In this document: positions 1 through 61,716 of the stretch, one piece after another | Layout of the letters: every line of letters begins with the position of its first letter | Position numbering within the stretch: position 1 is the stretch's first letter | Source of the DNA: Pelagibacterales bacterium SAG-MED31 | GTDB lineage: Bacteria; Pseudomonadota; Alphaproteobacteria; HIMB59; GCA-002718135 | Reading direction: 5' to 3' | NCBI GenBank assembly: GCA_014653715.1 | Contig: JACWEB010000003.1 | Location: forward strand, 1-61,716 | Length of the DNA stretch: 61,716 nt | Position numbers and translations under genes: made by a program | Notes under the pieces: generated by a model | What the model was told of the DNA's origin: nothing | What the model saw: the letters and a program-made list of their open reading frames with translations, nothing else | Database searches by the model: none

Positions 1-2
1 AT

Positions 3-551
3 ACAAATGTTGCTGGTTTTTTTAATTCCTTAAAGGATGGCTTAAATGCACCTCTGCAAGGAATGAGTATAGCATTTAGTAGTTCGTTACTAGGACTAGC
101 AGGTTCATTAATTCTTGGTTTTATGGATATAAATCTTGGCCAGGCTCAAAATAAATTTAGTTTATTTTTTGAAAAAATATTAGAGAATAACTCTATTCCT
201 GATTTTCTTAATTCATCATCTTCAGATAACTTAAATCAACAAGCGTTGCAAAAAATATATGATAATCTGGATAGCATTGTTTATTCATTAAAAAAAACCT
301 CTGAAAATCAAAATGATATTAATAATAATTTATCACAATTAAATTCTCAAATTAAAAATATTAATAACCATTCAGTTGCAATAGATGAAAAACTATCAAA
401 TTTTTTATCTACTCAATTAAATACTCAATCAAGTATTTTACAGCTTATAAATAAAATTAATGAACAAGGTATTTTAGATAATTCAACTAAAAAAATATTT
501 GAAGATTTAAGTCTCAGTATTCAAGAACTTAACGCTAATAATAAAAAATAA
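3..551 (+). CDS. MotA/TolQ/ExbB-like membrane protein, 5'-truncated by window edge
   Basis: Frame is open from base 3 (TNVAGFFNSLKDGLNAPLQGMSIAFSSSLLGLAGSL), matching the last TM helix of the MotA/ExbB proton-channel family; coiled-coil tail; directly upstream of a MotB/OmpA-domain gene. Confidence 0.75.
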   Translation, partial: TNVAGFFNSLKDGLNAPLQGMSIAFSSSLLGLAGSLILGFMDINLGQAQNKFSLFFEKILENNSIPDFLNSSSSDNLNQQALQKIYDNLDSIVYSLKKTSENQNDINNNLSQLNSQIKNINNHSVAIDEKLSNFLSTQLNTQSSILQLINKINEQGILDNSTKKIFEDLSLSIQELNANNKK

Positions 552-553
552 TA

Positions 554-2572
554 ATGGCATCAAGGTCTTTAAGAAATAGACTTGGTGAATCAACTAATAT
601 TTGGCCAGGGTTTGTAGATGTTTTAGCCACATTATTGATAGTTATTATCTTTGTTCTGATGGTTTTTACTGTATCTCAAATTTATTTAAGCGATGCTATA
701 TCGGGAAGAGATAAAGCATTGCAAGAGCTTAGAATACAAATAAGCGAATTATCCAAAATTATTCAATCTGAAGTTGGTGAAAAGAAAAAGGCTCTTGAAA
801 CTTTATCTGAAACAGAGTCATTATTAAGTGGGGTTCAAACAGATTTAGGAAAGCAAGAGTTAATTACTAAAGGATTACAAACAGATCTTGCCAAAAAAAG
901 TGCTGAAATATTTATTCAAGAGCAAAATATACTTGCTCTTTCTGGTCAAATAACAGAACTTTTAAGTGAATTGCGAATTGTTGCAAAAGCTCTTGAAGTT
1001 TATGAGGGATTAGATACTGCTGTATTAGACACAGAAGGACTAGGTCAGAAAATTAATAAAGCTTTAGCAACTAGGATAGATCAATTAAAGAAACTTAATA
1101 CAAAGCTAGATGAAACAAATAAGAAACTTGCAATAAGCCAAACAAATCTAAATGAAAAAGTTAATGAATTAAACATAACAAATAAAAATTTAAAAGAACT
1201 TAATAATCAACTAGATGAAACAAATATAAAACTTGAAATAAGTGAAAATGATCTTAATCAGAAAATCAATGAATTAAACATAACAAATAAAAATTTAAAA
1301 GAACTTAATAATCAACTAGATGAAACAAATATAAAACTTGAAATAAGTGAAAATGATCTTAATCAGAAAATCAATGAATTAAATATTAAAAATGAGAACT
1401 TGATTGCGATTAATGAAAGTTTGGGTTTAGAGGATGGGGATATAACTGAGCAGTTACAAGCTATTAAAAATAAAAATCAAGAACTTTTGGATTTAAATAA
1501 AAATTTATTAATCTCACAAAAAGAAACTCAAGAAACTCTAAGTTTGTTAGAACAAACAAATTTAGAGCTTTCACTAAGAGATGAAGAACTTCAAAATCAA
1601 ATAAGTCAATATCAGGCTCTTATGAATGATTTATTAGAAATTAATGATAGTCTTGGGCTTAAAGATGCGACACTTAAAGAACAATTAGATGCAATTAGGT
1701 ATAAGAATCAGGAATTAGCTAGGCTCAATCAAAATCTTATCAATAAAGATAATACTATATTTGACTTGAGGGGAAAAATTATTGAATTGAATAATGTTTT
1801 ATCAATTTCGGATGCAAAAAGAATAGATCAGGAATTGGAAATTGCATTACTAAAGAAAAATATAGAAAACATTGAAAATGTTAGAATCCAAGAAAATGAA
1901 ATCTCTAATAACCAAATAGAAGAAATGGAAATTCAAGCCTCTCAAACTTTTGAACAAATTGCAATATTATCAGATGAAATTGAAAATTTAAAAAATGAAA
2001 TAGTTACATTGAATATGGCCTTAGAAGCAAGTGAAGAAGAAACTGTTTCTAAAAATCTTGAAATTGAAATATTGGGTGAAAGACTTAACAAAGCATTAAC
2101 TTCTAAGATATTTGAGTTGCAAAAATACCGATCTGAATTTTTTGGTAAATTACAAAATTTATTAGGTGATAGGGATGACATTAAGGTTGTGGGTGATAGA
2201 TTTATTTTTGAGTCTGAGCTGTTATTTGACTCAGCATCAGCAAATCTGCAAGAAAAAGGAAAACAAAAATTAAAAGAAATAGCAATGACCTTAATGGAAA
2301 CAACAATACAAATACCAACAGATATTGATTGGATTATCCAAGTTGAAGGACATACTGATAAAAGACCAATTAACACTAATCAGTTTCCTTCTAACTGGGA
2401 GTTATCAACTGCTAGAGCAAATTCTGTTTTAAAATTATTACTTGAGATAGGCTTTTCACCAACAAGACTTGCCGCAGCAGGTTATGGAGAGTTTTATCCT
2501 ATTAGTGATGGTGAAACCAAAGAAGATTATCAGCAAAATAGAAGAATTGAATTAAAATTGACCTCTCGCTAG
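554..2572 (+). CDS. MotB-like peptidoglycan-binding protein (TM helix, very long coiled coil, OmpA C-terminal domain)
   Basis: N-terminal WPGFVDVLATLL TM with conserved Asp; C-terminal VEGHTD, SNWELSTARA, GYGE, NRRIE OmpA/MotB motifs. Confidence 0.85.
   Translation: MASRSLRNRLGESTNIWPGFVDVLATLLIVIIFVLMVFTVSQIYLSDAISGRDKALQELRIQISELSKIIQSEVGEKKKALETLSETESLLSGVQTDLGKQELITKGLQTDLAKKSAEIFIQEQNILALSGQITELLSELRIVAKALEVYEGLDTAVLDTEGLGQKINKALATRIDQLKKLNTKLDETNKKLAISQTNLNEKVNELNITNKNLKELNNQLDETNIKLEISENDLNQKINELNITNKNLKELNNQLDETNIKLEISENDLNQKINELNIKNENLIAINESLGLEDGDITEQLQAIKNKNQELLDLNKNLLISQKETQETLSLLEQTNLELSLRDEELQNQISQYQALMNDLLEINDSLGLKDATLKEQLDAIRYKNQELARLNQNLINKDNTIFDLRGKIIELNNVLSISDAKRIDQELEIALLKKNIENIENVRIQENEISNNQIEEMEIQASQTFEQIAILSDEIENLKNEIVTLNMALEASEEETVSKNLEIEILGERLNKALTSKIFELQKYRSEFFGKLQNLLGDRDDIKVVGDRFIFESELLFDSASANLQEKGKQKLKEIAMTLMETTIQIPTDIDWIIQVEGHTDKRPINTNQFPSNWELSTARANSVLKLLLEIGFSPTRLAAAGYGEFYPISDGETKEDYQQNRRIELKLTSR
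1163..1383 (+). repeat. Exact in-frame 105-bp (35-aa) tandem repeat, ~2.1 copies
   Basis: aatgaattaaacataacaaat...aatcagaaaatc starts at 1163 and 1268, with a partial third copy at 1373. Confidence 0.95.
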
Positions 2573-2613
2573 CTGCCTTAAATTAAACATAAAGTTTTCT
2601 TATTTCAATTATT

Positions 2614-3114
2614 ATGAAATTATTTTTAGGAGTTTTGTTTTTACTTTTTTCAAATTTTTCTTATGCAGGTTGTGATGATCAACCTTCCAATGAAGTTGAT
2701 TGGACAAATTGTAATTTTGTAGAAAATCTTGATTTGATTGGTGTTGGTTTAGCAAATGCTAAAATGTCAGGTGTTAATTTATCATTAGCTAATTTAGAAA
2801 AATCTCAATTAAATAATTCTGATCTTTCTGTTGGAAACTTCATATTTGCTAACTTTAGTAATTCTAATTTATATGCTTCAAATCTACAGGGCGCTAACTG
2901 TAATAATGCAAATTTTGAAAATGCAAACTTAGCAAAAGTAAATTTTGAAGGAGCAAATCTTTTTACTTCATCATTCAAAGGTGCTAATCTCTACGAAGCT
3001 AACCTATTAGGCGCAAATATTTCAGGAGCTGTTTTTGATGAAGCTAATTTATCCAGTGCCATCTGGATAGATGGGAAAAAATGCGCTTTAGGATCAATAG
3101 GTATTTGTAATTAA
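2614..3114 (+). CDS. Secreted pentapeptide-repeat protein
   Basis: Signal peptide ending SYA; runs of A(N/D)(L/F)xx repeats; Cys residues near both ends. Confidence 0.9.
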   Translation: MKLFLGVLFLLFSNFSYAGCDDQPSNEVDWTNCNFVENLDLIGVGLANAKMSGVNLSLANLEKSQLNNSDLSVGNFIFANFSNSNLYASNLQGANCNNANFENANLAKVNFEGANLFTSSFKGANLYEANLLGANISGAVFDEANLSSAIWIDGKKCALGSIGICN

Positions 3115-3185
3115 CAAAGAATTTATCCAATAGGTTTGATTTATAATTTACATTATGCATAATTTAATGCAGAAATTCATTTATT

Positions 3186-4088
3186 ATGCATTCCAATAAT
3201 TATTTTAATGCTTTTATCTTAGTTTTTCTTGCTGGTTTATTCTGGAGTTTTGGAGTTGTAACCGTAAGATATATGGTTGATGCTCATGATTTTGTTTTTC
3301 AGTATCTATTTTATAGAGGAATATCTATTGCAATTATCTTATTAATTTATCTATTTTTAAAAGAAGGCTTAGACTTTTATAAAAATTTTTTTCGAATTGG
3401 GATTTCAGGTATTTTAGGTGGTATATTTTTGGCTACAGCTTTTACAGGTTTTATTTTCTCTATAACAATGACAACTGCAGCAGTTACCTTATTTATGCTT
3501 GCAGCAATGCCTTTTATTGCTGCTATAGCTGGATATTTTATTTTAGGAGAAACACTTCGAAGAACAACATTATTTTCTATGGTTGTTGCTTTTTTTGGTG
3601 TTTGTATAATGATTTTTAATGATAGTATTTCAGGAAGTGCACTTGGGGCAATTATTGGTTTTATTTCAGCAACAGGTTTTGCTCTATATTCTGTTACTAT
3701 AAGATGGAAACCTGAAACTCCTAAATTTACTACTGTTGTTTTAGCTGGCTTATTTTGTGCTTTGTTTTCTTTTTGCGTTCTAGGTTTTTCTTTTAAACCT
3801 TTTACCTCAATGCCATCCATAAATAGTTATTTGAGTTTATTGCATGGTCTCATCGTTGCAACAGGTTTGATTTTATACACCTTGGGTGCAAAATATTTAC
3901 CTTCTGCTGAGTTAACACTATTATCATTAATGGAAGTTGTAGGTGGTGTTATTTGGGTATGGATACCTATCTTTGGAATTAATGAAGTTCCAAGTTTTAC
4001 TGTTGTTCTTGGAGGAGTGGTTATTACTTCTGCTGTTTTATTTCATGGCTATGGCGCTAGGAAAAAAAGAGAACCGGTTTTACCCTAG
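3186..4088 (+). CDS. DMT/EamA family transporter
   Basis: 300 aa, ~10 TM helices, LFYRG and LGE motifs, two-repeat organisation. Confidence 0.85.
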
Positions 4089-5320
4089 TTGTTTACTTGA
4101 AGTTTAGTGGAATTTTTTCTTGGTAAACTTAAATCAGACCATACTTTATCAAGACATTTTACCATATTATCAATATGTTCTTTTCGATGTTTAGGGGTTA
4201 CTGTAATTCTTAATCTCTCTAAACCTTTAGGAACTGTAGGATAAAAAATTGGTTGAGCATAGATGCCATGATCTTCGATTAGTTTTTCGGATACTTTTTT
4301 ACATAAAAACGGGTCATTAATCATTACAGAGATAATATGACTATTTGTATCAATATACGGAATAGCTATTGATTCTAGAAGCTGCCTAATAGTTGAAGCG
4401 TTTTCATGAATTTTAATACGTAGCTGGTCTGCTAAAGATACAATATCAACAGATTTGCTAGCTCCTGCAGCTATTGAAGGACATATAGATGTTGTGAAAA
4501 TAAATCCTGGGGCAAAGCTTCGTATATAATCTATGATTTCTTTACTAGCAGCTATATATCCACCCATTTGTCCATAAGCTTTAGCTAATGTTCCATTGAT
4601 AATATCAATTTCATGATCTACTTTCATTTCTACTGCGATACCTTTTCCTTCTTCTCCATAAAGTCCAACAGAATGAACTTCATCAAGATATGTCATTGCT
4701 CCATATTTCTTTGCAAGCTCAACAATTTTGATTATTGGTGATCGTATACCTTCCATTGAGTAAAGACTTTCAAAAACAATAAGTTTTGGGTGATCTGTAT
4801 TAGCTGATTTAAGAAGTTCTTCTAGATGATCAACATCATTATGATTAAATATATGGCAAGTCGCACCGCTATTCTTTATTCCTTGTATTAAAGAAGCATG
4901 ATTAAGTTCATCAGAAAATATTTCTAAATTTTTAATTTTTTTGCCCAATGTCCAGAGAGTAGATTGATTAGCTGTGTATGCTGATGCAAATAAAAGGGCA
5001 TTCTCTTTGTTGTGCACATTGGCAAGTTTTTCTTCAAGCGCTGTATGATATGAGCTTGTTCCAGAAATATTTCTTGTTCCACCAGAACCAGAACCGATTT
5101 CTAAAAGTGTCTTAACTGTTTCATTGACAACTTCAGGATGCTGACTCATATTGAGGTAGTCATTTGAGCACCAAACCTCAACATCTCTTTCATTTTCACC
5201 TTGAGTTTCATCTGCTTTTGGGAATTTTTTTATTGGACGGTCAATTTCTCTAAATTGACGATACAAGCCTTCTTCTTTTAATTTTTTTAATTCTGAACGA
5301 AAGAAATTGATATATTTCAT
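4085..5320 (-). CDS. hemA: 5-aminolevulinate synthase
   Basis: [40 protein letters not shown] (PLP Lys); start taken at ATG 5320 (MKYINFF) rather than the ORF-track 5407. Confidence 0.95.
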
Positions 5321-5391
5321 TAACTTGTAGTTAAAGGTTAATTTTAAAAAACCAAGGTTATAATTTGCAATATTGTCACAGTGGTAATTAC

Positions 5392-5949
5392 TTAATCCTT
5401 TCCCCAAAAACTAATTCTATTCCAAACACCATATTTGTCTCCATTTATGAATCGATGGTATAAACCTGCACTTAAATGAATTCCAAACACAATTATAAGA
5501 GCAATCATTGATTGATAATGAAACTGAACAAAAGTTGGATACATTTCAAAATTAGTTTCTATAAATTTAGGCACAGTTATTAGTCCAAGTAGTTGAACAT
5601 CAAAACCACCTGCTTGAGTCATCATTGTGCCTTGAACCGGTATCCAAATTACTAGGGCATAAAGTAAGGTATGAATAACTCTTGAGGCATATCTGTGAAA
5701 TTTAGAGAGTGTGGAAGTATCTGGTTTTGAATTAAAAAATTTCCAAATTAGTCTCAAAACTACTATCGTAAATATAATTGTTCCGATAATTTTATGGATT
5801 CCAATAAATCCTATTTTAGCAGGGGAGAATTCCATATTGTGAAGGTTAAAACCTGTAAATATTTGCCATATTAATAATAAAGCTAGAACCCAATGGAAAC
5901 TTTTTGCTATTAAACCCCAAGAATTTTGAGTTGCTTTGATACTTTTCAT
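5392..5949 (-). CDS. cybB: Cytochrome b561
   Basis: FHWVLA, HKIIG, RLIW, H-x(13)-H heme ligands; 4 TM helices. Confidence 0.85.
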
Positions 5950-6090
5950 ATTAATCCTTTTTTTGGAATTTATTTATAAACTAATTTAATAGAGTTATAA
6001 TTTTTTGCAAGAAGGCTATATTTTCATACTAGTCTATATTAATATTAATTAGTCTAATAGATTAGTGTCTAAAAAAGTTTATATACAATT

Positions 6091-7626
6091 ATGGTTTTGG
6101 AAAATTTAAATATACTCTCAAGAAAAAGTGATCTTGCTGTAATTCAAGCTCGTGAATTTGGACAAATTTTATCATCTAATTTTCCATCTATAAAATTAAA
6201 TTATATTACAAAAAGTACTTCAGGGGATAAAGATTTAAAAACACCGTTATCAGAAATGCCAACTGAGGGTGTATTTACTGATGATTTGAGAGATGAATTA
6301 ATAAAAAAAAATTGTGATATCATAATCCATTCTTGGAAAGATTTACCTCTGGATGTTGGAAGTGATACTGAAGTTGCAATTACTTTAGATCGAGCTGATG
6401 AAAGAGATTTATTATTTATAAAAAAAAATAGTACTAAAAAAATTAATCAAAAAAATTCAATTTCTATCTTCTCATCATCACCTAGACGACAGTATAATTT
6501 AGAAAATTTTATTAAAAACTATTTACCATTTAAAATTAAAAATATTAAATTTGAAAATATAAGAGGTAATATACTTACAAGATTTAAAAAATTTACAGAG
6601 GGTAATGTTGATGGCTTTGTTGTTGCAAAAGCTGCAATTGATAGACTTCTTAACGCAGATCAAATTGATTTTCCTGATACTAAAAAAAACTTACTTTCAT
6701 ACATTAATGAATGTTTATGGAGTGTAATACCACTCTCCATAAACCCATCATCACCAGGTCAAGGAGCATTAGCAGTTGAGATTCGAACCGAAGATACTGA
6801 TTTAAAAAAAATTTTGTCAAAAATTAATAATATAGTAGACTACAAAAATGTAACTCTTGAAAGGGACGAGCTTCAAAAATATGGAGGTGGCTGTCATCAA
6901 AAAATTGGAGTATCCTATAAAAATACTCATTTTGGAAAAGTTAAATTTAGTAAAGGGGAAAAAGAAGACGGATCATCATTTTATGAAAAAACTATTTATG
7001 AAAATAATAACCCCCTATATGTGAAGCCAACATCTATCACTGAGATATTTCCTGAACATCTGAGTGATTATAATTTCTTTAATAGAAAAGTAATTGAGAG
7101 TAGTGTTAAAGAATTATCTGAAACAAAAGACAAATGTATCTGGGTTTCAAGACAAAGTGCTTTGCCTAAAGGCGCAAGTATAGATAAATCTAATATTATT
7201 TGGGTCAGCGGATTAGAAACTTGGAAAAATATTGCAGAAAAAGGAATATGGGTAAATGGTTCTGCAGATGGTTTAGGTGAAGACATAGATCCCAAAACTA
7301 AATCTTTAACAAATAATGAATGGATAAAATTAACACATTTAGATTCACCTGTCTCAAGAATCAGAAATGTTATTCATACATATGTGTTAGAAAAAAATGA
7401 AATTTCTTTAAATCTCGAAAATAAAAACTATTTTTATTGGATGAGCTCAAGTGCCTTTAAGTATGCAATTACTAAATATCCAAATATACTAAATAAATTT
7501 CATTTTTGTGGGCCAGGGAATACCTATAATGAGATTAAAAAAATATTGGGTGATGGTTCTAAGAATTTATTCATAGAACTTTCATACAAGGAGTGGAAAA
7601 ATAACATTCTTCCTTCAATTGATTAA
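6091..7626 (+). CDS. hemC: Hydroxymethylbilane synthase with C-terminal HemD-like extension
   Basis: SRKSDLA, HSWKDLP, SSPRR, IRGN, PGQGALA, GGGC (cofactor Cys); 511 aa, ~200 aa longer than typical HemC. Confidence 0.9.
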   Translation: MVLENLNILSRKSDLAVIQAREFGQILSSNFPSIKLNYITKSTSGDKDLKTPLSEMPTEGVFTDDLRDELIKKNCDIIIHSWKDLPLDVGSDTEVAITLDRADERDLLFIKKNSTKKINQKNSISIFSSSPRRQYNLENFIKNYLPFKIKNIKFENIRGNILTRFKKFTEGNVDGFVVAKAAIDRLLNADQIDFPDTKKNLLSYINECLWSVIPLSINPSSPGQGALAVEIRTEDTDLKKILSKINNIVDYKNVTLERDELQKYGGGCHQKIGVSYKNTHFGKVKFSKGEKEDGSSFYEKTIYENNNPLYVKPTSITEIFPEHLSDYNFFNRKVIESSVKELSETKDKCIWVSRQSALPKGASIDKSNIIWVSGLETWKNIAEKGIWVNGSADGLGEDIDPKTKSLTNNEWIKLTHLDSPVSRIRNVIHTYVLEKNEISLNLENKNYFYWMSSSAFKYAITKYPNILNKFHFCGPGNTYNEIKKILGDGSKNLFIELSYKEWKNNILPSID

Positions 7627-8624
7627 TGGCTAATAATAAATTTTATAACGCATTAAACAAAGTGCCTCAATCAACACCACCGATATGGTTCATGCGTCAA
7701 GCAGGAAGATATCATTCGCATTATCAGCAACTTAAACTCAAATATACTTTTGAAGAATTATGTAAAAATGCTGAACTAGCCGCAGAAGTTGCCTGTGGGC
7801 CAGTTGAAGAATTTGATTTTGATGTTGCGATACTTTTTAGTGATATATTATTTGTCTTAGAGGGTCTTGGTTTAGAATTGGAATTTAATCCTGGGCCAGT
7901 ATTTAAAGAAGAACTAAATCCAGAGAATTACAAAAAATTTAATGATATAGATAAAGCTATTGAACATATGTCTTTTCAAAGAGATGCAATAAAATTTACA
8001 AGACAAAAACTTGCCAAAGATAAAAGTCTTATAGGGTTTGTTGGAGGTTTATGGACCATTTTACGATTTGCCACGGGACAAAATAAAGAAAAGAAAAATT
8101 TTCAAAATTTTTATACAGATTTTATGGAAACAACTCTTCTTGAGGTATTAAAGAGAAATATTAGATTGCAGCTGGATGCTGGGGCAGAAGTAGTAATGAT
8201 GTTTGATAGCGGGATATCGTCTTTAGATAATGATCTTTTTAGAGGGAAGTATCAGCTTCTCTTGAAAAATATATCTAATTCATTTCCTAATAAAGTTGGT
8301 TATTATGCTAGAGGTAAAAACTATAATGAAATTTCTTATTTATCAGATCTTCCTTTTGCTGGAATTGGTGTAGATAACGGCATTGACTTGCAACAAATTT
8401 TTTTGAATTCTAAATTTGGTTTCATTCAAGGTAATTTTAATGAAAATCATCTATTACTTGATGCTGTCGAGCTAGCGAGTGAACTTAAAATATATTCAGA
8501 GTTTATGAAAAATATGGATAATTTAAATGGATGGGTTTGTGGCTTAGGTCATGGCATTAACAAAATTACTCCTGAGAAAAATGTTCATTTATTTATAGAA
8601 ACAATCAGAAAAAATTTTAGTTAA
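7626..8624 (+). CDS. hemE: Uroporphyrinogen decarboxylase
   Basis: PPIWFMRQAGRY, AILFSDIL, IGFVGG, GLGHGI. Confidence 0.95.
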   Translation: MANNKFYNALNKVPQSTPPIWFMRQAGRYHSHYQQLKLKYTFEELCKNAELAAEVACGPVEEFDFDVAILFSDILFVLEGLGLELEFNPGPVFKEELNPENYKKFNDIDKAIEHMSFQRDAIKFTRQKLAKDKSLIGFVGGLWTILRFATGQNKEKKNFQNFYTDFMETTLLEVLKRNIRLQLDAGAEVVMMFDSGISSLDNDLFRGKYQLLLKNISNSFPNKVGYYARGKNYNEISYLSDLPFAGIGVDNGIDLQQIFLNSKFGFIQGNFNENHLLLDAVELASELKIYSEFMKNMDNLNGWVCGLGHGINKITPEKNVHLFIETIRKNFS

Positions 8625-8629
8625 TTAAT

Positions 8630-9655
8630 ATGAAATATTTTGGTGAAAAAAACTATGAACACGGTAGCAAGGATAAAACGGGAGTTTTGATTACAAACCT
8701 AGGGACACCTGATGCTCCAAATGCTAAATCACTTAAAATATATTTAAATCAATTTCTTTCAGATCCAAGAGTAATAGAAATTCCAAAAATAATATGGCAA
8801 ATAATTTTAAAACTTATTATCTTACAAGTCAGACCAAGAAAATCTGCTGCTAATTATAAAAAAATTTGGACAGATAAAGGTTCTCCACTTTTAGATATTT
8901 CGCAAAGACAATTGGAAGGTGTTAAGAAAATAATATCAGAAAAATATCCGAACGTTGAGTTTGCTTTAGGAATGCGTTATGGCAATCCGTCTATTGAAAA
9001 GGCTTTAAACGATTTGAAAAACAAACAAGTAAGAAGACTACTAGTTTTGCCTTTATACCCCCAGTATTGTGCAGCTACAACAGCCAGTACATTTGATGAA
9101 GTAACAAACACTTTACAAAAATGGAGATGGATTCCTGAACTACGTTTTATTAATCAATATTTTGAAGAAGAAAAGTATATTGAAACTTTAGCGTCTTCTA
9201 TTGAAGATTTTTGGGGGAAAAATGGAAAGCCGCAAAAAATAATTTTTAGCTACCATGGCATTCCTAAAAGATATTTATCTAATGGTGATCCTTATCACTG
9301 CTTTTGTCTAAAGACGACTAGGTTAGTTAAAGAAAAAATGAAACTTAGTGATGATCAAATTATGACAACTTTTCAAAGTAGATTTGGAAGAGAGGAATGG
9401 TTACAACCTTATACTAGTGAAACATTAAAAGAGTTACCTGGTAAAGGTATAAAAGATATTCATATTATATCACCTGGGTTCAGCGCCGATTGTCTTGAAA
9501 CACTTGAGGAGCTTGAGGAAGAAAATAGAGAATATTTTATTGATTCTGGAGGGGAGAAATACAAATACATTCCTTGTCTTAATGATAATAAAGAACATTT
9601 AGATTTTATTTCACATCTTATTTTAAAAAATACTCATGGGTGGAATAAAGAATGA
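8630..9655 (+). CDS. hemH: Ferrochelatase
   Basis: NLGTP, MRYGNP, PLYPQY, FSYHGIP, FQSRFG, DCLETLEE. Confidence 0.97.
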   Translation: MKYFGEKNYEHGSKDKTGVLITNLGTPDAPNAKSLKIYLNQFLSDPRVIEIPKIIWQIILKLIILQVRPRKSAANYKKIWTDKGSPLLDISQRQLEGVKKIISEKYPNVEFALGMRYGNPSIEKALNDLKNKQVRRLLVLPLYPQYCAATTASTFDEVTNTLQKWRWIPELRFINQYFEEEKYIETLASSIEDFWGKNGKPQKIIFSYHGIPKRYLSNGDPYHCFCLKTTRLVKEKMKLSDDQIMTTFQSRFGREEWLQPYTSETLKELPGKGIKDIHIISPGFSADCLETLEELEEENREYFIDSGGEKYKYIPCLNDNKEHLDFISHLILKNTHGWNKE

Positions 9656-10455
9656 CAGATTACAATTTTAATGAAGCAAAAAATTGGTTTGAAGAATTAC
9701 GTAATCAATTAATAAAAATAGTTTCCGAAATTGATGGCAGTGATTTTATTAAAACTAATTGGACCCATCGTCATCAAGGGGGAGGAACAATGGCAAAAAT
9801 TAAAGGATCAGTTATTGAAAAAGGTGGAGTGAACATATCATCTGTATCAGGAAAATTTAGTAGTCAAATGCAGGATAAAATTCCTGGAGCAAAAGATAAC
9901 CCTAATTATAAGGCCACTGGTATAAGTGTAGTATTGCACCCTATGTCCCCTAAAATTCCTTCTATGCATTTTAATACTCGTTATTTAATGACAACTGAAC
10001 AATGGTTTGGTGGGGGAATGGATATTACTCCTTGTATGGATTTTAAAAATTTAGAACTTTACCATCAAGGATTAAAAAATATATGTGATACGCATGACTC
10101 AAAAAAATATTCTGAATATAAGAAATGGTGTGATGATTATTTTTATCTTCCTCATCGAAAAGAAGCAAGGGGTGCAGGAGGTATATTTTTTGATTACTTA
10201 AAAAATGATTGGGAACAAGATTTTGAGTTTATTATGGATATTGGAAAATACTTTAGAGATTTCATTCAATCGACATTTTTGGAATTAAAAAATGAGAAAT
10301 GGAGTAATACAGAAAAAGATTTGCAACTAATAAAAAGAAGTCGTTATGCAGAGTTTAACTTACTTCATGATAGGGGAACTAAATTTGGTTTAGAGACAGG
10401 TGGTAATATTGATGCCATATTAATGTCTATGCCTCCTATTGCTAAATGGGATTAA
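9652..10455 (+). CDS. hemF: Oxygen-dependent coproporphyrinogen III oxidase
   Basis: EKGGVN, HFNTRY, WFGGGMD, CDDYFYLPHR, RYAEFNL, DRGTKFGL. Confidence 0.96.
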   Translation: MTDYNFNEAKNWFEELRNQLIKIVSEIDGSDFIKTNWTHRHQGGGTMAKIKGSVIEKGGVNISSVSGKFSSQMQDKIPGAKDNPNYKATGISVVLHPMSPKIPSMHFNTRYLMTTEQWFGGGMDITPCMDFKNLELYHQGLKNICDTHDSKKYSEYKKWCDDYFYLPHRKEARGAGGIFFDYLKNDWEQDFEFIMDIGKYFRDFIQSTFLELKNEKWSNTEKDLQLIKRSRYAEFNLLHDRGTKFGLETGGNIDAILMSMPPIAKWD

Positions 10456-10456
10456 A

Positions 10457-10876
10457 ATGATTTTTAATATTTTAAAATCTTTACATATTTTTAGTGTTAT
10501 TGCTTGGATGGCTGGGTTGTTATATTTACCAAGAATCTTTATGTATCATGCTGATTCAAATATAACTAAAAAGACCTCAGAGACTTTTAAGGTTATGGAA
10601 AAAAAATTATTTACTATTATAATGACACCTGCTTTGTTACTGACATGGGTCAGCGGTCTATCTATGACGCATTATTTGGGTTTTGATTTTTGGTTAATAT
10701 TAAAGTTATTTTTTGTTGCATTATTAACTATTTATCATTTCCTATGCAGAAAATGGTTAAAAGATTTTGCCATTGATAATAACAAAATTGAATCTAAATT
10801 TTTTAGAATCACCAATGAAATTCCAGCTATTTTTTTAATTGCTATTATTATTTTGGTTGTTTTTAAACCTTTTTAA
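10457..10876 (+). CDS. hemJ: Protoporphyrinogen oxidase HemJ
   Basis: LHIFSVIAWMAGLLYLPRIFMYH, FRITNEIP, VVFKPF; start ATG 10457. Confidence 0.93.
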   Translation: MIFNILKSLHIFSVIAWMAGLLYLPRIFMYHADSNITKKTSETFKVMEKKLFTIIMTPALLLTWVSGLSMTHYLGFDFWLILKLFFVALLTIYHFLCRKWLKDFAIDNNKIESKFFRITNEIPAIFLIAIIILVVFKPF

Positions 10877-10877
10877 C

Positions 10878-11531
10878 TTAAGGTTTTTTAGTTTTTATTT
10901 GCTTTCCTCTTTTAGGATTGCAAGATTTGCAAATTTCACACTCAATACCATAACAGCTCCTAGCTTGACAATATTCTCTTCCATAAAATATTATTTGAAG
11001 ATGTAACTTATTCCATGATTTTTTTGGAAAAAGAAATTTTAGATCTTTTTCAGTTTGAACAACATTTTTGCCATTTGTTAGTCCCCATCGTTGTGCCAGT
11101 CTGTGTATATGAGTATCTACAGGAAATGCTGGATGGCCAAATCCTTGTGACATCACTACACTTGCAGTTTTATGACCGACGCCCGGTAATTTTTCTAATT
11201 CTTCAAAACTTTCAGGAACTCTCCCTTTAAATTTTTTTACAAGTATTCTTGATAGCTCATAAATTGCTTTTGATTTTTGTGGAGCTAAGCCACATGGACG
11301 AATAATTTTATAAATAGTATTTTTTTGGATACCTATCATTTTCTTAGCTGTATTTGCTTTTTTAAACAATATTGGTGTTACTTGATTAACTCGTTGATCG
11401 GTACACTGAGCACTCAATAATACAGCAATAACTAATTCAAATTTATTTCTATGCTTTAGAGGAATTGGAACTTTTTTATAAATTCTATTTAATATTTTAT
11501 GGACTATGTGTGCTTTTTCAGATCTTTTCAC
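10878..11531 (-). CDS. nth: Endonuclease III
   Basis: LLSAQCTD, LPGVGHKTA (HhH), VDTHIHR, C-terminal Cys cluster. Confidence 0.95.
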   Translation of the reverse strand: MKRSEKAHIVHKILNRIYKKVPIPLKHRNKFELVIAVLLSAQCTDQRVNQVTPILFKKANTAKKMIGIQKNTIYKIIRPCGLAPQKSKAIYELSRILVKKFKGRVPESFEELEKLPGVGHKTASVVMSQGFGHPAFPVDTHIHRLAQRWGLTNGKNVVQTEKDLKFLFPKKSWNKLHLQIIFYGREYCQARSCYGIECEICKSCNPKRGKQIKTKKP

Positions 11532-11676
11532 AATGCTTATTTTCTCCTAAATATAGTCACTTTCTAGTAATACAAAAAATTAAGACAAAATATAGCATTT
11601 ATTCAAACTAATAATATTGAATATTTTTAGTGAAGTAGTATGGGTTCATTATCAAATTTCTATGGAGGAAATAAAA

Positions 11677-13251
11677 ATGAAAAAATTAATTAATATTCTT
11701 TTGGTATTGGTTATGTCAGGTTTTGTTTCAACTTCATTTGCCGCTTCATTAAAGTGGTCAATGCCAGGTGACTCATTAACCTTAGATCCACATGCTCAAA
11801 ATGAAGGACCAACACACATGGTTTCTCGACAAGTATATGAAGGACTAGTAACTCCAGGTATTAACATGGAAATACTCCCACAACTTGCAGAGTCATGGGA
11901 GGCTACTAGTGCAGATATTTGGATATTTAATATTCGTAAAGGAGTTAAATTTCATGACGGCTCAGATCTTGATGCAAGAGATATAGCCTTCAGTATTAAT
12001 AGAGCTAAAACAGCACCATCTGATATGGTAGATTTAATCAAAAGTATTAAATCAGCATCAGCAATTGATGATCATACTGTTGTAATTAACACTAATGGAC
12101 CAAATCCACTTCTTTTAAACCAACTTACACAAATATTTGTAATGTCTGAAGCTTGGGCAAAAGCCAACAGTTGTGAAGTATCATACAACTGGGATGCTGG
12201 CGAAACTTCTTACTGTGCTTCCAATGCAAACGGTACTGGACCTTTTAAAATCACTTTTAGAGAACAGGACGTAAGAACTGTTTTCGAAAAAAATAATGAT
12301 TGGTGGGGAGATCATAGCACTCATAATTTAGATCAAATAGAACTACTTCCAATTAAAAATGACGCAACAAGAGTTGCAGCACTTCTCTCTGGTGAAATTG
12401 ATTATACTAATATTGTACCAGTTCAAGATATAGATAGAATTAAATCTTCTTCTAGTCATACGGTAAAATCAACACCATCAAATAGAACAATATTCTTTGG
12501 AATGGATCAAGGCTCAGCTGAACTTAACTCATCAAATATTAAAGGTAAAAATCCTTTTGCTGATAAAAGAGTTCGTTTAGCAATGTACCATGCGTTAGAT
12601 ATGGAAGCTATTAAGGATAAAGTTATGAGAGGACAAAGTGCTCCTGCTGGTATTATTACTGCACCAGGTATCAATGGGCACACACCGGAACGTGATCAAA
12701 GACTTCCTTATGATCCAGAACTGTCAAAAAAATTATTGGCAGAAGCAGGTTATCCTGATGGATTTGAGCTTACATTAGACTGTCCTAATGATCGTTATAT
12801 TAATGACGAGGCTATTTGTGTAGCTGCTATTGGTATGTTTGCGAAAATTGGTGTTACAGTAAATCTTGATGCCAAAACTAAAAGTCAACACTTCTCTGAA
12901 ATTAAAGAAGGTGATTCAAATGGTATGACAAGTGATATGTATATGTTAGGTTGGGGAGTTCCAACTTTTGACAGTGAATATGTATACTCATATTTATTTG
13001 ATAGTGCTGGTAGCTGGAATAAAGTAAATTTTAGTAATGCTAGAGTGGATGAGTTAGTTGCATCAATGAAGATTGAAACAGACTTAGATAAAAGAAATGC
13101 TATGATTGCAGAAGCTTGGGATATTACTCAAGATGATGTAACATACTTACCTTTACATCACCAAGTTGCAAATCAGGCATCTAAAAGTAATGTCGATGTT
13201 CCAATTAGAATGAACAATGAACCATTATTTAGGTTTACTAACGTAAACTAA
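11677..13251 (+). CDS. ABC transporter substrate-binding protein, family 5 (DppA/OppA-like)
   Basis: Signal peptide; TLDPH, YEGLV, LAESW, GVKFHDG, NGTGPF, DKRVRLAM, LLAEAGY; GGAGG Shine-Dalgarno at 11664-11668 supports ATG 11677. Confidence 0.95.
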   Translation: MKKLINILLVLVMSGFVSTSFAASLKWSMPGDSLTLDPHAQNEGPTHMVSRQVYEGLVTPGINMEILPQLAESWEATSADIWIFNIRKGVKFHDGSDLDARDIAFSINRAKTAPSDMVDLIKSIKSASAIDDHTVVINTNGPNPLLLNQLTQIFVMSEAWAKANSCEVSYNWDAGETSYCASNANGTGPFKITFREQDVRTVFEKNNDWWGDHSTHNLDQIELLPIKNDATRVAALLSGEIDYTNIVPVQDIDRIKSSSSHTVKSTPSNRTIFFGMDQGSAELNSSNIKGKNPFADKRVRLAMYHALDMEAIKDKVMRGQSAPAGIITAPGINGHTPERDQRLPYDPELSKKLLAEAGYPDGFELTLDCPNDRYINDEAICVAAIGMFAKIGVTVNLDAKTKSQHFSEIKEGDSNGMTSDMYMLGWGVPTFDSEYVYSYLFDSAGSWNKVNFSNARVDELVASMKIETDLDKRNAMIAEAWDITQDDVTYLPLHHQVANQASKSNVDVPIRMNNEPLFRFTNVN

Positions 13252-13265
13252 AATTAACTTATAAT

Positions 13266-13294
13266 TTTTGGCCAGAGTAATACTCTGGCCAAAA
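13266..13294 (+). terminator. Stem-loop after the substrate-binding protein gene (terminator or mRNA-stabilising hairpin)
   Basis: ttttggccagagt-aat-actctggccaaaa, perfect 13-bp stem. Confidence 0.75.
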
Positions 13295-13302
13295 TTCACA
13301 CA

Positions 13303-14280
13303 ATGATCAGCTATTTTTTCAAAAGACTACTCCAATCTATTCTTGTTATGTTTGTTGTTGCTTTTGTTTCATTTTCACTTTTTAATTTTGTTGGTGATCC
13401 TGTTAACAGCATGACAGGGGAAGATGCTTCGGATGAAAGAAGGGCTGAAGTAAGAGAGATATTAGGGTTAAATGATCCTGTCTATATTCAATTTTCTAGA
13501 TTTGTTGGCAATATAGTTCAAGGAAATTTTGGTATTTCTTATCAATTAAAAAGAGAAGTTTCTGATTTAATAGGTGAAAGATTACCAGCAACTCTTGAGT
13601 TAGTTTTTGTGTCTGCAATGCTAGCTATAATAATAGGAACAATTTTAGGAGTCTATACAGGTATTCATAGAGATAGTTATTTATCAAATATTATTCTCGT
13701 TGTGTCTCTAGCTGGTGTTTCCCTCCCCACATTCATCATTGGTATTATGCTAATATACTTATTCTCAGTTATCTTAGGCATTCTTCCATCTTTTGGAAGA
13801 GGAGAGGTTACTGATTTGGGTTTTTGGACAACAGGATTTTTAACTATCTCTGGTTTAAAAGCTCTTATACTTCCATCCATTACCTTAAGTTTATTTCAAA
13901 TGACTTATGTAATAAGACTAGTCAGAGCTGAAATGATGGAAATATTACAAACTGATTATATTAAATTTGCAAGAGCAAGAGGAATAAAAAATAACATAAT
14001 TAACTATAAGCACGCACTCAAAAATGGCTTAATACCTGTCATAACAATAACAGGTATTAATATTGGTACTTTAATTGCCTTTTCTATAATTACAGAAACA
14101 GTTTTTCAATGGCCTGGTATGGGCTCCCTATTTATTAACGCCGTATACTTTGTCGATATACCCATCATGTCTGCTTATATGATTATGGTGGCTTTTATTT
14201 TTGTAATGATAAATTTTATAGTTGATATCACTTATTATTTTATTGATCCAAGAATTAGACTTAAAGAAGAAAGCAATTAA
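13303..14280 (+). CDS. Peptide/nickel ABC transporter permease (DppB-like)
   Basis: GDP, RLPATLEL, DYIKFARARG (EAA motif), ETVFQWPGMG, IDPRI. Confidence 0.93.
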   Translation: MISYFFKRLLQSILVMFVVAFVSFSLFNFVGDPVNSMTGEDASDERRAEVREILGLNDPVYIQFSRFVGNIVQGNFGISYQLKREVSDLIGERLPATLELVFVSAMLAIIIGTILGVYTGIHRDSYLSNIILVVSLAGVSLPTFIIGIMLIYLFSVILGILPSFGRGEVTDLGFWTTGFLTISGLKALILPSITLSLFQMTYVIRLVRAEMMEILQTDYIKFARARGIKNNIINYKHALKNGLIPVITITGINIGTLIAFSIITETVFQWPGMGSLFINAVYFVDIPIMSAYMIMVAFIFVMINFIVDITYYFIDPRIRLKEESN

Positions 14281-14282
14281 TT

Positions 14283-15206
14283 ATGATTAAGCAAACTTTT
14301 AATAAAATTTATGATACTGATATAGGCTATAGTTTCTTTAATTCAAAAATTGCTATTATTTCATCAAGTATTTTTTTTATAATTTTTCTTTGCTCTTTTT
14401 TTGCAGGAATAATTGCACCTTACAATCCTTTTGATCCTGCAAGTGTTTCTTTGATGGATGCTTTTACACCACCTGTATGGTCAGATGGAGGAAGTGCAAG
14501 TTTTTTTCTGGGAACTGATCAGCAAGGACGGGATATGTTTTCTACAATGATTTATGGTTCAAGAATTTCTCTGATCGTTGGTTTTGCTTCAATTTTGTTT
14601 GCTATGATATTAGGGGTCTTTCTTGGTGTAACTGCAGGATATATAGGTGGTAGATATGAAATAATTATAATGCGCATTACAGATATACAATTAACAATAC
14701 CAACCATTTTGATGGCTTTATTAGTAGATGGAATAGCTAGAGCAGTAATTTCCCGATCAATGCATGATGAGATGGCAATTTATGTTTTAATCTTTGCCAT
14801 TGGTATTTCTGAATGGCCTCAGTTTGCTAGAGTTACCAGAGCATCAACTCTGGTTGAAAAAAATAAAGAGTACGTTTCTGCATCTAGGATCATTGGTTTA
14901 TCAAATATAATTATAATGTTTAAACATATATTACCTAATATTCTTAGACCTATTCTAGTAATTGCAACAATTGGTTTAGCTTTAGCTATTATAACAGAGT
15001 CAACATTGAGTTTTTTAGGAGTTGGGGTGCCACCAACAACACCTTCTTTAGGAACACTTATTAGATTTGGAAATAATTTTTTATTTTCTGGTGAGTGGTG
15101 GATAACTTTTTTTCCTGCTATTTTTCTTGTAGTCTTAGCTTTATCTATTAATCTTTTAGGAGATTGGATGAGAGATGCCTTAAATCCAAAATTAAAAAAG
15201 AGATGA
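14283..15206 (+). CDS. Peptide/nickel ABC transporter permease (DppC-like)
   Basis: LGTDQQGRD, YGSRISL, HILPN, LSFLGVG, LLGDWMRDALNP. Confidence 0.93.
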   Translation: MIKQTFNKIYDTDIGYSFFNSKIAIISSSIFFIIFLCSFFAGIIAPYNPFDPASVSLMDAFTPPVWSDGGSASFFLGTDQQGRDMFSTMIYGSRISLIVGFASILFAMILGVFLGVTAGYIGGRYEIIIMRITDIQLTIPTILMALLVDGIARAVISRSMHDEMAIYVLIFAIGISEWPQFARVTRASTLVEKNKEYVSASRIIGLSNIIIMFKHILPNILRPILVIATIGLALAIITESTLSFLGVGVPPTTPSLGTLIRFGNNFLFSGEWWITFFPAIFLVVLALSINLLGDWMRDALNPKLKKR

Positions 15207-16903
15207 GTTTATTAGAAATTAAAAATTTAAACATTAGTTATAAAACTAGAAAAGAAACTATAGTTGCTAGTAGTAATGTTAATTTTACATTAGAGAGAGG
15301 TGAAATACTAGGTATCGTTGGTGAGTCTGGATCTGGTAAATCAACTATAGCTAATGCAATTATTAATTTAATTGATCCACCTGGGCAAATTACTGACGGT
15401 ATAATAAAAATAGACAATAAAGAATTACAAAATAATGAAGAAATCATTCAAAAAATAAGAGGAAAAAAAATAGGATTTGTTTTTCAAGATCCACAAACCT
15501 CATTAAATCCACTTTTTAAAATAAAAGATCAATTAATAGAAACAATACAAACACATCTAAGTGTATCTTACGATGAGGCTCTAAAAAAATCTATTAATCT
15601 TCTTGAAGAAGTTGGGATAGAAAACGCAACTAAAAGAATTGAAGATTATCCTCATCAATTTAGCGGAGGTATGCGTCAACGGGTTGTTATTGCTTTAGCA
15701 ATAAGTTGTGAGCCAGATCTAATAATAGCAGATGAACCAACAACTGCATTAGATGTTAGTATTCAATATCAAATCTTAGAATTATTAAAAGAACTTACAA
15801 TAAAAAGAAATTTAGGAGTTATTATTATTACTCATGATATGGGGGTGATTGCTGAAACTACAAATAAAGTGATTGTTATGCGTCATGGATTAATAGTGGA
15901 GCAAGGCAAGACTAAGGATTTGCTAACTAACCCAAAATCTACAGAAGCACGAAGTTTAGTTATATCAGTTCCGCCAACAAATAAAAAAATTGAAAGATTT
16001 AAACTCATTGGTCCTGATGGTTCAGAAATTACATCAAGTTCTACTAATTTAACAAAAAATATTATTAAAACTTGGGGGGTAAGAAAAAATACTAATCAAA
16101 AATTATTAGAGTTAAAAAATATAACAAAGGTTTTTGATGATCAGTCTATCTCTTATAGAAAAAAAATAGATGAAAATGCAGTTAAGGCAGTAAATAATGT
16201 TTCATTTAAGTTATTTGAGGGAGAAACACTCGGTTTAGTTGGAGAATCAGGTTCTGGTAAATCAACAATTGCTAAAATCATTACTGGGCTAGTTAGGCCA
16301 TCAGTTGGTGAGCTGGAGTATAATGGTTTGCCACTTTATAACTCAAAAAGAAAGTATCAAATTGACAAGAGTAGGGGTCAAATACAAATGATTTTCCAAG
16401 ACCCATATTCATCATTAAATCCAAGATTTAAAGTAAAGGATATTATCGCTGAACCAATTAAATTTTTTCAAAAAAGTATTATGAAAAATGACTTGGAGCA
16501 AAACGTTAATGATTTAATTGATATTGTCGGAATGACTAGAAAATCTTTGGATCGATACCCCCATGAATTTTCAGGTGGACAAAGGCAAAGAATTTCAATT
16601 GCAAGAGCACTAGCAACAAGGCCAAGATTATTAATATGTGATGAACCAACATCAGCTCTAGATGTAAGTATTCAAGCACAAATATTAAACCTACTAAAAG
16701 ATATTCAAGACGAATTACATTTAACAATGCTATTTATTAGCCATGATCTTCCTGTCATCAGACAAATGTGCAATAGAATAATAGTATTAAAAAATGGTAT
16801 TGTGTGTGAGACAAATGAGACTGAAAAGTTATTTAATGATCCTACACATAAATATACAAAAGAATTAATAAACTTAATGCCAAAAATTGAATCAATTATT
16901 TAA
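15203..16903 (+). CDS. ABC transporter ATP-binding protein with two fused NBDs (DppD/DppF-like)
   Basis: Two GESGSGKST Walker A, two SGG signatures, two DEPT motifs; start ATG 15203. Confidence 0.95.
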   Translation: MSLLEIKNLNISYKTRKETIVASSNVNFTLERGEILGIVGESGSGKSTIANAIINLIDPPGQITDGIIKIDNKELQNNEEIIQKIRGKKIGFVFQDPQTSLNPLFKIKDQLIETIQTHLSVSYDEALKKSINLLEEVGIENATKRIEDYPHQFSGGMRQRVVIALAISCEPDLIIADEPTTALDVSIQYQILELLKELTIKRNLGVIIITHDMGVIAETTNKVIVMRHGLIVEQGKTKDLLTNPKSTEARSLVISVPPTNKKIERFKLIGPDGSEITSSSTNLTKNIIKTWGVRKNTNQKLLELKNITKVFDDQSISYRKKIDENAVKAVNNVSFKLFEGETLGLVGESGSGKSTIAKIITGLVRPSVGELEYNGLPLYNSKRKYQIDKSRGQIQMIFQDPYSSLNPRFKVKDIIAEPIKFFQKSIMKNDLEQNVNDLIDIVGMTRKSLDRYPHEFSGGQRQRISIARALATRPRLLICDEPTSALDVSIQAQILNLLKDIQDELHLTMLFISHDLPVIRQMCNRIIVLKNGIVCETNETEKLFNDPTHKYTKELINLMPKIESII

Positions 16904-16920
16904 TATAATTTGCCCATAAA

Positions 16921-17355
16921 ATGATTTACATTTCTTTATTTACAGTTGCATTTATGGTTGCAACAATAATACCTTTTGGATCTGAGGCATACTTTATTGC
17001 TTTACTATCTTTAGGAGATTATAATAATTTACTTTTATTGTTAGCTGCCTCATCTGGAAATGTACTTGGCTCATTATTTAATTGGATTTGTGGATTTTAT
17101 GTTAACTATTTTATTAAAAAACAATGGTTTCCAATAAATAATAAAATGATAGATAAAGGTAACAAGTTATTTAACAGATATGGCAAATGGTCTCTTTTGT
17201 TATCTTGGGTGCCGTTTATTGGAGATCCAATTACCTTCGTAGCAGGAACTCTACGATATCCAATAATTCCATTTTTAGTTTTGGTAAGTATTGGAAAAGT
17301 TGGAAGATATTTGCTAATATATTTGTCCATAATATGGGCAATTAATTATTTTTAA
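16921..17355 (+). CDS. YqaA/DedA-family membrane protein
   Basis: ATIIPFGSE, GNVLGS, LLSWVPFIGDP, GKVGRY. Confidence 0.85.
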   Translation: MIYISLFTVAFMVATIIPFGSEAYFIALLSLGDYNNLLLLLAASSGNVLGSLFNWICGFYVNYFIKKQWFPINNKMIDKGNKLFNRYGKWSLLLSWVPFIGDPITFVAGTLRYPIIPFLVLVSIGKVGRYLLIYLSIIWAINYF

Positions 17356-17356
17356 A

Positions 17357-18316
17357 ATGAATAATACGTTTTTTCTTTTAGTTTTTTTTATCGGTTTTTT
17401 TTGTGGAGTTGGTGTGCTAATTTCTATTAGATTTTTTTTACCCAAAAATAATAATAAACAAAATGAAAGTGAAATTGTTTCACTAAAACAACATATGGAG
17501 TCAATTCAATTATCATTACAAAACTTTAATTTAGCTCAAAATAGACTAGAAAACACTCTAGTTCGTGGAGGATCACAACAACAAGGTTCGTGGGGTGAAT
17601 TTGTTCTAAAAAATATTTTAGATGGTGTTGGATTAAGAGAAGGGCATGAATATGAAACTCAAAAAGCTTTTACAGATGAAAATGGAAATCTTCAAAAACC
17701 AGATGTCATTGTGCGCATGCCAGGTAATAGAGATATTGTAATAGACTCTAAGGTTCCTTTAAGTGCATGGCATGATTTTTCTAATTCTAATGATCATAAT
17801 CAAAAAAAAATATTTTTAAAAAAATTTTTAGAATCTATCAAAAATTTTGTCAGAGACTTAGGTAAAGATGATTATGCTTCTTTATATCAAATTAATTCTA
17901 TTGACTCTGTGTTAATGTTTATTCCTATCGAACCAGCTTTGTTGACATTGTACAATGAATCAGAGGATTTAATAGAAAAAGCTTGGCAAAAAAAAATTAT
18001 AATTGTCGGACCTTCAACTTTACCTTTTCTATTAAAAGCTATTGAAAATATGTGGCGTATTGATAAGCAGTCTAAGACTATTAAAGATATAGCAGCTACA
18101 GCTAGTGAAATTTATGATAAGGCAGTTAATGTATATGAGTCTTTTAATACCGTTAACCTATCTTTAGATAAAGCCAGATTAAAAATGGATGAAGCTAAAT
18201 CCCGTCTTCAGGACGGACCAGGTAGTCTAACAAAAAAAGTAGAAAAGATGAAAAAACTTGGAAGATTAAATACAAAAAAACAGTTGCCAGAAGATTCTGG
18301 CAATGCAATAGATTGA
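17357..18316 (+). CDS. rmuC: DNA recombination protein RmuC (short form)
   Basis: N-terminal TM; GSWGE, KPDVIVRMP, IDSKVP, MFIPIE, VGPSTL. Confidence 0.88.
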   Translation: MNNTFFLLVFFIGFFCGVGVLISIRFFLPKNNNKQNESEIVSLKQHMESIQLSLQNFNLAQNRLENTLVRGGSQQQGSWGEFVLKNILDGVGLREGHEYETQKAFTDENGNLQKPDVIVRMPGNRDIVIDSKVPLSAWHDFSNSNDHNQKKIFLKKFLESIKNFVRDLGKDDYASLYQINSIDSVLMFIPIEPALLTLYNESEDLIEKAWQKKIIIVGPSTLPFLLKAIENMWRIDKQSKTIKDIAATASEIYDKAVNVYESFNTVNLSLDKARLKMDEAKSRLQDGPGSLTKKVEKMKKLGRLNTKKQLPEDSGNAID

Positions 18317-18323
18317 ATTAAAT

Positions 18324-18809
18324 ATGCCAAGTTTTGATATTGTTAGTAGAGTAGATTTTCAAGAGATTGATAATGCTATTGCCAATGCCCTTAGGGAAAT
18401 TACTAATCGCTATGATTTTAAAGGCTCTAATACTACCCTTGAGAGAAGCGAAAAAGTAATTACAATAGTCACTGATGATGATTTAAAATTATCTCAAGTA
18501 AATGATATTTTAATATCACATTTTGTGAGAAGAAAGTTAGATCCATTAGCATTAGGAAAAAAAGATAAAGAAAAAGCTGGTGGTGATAGAATTAGACAAA
18601 CCATATCTTTAGTTGAAGGCATTGAGCAAGATATTGCTAAAAAAATAACTTCAGAAATTAAAAGTTCAAAAATGAAAATTCAGGCTAAAATAAATGGAAA
18701 TGAACTTAGAATTGATGGAAAAAAAAGAGATGATTTACAATCTGCAATGCAATTGATTGAAGATTTACAAGTTGGAATACCAGTTCAGTTTATAAATTTT
18801 AGAGATTAA
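18324..18809 (+). CDS. yajQ: YajQ family nucleotide-binding protein
   Basis: MPSFDIVS, RYDFKGS, GKKRDDLQ, QFINFRD. Confidence 0.95.
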   Translation: MPSFDIVSRVDFQEIDNAIANALREITNRYDFKGSNTTLERSEKVITIVTDDDLKLSQVNDILISHFVRRKLDPLALGKKDKEKAGGDRIRQTISLVEGIEQDIAKKITSEIKSSKMKIQAKINGNELRIDGKKRDDLQSAMQLIEDLQVGIPVQFINFRD

Positions 18810-18814
18810 TTGAA

Positions 18815-19423
18815 GTGATAACATGGGAGTTAATCTTAGCTTTAGCAGTATATAATTTTATTATGTATGCCACCCCAGGTCCCAATAATAGTATTCTGAC
18901 AACTTCTGGAATTAAATTTGGATTCACTAAATCGATTCCAAATATATTTGGAATACCTACAGGTCATGGATTGCAGTTAGCTTTAGTGTGTCTTGGTTTA
19001 GGAGCATTGTTTATAAAATACCCAATTCTTTTTGATATTTTAAGATATGTAGGCTCTGCTTATATACTTTATCTTGCTTATAAAATGTTTGGTTCCCTTA
19101 ATATTGCCAAAACAGAAGATAGATCGCGTCCATTAAAATATTATGAAGCTATTCTTTTTCAGTTTGTTAACCCTAAGGCTTGGGTAATTTGCTCTACAGC
19201 AGTAACTTTATATTATCCAAAAAATGAAAATATTATTATAGGAACTCTGTTTATGGTCATCATGTCGACTGTAGTTAATATCCCTTCAATTAGTATATGG
19301 GCTTATGGTGGGAGTGTTATTAGAAATTATTTGAGTAATAAAAGACTAAAAAAATTTATTGAGTCAATATTGGCAATACTTCTGATTGCTACAGCAGTTT
19401 CAGTATTTTTTTATAATCCTTAA
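18815..19423 (+). CDS. LysE/RhtB family amino acid exporter
   Basis: TPGPNN, GSAYILYLA, FQFVNPKAW. Confidence 0.9.
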   Translation: MITWELILALAVYNFIMYATPGPNNSILTTSGIKFGFTKSIPNIFGIPTGHGLQLALVCLGLGALFIKYPILFDILRYVGSAYILYLAYKMFGSLNIAKTEDRSRPLKYYEAILFQFVNPKAWVICSTAVTLYYPKNENIIIGTLFMVIMSTVVNIPSISIWAYGGSVIRNYLSNKRLKKFIESILAILLIATAVSVFFYNP

Positions 19424-20043
19424 GGAATTGGTATTTCATTAAAATCGCCAATAACATTATAACCTTTTATAACAGCAGCTCTTTTAGATATATTAATATA
19501 CCAACGAAGCACGTTGGGATAATTTTTTAAATTAATTTGATGTCTTTCAAATCTAGCAACCCATGGCCAAACTGCAATATCTGCAATTGAATAATTATTA
19601 CAAATATAATTATTTTTAGATAACTGACCATCTAAAATTTGATAAACATTTTTAGAGTACCCTTTAGATTTTTCCTCAGCAAATTTACTTTTACCCTTGT
19701 GATAAAAAAGATATTGATGAGCTTGACCAAGCATTGGACCAACATATGCCATTTGAAAGAATAACCACTGAACTACATTCCAATAATCTTTTTGATTTAA
19801 GAATTTATTATATTTTTTAGCAAGGTAAAGAAGGATAGCACCTGATTCGAAAATGGTTTGATTACTCTCTTTATCAACGATTACTGGAATTTTATTTGTT
19901 GGAGAGATTTTTGAAAATTCAGGTAAAAATTGTTCTTTTTTATCTAAACTGATAAGTATGGGGTTATAATCTATTTCTAATTCTTCAAGCAATATGGTAA
20001 TTTTTCGACCATTTGGTGTGGAAGAGGAATATAAATCTATCAT
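19420..20043 (-). CDS. Glutathione S-transferase (YfcG/YghU-like)
   Basis: TPNGRK, NKIPVI, FESGAILLYLA, YSIADIAVWPW. Confidence 0.92.
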   Translation of the reverse strand: MIDLYSSSTPNGRKITILLEELEIDYNPILISLDKKEQFLPEFSKISPTNKIPVIVDKESNQTIFESGAILLYLAKKYNKFLNQKDYWNVVQWLFFQMAYVGPMLGQAHQYLFYHKGKSKFAEEKSKGYSKNVYQILDGQLSKNNYICNNYSIADIAVWPWVARFERHQINLKNYPNVLRWYINISKRAAVIKGYNVIGDFNEIPIP

Positions 20044-20081
20044 TTTTTAGAATTTAATAATTTTACGACTATATAGGATAT

Positions 20082-20315
20082 GTGGAATATTCAACAGATA
20101 ATATAATTAAACTTGCATGGAGTGATAGAGTTTCATTTGAAAAAATTGAACGACTACATGGAAAAAATGAATCAGAAGTAATCAAAATAATGAGAAAAAA
20201 TTTAAAGCCAAAATCTTTTAAAATATGGAGAGAGAGGGTAAGTGGCAGAACAAGAAAGCATGAAAAAAAAAGGTCTCTTTCATTCAAACCTTTTCGATTT
20301 GATGACTATGTATAA
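20082..20315 (+). CDS. Small conserved protein, TIGR03643/DUF2805-like
   Basis: IIKLAWSDRVSFEKI, ESEVIKIMR, LKPKSFKIWRERVSGR pattern. Confidence 0.75.
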   Translation: MEYSTDNIIKLAWSDRVSFEKIERLHGKNESEVIKIMRKNLKPKSFKIWRERVSGRTRKHEKKRSLSFKPFRFDDYV

Positions 20316-20853
20316 GATTATATTTACTTATTTATTTTTTTTAACAATATCATCATTTTTATATGCAGATCAAAATGATAAAAGATTAAATTATTTATTT
20401 GATAAACTAGTAGTTGCCGAAGAAGAAAAAGAAATAAATAAAATAACCAATCAAATTTGGAAAATTTGGCATGAAATTGATGATCCTAAAACAACTAGAG
20501 AGTTTGAAACTGGTGTTCAAATGATGAATTTAGGATATTTCAAAAGATCAATTGATTATTTTGATAAAGTAATAAACAAAAATCAAAACTTTGCTGAAGC
20601 TTGGAATAAGAGAGCAACTGCTCATTTTATGATGGGTAATTTTGACTTATCAATGCAAGATATTAGCAAAACTTTACAGTTAGAACCCAGACATTTTGGA
20701 GCTTTAGATGGTATGGGATTAATATATATTCATCTTAATCAACCTGATAAAGCAATTGATATTTATAATAAAATGTTAGAAATTTTTCCTAACAGTATTT
20801 CAACAAAAATGAAAATAGAAAGAATTTTATCTCGTAAAACTCAATCCACTTAA
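20308..20853 (+). CDS. Exported tetratricopeptide-repeat protein
   Basis: Signal peptide from ATG 20308; FAEAWNKRAT, LEPRHFGALDGMG TPR motifs. Confidence 0.85.
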   Translation: MYKIIFTYLFFLTISSFLYADQNDKRLNYLFDKLVVAEEEKEINKITNQIWKIWHEIDDPKTTREFETGVQMMNLGYFKRSIDYFDKVINKNQNFAEAWNKRATAHFMMGNFDLSMQDISKTLQLEPRHFGALDGMGLIYIHLNQPDKAIDIYNKMLEIFPNSISTKMKIERILSRKTQST

Positions 20854-20891
20854 AAAATAAATTTTATAAAATTACAATTAAGAAAATAGGT

Positions 20892-21464
20892 CTACTTAAA
20901 ATTTACTGCTTTCCTCAACAATACATCATTATATTTTTCACTTTTACTTAGTTGATTGTAAGCAGTAATAGTATTTAGGCAATGTAATTGAATAGTTGGT
21001 GGCATACCAATCTTCGCTAATTCTTGGGAACTTTTTTGTTTAAAAGTTTTATTAAAGAGATTTACACTATTTGATTTCAGGAAACCTGTTAACGTTGTTG
21101 CAGATACTGCAAAATTTACATTCTCTGGAATATAAGGTGATTCTTCATCAAGTAACATTTTAACTTTATTAAGCCCAGACGAAGCAACACCAACTACCTG
21201 ACCATTATAATTTAAGACTGGACCACCACTATAACCTGGTTGGATAGCAGCATCTATTTGTATCAGAGATATATCATTATTTGGGCCACTTAATGAACTC
21301 ACAATTCCTCTAGTAAGCTTAACACTAGAGCTTAAATTTTCTGCTAAGGGAAAGCCAAAAGCCATAATATCTTGACCAAATTCTGCTCCAGAAGGATTTA
21401 TAATGATCGATATCTTACATCTCCCAACACGTGATATTATTTTAAATCCAATACTTTTTACCAC
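20892..21464 (-). pseudogene. Truncated trypsin-like (S1C/HtrA-type) serine protease, C-terminal half only
   Basis: GQDIMAFGFPL, TRGIVS, IQIDAAIQPGYSGGPVL, GQVVGV present; no in-frame catalytic His or Asp motif, no signal peptide, no convincing start codon. Confidence 0.7.
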
Positions 21465-24400
21465 TTAGTTAACACTTGATCTTCGATGCCATTTAGTTGA
21501 GGTGTTTGGTTTGCTTGTCTTGATACGTTTTTGTTGATGAATGCAAAAAGCTCTCCATTTGTAATTTTATTATCACTATTTGCATCTGCCTCCCCTTCTA
21601 GTCCCTTCATCATGTAATACGAGAATAAACCATGCTCAGCCTCTTTTAATACCTTTGCGGTTTCTGTATTTGAAGATGCACTAAATATTGTAAAATTTGA
21701 TGGTATATCTTGCTCTTGAGCATCGATAAAGATAGGTCTTGCTGCAACCAAGAGTTCTTCGGTACGTGAAGCTCCACTATAACAAGTATCTAAGAAAACG
21801 GTGACATGCTTTGGGTTTAGTTCTGCTATTTGATCAAATAATTGATTACGCATTAAAGATGTTAATTCTAGTAATTCTGGATCACCATCGGTTGGAAGTA
21901 AAAATAAATCACTACCATCTTCTGAAGCTAATCCATGACCAGAAAAATAGACATATAAATGAGTTTCATTATCTCTAATAACTTTAGGAAGCCATTTTTT
22001 GACTACACCTAAGGTATCATTTCTCCCAGCATCATTATTAATTAAAAGCTTTATATTTTCCTTCGGCACTCCAAGAGAGGCGAAGGCAAAATCATTAAAA
22101 TAAAGTGCATCATTTTCAGCATATAATGCAGAGAATGTATTTTTATAATTCTCTACACCAATAATAAGCGCTGCTTTATTTGTGCTTATCTCACTTTTTA
22201 TTTTAGTTGGATTAAGACTATCAAGTTTCACTTGTTGAATAACTACTTTTTGACGTTTTAAGCTTACTATCTTAGAAGATTTATTTCCGTGAATATCAAT
22301 AGCCACAATTTCTACATCTTGTCCTTTTGGTTTCACAAAAAATTCTTTTTTGAAATTTGAATTGTTAATGGAAACTTCATATCCATCAATAGTTAGACTA
22401 GCAATTTCACTCTCATCATTAATACTTCCAGATATCTCTGCCATTAATTGACTATTAGACTCAAACTCTTCACTTACTATTATGTTTGGACTTGAACCAT
22501 CCTCTGAAACTTGAATACTAAGATTAGTCTCAGTAACTTCTGTTGCTTTTGTTTTATTAGGTTTAGTTTTTACAATATTAGTTTCTTCTATGTTATTGCC
22601 ATCTGTTATTTTTTTAAGAATAAAATTACCTTTTACACTTACCTCAAAAATATTATTACCTAAAGAAGAGTATCTACATTTAATTCCATCAGAAGTTTCT
22701 AAAACATTTCCATCAGAAAATTCTAAAAACTCAGAATGAATTATTTGAATTTTTTCACTACCTCCAGCTTCTTTTTTTACTTTATCAAACAATGATGTTT
22801 TTGCTAATTCACAAGCCTCACCAAAGGTAGTATTCCCTCCAATCTGCACATCCATAGTAATATCATTTATTGTTATTTCTCTTGCTTCCTCTTCCTTCTT
22901 CTTTGCTTCTGCTATACGTTTTTCTTCTTCCTCTTTTGCTTTTTGCTTTTCTTTTGCAATTTGTTCTTCTTTTTGTTTTTTGAATAATGCCTTATCTCCA
23001 ACAATTGCATATCTAAATAATGGTTCATTGTTCATTCTAATTGGAACATCAACATTACTTTTAGATGCTTGGTTAATAACTTGATGATGTAATGGTAAAT
23101 AAGTTACATTATCTTGAGTAATATCCCAAGCTTCTGCAATCATAGCATTTCTTTTTTTCATATTTGTTTCCATACCCATGGACGCTACTAACTCATCTAC
23201 TCTAGCATTACTGAAATTTACTTTATTCCAACTGCCAGAACTTTCAAATAGGTAGGAGTACACATAATGACTATCGTATGTTGGAACACCCCAACCTATC
23301 ATGTACATATCACTATAGCCATTTTTTACCTTACTGAAATGGAACGATTTGGTTTCCCCATCAGGCTTAACTTTCACTCCAATTTTTGCAAACATATCAA
23401 CAACAGCCAAGCAAATTGCTCCATCATTAATATAACGATCAGTAGGACAATCAAGAGTAACACTGAAACCATTTGGATAACCTGCCTCTGCCAATAGTTT
23501 TTTTGACAGTTCTGGATCATAAGGAAGTCTTTGATCTCTATCTGTAGTATAACCTTGAACACCAGGTGGAATAATAATACCTGCAGGAGCACTTTGTCCT
23601 CTCATTATCTTGTCTCTAATAGTATCCATATCTAAAGCATGGTACATTGCTAGACGAACTCTTTTATCAGCAAAAGGATTTTTTCCTTTAATGTTAGAAG
23701 AATTTAATTCAGCCGAACCTTGATCCATACCAAAAAATATTGTTCTATTTTGAGGAGTCATTTTTACATCGTGCGAAGAAGAAGATTTAATTCTTTCTAT
23801 ATCATGAACTGGAACAACATTGGTGTAATCGATTTCTCCAGATAAAAGTGCTGCAACTCTGGTTGCATCATTTTTAATAGGAAGTAACTCAACTTTATCT
23901 ACATTGAATGTACTTTCTTCACCCCACCAATTATCATTCTTTTCGAAGACAGTTCTTACGTCTTGTTCTCTAAATGTAATTTTGAAAGGTCCAGTACCGT
24001 TTGCATTGGAAGCACAATAAGATGTTTCTCTTGCATTCCAATTATATGAAACTTCACAACCATTTGCTTTTGCCCAAGCTTCAGACATAACAAAAATTTG
24101 AGTTAATTGGTTTAAAAGAATTGGATTTGGTCCATTAGTGTTAATTGCAACTTTATAATCATCAATAAATTTTATAGATTTAATACCCTTTAATAAATTT
24201 ACCATATCAGATGGGGCAGTTTTGGCTCTATTGATACTAAAAACTATATCTTTTGCAGTTAGAGCTCTTCCATCATGAAAATAAACTCCTTTACGAATAT
24301 TAAATATCCAAGTGTTAGAATTTATTATTTCCCATGATACTGCAAGCTGAGGAAGTATTTCCATGTTAATACCTTGAGTAACTAATCCTTCATATACTTG

Positions 24401-24556
24401 TCGAGAAACCATATGAGTTGGTCCTTCATTTTGTGCATGTGGATCTAAAGTTAATGAGTCATCTGGCATTGACCATCTGATCGTATTAGATAAAACTGAT
24501 GAACAAAAAATAATTATAAAAAATGATACTGAAAATTTTATAACATATTTACTCAT
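21458..24556 (-). CDS. Fusion protein: family-5 ABC substrate-binding domain + charged linker + unknown domain + Ig-like domain + caspase-like peptidase C14
   Basis: aa ~27-517 align by eye with 11677..13251 (about 80% identity); aa ~793-1032 carry AALIIGVENY, YFSGHG (His874), FLDTCYSG (Cys925), HGLFSYY, ADANSDNKIT, QTPQ. Confidence 0.9.
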   Translation of the reverse strand: MSKYVIKFSVSFFIIIFCSSVLSNTIRWSMPDDSLTLDPHAQNEGPTHMVSRQVYEGLVTQGINMEILPQLAVSWEIINSNTWIFNIRKGVYFHDGRALTAKDIVFSINRAKTAPSDMVNLLKGIKSIKFIDDYKVAINTNGPNPILLNQLTQIFVMSEAWAKANGCEVSYNWNARETSYCASNANGTGPFKITFREQDVRTVFEKNDNWWGEESTFNVDKVELLPIKNDATRVAALLSGEIDYTNVVPVHDIERIKSSSSHDVKMTPQNRTIFFGMDQGSAELNSSNIKGKNPFADKRVRLAMYHALDMDTIRDKIMRGQSAPAGIIIPPGVQGYTTDRDQRLPYDPELSKKLLAEAGYPNGFSVTLDCPTDRYINDGAICLAVVDMFAKIGVKVKPDGETKSFHFSKVKNGYSDMYMIGWGVPTYDSHYVYSYLFESSGSWNKVNFSNARVDELVASMGMETNMKKRNAMIAEAWDITQDNVTYLPLHHQVINQASKSNVDVPIRMNNEPLFRYAIVGDKALFKKQKEEQIAKEKQKAKEEEEKRIAEAKKKEEEAREITINDITMDVQIGGNTTFGEACELAKTSLFDKVKKEAGGSEKIQIIHSEFLEFSDGNVLETSDGIKCRYSSLGNNIFEVSVKGNFILKKITDGNNIEETNIVKTKPNKTKATEVTETNLSIQVSEDGSSPNIIVSEEFESNSQLMAEISGSINDESEIASLTIDGYEVSINNSNFKKEFFVKPKGQDVEIVAIDIHGNKSSKIVSLKRQKVVIQQVKLDSLNPTKIKSEISTNKAALIIGVENYKNTFSALYAENDALYFNDFAFASLGVPKENIKLLINNDAGRNDTLGVVKKWLPKVIRDNETHLYVYFSGHGLASEDGSDLFLLPTDGDPELLELTSLMRNQLFDQIAELNPKHVTVFLDTCYSGASRTEELLVAARPIFIDAQEQDIPSNFTIFSASSNTETAKVLKEAEHGLFSYYMMKGLEGEADANSDNKITNGELFAFINKNVSRQANQTPQLNGIEDQVLTKW
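23012..24480 (-). repeat. Diverged ~1.5 kb inverted copy of the substrate-binding protein gene (partner at ~11750-13232)
   Basis: Collinear protein match; exact DNA tracts such as 13090-13134 = reverse complement of 23111-23155 (45 bp) and 13195-13232 = reverse complement of 23013-23050 (38 bp). Confidence 0.93.
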
Positions 24557-24693
24557 TTAATAATTATATCATTTAAAATGAAATATTCTGATATAAAATT
24601 TTAAAAAATAAATATAATCTTATATAAAATGTTAGTAAAATACTTAAAATCAAATAAAGTAACTTTTTTTCAATTTTTAAATAAGTTTCATAA

Positions 24694-25629
24694 TTAATTA
24701 ATAAATAAAAAAATTAAAATAGATAAAGTAAAAAAACTAATAAAAGTACTCAATACAATATTTGACGAAATTAGATCTTTTTGTGCATTATATCTATAGG
24801 CAAAGTAATAAGATTGCGAACCACTTGGTAGGGCTGATGCGATAGTTATAGTTACTACTAATAAATCTTCTAGGTTAAAAATATATTTTGCAATTATAAA
24901 ACCTATCACAGGGTGAATGATATTTTTTAAAAAAGTAAAAATTATTGATTTTTTAAATGATAATATTAAATTAAATTTTGCTAGAGAAATTCCTAAAGAT
25001 AAAAGAACGCAAGGTAAGGCAATGACTGAAACACTATTTAAAATATTCATCAATATATCAGGTTGCATAATTTTAGTATAATTGAAAAATATTCCTATAA
25101 AAATGCCTACGAGTACAATATTTTTAAATAACCCAGTTATTGTTGATAAAATCTTTTTGCTTAAGTTAAGACTTCTATTTCTATACGACTCTATTATTAT
25201 GGTGGTGTATGTGAAATGAACAAATCCATGAAATAATACAAGTATCATATATGGCATAACATTAGCTGTCCCCAAAAGGGAATGCATGAGGGGTATTCCG
25301 AGAGCAACAGAATTTCCAAAACAAGCAGAAAGACCTAAAAGTGCATTATCATCAGTTTTGTACTTAAATAATAAATTGCCAACTTGAAAACCAATTATGA
25401 AAACTAGAATTCCGCTACCAAAAAATGAAACTAATAATAAAACGGTATTTATTCTTGGAAATTCTATTTGCCAAAAATAAGTTATTAAAGCTAATGGGAG
25501 TAGAATATTGAAACTCAAATAATCAAATTTAGAGGTGATTTTTTCAGATACATTGATAAATTTTTTTATTATGAAACCTATAATAACATAACCAAATACT
25601 GAAAATATAATATAAATTAAGCTATTCAT
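24694..25629 (-). CDS. AEC (auxin efflux carrier) family transporter
   Basis: ILLPLAL, FGNSVALGIP, LLSLG, KNIIHP, ALPSG; ~10 TM helices. Confidence 0.85.
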   Translation of the reverse strand: MNSLIYIIFSVFGYVIIGFIIKKFINVSEKITSKFDYLSFNILLPLALITYFWQIEFPRINTVLLLVSFFGSGILVFIIGFQVGNLLFKYKTDDNALLGLSACFGNSVALGIPLMHSLLGTANVMPYMILVLFHGFVHFTYTTIIIESYRNRSLNLSKKILSTITGLFKNIVLVGIFIGIFFNYTKIMQPDILMNILNSVSVIALPCVLLSLGISLAKFNLILSFKKSIIFTFLKNIIHPVIGFIIAKYIFNLEDLLVVTITIASALPSGSQSYYFAYRYNAQKDLISSNIVLSTFISFFTLSILIFLFIN

Positions 25630-26473
25630 TAGTTAAGAGATTTTGAAAAACATCTTCAAAATTACCACTTAAAATTTGATTAATATCATTGATATTAAAA
25701 CTCATATCTATTGATTTATCCGAAGATAAAACTTGTATTTCAGGATTATCTAAATTTCCTAAGGAATTAATTTCGAAGATCTTTTCTTTTTCAATTTCTA
25801 CAATTGCTTGAATATTTGCAAAGTTGTTTTTCAAATTATATTTTCCAGCTATTTCAATATTATATTCCTTATTTAATACCTTAAAGTAATCAATATAAAT
25901 ATATTCATCATCATAAATAATTTTACTATTGAAAGAAGATTTATCATTTAGGTAATTATAAAGTACATTTGATAATTGTTTATAAGTTTTAGGAATATTT
26001 AATTTTTGTATGATAATATTAACAAATTGTAATGATTGTTTATCCTCATCGTCTAAAGTAAACGATAAGTTTCCTTCGGGTAATAAAGTTAATTTTAATA
26101 AATTATTTAAATTATATTTATTAATTTCTCCTGACATAGATAAATTGTCAAGCAATACTCTATCAATTTTTAAATTTTTAGAATAAAAATTAAAAAAAGG
26201 TTTTTTAAAATTGTAATTTTTCTGAATAAATATTTCTCCATCTTCAAGAAATAATTTATTATTAATTTTTTCTAAATTAAAATTTACCAAAAGTGAAAGA
26301 TTAGGAATAATTTTTAATTGGTGGATTTCTTTCAAACTAATATTTACATTAAAGTTTTCTTCTAAATTTTTTATATATTTATTTACGTAAATTTTATCAA
26401 CTAGATAAAAGACGAAAAAAAATATACAAATTATAAGAACTATAAGAAGTAAAAATATTTTTTTTATCATCAA
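25622..26473 (-). CDS. Hypothetical membrane-anchored beta-rich protein (possibly AsmA-like)
   Basis: N-terminal TM; C-terminal IAGKYNL...GNLDNPEI resembles AsmA-family C-termini. Confidence 0.45.
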   Translation of the reverse strand: MMIKKIFLLLIVLIICIFFFVFYLVDKIYVNKYIKNLEENFNVNISLKEIHQLKIIPNLSLLVNFNLEKINNKLFLEDGEIFIQKNYNFKKPFFNFYSKNLKIDRVLLDNLSMSGEINKYNLNNLLKLTLLPEGNLSFTLDDEDKQSLQFVNIIIQKLNIPKTYKQLSNVLYNYLNDKSSFNSKIIYDDEYIYIDYFKVLNKEYNIEIAGKYNLKNNFANIQAIVEIEKEKIFEINSLGNLDNPEIQVLSSDKSIDMSFNINDINQILSGNFEDVFQNLLTNE

Positions 26474-26474
26474 A

Positions 26475-27500
26475 TTAATTTTTACTGGAATGTATACTAT
26501 TTTGTAATTTTAGTTCATTATCTATGGGATCATTTAATAAGCTACTTAATTCATTATTATTTATTTCATCAATAGTTTTTGGTTGCCATTTTGGGTTATG
26601 ATGTTTTTCAATTAAAACTGCTTCTATTCCCTCTCCAAAATCATGACGATTAGTCATTTTTTGACTTAACCTATACTCTATTTCTAGACAATTTTTAAGA
26701 GATCTGTTGTTTGAGTTTTTTATCAATAATGTTGTTACTGCTAAACTCATAGGGCATTTTTTTTGAAGCTTTTCCAATACGCCATCTTGATTATTAACAT
26801 TTTGAATATTATTAAAAATTTCATGAATATCTCCTGAAAAATTCTTATCTATGAAATCTAATTTTTCATCAGTAAAAAAAGAAGAATTGTCTATTTCATA
26901 ATTAGTAATTGATCCATCAATTATAAACTGGCTAATCAAATCATTTATTTTGTTCTCTGGGCAATAATGAGTTGCTAAATTAAAATTAATTAAATCTTTC
27001 CCTTGAACAATTTCACCGGTCAGACCTAAATACTTTCCAAGATTATTTTCCATTCTTGATAGAAAAAAACTTCCACCAACATCTGGGAAAAAACCTATAG
27101 AAGTCTCAGGCATTGCAAATTTAGTGCTGTCAGTTGCAATTCTATAATCACCATAAATTGATAACCCTACACCACCTCCCATTACAACTCCTTTCCAAAT
27201 TGATAAATAAGGCTTTGGAAAATTTTTAATTTGTAAATTAAGAGAATATTCTTTGGAAAAAAATTCACGTTTTAATTCTGAAAATGGACCTGAAAGATGA
27301 ACACTTTTTACATCTCCACCTGCACAGAAATGATTTCCCTCACCGAGTAAGATAACTCTTTCAACTGCATTATCATCTTCCCATTCTTTTAATTTCTTTG
27401 AAAGCTGTATAGCCATATTTAAGTTAAGAGCATTCAGTGCTTTTGGTCTACTTAAGGTAATGACTCCGGTAGAATTTTTTACTTCAAACAATATTTCCAT
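26475..27500 (-). CDS. 3-hydroxyisobutyryl-CoA hydrolase-like enoyl-CoA hydratase family protein
   Basis: SRPKALNAL, FCAGGDV, GVVMGGGVG, FAMPETSIGFFPDVG, DFGEGI. Confidence 0.9.
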   Translation of the reverse strand: MEILFEVKNSTGVITLSRPKALNALNLNMAIQLSKKLKEWEDDNAVERVILLGEGNHFCAGGDVKSVHLSGPFSELKREFFSKEYSLNLQIKNFPKPYLSIWKGVVMGGGVGLSIYGDYRIATDSTKFAMPETSIGFFPDVGGSFFLSRMENNLGKYLGLTGEIVQGKDLINFNLATHYCPENKINDLISQFIIDGSITNYEIDNSSFFTDEKLDFIDKNFSGDIHEIFNNIQNVNNQDGVLEKLQKKCPMSLAVTTLLIKNSNNRSLKNCLEIEYRLSQKMTNRHDFGEGIEAVLIEKHHNPKWQPKTIDEINNNELSSLLNDPIDNELKLQNSIHSSKN

Positions 27501-29552
27501 TTATTTTCTTTTGAATTTCAAAATTTTATCTGATAATCCAACTTCTTTTGCCTTAAGTCTGTTTATTTCATCACGTATTCTTGCAGCATCTTCAAATTCT
27601 AGTTTAGATGCAAACATATTCATCTTATCTTCAAGATGTTTTATATGTTTGCTAAGATCCTTCCCAACTAATTCTTTTGCGTTTTCAATTTCAACAGTTA
27701 CATGATCTTGCTCAGCAGTATTTTCTAAAATTACTTCAATATTTTTTTTAATACTAATAGGTGTTATATTGTTTTCCTTATTATATTGGAGCTGTTTTTC
27801 TCTTCTTCTTTCTGTTTCATGTATTGCTGCTTTCATACTTTTTGTAACTGTATCTGCATACATTATTACCTTGCTATCTACATTTCTTGCCGCTCTTCCA
27901 ATTGTTTGAATTAAACTTGTTTTAGATCGAAGGTAACCTTCTTTATCAGCATCTAGTATCGCCATAAGTGCACATTCCGGAATATCTAGACCCTCTCGCA
28001 AAAGATTAATGCCAATTAATATATCAAAAACTCCTAATCTAAGATCTCTTATAATTTCTATTCGTTCAAGAGTATCAATATCAGAGTGGAGATATCTCAC
28101 TTTAAGTCCTTCTTCGTGCATATATTCAGTTAAGTCTTCTGACATTTTCTTTGTTAATGTTGTTATTATAACTCTATATCCATTTGAAATTGTTGATTTA
28201 CATTCATCAATCAAGTTATCTATTTGATGTTTAGTTGGTCGTATCTCAATTGGTGGATCAATTAGTCCAGTAGGTCGGATAACTTGCTCAACAAACACTC
28301 CTCCAGTTTTTTCTAATTCATAATCACTAGGTGTTGCGCTAACGAATATTGTTTGAGGTCTCATTGCATCCCATTCTTCTCTTTTAAGTGGTCTATTGTC
28401 AAGACAGCTAGGAAGCCTAAACCCGTATTGTGATAAGGTAGATTTTCTTGAAAAATCACCTTTATACATTCCTGATATTTGACTGCATGTTATGTGGCTT
28501 TCATCAATAAATAAAAGTGAATCCTCAGGAATATATTCATATAATGTTGGAGGAGGCTCGCCTGGTTGTCTTCCTGATAAGTATCTTGAATAATTTTCAA
28601 TACCACTACAACTGCCTGTTGTTTCTATCATTTCTAAATCAAATGTAGTTCGCTCATCAAGACGTTGTCGTTCTAACAATTTTTTTTCTTTTTCAAAAAC
28701 ATCAAGTTGCTTTTTTAAATCTTCTTTTATTTGTACCAATGCTTTTTTTATTGTTGGCTTAGGAGTAACGTAGTGAGAGTTAGCAAATATACGTATTTGT
28801 TCAAGATCACCTAAATTTTCTCCAGTAAGAGGATCAATCTCGGATATTTTTTCGATATCATCTCCAAAAAATGAAATTTTCCAAGATCTATCTTCGTGAT
28901 GTGATGGAAAAATTTCTAATACATCTCCTTTAGCTCGAAAACTACCTCGCTTAAAATCCATATCTCTTCGTTTGTAGAGAAGTTCTACCAATCTTCTAAT
29001 AAGACTGTCCCTATTAATTGATTGATTTTTTTCAATAGTAAATGACATAGATGAATATGCTTCAACAGAACCAATTCCATAAATACATGACACTGAAGCT
29101 ACAATAATTGTATCTCTTCTCTCAACCAGTGATCTGGTGGCTGAGTGACGAAGCCTATCAATTTGTTCGTTGATAGAAGATTCTTTTTCAATAAAGGTGT
29201 CACTTCTAGGCACATAAGCCTCTGGTGTGTAGTAGTCATAATAGCTTACAAAATATTCAACAGCATTATTGGGAAATAGAGTTTTCATTTCTCCATATAG
29301 CTGGGCTGCCAAAGTTTTATTTGGCGCCATAATAAGAGTGGGTCGTTGCATCTGTTCAATAACTTTCGCCATTGTAAATGTTTTACCTGAGCCAGTTACT
29401 CCAAGAAGAACTTGTTCATTTTCATTATCATTTAAGTTTTTAACTAGAGTTTTTATTGCTGCAGGTTGATCACCACTAGGTGTAAAATCACTTACAATTT
29501 TAAATTTTTCATTAGATTTTGCTAATTGATTAATAGTATTAGGTAAATTCAT
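27501..29552 (-). CDS. uvrB: Excinuclease ABC subunit B
   Basis: GDQP, LLGVTGSGKT, SYYDYYTPEAY, DESH, INLLREGLD, QTIGRAAR, C-terminal UVR domain. Confidence 0.99.
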   Translation of the reverse strand: MNLPNTINQLAKSNEKFKIVSDFTPSGDQPAAIKTLVKNLNDNENEQVLLGVTGSGKTFTMAKVIEQMQRPTLIMAPNKTLAAQLYGEMKTLFPNNAVEYFVSYYDYYTPEAYVPRSDTFIEKESSINEQIDRLRHSATRSLVERRDTIIVASVSCIYGIGSVEAYSSMSFTIEKNQSINRDSLIRRLVELLYKRRDMDFKRGSFRAKGDVLEIFPSHHEDRSWKISFFGDDIEKISEIDPLTGENLGDLEQIRIFANSHYVTPKPTIKKALVQIKEDLKKQLDVFEKEKKLLERQRLDERTTFDLEMIETTGSCSGIENYSRYLSGRQPGEPPPTLYEYIPEDSLLFIDESHITCSQISGMYKGDFSRKSTLSQYGFRLPSCLDNRPLKREEWDAMRPQTIFVSATPSDYELEKTGGVFVEQVIRPTGLIDPPIEIRPTKHQIDNLIDECKSTISNGYRVIITTLTKKMSEDLTEYMHEEGLKVRYLHSDIDTLERIEIIRDLRLGVFDILIGINLLREGLDIPECALMAILDADKEGYLRSKTSLIQTIGRAARNVDSKVIMYADTVTKSMKAAIHETERRREKQLQYNKENNITPISIKKNIEVILENTAEQDHVTVEIENAKELVGKDLSKHIKHLEDKMNMFASKLEFEDAARIRDEINRLKAKEVGLSDKILKFKRK

Positions 29553-30791
29553 TTATGAGTTAATATACTCATTTAAATAGTCATATTTTTTTAAAAAACG
29601 ACCTTCAGCAGTAATTGTGGAATTTAAAATTCTACCGTCATCTTCTTCTAATATGTAAGGTATAACTTCATTAACTATTCCATTGCCAAATTCAGTACTA
29701 GAGTCTCTAGGTAATTCAGATGGTAGATTGTCTACAGCCATAATTGCTAAATTGCTATCAGTTTTTTTTGTTTCAGAAAATATTTTAGTGTTGAGAAAAA
29801 AATTAGGTTCTTCAATCGTTGTAGATTTTATAGTTGTAGGTACAGATCCATCAACATCGCATGTTATGTCACCAATAATTTTAAGTTTTGAAAATTTCTT
29901 CATTTCTTCTTTTGTAAAAATTTTTGGAGAACTTGGATCCCAATAATGAGCGCTAATGAAGAGATCACTTACTTCTAAGTATTCATAAGTTTGTGACTCA
30001 TATTCTCTTGGAAATTCAATAAAATGTTTGAGTTCAAAAGGTTTTTTATTTTTGTGAATGACATAATCTTTAGTTTCTAGGTTGCAATATACAGGATATT
30101 CAAAATTTGATTTTAAAAACTCTTCAGCTGATACTTGCTTTATATTGGTATATTTAAGAAGTTCTTGAACACCATTATTAACCCTTCCATCACCTGTGAC
30201 TAGAAGTTTAAAATTTGGAAAACGTACTTCAGATAAATTATTTTTAATTCTTTCATAATCATTGATTTTATAAGCTCGAGCCAAAGGTTGGAAATTATTT
30301 TGTAATAAAAATAAATTCAAAGTATTATAACAGCCAACAATTCCTGCAAATCTTCCAAATCCTAGATATCTAGCTCCATTTGCAGCACGAATATTCTCAT
30401 AATCAATTAGCTTAATTTTTTTACTTAAAATACTTTTTAATAATTCTTTTTTATCCATTCCAGGAGTACCTTGGGCGTTAGATAATGTTTCTCTATTTAA
30501 TTTATATGTATGGGAAAAAAAAATATAATCTTTGTGTGGAATAAGTTTGTCCACATCTACTTCTTTCACCCCAAATAACAAATCACAACTATCCAAATTC
30601 TCAGATATTTTTGCACCAAATTTTGAATATTCATTATTTTTAAAGGTACGGTTATCACATGGTTGAACGGTAATATTTATATCAGGATATTTATTGATAA
30701 TTAGTGATACTTGGCTAGGTGCTATTGGAGCACGACTTTCATCAGGTCTGCTTTCTTTAAGAATTCCTATAGATTTTATTTTTTTTATCAT
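29553..30791 (-). CDS. Lysine-ketoglutarate reductase / saccharopine dehydrogenase (lysine-forming), AlaDH-PNT fold
   Basis: ESRAPIAP, GVKE, FFSHT, LIDYE, GFGRFAG, GDITCD, MAVDNLPSELPRDSS. Confidence 0.8.
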   Translation of the reverse strand: MIKKIKSIGILKESRPDESRAPIAPSQVSLIINKYPDINITVQPCDNRTFKNNEYSKFGAKISENLDSCDLLFGVKEVDVDKLIPHKDYIFFSHTYKLNRETLSNAQGTPGMDKKELLKSILSKKIKLIDYENIRAANGARYLGFGRFAGIVGCYNTLNLFLLQNNFQPLARAYKINDYERIKNNLSEVRFPNFKLLVTGDGRVNNGVQELLKYTNIKQVSAEEFLKSNFEYPVYCNLETKDYVIHKNKKPFELKHFIEFPREYESQTYEYLEVSDLFISAHYWDPSSPKIFTKEEMKKFSKLKIIGDITCDVDGSVPTTIKSTTIEEPNFFLNTKIFSETKKTDSNLAIMAVDNLPSELPRDSSTEFGNGIVNEVIPYILEEDDGRILNSTITAEGRFLKKYDYLNEYINS

Positions 30792-31912
30792 AAATTATTT
30801 TTTATAAAAATTTTATATTCTTCAAAAGTTTTAAAAAAATAATTTATTAGATTTTCATCGTGAGGTGCAGCTTGAACTCCACTTAGCATTTTATTTTCTA
30901 CTATTAAATCAATTGCGCAAGATAAAGTAATTGATACTAGTTTGCCCATTGCTGTATTTTCCCCAGATCCTTTTTCATCCAATGCATAAAAACTATTAAA
31001 TACTTCTTTACTATCTTTACGAGCTAATAATTTCACAAAAAGAACCACGCGGTCTTTCTCATCTTGGAGATATGGATGTTTTTTCCATAATTCTTCCCCT
31101 AAAATATCAATTTGTTTATTTAATTCTGGTGATTTATTATCAAGCATCTTAAATATATCAGACCAAGCATTTTTCCATCCGTTTAATCTTAGAGTTCCTC
31201 TTACAAACTCTTTTGTTCTCCATTTTGAATCAAATTTATATTCTGAAATATAGGGAGTAGAGTCTCTGTTTGGGTATGCTTCATAAATTTCATTATTAAC
31301 AGTGTATTTCCCAATATTTTTGTATGGTGTTTCAGCGACTTCAATAAAATCTCTTATGAATTTTGCATCATTATTTAATGCCTTAATGACCCCTACTGGA
31401 GACCAGCTAAATTTATATCTAAAATCATTGGGTATAGCAGGAAAACCACCGCAGTATGAATGATATGTTACGTCTAAATTACTTATGTTCATATCCTTTA
31501 ATTTTTTAACGAGTAAGTGAGAAAAGAAATGATCTATACCTGGATCAAGACCAACCTCATTAACAAAAACTAAATTATTTTTTTTAGCATCACTATCTAA
31601 GTTTTGCATATCAGGAGAAATATAACTACTAGTTGCAAAATGACATTTTTTTTTTAGGCATAATTTTGCAATGTCTACGTGTTGATTAGCAGGTAATTGT
31701 GAAACAACTATATCCCCAGCTTTTAAGGTTTGACTGAGAGAGTCAATATCAAATTTTTTTGCTACCACATTTTGTTTACTTACATGGTTAATGCTTTGCT
31801 CAGCTTTTTCTATAGTTCTATTCCAGATAGTTAAATAGTCATAGTTTTGAGCTAATCTTCGAATACCTGGTATAGATGATAGGCCAGTTCCTAACCAATG
31901 AATATGTTGCAT
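30788..31912 (-). CDS. Saccharopine dehydrogenase (glutamate-forming type)
   Basis: HWLGTGLSS, TSSYISP, NEVGLDPGIDH, SYCGG, YKFSWSP, YPNRDS, RGTLR. Confidence 0.88.
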   Translation of the reverse strand: MQHIHWLGTGLSSIPGIRRLAQNYDYLTIWNRTIEKAEQSINHVSKQNVVAKKFDIDSLSQTLKAGDIVVSQLPANQHVDIAKLCLKKKCHFATSSYISPDMQNLDSDAKKNNLVFVNEVGLDPGIDHFFSHLLVKKLKDMNISNLDVTYHSYCGGFPAIPNDFRYKFSWSPVGVIKALNNDAKFIRDFIEVAETPYKNIGKYTVNNEIYEAYPNRDSTPYISEYKFDSKWRTKEFVRGTLRLNGWKNAWSDIFKMLDNKSPELNKQIDILGEELWKKHPYLQDEKDRVVLFVKLLARKDSKEVFNSFYALDEKGSGENTAMGKLVSITLSCAIDLIVENKMLSGVQAAPHDENLINYFFKTFEEYKIFIKNNL

Positions 31913-31976
31913 AGTAATAATTTACTTTTATTTTAAAAAGATTACTACAATAAAAAGTAAATCAAAGCGGTAAAAA

Positions 31977-32786
31977 TTGACAAGTTTAATAATTATTTTT
32001 TTAGTAACTGGAATTATATCAGGTTTTGTGGCCGGCCTCTTAGGAGTAGGCGGAGGTATTATAATTGTTCCAATTAGTTATTTTGTTCTTCTATATTTAG
32101 ATTACTCATCAGATTATGCTATGCATATTGCAATAGCATCTTCCTTGGGCGTAATATGCTTTACTTCAATTTCTTCAATACGTTCTCATATAAAGCTTAG
32201 AAATGTTAATTTTTCTATATTAAGAAAGTGGTCTCCAGGTATAGTTCTGGGTTCTGTATTAGGTTCTTATGGCGCTAGTCTAATTTCAGGTCAAGTATTA
32301 GTTAATATTTTTATTTTATTAGCTTTTCTGATTGCATTAAATATGGCCTTTCAAAAAAATCCTATAATCATTTCTAAAGATCTGCCTAAATTTAAGCTGG
32401 TCAATTTAGTAATTAGTTTTCTCATCGGTTTTATGTCTGTACTAATAGGAATAGGAGGAGGAAGTTTTAGTGTTCCAACATTAACAATGTTCTCAAAAAA
32501 AATATATGAAGCGGTTGGTACTTCTGCAGCTTTAGGTTTCTTTATTGCATTTCCTGGTGCTATTATCCTTATGTTATCAGGTTCTGACATAGATAATTTA
32601 CCACCATTTTCCATTGGTTATCTTAATATAGCTATTGTTTTATTAATTTCTTCGACAAGTATATTTACTGCAAATTTAGGAGCAAATGTTTCTGTAAATG
32701 TTAATAAAGTAACTTTAAGAAGAATATTCTCAATTTTTTTATTGTTTACATGCATAAGTCTAATTATTGAACATTATATAATATAA
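31977..32786 (+). CDS. TauE/SafE family sulfite exporter
   Basis: GLLGVGGG, AIASSL, IGIGGG, AVGTS. Confidence 0.88.
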   Translation: MTSLIIIFLVTGIISGFVAGLLGVGGGIIIVPISYFVLLYLDYSSDYAMHIAIASSLGVICFTSISSIRSHIKLRNVNFSILRKWSPGIVLGSVLGSYGASLISGQVLVNIFILLAFLIALNMAFQKNPIIISKDLPKFKLVNLVISFLIGFMSVLIGIGGGSFSVPTLTMFSKKIYEAVGTSAALGFFIAFPGAIILMLSGSDIDNLPPFSIGYLNIAIVLLISSTSIFTANLGANVSVNVNKVTLRRIFSIFLLFTCISLIIEHYII

Positions 32787-32791
32787 CAAAT

Positions 32792-33994
32792 ATGAATTTT
32801 ATTGCTGATAGACTTAAAAGAATTAAACCTTCAATGACAGTTGGTATTAATGTTAAAGCAAATGCTCTAAGAGCAGAGGGTAAAGATGTTTTAGTTCTTG
32901 CTGCAGGAGAACCTGATTTTGATACACCTTTAAATATTAGAAAAGCTGCTGTTACGGCAATGGAAGAGGGGCAAACTAGATATGTGCCTGGCAAAGGAAC
33001 CCCCGCATTACAAAAAGCAATACAATCAAAATTTTTAAAAGATAATAATCTGAATTATAATTTAGACGAAATAATTGTAGGAGTTGGGGGAAAACATATA
33101 ATTTATAATGCGATGATGGCAACAATTAACCCTGAAGATGAAGTAATTATTCCTGCACCTTTTTGGGTAAGTTATCCTGATATAGTTTTGCTAGCTGAAG
33201 GAAAGCCTGTCATAGTACCTTGTCCAGAGGATCAAAATTTCAAGTTAACCGCTGATCAGTTAGAAAAAAGTATTACTGATAAAACCAAATGGTTAATGTT
33301 GAATAGCCCAAGTAATCCAACTGGTAGTCTTTATTCTAAACAAGAGCTTAAAAAATTAGCAGATGTCTTATTAAGGTATCCGCAAGTTTTAATTATGTCA
33401 GATGATATTTATGAAAAAGTAATTTATGACGATTTAGAATTTTCAACTATAGCTTCTGTTGAACCAAAACTTAAAGATAGATGTCTAACATTAAATGGAG
33501 TGTCTAAATCATACTGTATGACTGGTTGGAGATTAGGATATTGTGGTGCTCCAAAAGAAATTATTGCTGCTATGAATAAAATTCAATCTCAAAGTACTAC
33601 CTCTACCTCTTCAATTTCTATGGCCGCTTCTGTAGAAGCATTGAATGGCTCTCAAGATTTCATTGATGAACATAATCAGGCATTTGTTAGAAGAAGAGAT
33701 CTTGTTGTAAATTTACTAAATCAAATTGATGGTTTAAATTGTCTAACACCACAAGGGGCTTTTTATGTTTACCCATCATGTGCTGGTGTAATAGGCAAGG
33801 AAACTCCAGAAGGAAAAAAAATCTCTAATGATGAAGATTTTATGAGTTACCTTTTAGAAAGCGAAGGTATAGCTGGTGTTCATGGAGCAGCTTTTGGTTT
33901 ATCTCCCTATTTCAGATTGTCGTATGCAACTAGTGATGAAACTCTAAAAGATGCCTGTGCAAGAATTAAAAGAGCGTGCGAAAAGCTTAAGTAA
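32792..33994 (+). CDS. Aspartate aminotransferase (class I/II PLP)
   Basis: GEPDFDTP, NSPSNPTG, DDIYE, SKSYCMTGWRLG, FRLSYA. Confidence 0.92.
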   Translation: MNFIADRLKRIKPSMTVGINVKANALRAEGKDVLVLAAGEPDFDTPLNIRKAAVTAMEEGQTRYVPGKGTPALQKAIQSKFLKDNNLNYNLDEIIVGVGGKHIIYNAMMATINPEDEVIIPAPFWVSYPDIVLLAEGKPVIVPCPEDQNFKLTADQLEKSITDKTKWLMLNSPSNPTGSLYSKQELKKLADVLLRYPQVLIMSDDIYEKVIYDDLEFSTIASVEPKLKDRCLTLNGVSKSYCMTGWRLGYCGAPKEIIAAMNKIQSQSTTSTSSISMAASVEALNGSQDFIDEHNQAFVRRRDLVVNLLNQIDGLNCLTPQGAFYVYPSCAGVIGKETPEGKKISNDEDFMSYLLESEGIAGVHGAAFGLSPYFRLSYATSDETLKDACARIKRACEKLK

Positions 33995-35426
33995 GATCTT
34001 TATCATCAATTATTTTGGCTATTCTCAACAAATTAGTCGAGCCTGCATTTCCAAAAGGAACTCCTGCAGTAATGATTACACTATCATCTGCTTTAACTAA
34101 GTTTTTATTTTTAACTACACTACATGCAATATTTACCATTTCAGTTGTATTAGCTGCATCTTTAGTAGAATAACAAGAATTAACACCCCATATGATTTGC
34201 ATTTTTCTTGCAGTTTTAATATTTGGAGAAAGACCTATAATTTGAACAGGAGCTCTTTCCCTTGCCATTCTCATTGTGGTTTTTCCACTAACAGAAAAAG
34301 TTATTATTGCCTTTGCACCTGCATTATTTGCAATTGAATAAGCTGCATTTGTAATTGCATCTGTATTATCAATTTTTCTATCAGAGTCTAAATTGTCAAT
34401 TTCTAGATTAAAATTATTTTTATCTTTTTCAACATTCTCAATAATATTATTCATTGTTGATACTGATTCTAATGGGTAATGCCCAACTGCAGATTCACCA
34501 GATAGCATCACAGCATCAGTTCCATCATAAATTGCATTAGCAACATCAGATGCTTCAGCTCTTGTTGGAACTAAATTTGAGATCATACTCTCTAACATTT
34601 GTGTAGCAACTACTACTGGTTTACCAAAATGACGGCATCTTTTGATAATATTTTTTTGAACAATTGGAACTTTTTCAGTAGGCATCTCAACACCAAGATC
34701 ACCTCTTGCAATCATAATACCATCAGCAACTTTAATGATATCATCAATATTTTTAACGGCAGATGGTTTTTCTATTTTAGCCATTATCATGGCCTTTCCA
34801 TCAACAATTTTCTTTAATTTAATTATATCTTCAGATTGTTGCACAAAAGAAAGTGCTACCCAATCGACATTCATTTCAAGAGCTTTTTGCAAATCTGCCC
34901 TATCTTTATTTGTCATTGAGTCTATTGGAAGAATTATGTCGGGAATATTTACACCTTTATTGTTTGAAATGACTCCATCATTTAAAACTTCAGTAATTAA
35001 TTGATTTTTATGTTGTTCAATGACTTGTAGTCTTATTCTTCCATCATTTATTAATAGTGTGGTGTTAGGCGTTAAATGATCATAAATTTCAGAGTGAGGA
35101 AAATTAACTCGTTTGTCATCACCTAATACTGAATTTGTGTCTAAGATAAATTTTTGTCCTTTTTTTAGAGACTCTTCAGTATTTTTAAACTCTCCAACTC
35201 GCAGTTTTGGGCCTTGTAAATCTGCTAAAATACATGATGCATGATCATATTTTTTCTCTAAAGCTCTTATACTTTCTAAATTTTGACGGTGAGTTTCTAC
35301 TGATCCATGGGAGAAGTTTAGTCTAAAAACATCACATCCAACCTTAAACAGACTCTCAATTATATCACTTGAAGATGATGCAGGACCTAAAGTTGCTAAA
35401 ATTTTAGCTTTTCTATTACGTTTCAT
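33987..35426 (-). CDS. pyk: Pyruvate kinase
   Basis: ATLGPAS, RLNFSHG, DLQGPK, AKIE, IARGDLGVE, ATQMLESM, PTRAE. Confidence 0.98.
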   Translation of the reverse strand: MKRNRKAKILATLGPASSSSDIIESLFKVGCDVFRLNFSHGSVETHRQNLESIRALEKKYDHASCILADLQGPKLRVGEFKNTEESLKKGQKFILDTNSVLGDDKRVNFPHSEIYDHLTPNTTLLINDGRIRLQVIEQHKNQLITEVLNDGVISNNKGVNIPDIILPIDSMTNKDRADLQKALEMNVDWVALSFVQQSEDIIKLKKIVDGKAMIMAKIEKPSAVKNIDDIIKVADGIMIARGDLGVEMPTEKVPIVQKNIIKRCRHFGKPVVVATQMLESMISNLVPTRAEASDVANAIYDGTDAVMLSGESAVGHYPLESVSTMNNIIENVEKDKNNFNLEIDNLDSDRKIDNTDAITNAAYSIANNAGAKAIITFSVSGKTTMRMARERAPVQIIGLSPNIKTARKMQIIWGVNSCYSTKDAANTTEMVNIACSVVKNKNLVKADDSVIITAGVPFGNAGSTNLLRIAKIIDDKDLT

Positions 35427-35484
35427 TTTTTTTATATATGTTTATATATTTAATTTAACTAAATTTAAACTTAATTGAGTCATT

Positions 35485-35769
35485 ATGAATGAAAAATTTG
35501 ATAGAGAATTATTGGCAGATGTTGCTGAAAGATTAATAACACATTTGCAAACAAGAACTGATGTTCAAAATATAGATTTAATGAATCTATCAGGGTTTTG
35601 TAGAAACTGTTTATCTAAATGGTATTTAGCAGCTGCTGAAAAAAAAAATATTTCCTTAGATTATAATCAATCAAGAGAATTAGTTTACGGAATGCCCTAC
35701 GATGAATGGAAGAGTAAATATCAAAAAGAAGCTACTGAAGAACAAATAAAAGATTTTAATAATAAATAA
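35485..35769 (+). CDS. DUF1244 family protein
   Basis: DVQNIDLMNLSGFCRNCLSKWY, YGMPYDEWK. Confidence 0.85.
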   Translation: MNEKFDRELLADVAERLITHLQTRTDVQNIDLMNLSGFCRNCLSKWYLAAAEKKNISLDYNQSRELVYGMPYDEWKSKYQKEATEEQIKDFNNK

Positions 35770-35771
35770 TA

Positions 35772-37595
35772 TTAATAAAGTTTTTCTAATTGATCTCTAT
35801 ATTTATCTTTTACAGCAAAACGACGAACTTTCATTGAGACAGTCATCATACTATTCTCAATTGTAAATTCATGATCTATTAGTATAAATTTTCTTACTTG
35901 CTCAATTACAGATAAATTTTTATTTACCTTGTTCACAACTTCTTTCATTGTTTTATTAAAATTTTCATCCTTAACAATTGATTCAAAGACCTGATCTTTG
36001 GAATTTTCTTTTGCCCAATTTATTGCAAAGTCTTTATCAGGAACAATAACTGCAACAAGATAATTTTTATAATCTCCATATAGCATAGATTGAGCTATCT
36101 CTGGCTCTATATCTAGTTTTGCTTCTACTCTTGTAGGTGAAATATTGTCTCCACCAGCATTAACTAAGATATCTTTTTTTCTATCAGTAATTTTAAGGTA
36201 ATCTTCATCATCAAATTCACCTATGTCTCCTGTGTGAACCCAGCCATTGATGAGAGTTTTAGATGTTGCATCTGGGTCATTCCAATATCCATTCATGACG
36301 TTTTCCCCACTGACTAATATTTCTCCATCTTCAGCAATCTTTACTTTAACTCCATGAAAAAGTGGTCCAACAGTATCTAATTTAACTTTTTCTGGAGGAT
36401 TGGCAGAAACAACTGGAGCAGTTTCTGTTTGACCATATCCTTGCAATAAGGGCAAACCAAGAGCTGTCAAATACAGACCTACTTCAAAGTTAAGAGCTGA
36501 GCCTCCTGAAATAAGAGCTTTTAATGCTCCGCCAAATCTTTTATTTACTTTCCTTCTAACTAATTTATCAAGAATATTATTTATCAAATTTTCAATAAAG
36601 CTTAATTTTTCTCCATTATATTTTTTCTTTCCTAATCTAAGAGTTGCTGCAAAAAGAGTTCGGCTAAGTTTACCTTGTTTTTTTAGACCTTGTGAAATTC
36701 TTGTATGTAAGGAGTCATAAAATCTTGGTACAGCAGTCATAAAGTGAGGACTAACTTCACCCATATTAACAACTAGTTTATCAATTCCCTCAGAATAGTA
36801 AACTTGAGCCCCAATACCTAAAGTAAAAAACTGTAAAGTATGTTCATATGAGTGCGATAAAGGTAACCATGATAAAAATTTAATTTCATCCATACCTTCT
36901 AAAAGATTTTTTAATAATATTTGTGCTCCTGTGCAATTAGCTAACATCGCTCCATGACTGAGCATCACACCTTTTGGATTTCCACCTGTTCCTGATGTGT
37001 AAATAATGCATGCAGTATCTGATCTTTTGATAGATTGAATTTCACTATCAAAGTCATAATTTTTATAATCCTCACTCTCAATATTTTTAAAAGCATCATC
37101 TGTATTTTTTTCAATAAGCTTGTGCCACTGGGAAATATTAACAGGATTATTATATGATTGACCATCTTTATTAATCTTTATTACACTCTTGCAGTCTGCA
37201 GAACTCTCCACAGCTGGTAGAGCTTTAAGACAAAGCTCATGAGATGAGATGATTATGCATCTTGCACCTGAATGATTGATTATATGCCTATAATCGGCTG
37301 TTGTACTTGTAGTATATACTGGGACAGTTATTGCTCCAATCGACATAATGGCTAAATCTGAAATTTGCCATTCAGGTCTATTCTCTGATAATATTATAAC
37401 TCTATCTCCTTTTAAAACACCTAAATCTATAAGTGATCTTGCTAAAGACTTTACTGATAATTCAATGTCTTCCCAAGACAATGATTCAAATTTATTTTTA
37501 TTTTTTTTCCATAAATAAGGATTGTCTTTCATCTCTTTTGATTTTTCGAAAAACATACTGACAATGTTATTATAATTATCAAAATTGATGGACAT
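35772..37595 (-). CDS. Long-chain fatty acid-CoA ligase
   Basis: IYTSGTGGNPKG, LPLSH, QGYGQTE, TGDIG, ITDRKKD. Confidence 0.92.
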   Translation of the reverse strand: MSINFDNYNNIVSMFFEKSKEMKDNPYLWKKNKNKFESLSWEDIELSVKSLARSLIDLGVLKGDRVIILSENRPEWQISDLAIMSIGAITVPVYTTSTTADYRHIINHSGARCIIISSHELCLKALPAVESSADCKSVIKINKDGQSYNNPVNISQWHKLIEKNTDDAFKNIESEDYKNYDFDSEIQSIKRSDTACIIYTSGTGGNPKGVMLSHGAMLANCTGAQILLKNLLEGMDEIKFLSWLPLSHSYEHTLQFFTLGIGAQVYYSEGIDKLVVNMGEVSPHFMTAVPRFYDSLHTRISQGLKKQGKLSRTLFAATLRLGKKKYNGEKLSFIENLINNILDKLVRRKVNKRFGGALKALISGGSALNFEVGLYLTALGLPLLQGYGQTETAPVVSANPPEKVKLDTVGPLFHGVKVKIAEDGEILVSGENVMNGYWNDPDATSKTLINGWVHTGDIGEFDDEDYLKITDRKKDILVNAGGDNISPTRVEAKLDIEPEIAQSMLYGDYKNYLVAVIVPDKDFAINWAKENSKDQVFESIVKDENFNKTMKEVVNKVNKNLSVIEQVRKFILIDHEFTIENSMMTVSMKVRRFAVKDKYRDQLEKLY

Positions 37596-37649
37596 TTGAC
37601 TTTACCTCCCTACAAACACTATAATTAATACCTATATTAATTTCATACT

Positions 37650-39449
37650 ATGAATACAAAAAATAATCAAACTAATGCATCAAAAAACTTTGGAAAATTG
37701 CCAATTTGGAACCTGAAAGATTTATATCTTTCTCAAAATGATAAGTGCCTATCTAGAGATTTAAACAATATTAAGAATGATACTCTTAAGTTTGAAAAAA
37801 AATATTTAAATAAAGTTAAGAACTTATCAGCTGAAAATTTGTACACAGCCATTAATCAACTAGAACAAATAGATGTATTGATGGATAAAGTGTTATCTTA
37901 TGCTCATTTATTAGTTGCTGAAGATGGTAATAATGAAAAAAATAAAATTTTTTTTCAGCAAATGCAAGAAAAGATAACTAATTACGCTTCTTCAATAATT
38001 TTTTTCACACTAGAATTAAATCAAATTCCTGAAAAACAAATCAATAAATTGGTTAAAAATCAAAAATTACAAATATATAAAAACTGGATTATTAATAAGC
38101 GCTCCTTCAAACCTTATCAGCTAGATCTAAAAATTGAAAAAATTCTTCAAGATAAAAGTATTACTTCTCACTCAGCATGGGTAAGATTGTTTGATGATTT
38201 AATAGCATCTTTAAAATTCCCATTTAAAAAAGAAGAGTTAAGTAGTGCACAAATATTTAATTATTTGTCTGACAAAAATGAGTCTACTAGAAAATTGGCA
38301 GCTAAATCAGTTGGAAGAGTGTTAGGGAGTAATATTAAAGTATTTTCTACAATTACAAATACCTTAGCAAAAGATAAGTCAATCAACGATAGTTGGAGAA
38401 AACTTCCAACACCCGTAAGTGCAAGAAATTTATCAAATGTTGTTGAGGATTCTGTTGTAGATAGTCTTGTTAGCTCGGTTATTGAATATTATCCAAAACT
38501 ATCACATCGATATTATGCACTAAAAGCAGAATGGTTTAAAAAAAAATATCTTATGTACTGGGATAGAAATGCCCCCTTACCTTTCCAAAGTTCTAAAACT
38601 TTTACTTGGAGCGAGGCACAAAATACAGTTGTTAATGCATATTCAGGATTTAATCTGAATATAGGAAATATTGTAAAAAAATTCTTTGATAAAAAGTGGA
38701 TTCATGCTCCAGTTCTTGATGGTAAATCACCCGGAGCTTTTGCAGCTTCTACTGTAGCTTCTTCTCACCCTTTTATTCTTGTTAATTTTCAGGGAAAAAC
38801 TAGAGATGTCTCAACTTTAGCTCACGAACTAGGACATGGAGTTCATCAATATTTAGCTGGTAAAAATCAAACACATTTTAATGCCTCAACCCCTTTAACT
38901 CTTGCAGAAACTGCTAGTGTATTTGGAGAAATGCTTACATTTAAATTAATACTTGAACAGGCAAACTCTAAAAAAGAAAGAAAAGCCCTTCTGGCAAATA
39001 AAGTAGAGGATATGCTTAATACAGTTATTAGGCAAATTGCTTTTTTTCAATTTGAAAAAGAAATTCATACTTTTAGAAAAAATTCAGAATTGAGCATTGA
39101 TCAAATATGCACAATTTGGATGGATGTTCAAAAAGCAAGCTTGGGACCATCCATCAAATATGAAGAAGAATATAAATATTTTTGGAGCTATATTCCTCAT
39201 TTTATTCATTCTCCATTTTATGTGTATGCATATGCGTTTGGAGATTGCTTAGTTAATTCTTTATTTAATACTTATGAAAAAGGCCTAACTAATTTTGATG
39301 ATAAATATATTAACCTTCTTAAAAGTGGAGGTTCTAAAAAATATGATGAATTGTTTAGTCCGTTTAATTTAAATTTATCAAAAAAATCTTTTTGGAAAAA
39401 AGGTTTAAACGTCATTGAAAGTTTTATTGACGAATTGGAAACTTTGTAA
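37650..39449 (+). CDS. pepF: Oligoendopeptidase F (M3B)
   Basis: WNLKDLY, GKSPGAF, HELGH zinc motif, AETAS, PHF, FYVYAY. Confidence 0.9.
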   Translation: MNTKNNQTNASKNFGKLPIWNLKDLYLSQNDKCLSRDLNNIKNDTLKFEKKYLNKVKNLSAENLYTAINQLEQIDVLMDKVLSYAHLLVAEDGNNEKNKIFFQQMQEKITNYASSIIFFTLELNQIPEKQINKLVKNQKLQIYKNWIINKRSFKPYQLDLKIEKILQDKSITSHSAWVRLFDDLIASLKFPFKKEELSSAQIFNYLSDKNESTRKLAAKSVGRVLGSNIKVFSTITNTLAKDKSINDSWRKLPTPVSARNLSNVVEDSVVDSLVSSVIEYYPKLSHRYYALKAEWFKKKYLMYWDRNAPLPFQSSKTFTWSEAQNTVVNAYSGFNLNIGNIVKKFFDKKWIHAPVLDGKSPGAFAASTVASSHPFILVNFQGKTRDVSTLAHELGHGVHQYLAGKNQTHFNASTPLTLAETASVFGEMLTFKLILEQANSKKERKALLANKVEDMLNTVIRQIAFFQFEKEIHTFRKNSELSIDQICTIWMDVQKASLGPSIKYEEEYKYFWSYIPHFIHSPFYVYAYAFGDCLVNSLFNTYEKGLTNFDDKYINLLKSGGSKKYDELFSPFNLNLSKKSFWKKGLNVIESFIDELETL

Positions 39450-40784
39450 ATGGCAGATAAAGAGTCACGATCGATTGCTAAGCAAGTAAAAAGATATGCC
39501 CAAGTTGGTGGAATTGTAGGTAAGTTAGCTACTAAGTTAGCAAGTCAAAAATATCTTGGTGTAAAACTAGATAAAGAAAAGCATGCATTAGAAATTAGAG
39601 AAGCTCTTGGAGGGATAAAGGGCCCTCTTATGAAAGTGGCACAGCTTTCTGCGACAATACCCGATTTATTACCTGATGAATACACAAAGGAGTTATTGCA
39701 TTTGCAATCTAATGCTCCACCAATGGGTTGGTTATTTGTTAAAAGAAGAATGGCAACGGAATTATCTCACAATTGGCAAAAACAATTCAAAGAATTTGAT
39801 AAGGAGGCAACTAGAGCAGCTTCCTTAGGTCAAGTGCATAAAGCAGTCACAAACAATGGTGAAACAGTAGCATGCAAACTTCAATATCCAGATATGCAAT
39901 CTGCTGTCAGTGCTGACTTATCACAATTAAAAATGATTTTTTCCATTTACCAAAGTTATAACAAGGCAATTAAAACTGATGAAGTTTATAAAGAAATTAC
40001 AGAAAGATTGACTGAGGAGTTAGATTACGAAAGAGAAAAAAAATTAATGACTGTTTTTGGAAAAATTTTTTCAAAAAATAATTTCATTCACGTTCCAAAA
40101 ACTTATGATAAATTAAGTTCAAAAAGATTGTTAACTATGTCTTGGTTAGAGGGGAAATCTATTTTAACTTATAAAGATGAAAAAAAAGATATAAGAAATT
40201 CTCTTGCAAGAAATATGTATTATGCATGGTACAAACCTTTTTTTGATTATGGTGTAATACACGGAGACCCTCATATGGGAAATTATTCAGTTCAAGATAA
40301 TCTAGGTATTAACCTGTATGATTTTGGGTGTATGAGAATTTTTAAATCAAAATTCATTCAAGGAGTTATAGATCTATATTTTGCCCTTCAAAAAAATGAT
40401 AAAGCTCTTGCAGTGCACGCCTATGAACAATGGGGTTTTGATGATATTACTAAAGAAAAACTCGATATATTAAGCAAATGGGCAAACTTTTTATATGCAC
40501 CTTTAATGAAGGATAAGGTTCAAAAAATTCAAGAGAGTGATAGTGGTATATATGGTGCTCAAATAGCATCTGAAGTTCATAAAGAATTAAAAAAAATTGG
40601 TGGTGTTAAACCGCCAAAAGAGTTTGTGTTTATGGATAGGGCGGCTGTTGGTCTTGGTTCTGTATTCATGCATTTAAGAGCTGAAGTCAATTGGTATAAA
40701 GTATTCCATGAACTAATTGAGAATTTTAATCAAAAAAAATTAACAGAAAGACAACAAAATACTTTAAAACTAGTTAACCTATAA
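39450..40784 (+). CDS. ABC1/UbiB/COQ8 family atypical kinase
   Basis: MKVAQ, AASLGQVH, KLQYP, ELDY, HGDPHMGN, YDFG. Confidence 0.9.
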   Translation: MADKESRSIAKQVKRYAQVGGIVGKLATKLASQKYLGVKLDKEKHALEIREALGGIKGPLMKVAQLSATIPDLLPDEYTKELLHLQSNAPPMGWLFVKRRMATELSHNWQKQFKEFDKEATRAASLGQVHKAVTNNGETVACKLQYPDMQSAVSADLSQLKMIFSIYQSYNKAIKTDEVYKEITERLTEELDYEREKKLMTVFGKIFSKNNFIHVPKTYDKLSSKRLLTMSWLEGKSILTYKDEKKDIRNSLARNMYYAWYKPFFDYGVIHGDPHMGNYSVQDNLGINLYDFGCMRIFKSKFIQGVIDLYFALQKNDKALAVHAYEQWGFDDITKEKLDILSKWANFLYAPLMKDKVQKIQESDSGIYGAQIASEVHKELKKIGGVKPPKEFVFMDRAAVGLGSVFMHLRAEVNWYKVFHELIENFNQKKLTERQQNTLKLVNL

Positions 40785-40796
40785 TTATAAGCTCTT

Positions 40797-41918
40797 ATGC
40801 AGATATCAGCATTAAAAGAAGTATCTATTGAGGAAAACAGAGTATCATTAACGCCTGATGCAATAAAATTATTTCAACGACTTGGTTTAGACGTTTTAAT
40901 TGAGGATGGTGCTGGTAATAATTCAGGCTATCCGAACAAACTTTATGAAGAAAATGGAGCAAAAATTGTATCCAGAAATGAATGTCTAAAAGCTAATATT
41001 TGTCTGTGTGTTAAAATTCCTAAAGAGGAAGATTTAAATTTATTAAATGAAAACACAGTTTTAATTGGAATTTTAAACCCTTATGAAAATAATAAATATT
41101 TTAATACCTTAAATAATAAAAAAATTATATCCTGTTGTATGGAGTTAATTCCTAGAATCAGTAGAGCTCAAAGTATGGATGTGCTTTCTTCTCAAGCAAA
41201 CCTAGCTGGCTATAGAAGTGTAATAGATGCTGCTGAACAGTTTGGTAAAGCTTTTCCAATGATGATGACGGCAGCAGGCCGTGTAAATCCAGCAAAAGTT
41301 ATGGTCTTAGGTGTAGGAGTTGCTGGTTTGCAAGCTATTGCAACTGCAAAAAGATTAGGTGCTGTTGTTTCTGCAACAGATGTTAGGTCTGCCACTAAAG
41401 AACAGGTAGAAAGTTTAGGTGGAAAATTCATTATGGTTGAAAATGAAGATTCAATAAACGCTGAAACAGATGGTGGATATGCCAAGGAAATGAGTGATGA
41501 ATACAAAAAAAAACAAGCTAAACTTATTGCTGAGACTATTGCCAAGCAAGATATAGTTATTTGTACCGCATTAATCCCCGGTAAGACTGCTCCAGTATTA
41601 ATTTCTCAAGAAATGGTTGAATCCATGGCTTCAGGATCAGTAGTTGTCGATTTAGCCGTAGAGGCTGGGGGAAATTGCCCTTTAAGCAAGTTAGGTGAAG
41701 TTGTTTATCATAATGGTGTTAAAGTTATTGGGTATGCAAATGTACCAGGAAGAGTTGCAAAAGATGCATCTGCTTTGTATGCAAAAAATATTTTTAATTT
41801 CTTGTGTTTAATTATTGATAAGGAAAATAAAAAAATTACTTTTAATTGGGAAGATGAAATAGTTAATGCAGTTGTATTAACAAATGAAGGAAAATTGAGA
41901 TTGGAACAGTTTAATTAA
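40797..41918 (+). CDS. pntA: NAD(P) transhydrogenase alpha subunit, part 1
   Basis: RISRAQSMDVLSS, GVGVAGL, GGYAKEM, TALIPG, GGNC. Confidence 0.95.
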   Translation: MQISALKEVSIEENRVSLTPDAIKLFQRLGLDVLIEDGAGNNSGYPNKLYEENGAKIVSRNECLKANICLCVKIPKEEDLNLLNENTVLIGILNPYENNKYFNTLNNKKIISCCMELIPRISRAQSMDVLSSQANLAGYRSVIDAAEQFGKAFPMMMTAAGRVNPAKVMVLGVGVAGLQAIATAKRLGAVVSATDVRSATKEQVESLGGKFIMVENEDSINAETDGGYAKEMSDEYKKKQAKLIAETIAKQDIVICTALIPGKTAPVLISQEMVESMASGSVVVDLAVEAGGNCPLSKLGEVVYHNGVKVIGYANVPGRVAKDASALYAKNIFNFLCLIIDKENKKITFNWEDEIVNAVVLTNEGKLRLEQFN

Positions 41919-41919
41919 T

Positions 41920-42234
41920 ATGGAAGCACATAGTTCTGAAGTTTTTGTTATAGGGTTAACAGTTTTTTTTCTAGCGTGTATTATTGGTTACTATGTAGTT
42001 TGGTCAGTAACCCCTGCATTACATAGTCCTTTGATGGGGGTTACAAATGCTATTTCTAGTGTAATAATAGTTGGTGCTATTCTTGCAGCAGGACCAATAG
42101 GTCACGACATATCAAAATTTTTTGGCATTATTGGAGTTGTGTTAGCTTCGATTAATATTTTTGGTGGTTTTATAGTTACTTACAGAATGCTGTCTATGTT
42201 TAAGAAAAAACCTAAAAAAGAAAAAAAGGATTAA
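41920..42234 (+). CDS. pntA: NAD(P) transhydrogenase alpha subunit, part 2
   Basis: VTPALHSPLMGVTNAIS, NIFGGFIVTYRML. Confidence 0.95.
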   Translation: MEAHSSEVFVIGLTVFFLACIIGYYVVWSVTPALHSPLMGVTNAISSVIIVGAILAAGPIGHDISKFFGIIGVVLASINIFGGFIVTYRMLSMFKKKPKKEKKD

Positions 42235-42238
42235 GTTG

Positions 42239-43630
42239 ATGTCAGCAAATATGGTTGCAGTTTTATACTTATTATCAGCACTATTATTTATATTTGCTTT
42301 AAGAGGTTTATCACATCCTGAATCTTCAAGACTTGGAAATATTTTTGGAATTGTTGGCATGGTTATAGCCATCATTACAACCTTAATGTTTAAATCCGTT
42401 CTTAGTTATACAGAAATTGGCGCTGCTATCCTTATAGGTGGTGCAATTGGTACATTTATAGCACTTCGTATAGAGATGACTGCATTACCACAATTGGTTG
42501 CTGCATTTCATAGCTTAGTTGGAATAGCGGCTGTTTTTGTTGCTGCTGCCGCATTTTATGATCCTGCATCTTTTGGAATTGGAAATTTTGACTCAATTGG
42601 AACAAGTAGCTTAGTTGAAATGAGTATAGGAACTTTTATAGGCGCCATAACATTTTCTGGATCAATCCTCGCATTTGGTAAACTGCAAGGAACTGTCTCA
42701 GGCAAACCTATAGTTTTTAAATTCCAACATACAATTAATGCTCTAATCTTACTATTTATTGTGGCTCTGATTGTGATGTTTGTAATTAATCAATCACCAA
42801 CTATTTTTTGGTCAATTGTTATAGTTTCAATAATCTTAGGATTCCTTGTAGTAATTCCTATTGGAGGTGCAGATATGCCAGTTGTAGTTTCGATGCTCAA
42901 TTCATATTCTGGATGGGCTGCATGTGGAATTGGCTTTACTTTAAGCAATAATCTTCTCATAATTACTGGAGCTCTAGTTGGAGCGTCAGGAGCTATCCTT
43001 AGCTATATAATGAGCAAAGGAATGAATAGATCAATTATTAGTGTTGTACTCGGTGGTTTTGGTGGAGAACAAGCAGCTAGTGCTACCAGTGATAACTCTG
43101 ATAAAATAGTAAAACAGGGCAATGCTGAAGATGCAGCTTATATTATGAAAAATGCGGATTCAGTTATTATTGTTCCGGGTTATGGCATGGCAGTAGCCCA
43201 AGCACAACATGCCTTGAGAGAGATGGGTGAAATACTTAAGAAAGAAGGAATTAATGTTAGATATGCAATTCATCCTGTGGCAGGAAGAATGCCGGGACAT
43301 ATGAATGTTTTATTAGCTGAAGCAAATGTACCTTATGAAGAGGTTTTAGAATTAGATGAAATAAATCATGATTTTCCAATGACTGAAGTATCGTTTGTAA
43401 TAGGTGCTAATGACGTTACAAATCCTGCTGCCAAAACTGATGAGGCATCCCCAATTTATGGTATGCCTATTCTTGATGTTGAAAAATCACAAACTGTACT
43501 ATTTATTAAAAGATCGATGGCAACAGGCTATTCTGGTGTTGATAATGAGCTGTTTTACAGGGACAATACTACTATGTTATTTGGTGATGCAAAAAAAATG
43601 TGTGAAGATATTGTTAAAAGTTTAGCTTAA
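42239..43630 (+). CDS. pntB: NAD(P) transhydrogenase beta subunit
   Basis: [47 protein letters not shown]. Confidence 0.97.
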
Positions 43631-43824
43631 GAGTTGTTTCTTCGAGCAGTTTTCCTTGATCTTCTAATATTTTCTTCCTTTTCTCTTGCTCTTTTTAAAC
43701 AGGGCTTTTCAAAATGTTTTCTAAGCTTCATTTCTTTATAAAGTCCCTCTCTTTGCATCTTTTTTTTAAGACTTCTAATAGCCTGCTCTACATTGTTATC
43801 TTTTACGTTTACAAATAGTGTCAT
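43627..43824 (-). CDS. rpsU: 30S ribosomal protein S21
   Basis: [26 protein letters not shown]; start ATG 43824. Confidence 0.93.
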
Positions 43825-43921
43825 AATTGGCTGGCCATTTAACATATACTTCTAGTTAATGCAAATAATGAAATTTTTTTAAAAGATTGGTATAATCAAC
43901 TTTTATGACTATATATTTTAC

Positions 43922-44458
43922 GTGGCAATATTGAAAATAGCAAAGTTAGGTCATCCCATTTTAGTAAAAAAAACTAATGAAATTAATAACTTAAATGAAG
44001 TTGACTTAAAAAAAATTGTTTTTGATATGTCAGAAACAATGTTAGATGCAAATGGTATTGGGCTGGCAGCTCCTCAAGTTCATTTATCACACAGAATGTT
44101 TTTATATAGAAACCCTGATATAGAAGAAGCTGTTAAGATTAATATTTCAGTTTTAATCAATCCATTAATAGAAAATATTTCAAATGAAACAGAAGATGAC
44201 TGGGAGGGATGTTTATCTATTCCAGGTATGTTGGGTTTGGTTAAACGATATAAACATATAAAATACACAGCACTAGACCTTAATGGAAAACAGATAGTTG
44301 GAGAAGCTGAAGGATTGCATGCAAGAGTCATTCAGCATGAATTTGACCATCTTAATGGTATTTTATACATTTCTAGATTGTCTCATAAAAAAGCTTTTGG
44401 ATATTCGGAAGAAATAGAAAAATTTTGGAAAAAGGCAACTAATGAAAAACCAAAGTAA
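43922..44458 (+). CDS. def: Peptide deformylase
   Basis: GIGLAAPQ, EGCLS, QHEFDHL. Confidence 0.96.
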   Translation: MAILKIAKLGHPILVKKTNEINNLNEVDLKKIVFDMSETMLDANGIGLAAPQVHLSHRMFLYRNPDIEEAVKINISVLINPLIENISNETEDDWEGCLSIPGMLGLVKRYKHIKYTALDLNGKQIVGEAEGLHARVIQHEFDHLNGILYISRLSHKKAFGYSEEIEKFWKKATNEKPK

Positions 44459-45080
44459 CTATCTTAAAAATAAAAGACTTAAAATATTGCAATTATCAAA
44501 AAAAATAATTGCTGAAGAAGGACTCACTTCTCAAATATTTGAAAAAATTTCTACTAAATATAACATAGATATTAATGAAATTAATTTATTATTTCCTGGT
44601 GGCAAGAGTGATTTTTTAAAGTTTGTGTCAGAGCAATTAAATATAGAGCTAGAAGAAACTTGTAAAAAATTTGATTTACTAAGAATGCCAGTTCATAAAA
44701 GAATTAAAAAAATATTACTTTCAAAAATATACTTAATGGAAAAAGAAAAAAATTTTTATAAAAAAATTTTTTTTAACCTTTTGATATCTAAAAAAAATAT
44801 CTCTTTTCCAAATCAGCTTTATAAAAGTGTTGATCAAATATGGTATATTGCCGGAGATACATCTGTAGATTTTAATTTTTATACCAAAAGATTAATTTTA
44901 GCGGGAGTTTACTCAAGAGTTATTCTTTACTTTTTTAATAATAATAATCAAAAAGAGCTTGAAGAGATTTTAGACTTAAGTTTAAAAAGAGTTGCAAAAA
45001 TTCCAGAATTAAAATCTAGAATAAATTTATTTAAAGATTACGTTCCTAAAGTATTTAAATTTTTAAAGAATTCTATTTAA
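44442..45080 (+). CDS. COQ9 family ubiquinone biosynthesis protein
   Basis: VDQIWYIAGDTSVDFNFYTKR; typical position near rpsU. Confidence 0.85.
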   Translation: MKNQSNYLKNKRLKILQLSKKIIAEEGLTSQIFEKISTKYNIDINEINLLFPGGKSDFLKFVSEQLNIELEETCKKFDLLRMPVHKRIKKILLSKIYLMEKEKNFYKKIFFNLLISKKNISFPNQLYKSVDQIWYIAGDTSVDFNFYTKRLILAGVYSRVILYFFNNNNQKELEEILDLSLKRVAKIPELKSRINLFKDYVPKVFKFLKNSI

Positions 45081-45277
45081 GCAATATTATCTGGCTCTAA
45101 ATCATTTCTTATATGCGCTATTTTATCTTTTAAAACTAGTTTTCTTTTTTTCAATCTTTGAATTTGTAAAAAATCTACAGTTTGTTTTTCTTGTAATTGT
45201 ATTAAAACTTGATCAAGATCTGAATGCTCTTGTTCGTACTCTTTTAATTTATTTATTAATTTACTATAATTACTCAT
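45077..45277 (-). CDS. DUF465/YdcH family small coiled-coil protein
   Basis: EHSDLD, IQRLKKRKLVLKDKI, PDNIA. Confidence 0.85.
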   Translation of the reverse strand: MSNYSKLINKLKEYEQEHSDLDQVLIQLQEKQTVDFLQIQRLKKRKLVLKDKIAHIRNDLEPDNIA

Positions 45278-45322
45278 AAAATTAAAAATTTATCTTATAA
45301 TATAATAGTATATAAGCCCGTC

Positions 45323-46408
45323 ATGGTAAAAAAAATAGGTATTTTAACAAGTGGTGGTGACTGTGCAGGTCTCAATGCGGTTATTAGGGCTGTAACTCTT
45401 CGTGCTACTAATGAATACGGTTGGAAAGTTTATGGATTAAGAGATGGAACTCTAGGTCTTATGAAAGATCCCATTGATGTAGTTGAATTAAAGCCTGACT
45501 TTTTTGATGGAAATTTAATGAGAATGGGAGGGACTTTTTTGGGCTCTAATAATAAAGGTAATCCGTTCGGCAAAATAAAAAAAGATGGTAAACTATTCGA
45601 CTCTTCAGAAATTATTTTAGAAAATTACAAAAAATTAAAATTAGATGCACTAATTGGTATAGGTGGAGATGGCAGTCTTAAAATTCTTCAAGAATTAACA
45701 AAAAAAGGAAATATAAATTTTATAGGAATTCCTAAAACTATTGATAATGATGTAAAGCATAATGAGCTGTCTATTGGATATGATACAGCTGTTGATGTAG
45801 CTACTAATGCTCTAGATATGCTTCAACCAACAGCAGCTAGTCATAGAAGAGCAATGATACTTGAAGTAATGGGAAGAGATGCTGGACATATAGCTCTAAA
45901 TGCAGGGATTGCCGGTGGCGCAGATGTAATTTTAATTCCAGAGATACCATATTCAATAAAAAGAATTGCTAAACATATTGATAATATACGAAGTAAAGGA
46001 AGAAACCATGCTCTTATAGTTGTGGCAGAGGCAGTCAAAAAAGAAGATGGAAGAAAGGTAACCGTTAAATTTGTTGATGGAGAAGTAAGATTAGGTGGTA
46101 TTGGCACATATTTAGGTGACGAAATTTATAAACTAACCAATGCTGAGACTCGTGTTACAGTTCTTGGTCATGTTCAAAGAGGTGCTCAACCTACACATAG
46201 AGATAGATTAATCGCAAGTGCTTTTGGTGTTAAGGCAGTTGATTTGATAGCAAAAAATAAATATAATAGAGTTGTGGTTTGGCAAGATAGAAGTGTAAAA
46301 GATGTTGCTTTAAATGATGTTGCTGGAAAATCTCAGACATTAAGTAGATCTGATCCTCTAATAGAAGTAGCTATAGGATTAGGAATTTATATAGGTGAAA
46401 TTAATTAA
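45323..46408 (+). CDS. pfkA: 6-phosphofructokinase
   Basis: LTSGGD, GGTFLG, GGDGS, PKTIDND, EVMGR, LGHVQRG. Confidence 0.94.
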   Translation: MVKKIGILTSGGDCAGLNAVIRAVTLRATNEYGWKVYGLRDGTLGLMKDPIDVVELKPDFFDGNLMRMGGTFLGSNNKGNPFGKIKKDGKLFDSSEIILENYKKLKLDALIGIGGDGSLKILQELTKKGNINFIGIPKTIDNDVKHNELSIGYDTAVDVATNALDMLQPTAASHRRAMILEVMGRDAGHIALNAGIAGGADVILIPEIPYSIKRIAKHIDNIRSKGRNHALIVVAEAVKKEDGRKVTVKFVDGEVRLGGIGTYLGDEIYKLTNAETRVTVLGHVQRGAQPTHRDRLIASAFGVKAVDLIAKNKYNRVVVWQDRSVKDVALNDVAGKSQTLSRSDPLIEVAIGLGIYIGEIN

Positions 46409-47169
46409 AAATTTCCAATTTTCTTCCACAAATAAAAATACATTTTATAAGGTAGAATTCTTAATATTTTTATAAAAAACACTATTGTAAAAGGAAAATA
46501 AATTTCAAACCTTTTTTTAGAAACCAAACCTTTGTATATTTTTTCAGCTGCAAAATCTGCAGACTTTAAAAAAGGCATTTTAAAAGAGTTTAATCTCGTA
46601 GACTCGGTATCAATAAAACCTGGATTGATAATTCTGATAGAAATTTTAATTTTTTTAAAATCAAAAAATAAACTTTCTGAAAGATTTAATTGGGCTGCCT
46701 TAGTCATCCCATAAGCCCCTGAAGTTGGCCAGCCTCTATATCCAATTGGTGATGATACTATTGCTATAGTATTTCCTCTATTTTTCATAACATCTTTAAG
46801 ATTATCTATGCAATAAAGAGTACCTTTTAAATTAACATCAATCAGTAATTCATAGTTATTTATATCAAATTCTTGATTTTTGTTTGGAGAATAAGCAGCA
46901 GCATTCAAAAGTGCTGTATTAATTTGTCCAACTTGATTTTCAATAAAGGAAATTGTTTTTTTAACTTCATTTTTATTGGTTATGTCACATTTAATAACAT
47001 AGAGATTTTTAATATTTAAATTGTTACTAAGTTTTTTTTTAGCAATATCCAATTTATTATTATTACTTGAACTAATAACAACAACCCAATTATTTTTTAA
47101 GTAATATTTTGCTGTAGCAAATCCAATTCCTGAAGAACCTCCTGTAATCCATATTATTTTGGAGGACAT
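46405..47169 (-). CDS. Short-chain dehydrogenase/reductase
   Basis: TGGSSGIG, YGMTK, PGFIDT; start ATG 47169. Confidence 0.9.
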   Translation of the reverse strand: MSSKIIWITGGSSGIGFATAKYYLKNNWVVVISSSNNNKLDIAKKKLSNNLNIKNLYVIKCDITNKNEVKKTISFIENQVGQINTALLNAAAYSPNKNQEFDINNYELLIDVNLKGTLYCIDNLKDVMKNRGNTIAIVSSPIGYRGWPTSGAYGMTKAAQLNLSESLFFDFKKIKISIRIINPGFIDTESTRLNSFKMPFLKSADFAAEKIYKGLVSKKRFEIYFPFTIVFFIKILRILPYKMYFYLWKKIGNF

Positions 47170-47852
47170 TATTCTTCCCAATCACTTCTTATGATTGTTA
47201 TAGTTTTTTTGTCATTGGGATTTTGAAATTCCATTTTTAAAAGCTCATCGTTATGATACCATAGAGTGTACTCAGGAAAAGGTCCTTTATCTTTGGGGTT
47301 TATAGAAGCATTAAAAACAAATTTTTCTGCGTAGACTTTAAAATTGTTAATTTGTATTTTTTCTTCTGTCATTTGTTTAACATTAATTTTTCTTACTATT
47401 CCTTTTTGGGTATCAAAGACCTCTTTTTCTGAGAGCATTTTCTTATTCCAATAATTAAGAGGTAAAATATTTTTATCTAACTTAAGTAAACCATCCATTC
47501 CAGTAGCTATAAAATGTCCATTTTCATCTTTACCATCAATTTTATATTCTCTACTGTCTTCAAAGTCAGTAAAGCCATCTATTGATATAAAATCACCATT
47601 TCTCCAGAGTTCTTTTGTTTCCTGAAAGAATTTATATGCAGGAATAAACAAGATCTTGACTTCAATATCTAATACTGAATGTAAAATTAAGTCTTCTTTC
47701 TGAATTATGAATTTTGTTGTTAAACTTCCAATTATTTTATTTTTTCTTAATACATCGAAACTAACTTCTCTATCATCTGGTATTGGAAAGCTCTGTGCAC
47801 TAAGTGAAAATATATAAAAAATAAAAAATATAGTTAGCAGTAAAATTTTCAT
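47169..47852 (-). CDS. Exported beta-rich protein (DUF6134-like)
   Basis: Signal peptide; FDVLRKNKIIG, ELWRNG, PLNYWN, LWY pattern. Confidence 0.6.
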   Translation of the reverse strand: MKILLLTIFFIFYIFSLSAQSFPIPDDREVSFDVLRKNKIIGSLTTKFIIQKEDLILHSVLDIEVKILFIPAYKFFQETKELWRNGDFISIDGFTDFEDSREYKIDGKDENGHFIATGMDGLLKLDKNILPLNYWNKKMLSEKEVFDTQKGIVRKINVKQMTEEKIQINNFKVYAEKFVFNASINPKDKGPFPEYTLWYHNDELLKMEFQNPNDKKTITIIRSDWEE

Positions 47853-48571
47853 GCTTTAATTCTTAATGTTGATCTACCTCCATCAATATGAAATATTTGA
47901 CCAGTAATCCAGTTATTTTTTTCACTTAAAAGAAAACTTGATAAATCTCCAAAATCTTCGCCTTGTCCTATTTTTGGTATTGGATGCATATTTTCTATTG
48001 CTTTTCTTATAGTTTCATTACTAATCATTTTTTGTGACATTTTTGAGTCAGTTAAGCTGGGTGCTATGCAATTTACCCTTATTTTTGGACTAAACTCTGC
48101 AGCTAAACTAAGTGTTAAGCCCTCAATTGCACCCTTTGAAGAAGATACTACTGAATGATTAGTGAAGCCTTGTTGCACAGCAACTGTTGAAAAGAGAAGA
48201 ATTGAACCATTATTTTTGGTGAGTGTTTGTAAATTTGATTTAATTGCATTTACAGCACCTAATGTATTTATTTTAAAACTATTAATAAAATCCTCATCTT
48301 TAGATATTTTAAGAGGTTTTAGATTAATAGATCCAACGCAGTAAGCTAAGCCAAAAACTTCATCATTATATTTTTTCGATATTTCTTCAATTTGATTATT
48401 ATTTAAGACATCACAAATTTCATAATCACAACTAATTTTTTCAGATTTATCAATTAATTCTTCTTTATTACGAGATATAATTACTGGCGAATAGCCATCC
48501 ACACTCATTTTTTTAGCAATAGAATAACCAATTGCTCCTGTACCTCCAAATATAAGTATTTTTTTGCTCAT
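47849..48571 (-). CDS. Short-chain dehydrogenase/reductase, atypical active site
   Basis: GGTGAIG, RVNCIAP, ITGQIFHIDGG; YxxxK replaced by HSVVSSSK. Confidence 0.88.
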   Translation of the reverse strand: MSKKILIFGGTGAIGYSIAKKMSVDGYSPVIISRNKEELIDKSEKISCDYEICDVLNNNQIEEISKKYNDEVFGLAYCVGSINLKPLKISKDEDFINSFKINTLGAVNAIKSNLQTLTKNNGSILLFSTVAVQQGFTNHSVVSSSKGAIEGLTLSLAAEFSPKIRVNCIAPSLTDSKMSQKMISNETIRKAIENMHPIPKIGQGEDFGDLSSFLLSEKNNWITGQIFHIDGGRSTLRIKA

Positions 48572-48572
48572 A

Positions 48573-49616
48573 TTAAACTCCTTTTAATGTTGATTTGAAA
48601 TAAGCTAATAATAAAATAGTTAGTAATAGTATTGAGTTTGCTTGATGCAAACTAGCGTATTGTATTGAAACATTAGATAATAATGCCATTATACCTAGAA
48701 AAAATTGTAAACACAAAATTAATAAAACTAGAAATATAATTACTTTTGACAAATTTATAAATTTATTTATTAACAAAAAAGCAAAAAGTGAAAAAGTATA
48801 AACAAAAGTTAATGTAGCAATCCATCTATGGTTAAAATTTATAGTTACTGTATTCTCAAATAAATTTAATACACCCAAGTCTTCGAGGTAAATATCATCA
48901 GGAATAATTTTACCATTCATTAAAGGATATGTATTAAAAGATTGACCTGCATGAGAACCTGCCATGAAACCACCACTTAAAATAGTTACAAAAACAAGAA
49001 TTATAGAGATAAATATTAAGAGGCTTTTGGATTTAAAGTTTATAAAATTATTATATTTGATATGAAAGTATTCGACACTAGTCCATAATAATAAAGAATA
49101 TATTATAATTGCATTAGATAAATGAAATGTTAACCTGTAAGAACTCACATATGGATCATTTTGAAGTCCACTTTTTACCATCCACCATCCTACTACGGCT
49201 TGCAAAAAACCTAAGCAAAGAATAAGAGTAAATCTTTTATATAAATATATGTTTAAGTACTTTTTGAATACGAAGTAGGTAAATGGAATAAAAAAAACCA
49301 CCCCAATAAATCTTGCAAAGAATCTATGAGACCATTCCCACCAAAAAATATATTTAAATTCATCTAGGCCCATATTTGTATTTACATAAATATATTCTGG
49401 AGTGAGTTGATAATCACTGAATACTTCCAGCCATTGACTTTTGTTTAATGGAGGGATGGTACCAAGTAATGGTCTCCAATCTACCATTGAAAGTCCTGAA
49501 TCAGTTAATCTTGTGAGACCCCCAACAATAATAATAAGAAATACCATTATTGTTAATAGAATTAACCACAACATAACGGATTTATGACAGTTTATGTTAA
49601 GTTCAGTAAATTGCAT
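48573..49616 (-). CDS. ctaA: Heme A synthase (COX15/CtaA)
   Basis: GGLTRLTDSGLS, WWEWSHR, GWWMVKSGL, YRLTFH, FNHR, LHQ. Confidence 0.95.
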   Translation of the reverse strand: MQFTELNINCHKSVMLWLILLTIMVFLIIIVGGLTRLTDSGLSMVDWRPLLGTIPPLNKSQWLEVFSDYQLTPEYIYVNTNMGLDEFKYIFWWEWSHRFFARFIGVVFFIPFTYFVFKKYLNIYLYKRFTLILCLGFLQAVVGWWMVKSGLQNDPYVSSYRLTFHLSNAIIIYSLLLWTSVEYFHIKYNNFINFKSKSLLIFISIILVFVTILSGGFMAGSHAGQSFNTYPLMNGKIIPDDIYLEDLGVLNLFENTVTINFNHRWIATLTFVYTFSLFAFLLINKFINLSKVIIFLVLLILCLQFFLGIMALLSNVSIQYASLHQANSILLLTILLLAYFKSTLKGV

Positions 49617-49668
49617 AAAAGTTAATATATTGTATAGAAATAGTAATAAAAGTTGTTATTTAAATCCC

Positions 49669-50685
49669 ATGATAGAAAAAACTGATGTTATAATTATTGG
49701 AGCTGGGCCTGTAGGGTTATTTGCTATTTTTGAGCTAGGATTACTTAATATTTCATGTCATGTAATAGATAATTTAGATAAACCAGGAGGCCAATGTGCT
49801 GAACTTTATCCAGAAAAGCCAATTTATGATATTCCATCAAGGGTATCTATTACAGGCCAGCAACTAACAGACGACTTATTGGAACAAGCTAAGCCGTTTA
49901 ATCCGGTATATCATTTAAATCAACAAGTTGAAAAAATAAACAAACTGGATACTGATGAATGGTTAGTTGAGACAAATCACAATAAAAAAGTTAAAGCAAA
50001 GTGTATTGTAATTGCAGCTGGCGCAGGGAGTTTTGTCCCACGTAAAATACCTCTTGAAAATATTGCACATTTAGAAAATATAAATATTCTTTACGCTGTA
50101 AGGAATAAATCTATTTTAAAAAATAAAGATCTGTTAATTATTGGTGGCGGCGATTCTGCCTTAGATTGGACAAATGAATTATCAAAAATTGCTAATGTAA
50201 CTTTAATGCATAGAAGGAAAGAATTTAGGGCTGCTCCTGACTCAGTATCAAAAATGTTAGAATTAGAAAAAGATAAAAAAATACATTTCTTACTTGGTCA
50301 AATAAATGAGATTCAAGATTTAAAAAACAACAAAATTAATGTTTCAGTAAAATATAATGATAAAATAAAGACTTTTGAAGTTGATTATTTGTTACCATTT
50401 TTTGGGTTAAAAATGGATTTAGGATCAATTTCTAATTGGGGGCTTAATTTAAATGAGAATTTAATTTCTGTTGATACAGAAAAATTTCAAACCTCAGTAC
50501 CCTCAATTTTTGCAATTGGAGATATCAATACCTATCCTGGAAAATTAAAATTAATATTGTCAGGTTTCCACGAAGCAGCTCTTATGGCTCAAGAATGTTT
50601 TAAATACTGTTTTCCGGATAAAAAAAACGTATTTCGTTATACAACATCATCTAAAGATCTTCACAGGAAACTAAATATTGTATGA
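49669..50685 (+). CDS. Ferredoxin-NADP+ reductase, TrxB-like type
   Basis: IGAGPVG, GGQCAELYPEKPIYDIP, GGGDSALDW, HRR, YPGKLKLI; no CxxC; start ATG 49669. Confidence 0.9.
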   Translation: MIEKTDVIIIGAGPVGLFAIFELGLLNISCHVIDNLDKPGGQCAELYPEKPIYDIPSRVSITGQQLTDDLLEQAKPFNPVYHLNQQVEKINKLDTDEWLVETNHNKKVKAKCIVIAAGAGSFVPRKIPLENIAHLENINILYAVRNKSILKNKDLLIIGGGDSALDWTNELSKIANVTLMHRRKEFRAAPDSVSKMLELEKDKKIHFLLGQINEIQDLKNNKINVSVKYNDKIKTFEVDYLLPFFGLKMDLGSISNWGLNLNENLISVDTEKFQTSVPSIFAIGDINTYPGKLKLILSGFHEAALMAQECFKYCFPDKKNVFRYTTSSKDLHRKLNIV

Positions 50686-50990
50686 AGTTAAAAGTTACTG
50701 ACAGAGAAGGAAATAAACATGAATTAGAGGGAGACAGTGAATCTACTATAATGGAAATTTTAAGAGATTCAGGTCTTGAGATTGAAGCGTCATGTGGTGG
50801 TTGTTGTGCATGTGCCACATGCCATGTGTATGTAGATGAAAAATGGTTAAATAAAATACCTCCAATAGATGATGATGAAGAATCCATGCTTGATCAAGCG
50901 TTTGATGTAAGAATTTCATCAAGATTGAGTTGTCAAATTAGTCTATCAGAAGAGTTAGACGGTATTGAATTAGAGCTGGCACCAGAATAA
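50682..50990 (+). CDS. fdx: [2Fe-2S] ferredoxin (adrenodoxin type)
   Basis: CGGCCACATCHV, SRLSCQ. Confidence 0.93.
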   Translation: MKLKVTDREGNKHELEGDSESTIMEILRDSGLEIEASCGGCCACATCHVYVDEKWLNKIPPIDDDEESMLDQAFDVRISSRLSCQISLSEELDGIELELAPE

Positions 50991-51025
50991 AATAAAAATT
51001 AAAAAATACTTTACATTTCAACAAT

Positions 51026-51054
51026 GTTTGTATACAAATAGTTTGTATACAAAT
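51026..51054. promoter_or_regulatory. Tandem palindromic operator (2 x TTTGTATACAAA) overlapping the MarR-gene start
   Basis: GTTTGTATACAAAT at 51026-51039 and 51041-51054; each contains a perfect 12-bp palindrome. Confidence 0.75.
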
Positions 51055-51514
51055 GGCAGACACTTCTCTAAATGAGAATAGAATAGGATTATTAATTTGG
51101 CAGACATCCAATCTGTGGCAATCAAGAATTCGTAAACAGATTTCTAAGTTTAACCTATCTTTTAATGAATATTTAATTTTAGAAACTATATATAATTTGT
51201 CTAATTTTTTATCTGATATTAGTCAAATAGATATAGTTAAGCACTCTTTTATTGATAAATCAGTTGTAAGCGCCAAATTGACACAACTAAATAATAAAAA
51301 ATTAATTAAAAAAATGACTCCAAATGATAACAGGTCAAATAAAATAGTTTTAACAAGTGATGGAAATATTATTGTAAAAAAGATTATTCATGATGTAATC
51401 GAAATGGAGAATATTTTTTTTGGTAAATTGAATCAAGAAAGTTTTAATTTCATTAATTCTTTAAAATTGTTATTGGGTAAAAAAATAAGGATTAGAGCAA
51501 ATTATAATGAGTAA
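51053..51514 (+). CDS. MarR family transcriptional regulator
   Basis: SQIDI, IDKSVVS, L-x4-LI, DNRS, LTSDG winged-helix pattern. Confidence 0.85.
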   Translation: MADTSLNENRIGLLIWQTSNLWQSRIRKQISKFNLSFNEYLILETIYNLSNFLSDISQIDIVKHSFIDKSVVSAKLTQLNNKKLIKKMTPNDNRSNKIVLTSDGNIIVKKIIHDVIEMENIFFGKLNQESFNFINSLKLLLGKKIRIRANYNE

Positions 51515-53111
51515 AATTAATTTAAAATATAAAGCTTTTTTGAAATCATGGCCATTTAAGGAAGCAGAGCAAATTTTAAAAAGAAACGGTGGCTTAGAAA
51601 ATTTTAAGATTCCAAATAAAGGCTATATTTTGCTCGAAACAGGATACGGACCTTCAGGCTTGCCACATATTGGAACATTTGGTGAAGTTGTTAGAACTAC
51701 TATGGTCAGAAATGCATTTATGTCTTTGATCGACTGCCCAACGAAGTTAGTTGCGTTTTCAGATGATATGGATGGATTAAGAAAAGTTCCTGATAATGTT
51801 CCCAATAAAGATATGTTAAGCAAGTATATTGGGAAACCTCTGACTGCAATTCCTGATCCTTTTGAGAAATATGAAAGTTTTGGGCATCATAATAATGCAA
51901 AACTTAGATTTTTTTTGGATGAATTTAAATTTGATTACAATTTTATTAGCTCTACAGAGAAATATAAAAGTGGATTCTTTGACAATACTATTATTAAAAT
52001 TCTTCAAAATTATGAAAAAATACTCGAAATTATTTTACCTACTTTGAGAAAAGAGAGAAAAAGTAACTATAGTCCATTCTTGCCAGTAAGTGGGGAAACT
52101 GGAAATATATTACAGACGCAAATAAATGAATATAGACCAAAAAGTAATAGTATCATTTATACAGAACCTCAAAGTAATAAAAAAGTTGAAGTCTTAGTTA
52201 CTGGAGGAAATTGTAAATTACAATGGAAAGTAGATTGGGCTATGAGATGGATGGCTCTTGGGGTAGATTATGAAATGTGTGGGAAGGATCTTACTGAAAG
52301 TGTCGACTTAGCATCCAAGATTTGTAAAGCAGTAGGTAAAAAATCTCCTGTTAATTTAATTTATGAAATGTTTCTTGATGAAAAAGGTGAAAAAATATCA
52401 AAATCTGTAGGAAATGGAATAAGTGTAGATGAATGGTTGCGTTATGGCTCCCCTGAAAGTTTGTCATTATTTATGTATCAAAAACCAAAATCTGCAAAGA
52501 AATTATTTTTTGATGTAATTCCTAAAACTATTGATGAATACATCTCTCACTGTAATAGTTATGATAGGTTAGATGATCAGAAAAAATTTGACAGTCCCAT
52601 ATGGCATATACATTCTGGTAAACCTGTAAAAATTAAATCAGATATAACATTCAACTCCCTTACAAATCTTGTGAGTATATGTAATACAACTGATAAAAAA
52701 TTAATTTGGGATTTTGTAAATCAATACGATGCTAATATTAATCCAGAAAATAATCCTGCATTTGATAAATTAATTGATTGTTCTATTAACTTTTATAATG
52801 ATTTTGTTTTACCAAATAAAAAATATTTAAATATTAATGTAGATAATAAAATAGTTTTTAAAGATATAAGAGATGTTTTAAAAAACAAAATAAATAACAA
52901 TACTTCTGCTGAGGAAATTCAAACTTTACTTTATGAGGTAGGAAAAAATCATGAATTTGATAACTTAAAAGAGTTTTTCAAATTAGTTTATCAGGTTTTA
53001 TTAGGCCAAGAACAAGGGCCGCGATTAGGCTCATTTATTAAATTATATGGAGTTGAAGATACAATTAAAATAATTGATCAAAAGCTAAAAAAATTAGATA
53101 ATGTTAATTAA
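51507..53111 (+). CDS. lysS: Class I lysyl-tRNA synthetase
   Basis: ETGYGPSGLPHIGT (HIGH), KLQWKVDW, KISKS (KMSKS), GPRLG. Confidence 0.96.
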   Translation: MSKINLKYKAFLKSWPFKEAEQILKRNGGLENFKIPNKGYILLETGYGPSGLPHIGTFGEVVRTTMVRNAFMSLIDCPTKLVAFSDDMDGLRKVPDNVPNKDMLSKYIGKPLTAIPDPFEKYESFGHHNNAKLRFFLDEFKFDYNFISSTEKYKSGFFDNTIIKILQNYEKILEIILPTLRKERKSNYSPFLPVSGETGNILQTQINEYRPKSNSIIYTEPQSNKKVEVLVTGGNCKLQWKVDWAMRWMALGVDYEMCGKDLTESVDLASKICKAVGKKSPVNLIYEMFLDEKGEKISKSVGNGISVDEWLRYGSPESLSLFMYQKPKSAKKLFFDVIPKTIDEYISHCNSYDRLDDQKKFDSPIWHIHSGKPVKIKSDITFNSLTNLVSICNTTDKKLIWDFVNQYDANINPENNPAFDKLIDCSINFYNDFVLPNKKYLNINVDNKIVFKDIRDVLKNKINNNTSAEEIQTLLYEVGKNHEFDNLKEFFKLVYQVLLGQEQGPRLGSFIKLYGVEDTIKIIDQKLKKLDNVN

Positions 53112-54153
53112 TTTATTAAGATTATTACCGCCCGAAACTGCACACGAAATAACAATAAAACTTCTTAAATCAAATTTCAATTTAAAGAAAAAAAATACAA
53201 AAATTTATAAAAGCCTTAATCAAACAATATTAGGTATTAATTTTAAAAACCCTATAGGTTTAGCAGCTGGCTTTGATAAAAATGCCGAAGTAATAAGTCA
53301 AATGCTCTCCTATGGCTTTGGTTTTGTTGAGGTCGGGACAGTAACTCCAAAAGAACAATTAGGTAATGAAAAACCAAGAGTCTTTCGTTTGCTAGAAGAT
53401 GAGGCTATTATAAACCATTTAGGTTTTAATAATAAAGGAAGTAAAAATTTTTTATCTAACTTAGAAGTTTTTTATAAAAATAAAGACATTAATGAGGTAG
53501 TTGGTATTAATATAGGAAAAAATAAATCAACACAAAATGATATAGATGATTACTTATATTGTGTTGAAAATCTTGGAATGTATAGTGATTATATAACTAT
53601 AAATATCTCATCGCCTAATACACCTGGACTTAGAGACTTACAATTACGTGGAAGGATAGAAGCCTTAGTAAAAAAAATTCAATTAAAACAATCTGAAATT
53701 GAAGGGCTAGCAAAAAAACCAATTTTTATTAAAATCTCGCCTGACCTTGATGATGAGCAATTAAGAGATATTGCATTAATGTCACTAGCTAATAATGTTA
53801 ATGGTTTAATAATCTCTAATTCAACTATTATGCGTCCAGACTCTTTAATTTCACCTAATAAAAATGAAGTAGGTGGATTAAGTGGTAAACCAATTTTTTT
53901 GAATTCAACAATTCTTTTAAAGAAAATGTATTCTCTCACAAATGGCCAAATCACACTTGTAGGAGTAGGAGGTATTTCAAGTGGTCATGAATGTTATGAA
54001 AAAATAAAGGCTGGAGCTAGCCTAGTGCAATTATACACAGTATTGATTTATAAAGGTCCAAAAATTATAAATAAAATCTTAAAAGAATTAAACGAATTGA
54101 TTACAATTGATGGTTATAAAAATATATCTGATTCTATTGGTAAATCAGTTTGA
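53101..54153 (+). CDS. pyrD: Dihydroorotate dehydrogenase (quinone)
   Basis: PETAH, GLAAGFDK, NISSPNTPGLR, KISPD, GGLSG. Confidence 0.96.
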   Translation: MLINLLRLLPPETAHEITIKLLKSNFNLKKKNTKIYKSLNQTILGINFKNPIGLAAGFDKNAEVISQMLSYGFGFVEVGTVTPKEQLGNEKPRVFRLLEDEAIINHLGFNNKGSKNFLSNLEVFYKNKDINEVVGINIGKNKSTQNDIDDYLYCVENLGMYSDYITINISSPNTPGLRDLQLRGRIEALVKKIQLKQSEIEGLAKKPIFIKISPDLDDEQLRDIALMSLANNVNGLIISNSTIMRPDSLISPNKNEVGGLSGKPIFLNSTILLKKMYSLTNGQITLVGVGGISSGHECYEKIKAGASLVQLYTVLIYKGPKIINKILKELNELITIDGYKNISDSIGKSV

Positions 54154-55025
54154 TGACAAAAATAATAAATAACTTTTCTGAAATATTAGATAAATATGAT
54201 TTTTTTATTTTAGATCAGTGGGGAGTAATGCATGATGGCCATAAAGGTTATAAACATGCAATAAATGCTGTAAATCAACTCATCACACAAAATAAACAAT
54301 TAATTATTATTTCAAATTCTTCAAAAAGAAAAAACAGCTCTACTAATCGATTAAAAGATCTAGGGTTTAATAAAAATGATTTTACTGAAATCATGACAAG
54401 TGGTGAAATGATTTGGCAAGAACTATATAATTTTTCTGGGAAATATGATGGGAATTTTAAAAACTGTTTTCATATTTATGACAAATCAAAAGAAGATGGA
54501 AAAGATTTTAGAATTGGATTAGAAAAATTTGAATTCGTTAATAACATTAAAGAGTCAGATTTTATTCTTGCTTGCACACCTTTCAAAAATACCAAACCTA
54601 TAGACTATATTCCAATTTTAAATCATGCTTTAGAAATGAAACTAATAATGTTTTGTGCAAATCCTGATTTTGTGACTATTGAAAACAGCAGTAATAATAA
54701 TGTTTTTTGTATGGGAACAATCGCAGATTTATATGAACATATTGGAGGAAGGGTAGTTATTTTAGGTAAACCTTCAAAACAAATATATTTAGAAGCCTTT
54801 AATAATATTAATGCACTTGATTTATCTAAAATTATTGCTGTAGGTGACTCAATAGATCATGATATCTTAGGTGCTACAAATTTTGGTATTGATAGTGTTT
54901 TAATATCAAATGGAATTCATAAAGATTTATTTAGAAATAGCTTAAAAGTAGGTCTTAATAACATAGAAATTTGGAAAAAATGGAATGTTAAACCAACGTA
55001 TATATGTGAAAATTTTTCTTTTTAA
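54153..55025 (+). CDS. HAD-superfamily class IIA hydrolase (TIGR01459-like)
   Basis: LDQWGVMHDG, ISNS, CANPD, GKP, VGDSIDHDI. Confidence 0.88.
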   Translation: MTKIINNFSEILDKYDFFILDQWGVMHDGHKGYKHAINAVNQLITQNKQLIIISNSSKRKNSSTNRLKDLGFNKNDFTEIMTSGEMIWQELYNFSGKYDGNFKNCFHIYDKSKEDGKDFRIGLEKFEFVNNIKESDFILACTPFKNTKPIDYIPILNHALEMKLIMFCANPDFVTIENSSNNNVFCMGTIADLYEHIGGRVVILGKPSKQIYLEAFNNINALDLSKIIAVGDSIDHDILGATNFGIDSVLISNGIHKDLFRNSLKVGLNNIEIWKKWNVKPTYICENFSF

Positions 55026-55031
55026 CTTTGC

Positions 55032-55060
55032 TTGACAAATAATCATTTATATTTACTAAC
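55032..55060 (+). promoter_or_regulatory. Putative sigma70 promoter of rpmB
   Basis: Perfect TTGACA at 55032-55037 with a weak TACTAA -10-like hexamer 16 nt downstream. Confidence 0.45.
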
Positions 55061-55069
55061 CCTCTAATT

Positions 55070-55351
55070 ATGAGTATGAAATGTGAACTTACGGGAAAAT
55101 CCTTTCAAACTGGCAATAATGTTAGTCATGCAAAGAACAGAACAAAAAGAAGATTTTTGCCAAATTTACAAAAAATTACTTTCATAAGTGAAAAACTTGG
55201 TCAAAAAATTCAACTTAAAGTAGCTACAAGTACAATAAGAACAGTTGAAAAAAAAGGTGGATTAGATGATTTTTTAGTTTCTACGCCAAATAGTAAATTA
55301 CCTGATAAAGCTAAAAAATTAAAAAAAACTATACTTAGTCAAGAAAACTAA
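55070..55351 (+). CDS. rpmB: 50S ribosomal protein L28
   Basis: CELTGK, GNNVSHA, TKRRFLPNL, GGLD. Confidence 0.97.
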   Translation: MSMKCELTGKSFQTGNNVSHAKNRTKRRFLPNLQKITFISEKLGQKIQLKVATSTIRTVEKKGGLDDFLVSTPNSKLPDKAKKLKKTILSQEN

Positions 55352-55358
55352 TCCTTCA

Positions 55359-56093
55359 ATGGATTTCTTTGTTAGTCTAACGTCATATTTGGACTCGATA
55401 AATACAATAGTTTTATGGATCATAATGTTAATTTTTTGTTTTTCATCAATTTTAGTTTTTTTGAAATTATTTGGTTATGCTGGTCTCTACGTATACTCTG
55501 CTTTAGCTGTAATTATTGGCAATATCCAAGTATTAAAAACGGTCGATTTTTTTTACTCACCTGAGCCAGTTGCATTAGGGACAGTCCTGTTTGCCTCTAC
55601 ATTCTTATGCACTGATATTTTATCTGAACATTTTGGTAAAGATAAAGCTAAAAAAAACGTACTTATAGGTTTTGTTGGTTTTTTATTCATGACAATTGTG
55701 ATGTTAATAACTATTGGGTTTAATCCTTCTTCAAATGATTGGGCTCAAGAAAGTTTAGTAACGTTGTTTACACCTATGTCTAGATTTTTTATAGCAAGTA
55801 TGATTGCTTATATTGCTAGTCAGTATTTTGATGTATGGATATATTCTATTATAAAAAACTTAACGGTAAATAAATTTTTGTGGTTACGAAATAATTTATC
55901 TACAATACTATCTTCTTTAGTTGACAATACTGTATTTAGTATTCTTGCTTGGATAATTTTAAATCCTGATCCTGAAACTTTTTACAACGTTATCATGATT
56001 TATATTTTTGGGACTTATATTCTTAGAATATTTATAGCACTAATTGATACACCCTTTATGTATTTATCAAAAATATTTCTTCCAAATAAATGA
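55359..56093 (+). CDS. yhhQ: Queuosine precursor transporter (YhhQ/Vut_1)
   Basis: NIQVLK, TDILSEHFG, SQYFDV, WLRNNLST, DTPF; overlaps tgt. Confidence 0.88.
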   Translation: MDFFVSLTSYLDSINTIVLWIIMLIFCFSSILVFLKLFGYAGLYVYSALAVIIGNIQVLKTVDFFYSPEPVALGTVLFASTFLCTDILSEHFGKDKAKKNVLIGFVGFLFMTIVMLITIGFNPSSNDWAQESLVTLFTPMSRFFIASMIAYIASQYFDVWIYSIIKNLTVNKFLWLRNNLSTILSSLVDNTVFSILAWIILNPDPETFYNVIMIYIFGTYILRIFIALIDTPFMYLSKIFLPNK

Positions 56094-57283
56094 CAAACTT
56101 TTCATGGAAAGTTAATTTTCAATCAAAAAAAAATAATGCAAGAACAGGAACATTAACTACCCCACACGGTAAAATTAATACACCAGCATTTATTTTTTGT
56201 GCAACTAAGGGTGCTTTAAAATCATCCACCACTAATGTAGCGAAAGATAACAACTCGCAGATAATACTCTCAAATACATATCATTTAATGCTGCAGCCAG
56301 GCAGTGATATAGTTGCACAACACGGAGGATTACATAAATTTTTAAATTGGAATGGACCGATGCTAACAGATAGTGGAGGTTTTCAGATATTTTCATTAGG
56401 TCATGGCTCTGTAGCAGATGAGATCAAAGGAAGTTCTAATATTAAAAGAAACAACACACTTTTAAATATTAGTGAAGAGGGAAGTTTATTCAAATCATAT
56501 GTTGATGGATCATTTAAATTATTATCACCTGAAAAATCTATCGAAATACAAAGAAATCTTGGTGCTGATTTAATATTAGTTTTTGATGAATGTACCCCAT
56601 TTCATGTAGATAAATCTTATACTGAAAGTTCAATGAAAAGAAGTCATAGGTGGGCAACGAGATCATTAAATCATTTTAATTCAAATATTAAATATAAGCC
56701 TACTTTTGGCTCGGCAGGACAACAAAAACTATATGGTATTGTACAAGGTGGAATTTATGATGATCTTCGAGAAGAAAGTATAGATTTTAATTTAAATAAA
56801 ATTGATACCTTTGGTATTGCAATTGGAGGAAGTCTTGGGTCTACAAAGGAAGAAATGTATAAAGTTGTAAATTTTACAGCTCCAAGCTTAGGAAATAAAC
56901 ATCCAATTCATCTTTTAGGAATTGGAGATACTATAGATATTTGGAATTTAGTCAAAAGTGGTATTGATACATTTGATTGTGTGAGCCCTACTAGATTAGC
57001 AAGACATGGCTCAGCACTAATCAAAGGAAAATTAGGAAAAAAGAATATTAAAAATAATGAATTTTCTAATGATTTGTCTCCAATCGATAAAAATTGTTGT
57101 TGTTCTACATGTAAAAAATATTCACTAGCTTATCTTCATCATTTATTTAAGGCAGGAGAATTAATTGGTCTACAGCTTATTACTGCTCATAATATTTATT
57201 TTATGAATGAATTAATGCAAATAATCAGAGATTCTATAAATAATGATTGTTTGGATAAAGCAGAAATAGATTGGTTTAGTTAA
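56090..57283 (+). CDS. tgt: tRNA-guanine transglycosylase
   Basis: [31 protein letters not shown], CxCxxC...H zinc site. Confidence 0.96.
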
Positions 57284-59054
57284 CCTGAAATATCTCAGAA
57301 AGTTCATTAAGAAGCACTTCACCCAATTGATCTACATCCATTATAGTAATTGCATTAGAGTAATATCTTGAAACATCATGACCAATTCCTATAGCAACTA
57401 ATTCTACTTCTTTATTATTTTCAATTTGATTAATTATATCTCTCAAATTTTTTTCAAGATAATTTCCTGAATTCACTGAAAGCGTAGAGTCATCAACTGG
57501 AGCACCATCACTTATAACAATAAGTATTTTTCTCTTTTCCTGTCTTTTTTTTAATCTACTATTAGCCCATAGCAAAGCCTCTCCATCAATATTTTCTTTT
57601 AAAATACCTTCTCTTAAAAGAAGTCCCAAATTTTGTTTTGATCTTCTTGAAGGAGAGTCAGCTGATTTATAAATAATGTGCCTTAAATCATTTAATCTAC
57701 CTGGCCCACTTGGCTTCCCATCCTTTATCCACTTTTCTCTGGAAGCGCCACCTTTCCAAGCTTTAGTAGTAAAACCAAGAATTTCAGTTTTTATAAGACA
57801 TCTCTCAAGTGTTTTTGCTAAAATATCACTACAAAGCGCTGCTACTGTAATTGGTCTACCTCTCATTGACCCTGAATTATCAATTAGAAGAGATACGATA
57901 GTATCTTTAAATTCAACCTCTTTTTCCTGTTTATATGACAACTTATTTAGAGGATTTGCAATTATTCTTGATAATCTAGAAGTATCTAAATAACCTTCTT
58001 CCATATTAAAATCCCAGTTTCTATTCTGTTGGGCAAGTAGTTTTCTTTGAAGTCTATTTGCTATTTTTGTTATTAAAGGTAAGAAAGAAAATACCTGTTT
58101 GTCTAAATTATATCTTAATTTTTCTAACTCTTTTTGGTCACAAAGTTCTTTTGCGTTAATTACCTCATCAAAGTCAGTTGTATAAGATTTATAATCATCA
58201 ATAAAATTGTTATTTTCTACTTTAGGAAAATATTCTACTTCACTCTCTGAGGACTTATCACCAATTTCATCAACTTCTTCCATTGATATGGATTCTTGTA
58301 AATCTAATGTATTAGCATCGGTTTCATTCTTGTTTTGATTATTTTCATTCGAATTTTTTTCATTATTATCATTATTATCATTATTACCATCTATTTCATT
58401 ATCTTGGTTAATATCATTTTTATTTTTTATATTTTCATTATGATCAAAAAAACCATAATCCTCGAGATATTTTTTTATTTTTAAACCAAAATTTTTTTGA
58501 TTATCAATACTTTCTTTTAAATCTGCAAAAACTTTCTCATAATCATCACCAAGTTTACCTCTAATAAACTCTCTATTTTTTTCATTATAATGACCAAGAT
58601 CTAAATTCATAAATTTTTCGTAAGCAACATACCTAAAAGCCTCTGCAATTTTAATTTCATCACTATTAGATATTTTTTGAATGTCTAACTTGTGTTTTTT
58701 AGTTATGTTTGATTTAATACCTTTGAAGCAAATTGATCCTTTTGCTTCAATCCTAGACTGTTCAACAGCATTAAAAATCTCATTTGCAAATTTACTACTA
58801 TCAACAAAATTCATATGTATATCTTTAGAATGAAATCTAAATTCAAGAGCTAAAGAGTCTGCCTCAGCCCTTATATAGGTTAAATTTTTTTTAACACTGT
58901 CAATGTTAGGCTCTGTTAAATTAATTAAATTACCCTCAATAGATGGGTTTTCCTTTGTAAAATTTATTTCTACCTGATTATTTTTACTTATAGATTTGGT
59001 AGTTGCGGTAAGTGATTTTTTGAATTCTTCTAAAAAATCATCATTCTTTAACAT
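57276..59054 (-). CDS. cobT: CobT-family VWA protein
   Basis: [26 protein letters not shown] (MIDAS), [24 protein letters not shown]. Confidence 0.92.
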
Positions 59055-60006
59055 TCGCTACCTTTGCATCTGAAATATCAATGCCAAATGAGCGTTGAAA
59101 GTACTCCTCAATAATAGGTCTTTCAAGTTCGTCACATCTGTTAAGAAATGAAAGCTTAAATGCATATTCAATATCATTAAAAATTAAATAATTTTCAGCC
59201 CAAGTCAAAACTGTTCTAGGACTCATAACGGTTGAAATATCTCCATTAATGAAGCCTGATCTAGTTAAATCAGCTGTTGCAACCATTGACTTAATGATAT
59301 CTTTGCCATTTTTATTATTAAGTTTTTTAATTTTGCTTGAGATTATTTGCTCTTCCTCAATATTCGATAAATAATTCAAAATGGTGACTATATTCCAGCG
59401 ATCCATTTGACCTTGATTTATTTGTTGAGTTCCGTGATATAATCCTGAGGTATCACCCAAGCCGACTGTATTTGCTGTTCCAAATAACCTAAAATATTTA
59501 TTAGGTTTAATAACTCTAGATTGATCAAGTAAAGTTAACTTACCATCAGTTTCCAAAATGCGTTGTATAACAAACATTACATCAGGTCTACCAGCATCAT
59601 ATTCATCAAATACAAGAGCAACTGGATTTGAATATGCCCAGGGTAATATTCCGTCCTGAAATTTAGTTATCTGTTTACCATCCTTTAAAACAATCGCATC
59701 TTTTCCAATTAAATCAATTCTACTTATGTGACTATCTAAGTTCACTCTAACGCAAGGCCAATTTAATCTTGCTGCAACTTGCTCAATATGAGTTGATTTA
59801 CCAGTTCCATGATAGCCTTGGATAAGAACTCTTCTGTTGGTTGTAAATCCAGCTAAAATTGAGACAGTAGTTTCAGGATCAAATCTATATGTTAAATCAA
59901 TTTCGGGAACGTGCTCACTCCTTTTATTAAATCCAAATACTTCAAAATTACATGAAACCCCAAAGGTTTCTTTAGTATTTATGAGTTTAACTGGCTTAAT
60001 TTCCAT
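59041..60006 (-). CDS. cobS: CobS-family AAA+ ATPase
   Basis: [37 protein letters not shown]. Confidence 0.94.
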
Positions 60007-60589
60007 TGTTTTTTATAAATTTTTTTAATAACAGTTTATATGACTCATTTATTTGCTTAAACTTTTCTTCAGCTTTTTTATTATTTCCATTTACATCAGG
60101 ATGAAAGATTTTCACTAACTTTTTGTAATTTTTCTTAATTTTATCAAGAGAAATAGGAATTTCCAGGTTTAAATCTTTTAATGCTTTAGTATCTTTGATT
60201 GTCATAGTTTCATCATGAAGCTTATTTTTAAAGTAATTGTCATTAATTTTTTCATCTTCATTTTTGATAAAATCGTCAGTATATTGATTAAATTCATCAA
60301 AAACACTTTTGTAATTACCTTTAAGTGGCCAAGAAGGTCGGTCCCATATAGTATCATTTCTCATAGAGTTCTCAATTTGGTTAACTGTCATACCTTTATA
60401 AAAATCCCAAGATTTATTATATTCTTTTACATGATCGAGGCAAAAGTAGAAATATTCGTTTAATTTTATTCTTGATTTTGGAGCTCTAAATTCACCTTTT
60501 TCATTGCATACATTTGAGTCACACTTTTTGAAAGGATTTTTTTCCCAAGATAAATTATTTTTTTGAATATCAAATTTAAATTTACTCAT
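59996..60589 (-). CDS. C-terminal J-domain (DnaJ) protein
   Basis: FCLDHVKEYNKSWDFY; HPD motif. Confidence 0.9.
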   Translation of the reverse strand: MSKFKFDIQKNNLSWEKNPFKKCDSNVCNEKGEFRAPKSRIKLNEYFYFCLDHVKEYNKSWDFYKGMTVNQIENSMRNDTIWDRPSWPLKGNYKSVFDEFNQYTDDFIKNEDEKINDNYFKNKLHDETMTIKDTKALKDLNLEIPISLDKIKKNYKKLVKIFHPDVNGNNKKAEEKFKQINESYKLLLKKFIKNNGN

Positions 60590-60612
60590 ATTTTAATATA
60601 TAGTTTAAAAAA

Positions 60613-60867
60613 ATGAATCGCACAAAAAGAATCAAAAATATTTTAGAAAAACATTTTAATGATATTAGTATTGAAGTAACAGATAATTCAAGTTTACATA
60701 AAGGTCACAATAATTTTGATGGCACTGGTCAAAGTCATATTTTTATTCAGCTTACAAAAAATACCTCACTAAAATTAAATAGATTAGAGGTACATAGAAA
60801 AATAAATTTTTTATTATCCAAAGAATTTGAAAAAGGTTTGCACTCATTAGAAATAAAAATTATGTAA
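60613..60867 (+). CDS. bolA: BolA family protein
   Basis: DNSSLHKGH, SHI, HRKIN, GLHSL. Confidence 0.88.
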   Translation: MNRTKRIKNILEKHFNDISIEVTDNSSLHKGHNNFDGTGQSHIFIQLTKNTSLKLNRLEVHRKINFLLSKEFEKGLHSLEIKIM

Positions 60868-61714
60868 TAATTTTTACTTGAATTTTAGAAATTTGTTTTC
60901 TTGAGTGCGATAAAACTTTATAAATAAAATATTCATCTTTTACAGTTTCACCAAATAGAGGAATTCTTTTAGCGATTTCTAATACATGTCCAGAAATTGT
61001 TGAAGCTTCACTAAGAGGTGAATCAAGATCAAAGTGCTTGTATAAATCTTTGAGATTTTTTTCTCCATTTGTAATAATTACTCCATCACCAATTTTTTTA
61101 AACTGTTCATCAGCTAGATCAATTTCATCAACTATCTCACCAACTATTTCTTCAATTATGTCTTCTAAGGTGATAAGACCTAATAATTCACCATATTCAT
61201 CTACTATAAATGCTATGTGCTCTTTCTTATTTTTAAAGGCAACTAATTGCTCCAAAAGATTTGTTGTTTCAGGAATGAACCAGGGTTTAGATATTTTGTC
61301 AAAGATAATTTCTTTAAAACTTTCTTTTTTTGAAAGATCGAAATTTAATGTTCTTACATTCAATAATCCAATTATGTTTTCAGGATTATTTTCCCAAAAT
61401 GGAATTCTTGTATATCTTGAATTATTAATTTTTTTTATAATTTCATCAATATCTAGTGAGCTATCAATGGAATAAATATTTTTTCTATGGGTAAACACCT
61501 CTTCCACTGTTGTATCATTTAGTGCAAGGATACTTTGTAGCATATCCTTTTCATGTTCTGAATCAGGGCTAGAAGTCTTGTACATATCAATAACTCCTTG
61601 AAGCTCTTCTTCAGACTGTTTATCATTAAACTTATCATCTTCTTTTTGTTTTTTTAGAAATATTTGTCTAACAACCAAATTTATTAAAAAAATTACAGGG
61701 TAAAGAATTTTACT
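60860..61714 (-). CDS. HlyC/CorC (CNNM) family CBS-domain transporter, 5'-truncated by window edge
   Basis: YTRIP, FIPET, VDEYG, ITLEDIIEEIVGEI; frame is open to the window end. Confidence 0.9.
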   Translation of the reverse strand, partial: SKILYPVIFLINLVVRQIFLKKQKEDDKFNDKQSEEELQGVIDMYKTSSPDSEHEKDMLQSILALNDTTVEEVFTHRKNIYSIDSSLDIDEIIKKINNSRYTRIPFWENNPENIIGLLNVRTLNFDLSKKESFKEIIFDKISKPWFIPETTNLLEQLVAFKNKKEHIAFIVDEYGELLGLITLEDIIEEIVGEIVDEIDLADEQFKKIGDGVIITNGEKNLKDLYKHFDLDSPLSEASTISGHVLEIAKRIPLFGETVKDEYFIYKVLSHSRKQISKIQVKIIT

Positions 61715-61716
61715 AA

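What the first reader, a model, noticed from the sequence alone, without database searches (positions are those of the whole stretch)
21458..24556. Peptide-binding ABC receptor fused to an intact caspase-like protease: candidate ligand-coupled extracytoplasmic protease
Seen: one uninterrupted 1032-aa ORF. It comprises a signal peptide, a full family-5 substrate-binding domain (aa ~27-517), a K/E-rich helical linker, a ~90-aa two-Cys domain, an Ig-like beta domain (SPNIIV...ISGSINDESEI...AIDIHGN) and a peptidase C14 domain. The C14 domain has FSGHG (His874, codon 21935-21937), LDTCYSG (Cys925, codon 21782-21784) and a DANSDNKIT Ca-binding-like loop. Established: family-5 proteins close on peptide-type ligands; bacterial caspase homologues use a His-Cys dyad and are often controlled by fused accessory domains. 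I know of no described SBP5-caspase architecture, but could not search. Inference: either (a) a cut-and-capture nutrient device that makes peptides and hands them to the neighbouring DppBC permease, or (b) a ligand-gated periplasmic protease for signalling or defence.
Basis: partly seen in the sequence, partly recalled or inferred. Interest (0 to 1): 0.9.

Follow-up and report, generated by a model that had tools for sequence, protein, structure and literature searches.

The report
Binding-protein head on swappable caspase-like protease
A small marine bacterium carries an intact gene that joins a nutrient-binding protein to a caspase-like protease; it is one unusual member of a large, apparently undescribed family of exported proteases whose front ends are swapped like cassettes.

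Summary
Window 21458-24556 (-) is one 1032-aa ORF with a signal peptide, a complete SBP5 domain, a K/E-rich helix, an orphan small domain, an Ig-like sandwich and a C14 caspase domain with His874 and Cys925.

The interpretation needs revising. The last ~360 aa (Ig + C14) form a constant module found in hundreds of marine alphaproteobacterial proteins. Their N-terminal parts are unrelated: OpuAC, LIV-type and SBP_bac_8 binding proteins, PBP5, PDZ, MORN, Sel1, LysM and others. One relative is 97% identical in this module but has a different head.

The SBP5 head is a diverged copy of the genus's own transporter SBP. Its dN/dS is 0.14-0.18, and 7 of 107 universally invariant positions are changed. 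The gene lies in a 3.8-kb strain-specific insertion beside a 5'-truncated trypsin-module gene. It is not in an operon with the DppBC-like permease.

No second SBP5-Ig-C14 protein ranked in the top 150 of 1.84 billion representatives. My best reading is a periplasmic protease tethered to an interchangeable targeting head. Function, expression and independent read support for the junction remain unshown.

The parts
20870..24693 (.). Strain-specific insertion of about 3.8 kb. It holds the truncated trypsin-module ORF, the fusion gene and its 5' region, and lies between a small TPR gene (20242-20853, +) and a Mem_trans gene (24694-25629, -).
   Evidence: By my count of the rows listed, the two flanks abut on one contig in 25 of 40 other genus genomes. 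The boundaries were aligned against the empty sites of G011 and G043. Logan contigs in runs X1 and X4 join 20789 to 24715, which is the empty-site form. No terminal repeats were found.
21458..24556 (-). The fusion gene, a 1032-aa ORF including its stop codon.
24488..24556 (-). Predicted Sec signal peptide, aa 1-23 (basic start, hydrophobic core, ...VLS then NTIRW).
   Evidence: Read from the sequence; no signal-peptide predictor was available. The mature end aligns with the mature start of the free SBPs. DNA homology to the free SBP genes starts at 24487 in most genomes.
23006..24487 (-). Complete SBP family-5 domain, aa 24-517. It is a diverged copy of the genus's own DppA-like SBP.
   Evidence: Pfam. 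The tree places it with the genus orthologues in a clade with 100% SH-aLRT support, on a long branch of 0.14. dN/dS is 0.14-0.18, against 0.05-0.09 among free orthologues. 7 of 107 universally invariant and 47 of 414 genus-invariant positions are changed.
22889..22996 (-). K/E-rich helix, aa 521-556, resembling an ER/K single alpha-helix spacer.
   Evidence: AF2 predicts one helix over model residues 2-36, block pLDDT 84-90. Composition is 12 K and 10 E of 36. It is 76% identical in DNA to the linker of the G042 trypsin-module gene.
22610..22879 (-). Orphan small alpha/beta domain with two Cys, aa 560-649.
   Evidence: AF2 models it at low confidence, pLDDT 47-71. There is no homologue, no Pfam family, and Atlas scores are below 0.8. 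Contig record 13 of run X3 matches 22706-22892 and then continues unlike the window.
22499..22609 (-). Low-complexity T/K/N-rich linker, aa 650-686. Similarity to the constant module of relatives begins here, at aa ~661-674.
   Evidence: AF2 pLDDT is below 50. BLASTP similarity starts at aa 674 for P0002 and aa 661 for P0003.
22247..22498 (-). Ig-like beta-sandwich domain, aa 687-770, the first part of the constant module.
   Evidence: AF2 predicts strands with pLDDT above 90. Relatives give marginal Glucodextran_B matches (11 of 62 members).
21461..22177 (-). Peptidase C14 (caspase-fold) domain, aa 794-1032.
   Evidence: Pfam. AF2 plus Foldseek gives MALT1 3v4o_A as best match, E 1.5e-12. The invariant residues of 62 family members are retained.
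21935..21937 (-). Catalytic His874 codon, in the motif FSGHG.
21782..21784 (-). Catalytic Cys925 codon, in the motif LDTCYSG.
21551..21586 (-). EF-hand-like loop DANSDNKITNGE, aa 991-1002.
   Evidence: Pattern plus a predicted helix-loop-helix. D991, D995, T999 and E1002 are invariant, and N993 and I998 are at least 90% conserved, in 62 sequences. No Pfam EF-hand model matches.
20892..21464 (-). 5'-truncated remnant of a trypsin-module gene (190-aa ORF). It covers only Trypsin_2 profile positions 77-144 of 144.
   Evidence: Pfam. Full-length relatives of 575 and 538 aa exist in G042 and G004. It aligns with residues 97-270 of the 270-aa G042 query at 84% identity.
11617..16903 (+). Context: the resident ABC transporter, made of a free SBP5 (11617-13251), DppB-like and DppC-like permeases, and a fused double ATPase.

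Best explanation
This is a real, intact gene for an exported (periplasmic) modular cysteine protease.

The working end is a constant Ig-like + C14 caspase-fold module with a His874/Cys925 dyad and a conserved EF-hand-like loop. This module circulates among marine Alphaproteobacteria (SAR116, Pelagibacteraceae, AAA536-G10-type and Thalassospiraceae records) and is recombined onto many different N-terminal heads. The breakpoints lie in low-complexity linkers.

Here the head is a full SBP5 domain captured from the genus's own DppA-like transporter SBP. It has since evolved away from the constraints that hold for the free SBP.

Inferred mechanism. The head does not feed the transporter. It acts as a targeting or recognition module that sets where the protease sits or what it meets. 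It could do so by binding its peptide-type ligand or an exposed peptide stretch, or by docking on the DppBC-type permease. The ER/K helix and the flexible linker hold the protease at a distance. Ca2+ binding at the EF-hand-like loop may keep the protease inactive until it is exported.

Shown here: the architecture, the modularity, the origin of the head, purifying but shifted selection on the head, and the position in an insertion. Inferred only: export, catalysis, targeting and the Ca2+ role.
For: Domains and fold.

Constant module with swapped heads:
- 637 proteins reached E<=0.001. By the precomputed Pfam labels, 17 of the 120 listed carry SBP-type heads (13 OpuAC, 3 LIV-type, 1 SBP_bac_8).
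- I checked 10 proteins myself. Seven SBP-type heads were confirmed from that list, as were a PBP5/OmpA head and a PDZ head; the tenth was P0153.
- A Pfam census of 61 genome-derived members found MORN 12, PDZ 4, TPR_16 4, Sel1 3, and SBP_bac_8, LysM, PG_binding_1, AMIN and FGE-sulfatase 1 each.
- P0002 is 96.7% identical over aa 674-1032 and P0003 is 90.3% identical over aa 661-1032. Both have unrelated N-terminal parts.

Origin and selection of the head:
- The head falls in one clade with 21 genus SBPs (SH-aLRT 100), on a long branch.
- dS is 0.52-0.76, similar to values between species. dN/dS is 0.14-0.18, against 0.05-0.09 among free SBPs.
- It keeps 100 of 107 universally invariant positions. 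It changes 7, against 0-1 for any free orthologue in a leave-one-out test.

Genomic setting:
- The gene is in an insertion at a site that is otherwise empty.
- Exported-type N-termini and envelope-binding heads are seen across the family.
- Family genes form tandem arrays: 28 of 74 loci hold 2 or more copies. 23 of 74 loci also hold a trypsin-module gene (examples). The truncated trypsin-module gene next to the fusion fits this pattern.
Against: There is no evidence of expression or of the protein. No public run held more than 0.23 of the junction's sampled words, and none of the contig pieces printed (32, with 1705 more not shown) bridges 22916-23010.

This head/module combination was seen only once. 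It sits beside a decayed gene, so it could be a young, unselected mosaic.

The divergence of the head may predate the fusion, so its dN/dS does not prove selection on the fused form.

No test here addresses ligand binding, permease docking, proteolysis or Ca2+ dependence. The EF-hand reading has no profile support. PADLOC and NCBIfam place the protein in no defined system.
Confidence: 0.5

Rival explanations
1. Ligand-gated protease. Closure of the SBP5 clamshell on its ligand allosterically switches the C14 domain on or off, for signalling or defence.
For: SBP domains act as sensor heads in other fused proteins (established knowledge, recalled). The head is complete and under purifying selection. 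Four SBP classes recur as heads on this module.
Against: The module is 90-97% identical to modules on unrelated heads, which leaves little room for a co-evolved interface. A 36-residue predicted helix, an extra domain and a disordered linker separate the head from the protease. Most heads in the family are not ligand-binding clamshells.
Confidence: 0.12
2. Cut-and-capture nutrient device. The protease makes peptides, and the fused SBP5 hands them to the DppBC-like permease.
For: A cognate-type transporter lies 4.5 kb away, and the head descends from that transporter's SBP lineage. Peptide-type SBP5 relatives have solved structures.
Against: The gene is in a separate, strain-specific insertion on the other strand. 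The transporter keeps its own SBP. Positions invariant in free SBPs are changed in the head. Other heads in the family, such as OpuAC, PBP5, MORN and LysM, have no link to peptide uptake. An ABC ATPase homologue lay in the flanks of 5 of 74 family loci, and a DppB-like permease in none.
Confidence: 0.08
3. Unselected young mosaic. Illegitimate recombination in a shuffling-prone island produced an in-frame fusion that has no maintained function and will decay.
For: This combination was seen only once. It lies next to a trypsin-module gene that lost its 5' half. The insertion was not found in the 40 other genus genomes. The middle domain is an orphan.
Against: A 3.1-kb ORF is intact in a 29% G+C genome. 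All 47 invariant family positions of the module are kept. The head has dN/dS well below 1 and has diverged in a way that differs from the transporter SBPs. That divergence suggests a long history outside the transporter role.
Confidence: 0.15
4. Envelope conflict or defence protease with an integrated decoy. Heads are copies of the cell's own periplasmic proteins. Binding or modification of the decoy by an invader's factor triggers the protease.
For: The head is a copy of a host periplasmic protein. The heads are hypervariable, the genes form tandem arrays, and they occur sporadically in islands, one of which carries an integrase. The family co-occurs with a second protease family.
Against: There is no match to a defined defence system. 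PADLOC gives only a generic caspase model at E 9e-9. No partner or immunity gene lies in the insertion. The idea rests on analogy alone.
Confidence: 0.1
5. Assembly artefact. The contig joins an SBP5 gene and a caspase gene that are separate in the cell.
For: The genome is a 54%-complete draft in 61 contigs. No independent contig was shown to bridge the join. Low-complexity K/E-coding DNA lies at the join.
Against: Both flanks of the insertion are syntenic with relatives, so two compensating misjoins would be needed. The head is only 82% identical in DNA to the resident SBP gene, so there is no repeat to collapse. The frame stays open through the join. The part after the join has no signal peptide or start of its own, and the head lacks the stop codon that ends the free SBPs.
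Confidence: 0.05

Closest known systems
Bacterial caspase homologues (Peptidase C14; orthocaspases and bacterial metacaspases) with accessory domains
   Same: It has the caspase fold and a His-Cys dyad. Accessory domains such as TPR, Sel1 and FGE-sulfatase occur on family members. They are also listed for bacterial metacaspases in PMC3501461 (passages read).
   Different: The constant part includes an Ig-like domain. The heads are periplasmic binding proteins and envelope-binding modules. An SBP head is not mentioned in the main text of PMC3501461 or PMC4933709 (term searches only; supplements were closed). Sequence search finds no solved relative of the module.
MALT1 paracaspase (caspase domain followed by an Ig domain)
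   Same: It is the best structural match of the C14 domain (3v4o_A, E 1.5e-12). An Ig-type domain adjoins the protease. An Asp lies two residues before the catalytic Cys; in MALT1 this position contributes to Arg specificity (recalled).
   Different: Sequence identity is only 14-16%. The Ig domain precedes the protease here instead of following it. The protein is exported and bacterial. I do not claim homology beyond the shared fold.
Cluster C / family-5 ABC substrate-binding proteins (DppA, OppA, NikA type)
   Same: It has a complete colinear domain, 82-84% identical to the genus's transporter SBPs. PDB relatives reach E 2.5e-41.
   Different: It is not encoded with a permease. It carries a 515-aa C-terminal extension. 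7 of 107 universally invariant positions are changed and dN/dS is raised. NCBIfam equivalog cut-offs are not reached.
HtrA/DegP, DegS and Tsp-type periplasmic proteases with a peptide-binding PDZ domain
   Same: The logic is the same: an exported protease joined to a peptide-recognition domain that recruits substrates or activates the protease (established knowledge, recalled). PDZ is itself one of the heads in this family (PDZ_2 in 4 of 62 members; P0121).
   Different: The catalytic class and fold differ. The head is an SBP clamshell. Nothing was tested functionally.
P0153, the only other protein found with both Pfam domains (C14 and SBP5)
   Same: It holds PF00656 and PF00496 in one exported protein.
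   Different: The order is opposite (C14 first, SBP5 last). It has no Ig module and comes from a GC-rich organism. Its SBP5 part is 41% identical to the window's, so it is an independent fusion.

Membership tests
Peptidase C14 (caspase-haemoglobinase fold, clan CD) | Profile match above the curated threshold | tested here: met
   PF00656 scores 50.9 bits against a cut-off of 21.4, over aa 794-1022.
Peptidase C14 (caspase-haemoglobinase fold, clan CD) | Catalytic His and Cys in their conserved motifs | tested here: met
   H874 (FSGHG) and C925 (DTCYSG) are invariant in the 62-sequence family alignment.
Peptidase C14 (caspase-haemoglobinase fold, clan CD) | Caspase-type alpha/beta fold | tested here: met
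   The AF2 model has pLDDT above 90 over most of the domain. Foldseek finds MALT1, caspases and metacaspases at E 1e-12 to 1e-8.
Peptidase C14 (caspase-haemoglobinase fold, clan CD) | Peptidase activity and P1 specificity | not testable with these tools
   This needs an enzyme assay with a C925A control.
NCBIfam NF047832 (caspase, EACC1-associated type) | Score at or above the curated cut-off | tested here: not met
   73.2 bits against a cut-off of 140.
ABC transporter substrate-binding protein, family 5 | Complete SBP_bac_5 domain colinear with free SBPs | tested here: met
   PF00496 E 7.8e-81. 491 residues align with the 496-residue mature orthologues.
ABC transporter substrate-binding protein, family 5 | Encoded with, and serving, a permease and ATPase | tested here: not met
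   The gene stands alone in an insertion. The nearest transporter is 4.5 kb away on the other strand and has its own SBP.
ABC transporter substrate-binding protein, family 5 | Conservation of the positions that are invariant in free SBPs (a proxy for ligand binding and docking) | tested here: inconclusive
   100 of 107 positions are kept and 7 are changed, against 0-1 in the leave-one-out test on free orthologues. Which function these positions serve was not determined.
EF-hand Ca2+-binding loop | A 12-residue loop with ligands at positions 1, 3, 5, 9 and 12, between two helices | tested here: inconclusive
   DANSDNKITNGE fits the pattern (pattern recalled). A helix-loop-helix is predicted and the key positions are conserved. 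No Pfam EF-hand model matches.
Known anti-phage defence systems (PADLOC 2.0) | Match to a system-specific model together with the system's partner genes | tested here: not met
   Only the generic 'caspase' model matches, at E 9.1e-9 over positions 5-156 of 453. No partner genes lie in the insertion.
The marine Ig+C14 constant-module family (defined in this report) | A C-terminal ~360-aa Ig-like + C14 module ending ...QVL.xW, preceded by an exported variable head | tested here: met
   The module is 36-97% identical to that of relatives and all 47 invariant columns are kept.

The most novel reading that the evidence does not exclude
The most abundant marine heterotroph lineages carry an envelope surveillance system. 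A constant exported caspase-like executioner module is fused to captured copies of the cell's own periplasmic proteins (four classes of transporter binding proteins, PBP5 and others). These copies serve as integrated decoys or sensors. Engagement of the decoy by a phage or competitor factor, or by its ligand, would unleash proteolysis in the periplasm, possibly in a cascade with the co-located trypsin-module proteases. The SBP5-caspase would be one such sensor, newly assembled in this strain.
Probability: 0.1. Interest if true: 0.85.

Novelty: new variant of a known kind. Interest (0 to 1): 0.58.

Why it matters
Bacterial caspase homologues are widespread, but their functions are mostly unknown. 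Here one sits in streamlined marine bacteria that otherwise keep few accessory genes.

Three results give a concrete handle on the problem. The protease module is constant and its head is swapped among periplasmic binding proteins and envelope-binding domains. The genes form tandem arrays. They travel with a second, trypsin-type modular protease family.

The SBP5 fusion is a natural experiment. The head's parent protein, its ligand class and its permease are all encoded a few kilobases away. Targeting, gating and uptake models can therefore each be tested directly.

If the family turns out to be an envelope-level sensing or defence system, it would matter for understanding phage-host and cell-cell conflict in the ocean's dominant bacteria. 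If it is housekeeping proteolysis, it is still an undescribed modular family.

Tried and rejected
Independent read support for the junction. No run held more than 0.23 of the sampled words of 22300-23300. On Logan contigs of X1, X3, X4 and X8, the SBP5 part is deep, because the abundant free orthologues map there. The rest has depth 0-22 in every bin. None of the contig pieces printed (32, with 1705 more not shown) bridges 22916-23010. One X3 contig covers position 23005 at 67 letters from its end, at the place where contigs of the free SBP stop; I could not tell whether it spans the join. Joints 22591 to 24666 (X4) and 22976 to 24869 (X3) have sides of only 24 letters and were disregarded. 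Lack of cover is not evidence.

Homodimer of the Ig+C14 module (complex prediction). The verdict was no answer (scores 0.01 and 0.05 against a mark of 0.42). This is not evidence either way.

Middle domain, aa 556-690. No homologue was found among proteins of 567-1806 aa, no Pfam family matched, and Atlas scores were 0.79 or lower. Its fold is unresolved.

Promoter and terminator scan. It found no more sites than in shuffles, so it is uninformative.

Terminal repeats and composition of the insertion. There are no convincing repeats. G+C is 30-36% against 25-31% in the flanks, which is not decisive.

EF-hand profile: no match.

Sequence search of the C-module against the PDB: no hit. Only the fold search worked.

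Fused OpuAC head of P0027 against free OpuAC genes of the order. Identity is 47-51% in family f1. This says nothing about where that head came from.

Literature. Searches found no paper on SBP-caspase fusions or on this family. For PMC3501461 and PMC4933709 I saw only the search listing and passages returned by term searches. Their supplementary tables of architectures were closed and may list such fusions.

Full report
**Observation.**
Window 21458-24556 (-) is one open frame of 1032 aa. Pfam finds SBP_bac_5 at aa 67-442 (E 7.8e-81) and Peptidase_C14 at aa 794-1022 (E 2.2e-13, 50.9 bits against a cut-off of 21.4). NCBIfam matches several family-5 SBP equivalogs, all far below their cut-offs. 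It also matches a caspase subfamily model below cut-off (73 bits against 140).

An AF2 model of aa 521-1032, built on 34 aligned sequences, has mean pLDDT 78.9. It shows, in order:
- one long helix over the K/E-rich stretch (aa 522-556; 12 K and 10 E of 36);
- a low-confidence small alpha/beta domain (aa 560-649);
- a disordered linker (aa ~653-683);
- a confident beta sandwich (aa ~691-767);
- a confident caspase-fold domain.

The best PDB matches of the caspase-fold domain are MALT1 (3v4o_A, E 1.5e-12, target TM 0.75), followed by caspases and metacaspases.

The loop DANSDNKITNGE sits in a predicted helix-loop-helix. Its key positions are invariant or at least 90% conserved in 62 family members. 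No Pfam EF-hand model matches it. The N-terminus reads as a Sec signal peptide. This is read from the sequence, because no predictor was available.

**The protein is one member of a large modular family.**
A search with aa 520-1032 found 637 proteins at E<=0.001 among 8000 scored candidates. Nearly all align only with the last ~360 aa, which is the linker end plus Ig plus C14. Their N-terminal parts are unrelated to each other.

Of the 120 listed, 17 carry precomputed SBP-type Pfam domains: 13 OpuAC, 3 LIV-type and 1 SBP_bac_8. I confirmed seven of these myself, and also a PBP5/OmpA head and a PDZ head.

P0002 is 96.7% identical over aa 674-1032 and P0003 is 90.3% identical over aa 661-1032. 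Both have entirely different N-terminal parts. Recombination therefore happens in the low-complexity linker before the Ig domain.

In species-representative genomes, 357 stretches encode a relative. The record titles name SAR116, Pelagibacteraceae, AAA536-G10-type, Thalassospiraceae and a few other organisms.

A Pfam census of 61 complete genome-derived members plus the window gave:

| Pfam family | Members (of 62) |
|---|---|
| Peptidase_C14 | 61 |
| MORN | 12 |
| Glucodextran_B-like Ig | 11 |
| PDZ_2 | 4 |
| TPR_16 | 4 |
| Sel1 | 3 |
| SBP_bac_8, LysM, PG_binding_1, AMIN, FGE-sulfatase | 1 each |
| SBP_bac_5 | 1 (the window only) |

Many members start with signal peptides or lipoprotein-type signals.

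**How unusual is SBP5 + C14?**
A full HMMER pass of the whole protein over 1.84 billion cluster representatives listed 150 best hits. Each of these matches either the SBP5 half or the C-module, and none matches both. A protein matching both halves would have ranked at the top.

Among longer SBP5 proteins, 1 of the 120 listed carries both domains. This is P0153. It has the reverse order (C14 first), lacks the Ig module and comes from a GC-rich organism. It is an independent fusion.

So SBP-type head plus caspase is a recurrent theme, but this SBP5 combination was seen only here.

**Origin of the head.**
The same contig holds a free SBP5 gene (11617-13251, +) directly upstream of DppB-like and DppC-like permease genes and a double ATPase gene.

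DNA homology between the fusion and the free SBP genes of the genus covers the mature domain (window 23005-24487) at 81-85%. The free proteins end four residues after the point where the fusion runs on into the linker.

A protein tree of the head, 21 genus orthologues and 5 more distant SBPs puts the head in one clade with the genus orthologues (SH-aLRT 100). It sits there on a long branch of 0.14, against a median of 0.006.

Nei-Gojobori estimates:

| Comparison | dS | dN/dS |
|---|---|---|
| Head against free SBPs | 0.52-0.76 | 0.14-0.18 |
| Among free orthologues | similar range | 0.05-0.09 |

The head keeps 100 of 107 positions that are invariant in all 25 free SBPs and changes 7. Any free orthologue changes 0-1 in a leave-one-out test. 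It also changes 47 of 414 genus-invariant positions, against 0-14 for free orthologues.

The head is therefore a folded, selected domain, but its constraints differ from those on the transporter SBP. The module is 97% identical to that of P0002, while the head is at most 84% identical to any free SBP. This suggests the head cassette has had a long history outside the transporter role. An unsampled donor cannot be excluded.

**Genomic setting.**
By my count of the rows listed, the small TPR gene and the Mem_trans gene that flank the locus abut directly on one contig in 25 of 40 other genus genomes. Alignment with two empty sites places the insertion at about 20870-24693. Logan contigs in two runs show the empty-site join.

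The C-module was not found by protein search in 24 of 24 genus genomes, nor in 15 of 16 genomes of a second family. Those genomes are 56-99% complete.

One other genus genome, G073, has five tandem family genes. On one side are a Sir2-family gene and a phage-type integrase gene. On the other are a SHOCT protein, a TPR-Trypsin_2 gene and a DUF4384 gene.

The ORF just downstream of the fusion (20892-21464) covers only Trypsin_2 profile positions 77-144 of 144. Full-length relatives in G042 (575 aa) and G004 (538 aa) have a variable exported N-terminal part, a K/E-rich linker and a C-terminal Trypsin_2 module. The G042 linker resembles the fusion's linker at 76% DNA identity.

Across the 74 family loci:
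- 28 hold two or more C14 copies;
- 23 hold a trypsin-module homologue within the flanks;
- 5 hold an ABC ATPase homologue;
- none holds a DppB-like permease.

These loci are not independent of each other, and their flanks range from 2 to 15 kb.

The one other SBP-headed member with genomic context (L074, SBP_bac_8, 1249 aa) sits in a tandem C14 array beside a TPR-Trypsin_2 gene. No transporter gene is in view.

The window's insertion thus looks like a minimal, partly decayed copy of a recurrent two-protease island.

**Is it an artefact?**
The genome is a 54%-complete draft, and independent reads did not settle the junction. Several observations argue against a chimera:
- Both insertion flanks are syntenic with relatives.
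- The head is only 82% identical in DNA to the resident SBP gene, so no repeat could have been collapsed.
- The frame stays open through the join.
- The downstream part has no start or signal peptide of its own.
- The head lacks the stop codon that ends all the free SBP genes I extracted.

I put an artefact at about 5%.

**Mechanism.**
Shown here: the architecture, the constant module with swappable heads, the origin of the head and its shifted selection, the position in an insertion, and the association with trypsin-module genes.

Inferred:
- The protein is exported.
- The C14 module is an active protease. It may be Arg/Lys-directed, because an Asp lies two residues before the catalytic Cys as in MALT1 (recalled).
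- The head acts as a targeting or recognition module and not as a transporter component.
- The ER/K helix and the flexible linker work as a tether.
- The EF-hand-like loop may tie activity to the Ca2+-rich extracytoplasmic space.

A specific allosteric coupling between SBP5 and C14 is unlikely, because the module is almost identical on unrelated heads. Uptake coupling is unlikely for the reasons given above.

A young unselected mosaic and a conflict or decoy role both remain open. PADLOC gives no system-level match.

**Literature.**
Six searches found nothing on SBP-caspase fusions or on this family. Term searches in the two surveys of bacterial metacaspases found no mention of SBP, periplasmic, OpuAC or PDZ in their main texts (PMC3501461 and PMC4933709; passages only). 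PMC3501461 does report 71 accessory Pfam domain types.

**Verdict.**
This is a new variant of a known kind: a bacterial caspase homologue with accessory domains. It also exposes an apparently undescribed modular family. Interest is moderate to high, at 0.58.

Noticed in passing
L005 6515-8242 (G042) and L006 6808-8424 (G004); window 20892-21464: A second modular exported protease family. It has a variable N-terminal part, a long K/E-rich linker and a near-identical C-terminal Trypsin_2 module (87% identity between G042 and G004), with unrelated heads. At E<=1e-15 it was found in 8 of 41 genus genomes, counting G000.
   Followed up: partly
L103 (G073:C1:144000-163000): An island holding a phage-type integrase gene, a Sir2-family gene, five tandem Ig+C14 genes (952, 837, 603, 688 and 703 aa), a SHOCT protein, a TPR-Trypsin_2 gene and a DUF4384 protein.
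   Followed up: partly
P0153 (845 aa): An independent fusion in reverse order: signal peptide, C14, an Ala/Pro-rich linker, then SBP5. It comes from a GC-rich organism.
   Followed up: partly
L074 1272-10266: A Pelagibacteraceae record with three consecutive large ORFs. The first is a 1015-aa C14 protein, the second a 1249-aa SBP_bac_8 + SHOCT-like + Ig + C14 protein, and the third an ORF of more than 733 aa with no Pfam match. A TPR-Trypsin_2 gene lies divergently next to them.
   Followed up: partly
L005 4027-6165: A 712-aa exported protein with Sel1, MORN and SH3_3 repeats and no protease domain lies just upstream of the trypsin-module gene. Its repeats are of the same kinds as heads found on the C14 family.
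   Followed up: no
window 25622-26473 (-): A 283-aa ORF in a very AT-rich stretch (G+C 18-20%). It has an N-terminal hydrophobic segment and no significant Pfam family.
   Followed up: no
window 15164-16903 (+): The transporter's ATPase is a single 579-aa protein with two ABC domains, a fused DppD/DppF type.
   Followed up: no
window 22706-22892; run X3, contig record 13: A 1437-nt metagenome contig matches only the start of the orphan middle domain (9 differences in 187 nt) and then continues unlike the window. The orphan domain may occur behind a different head elsewhere.
   Followed up: no
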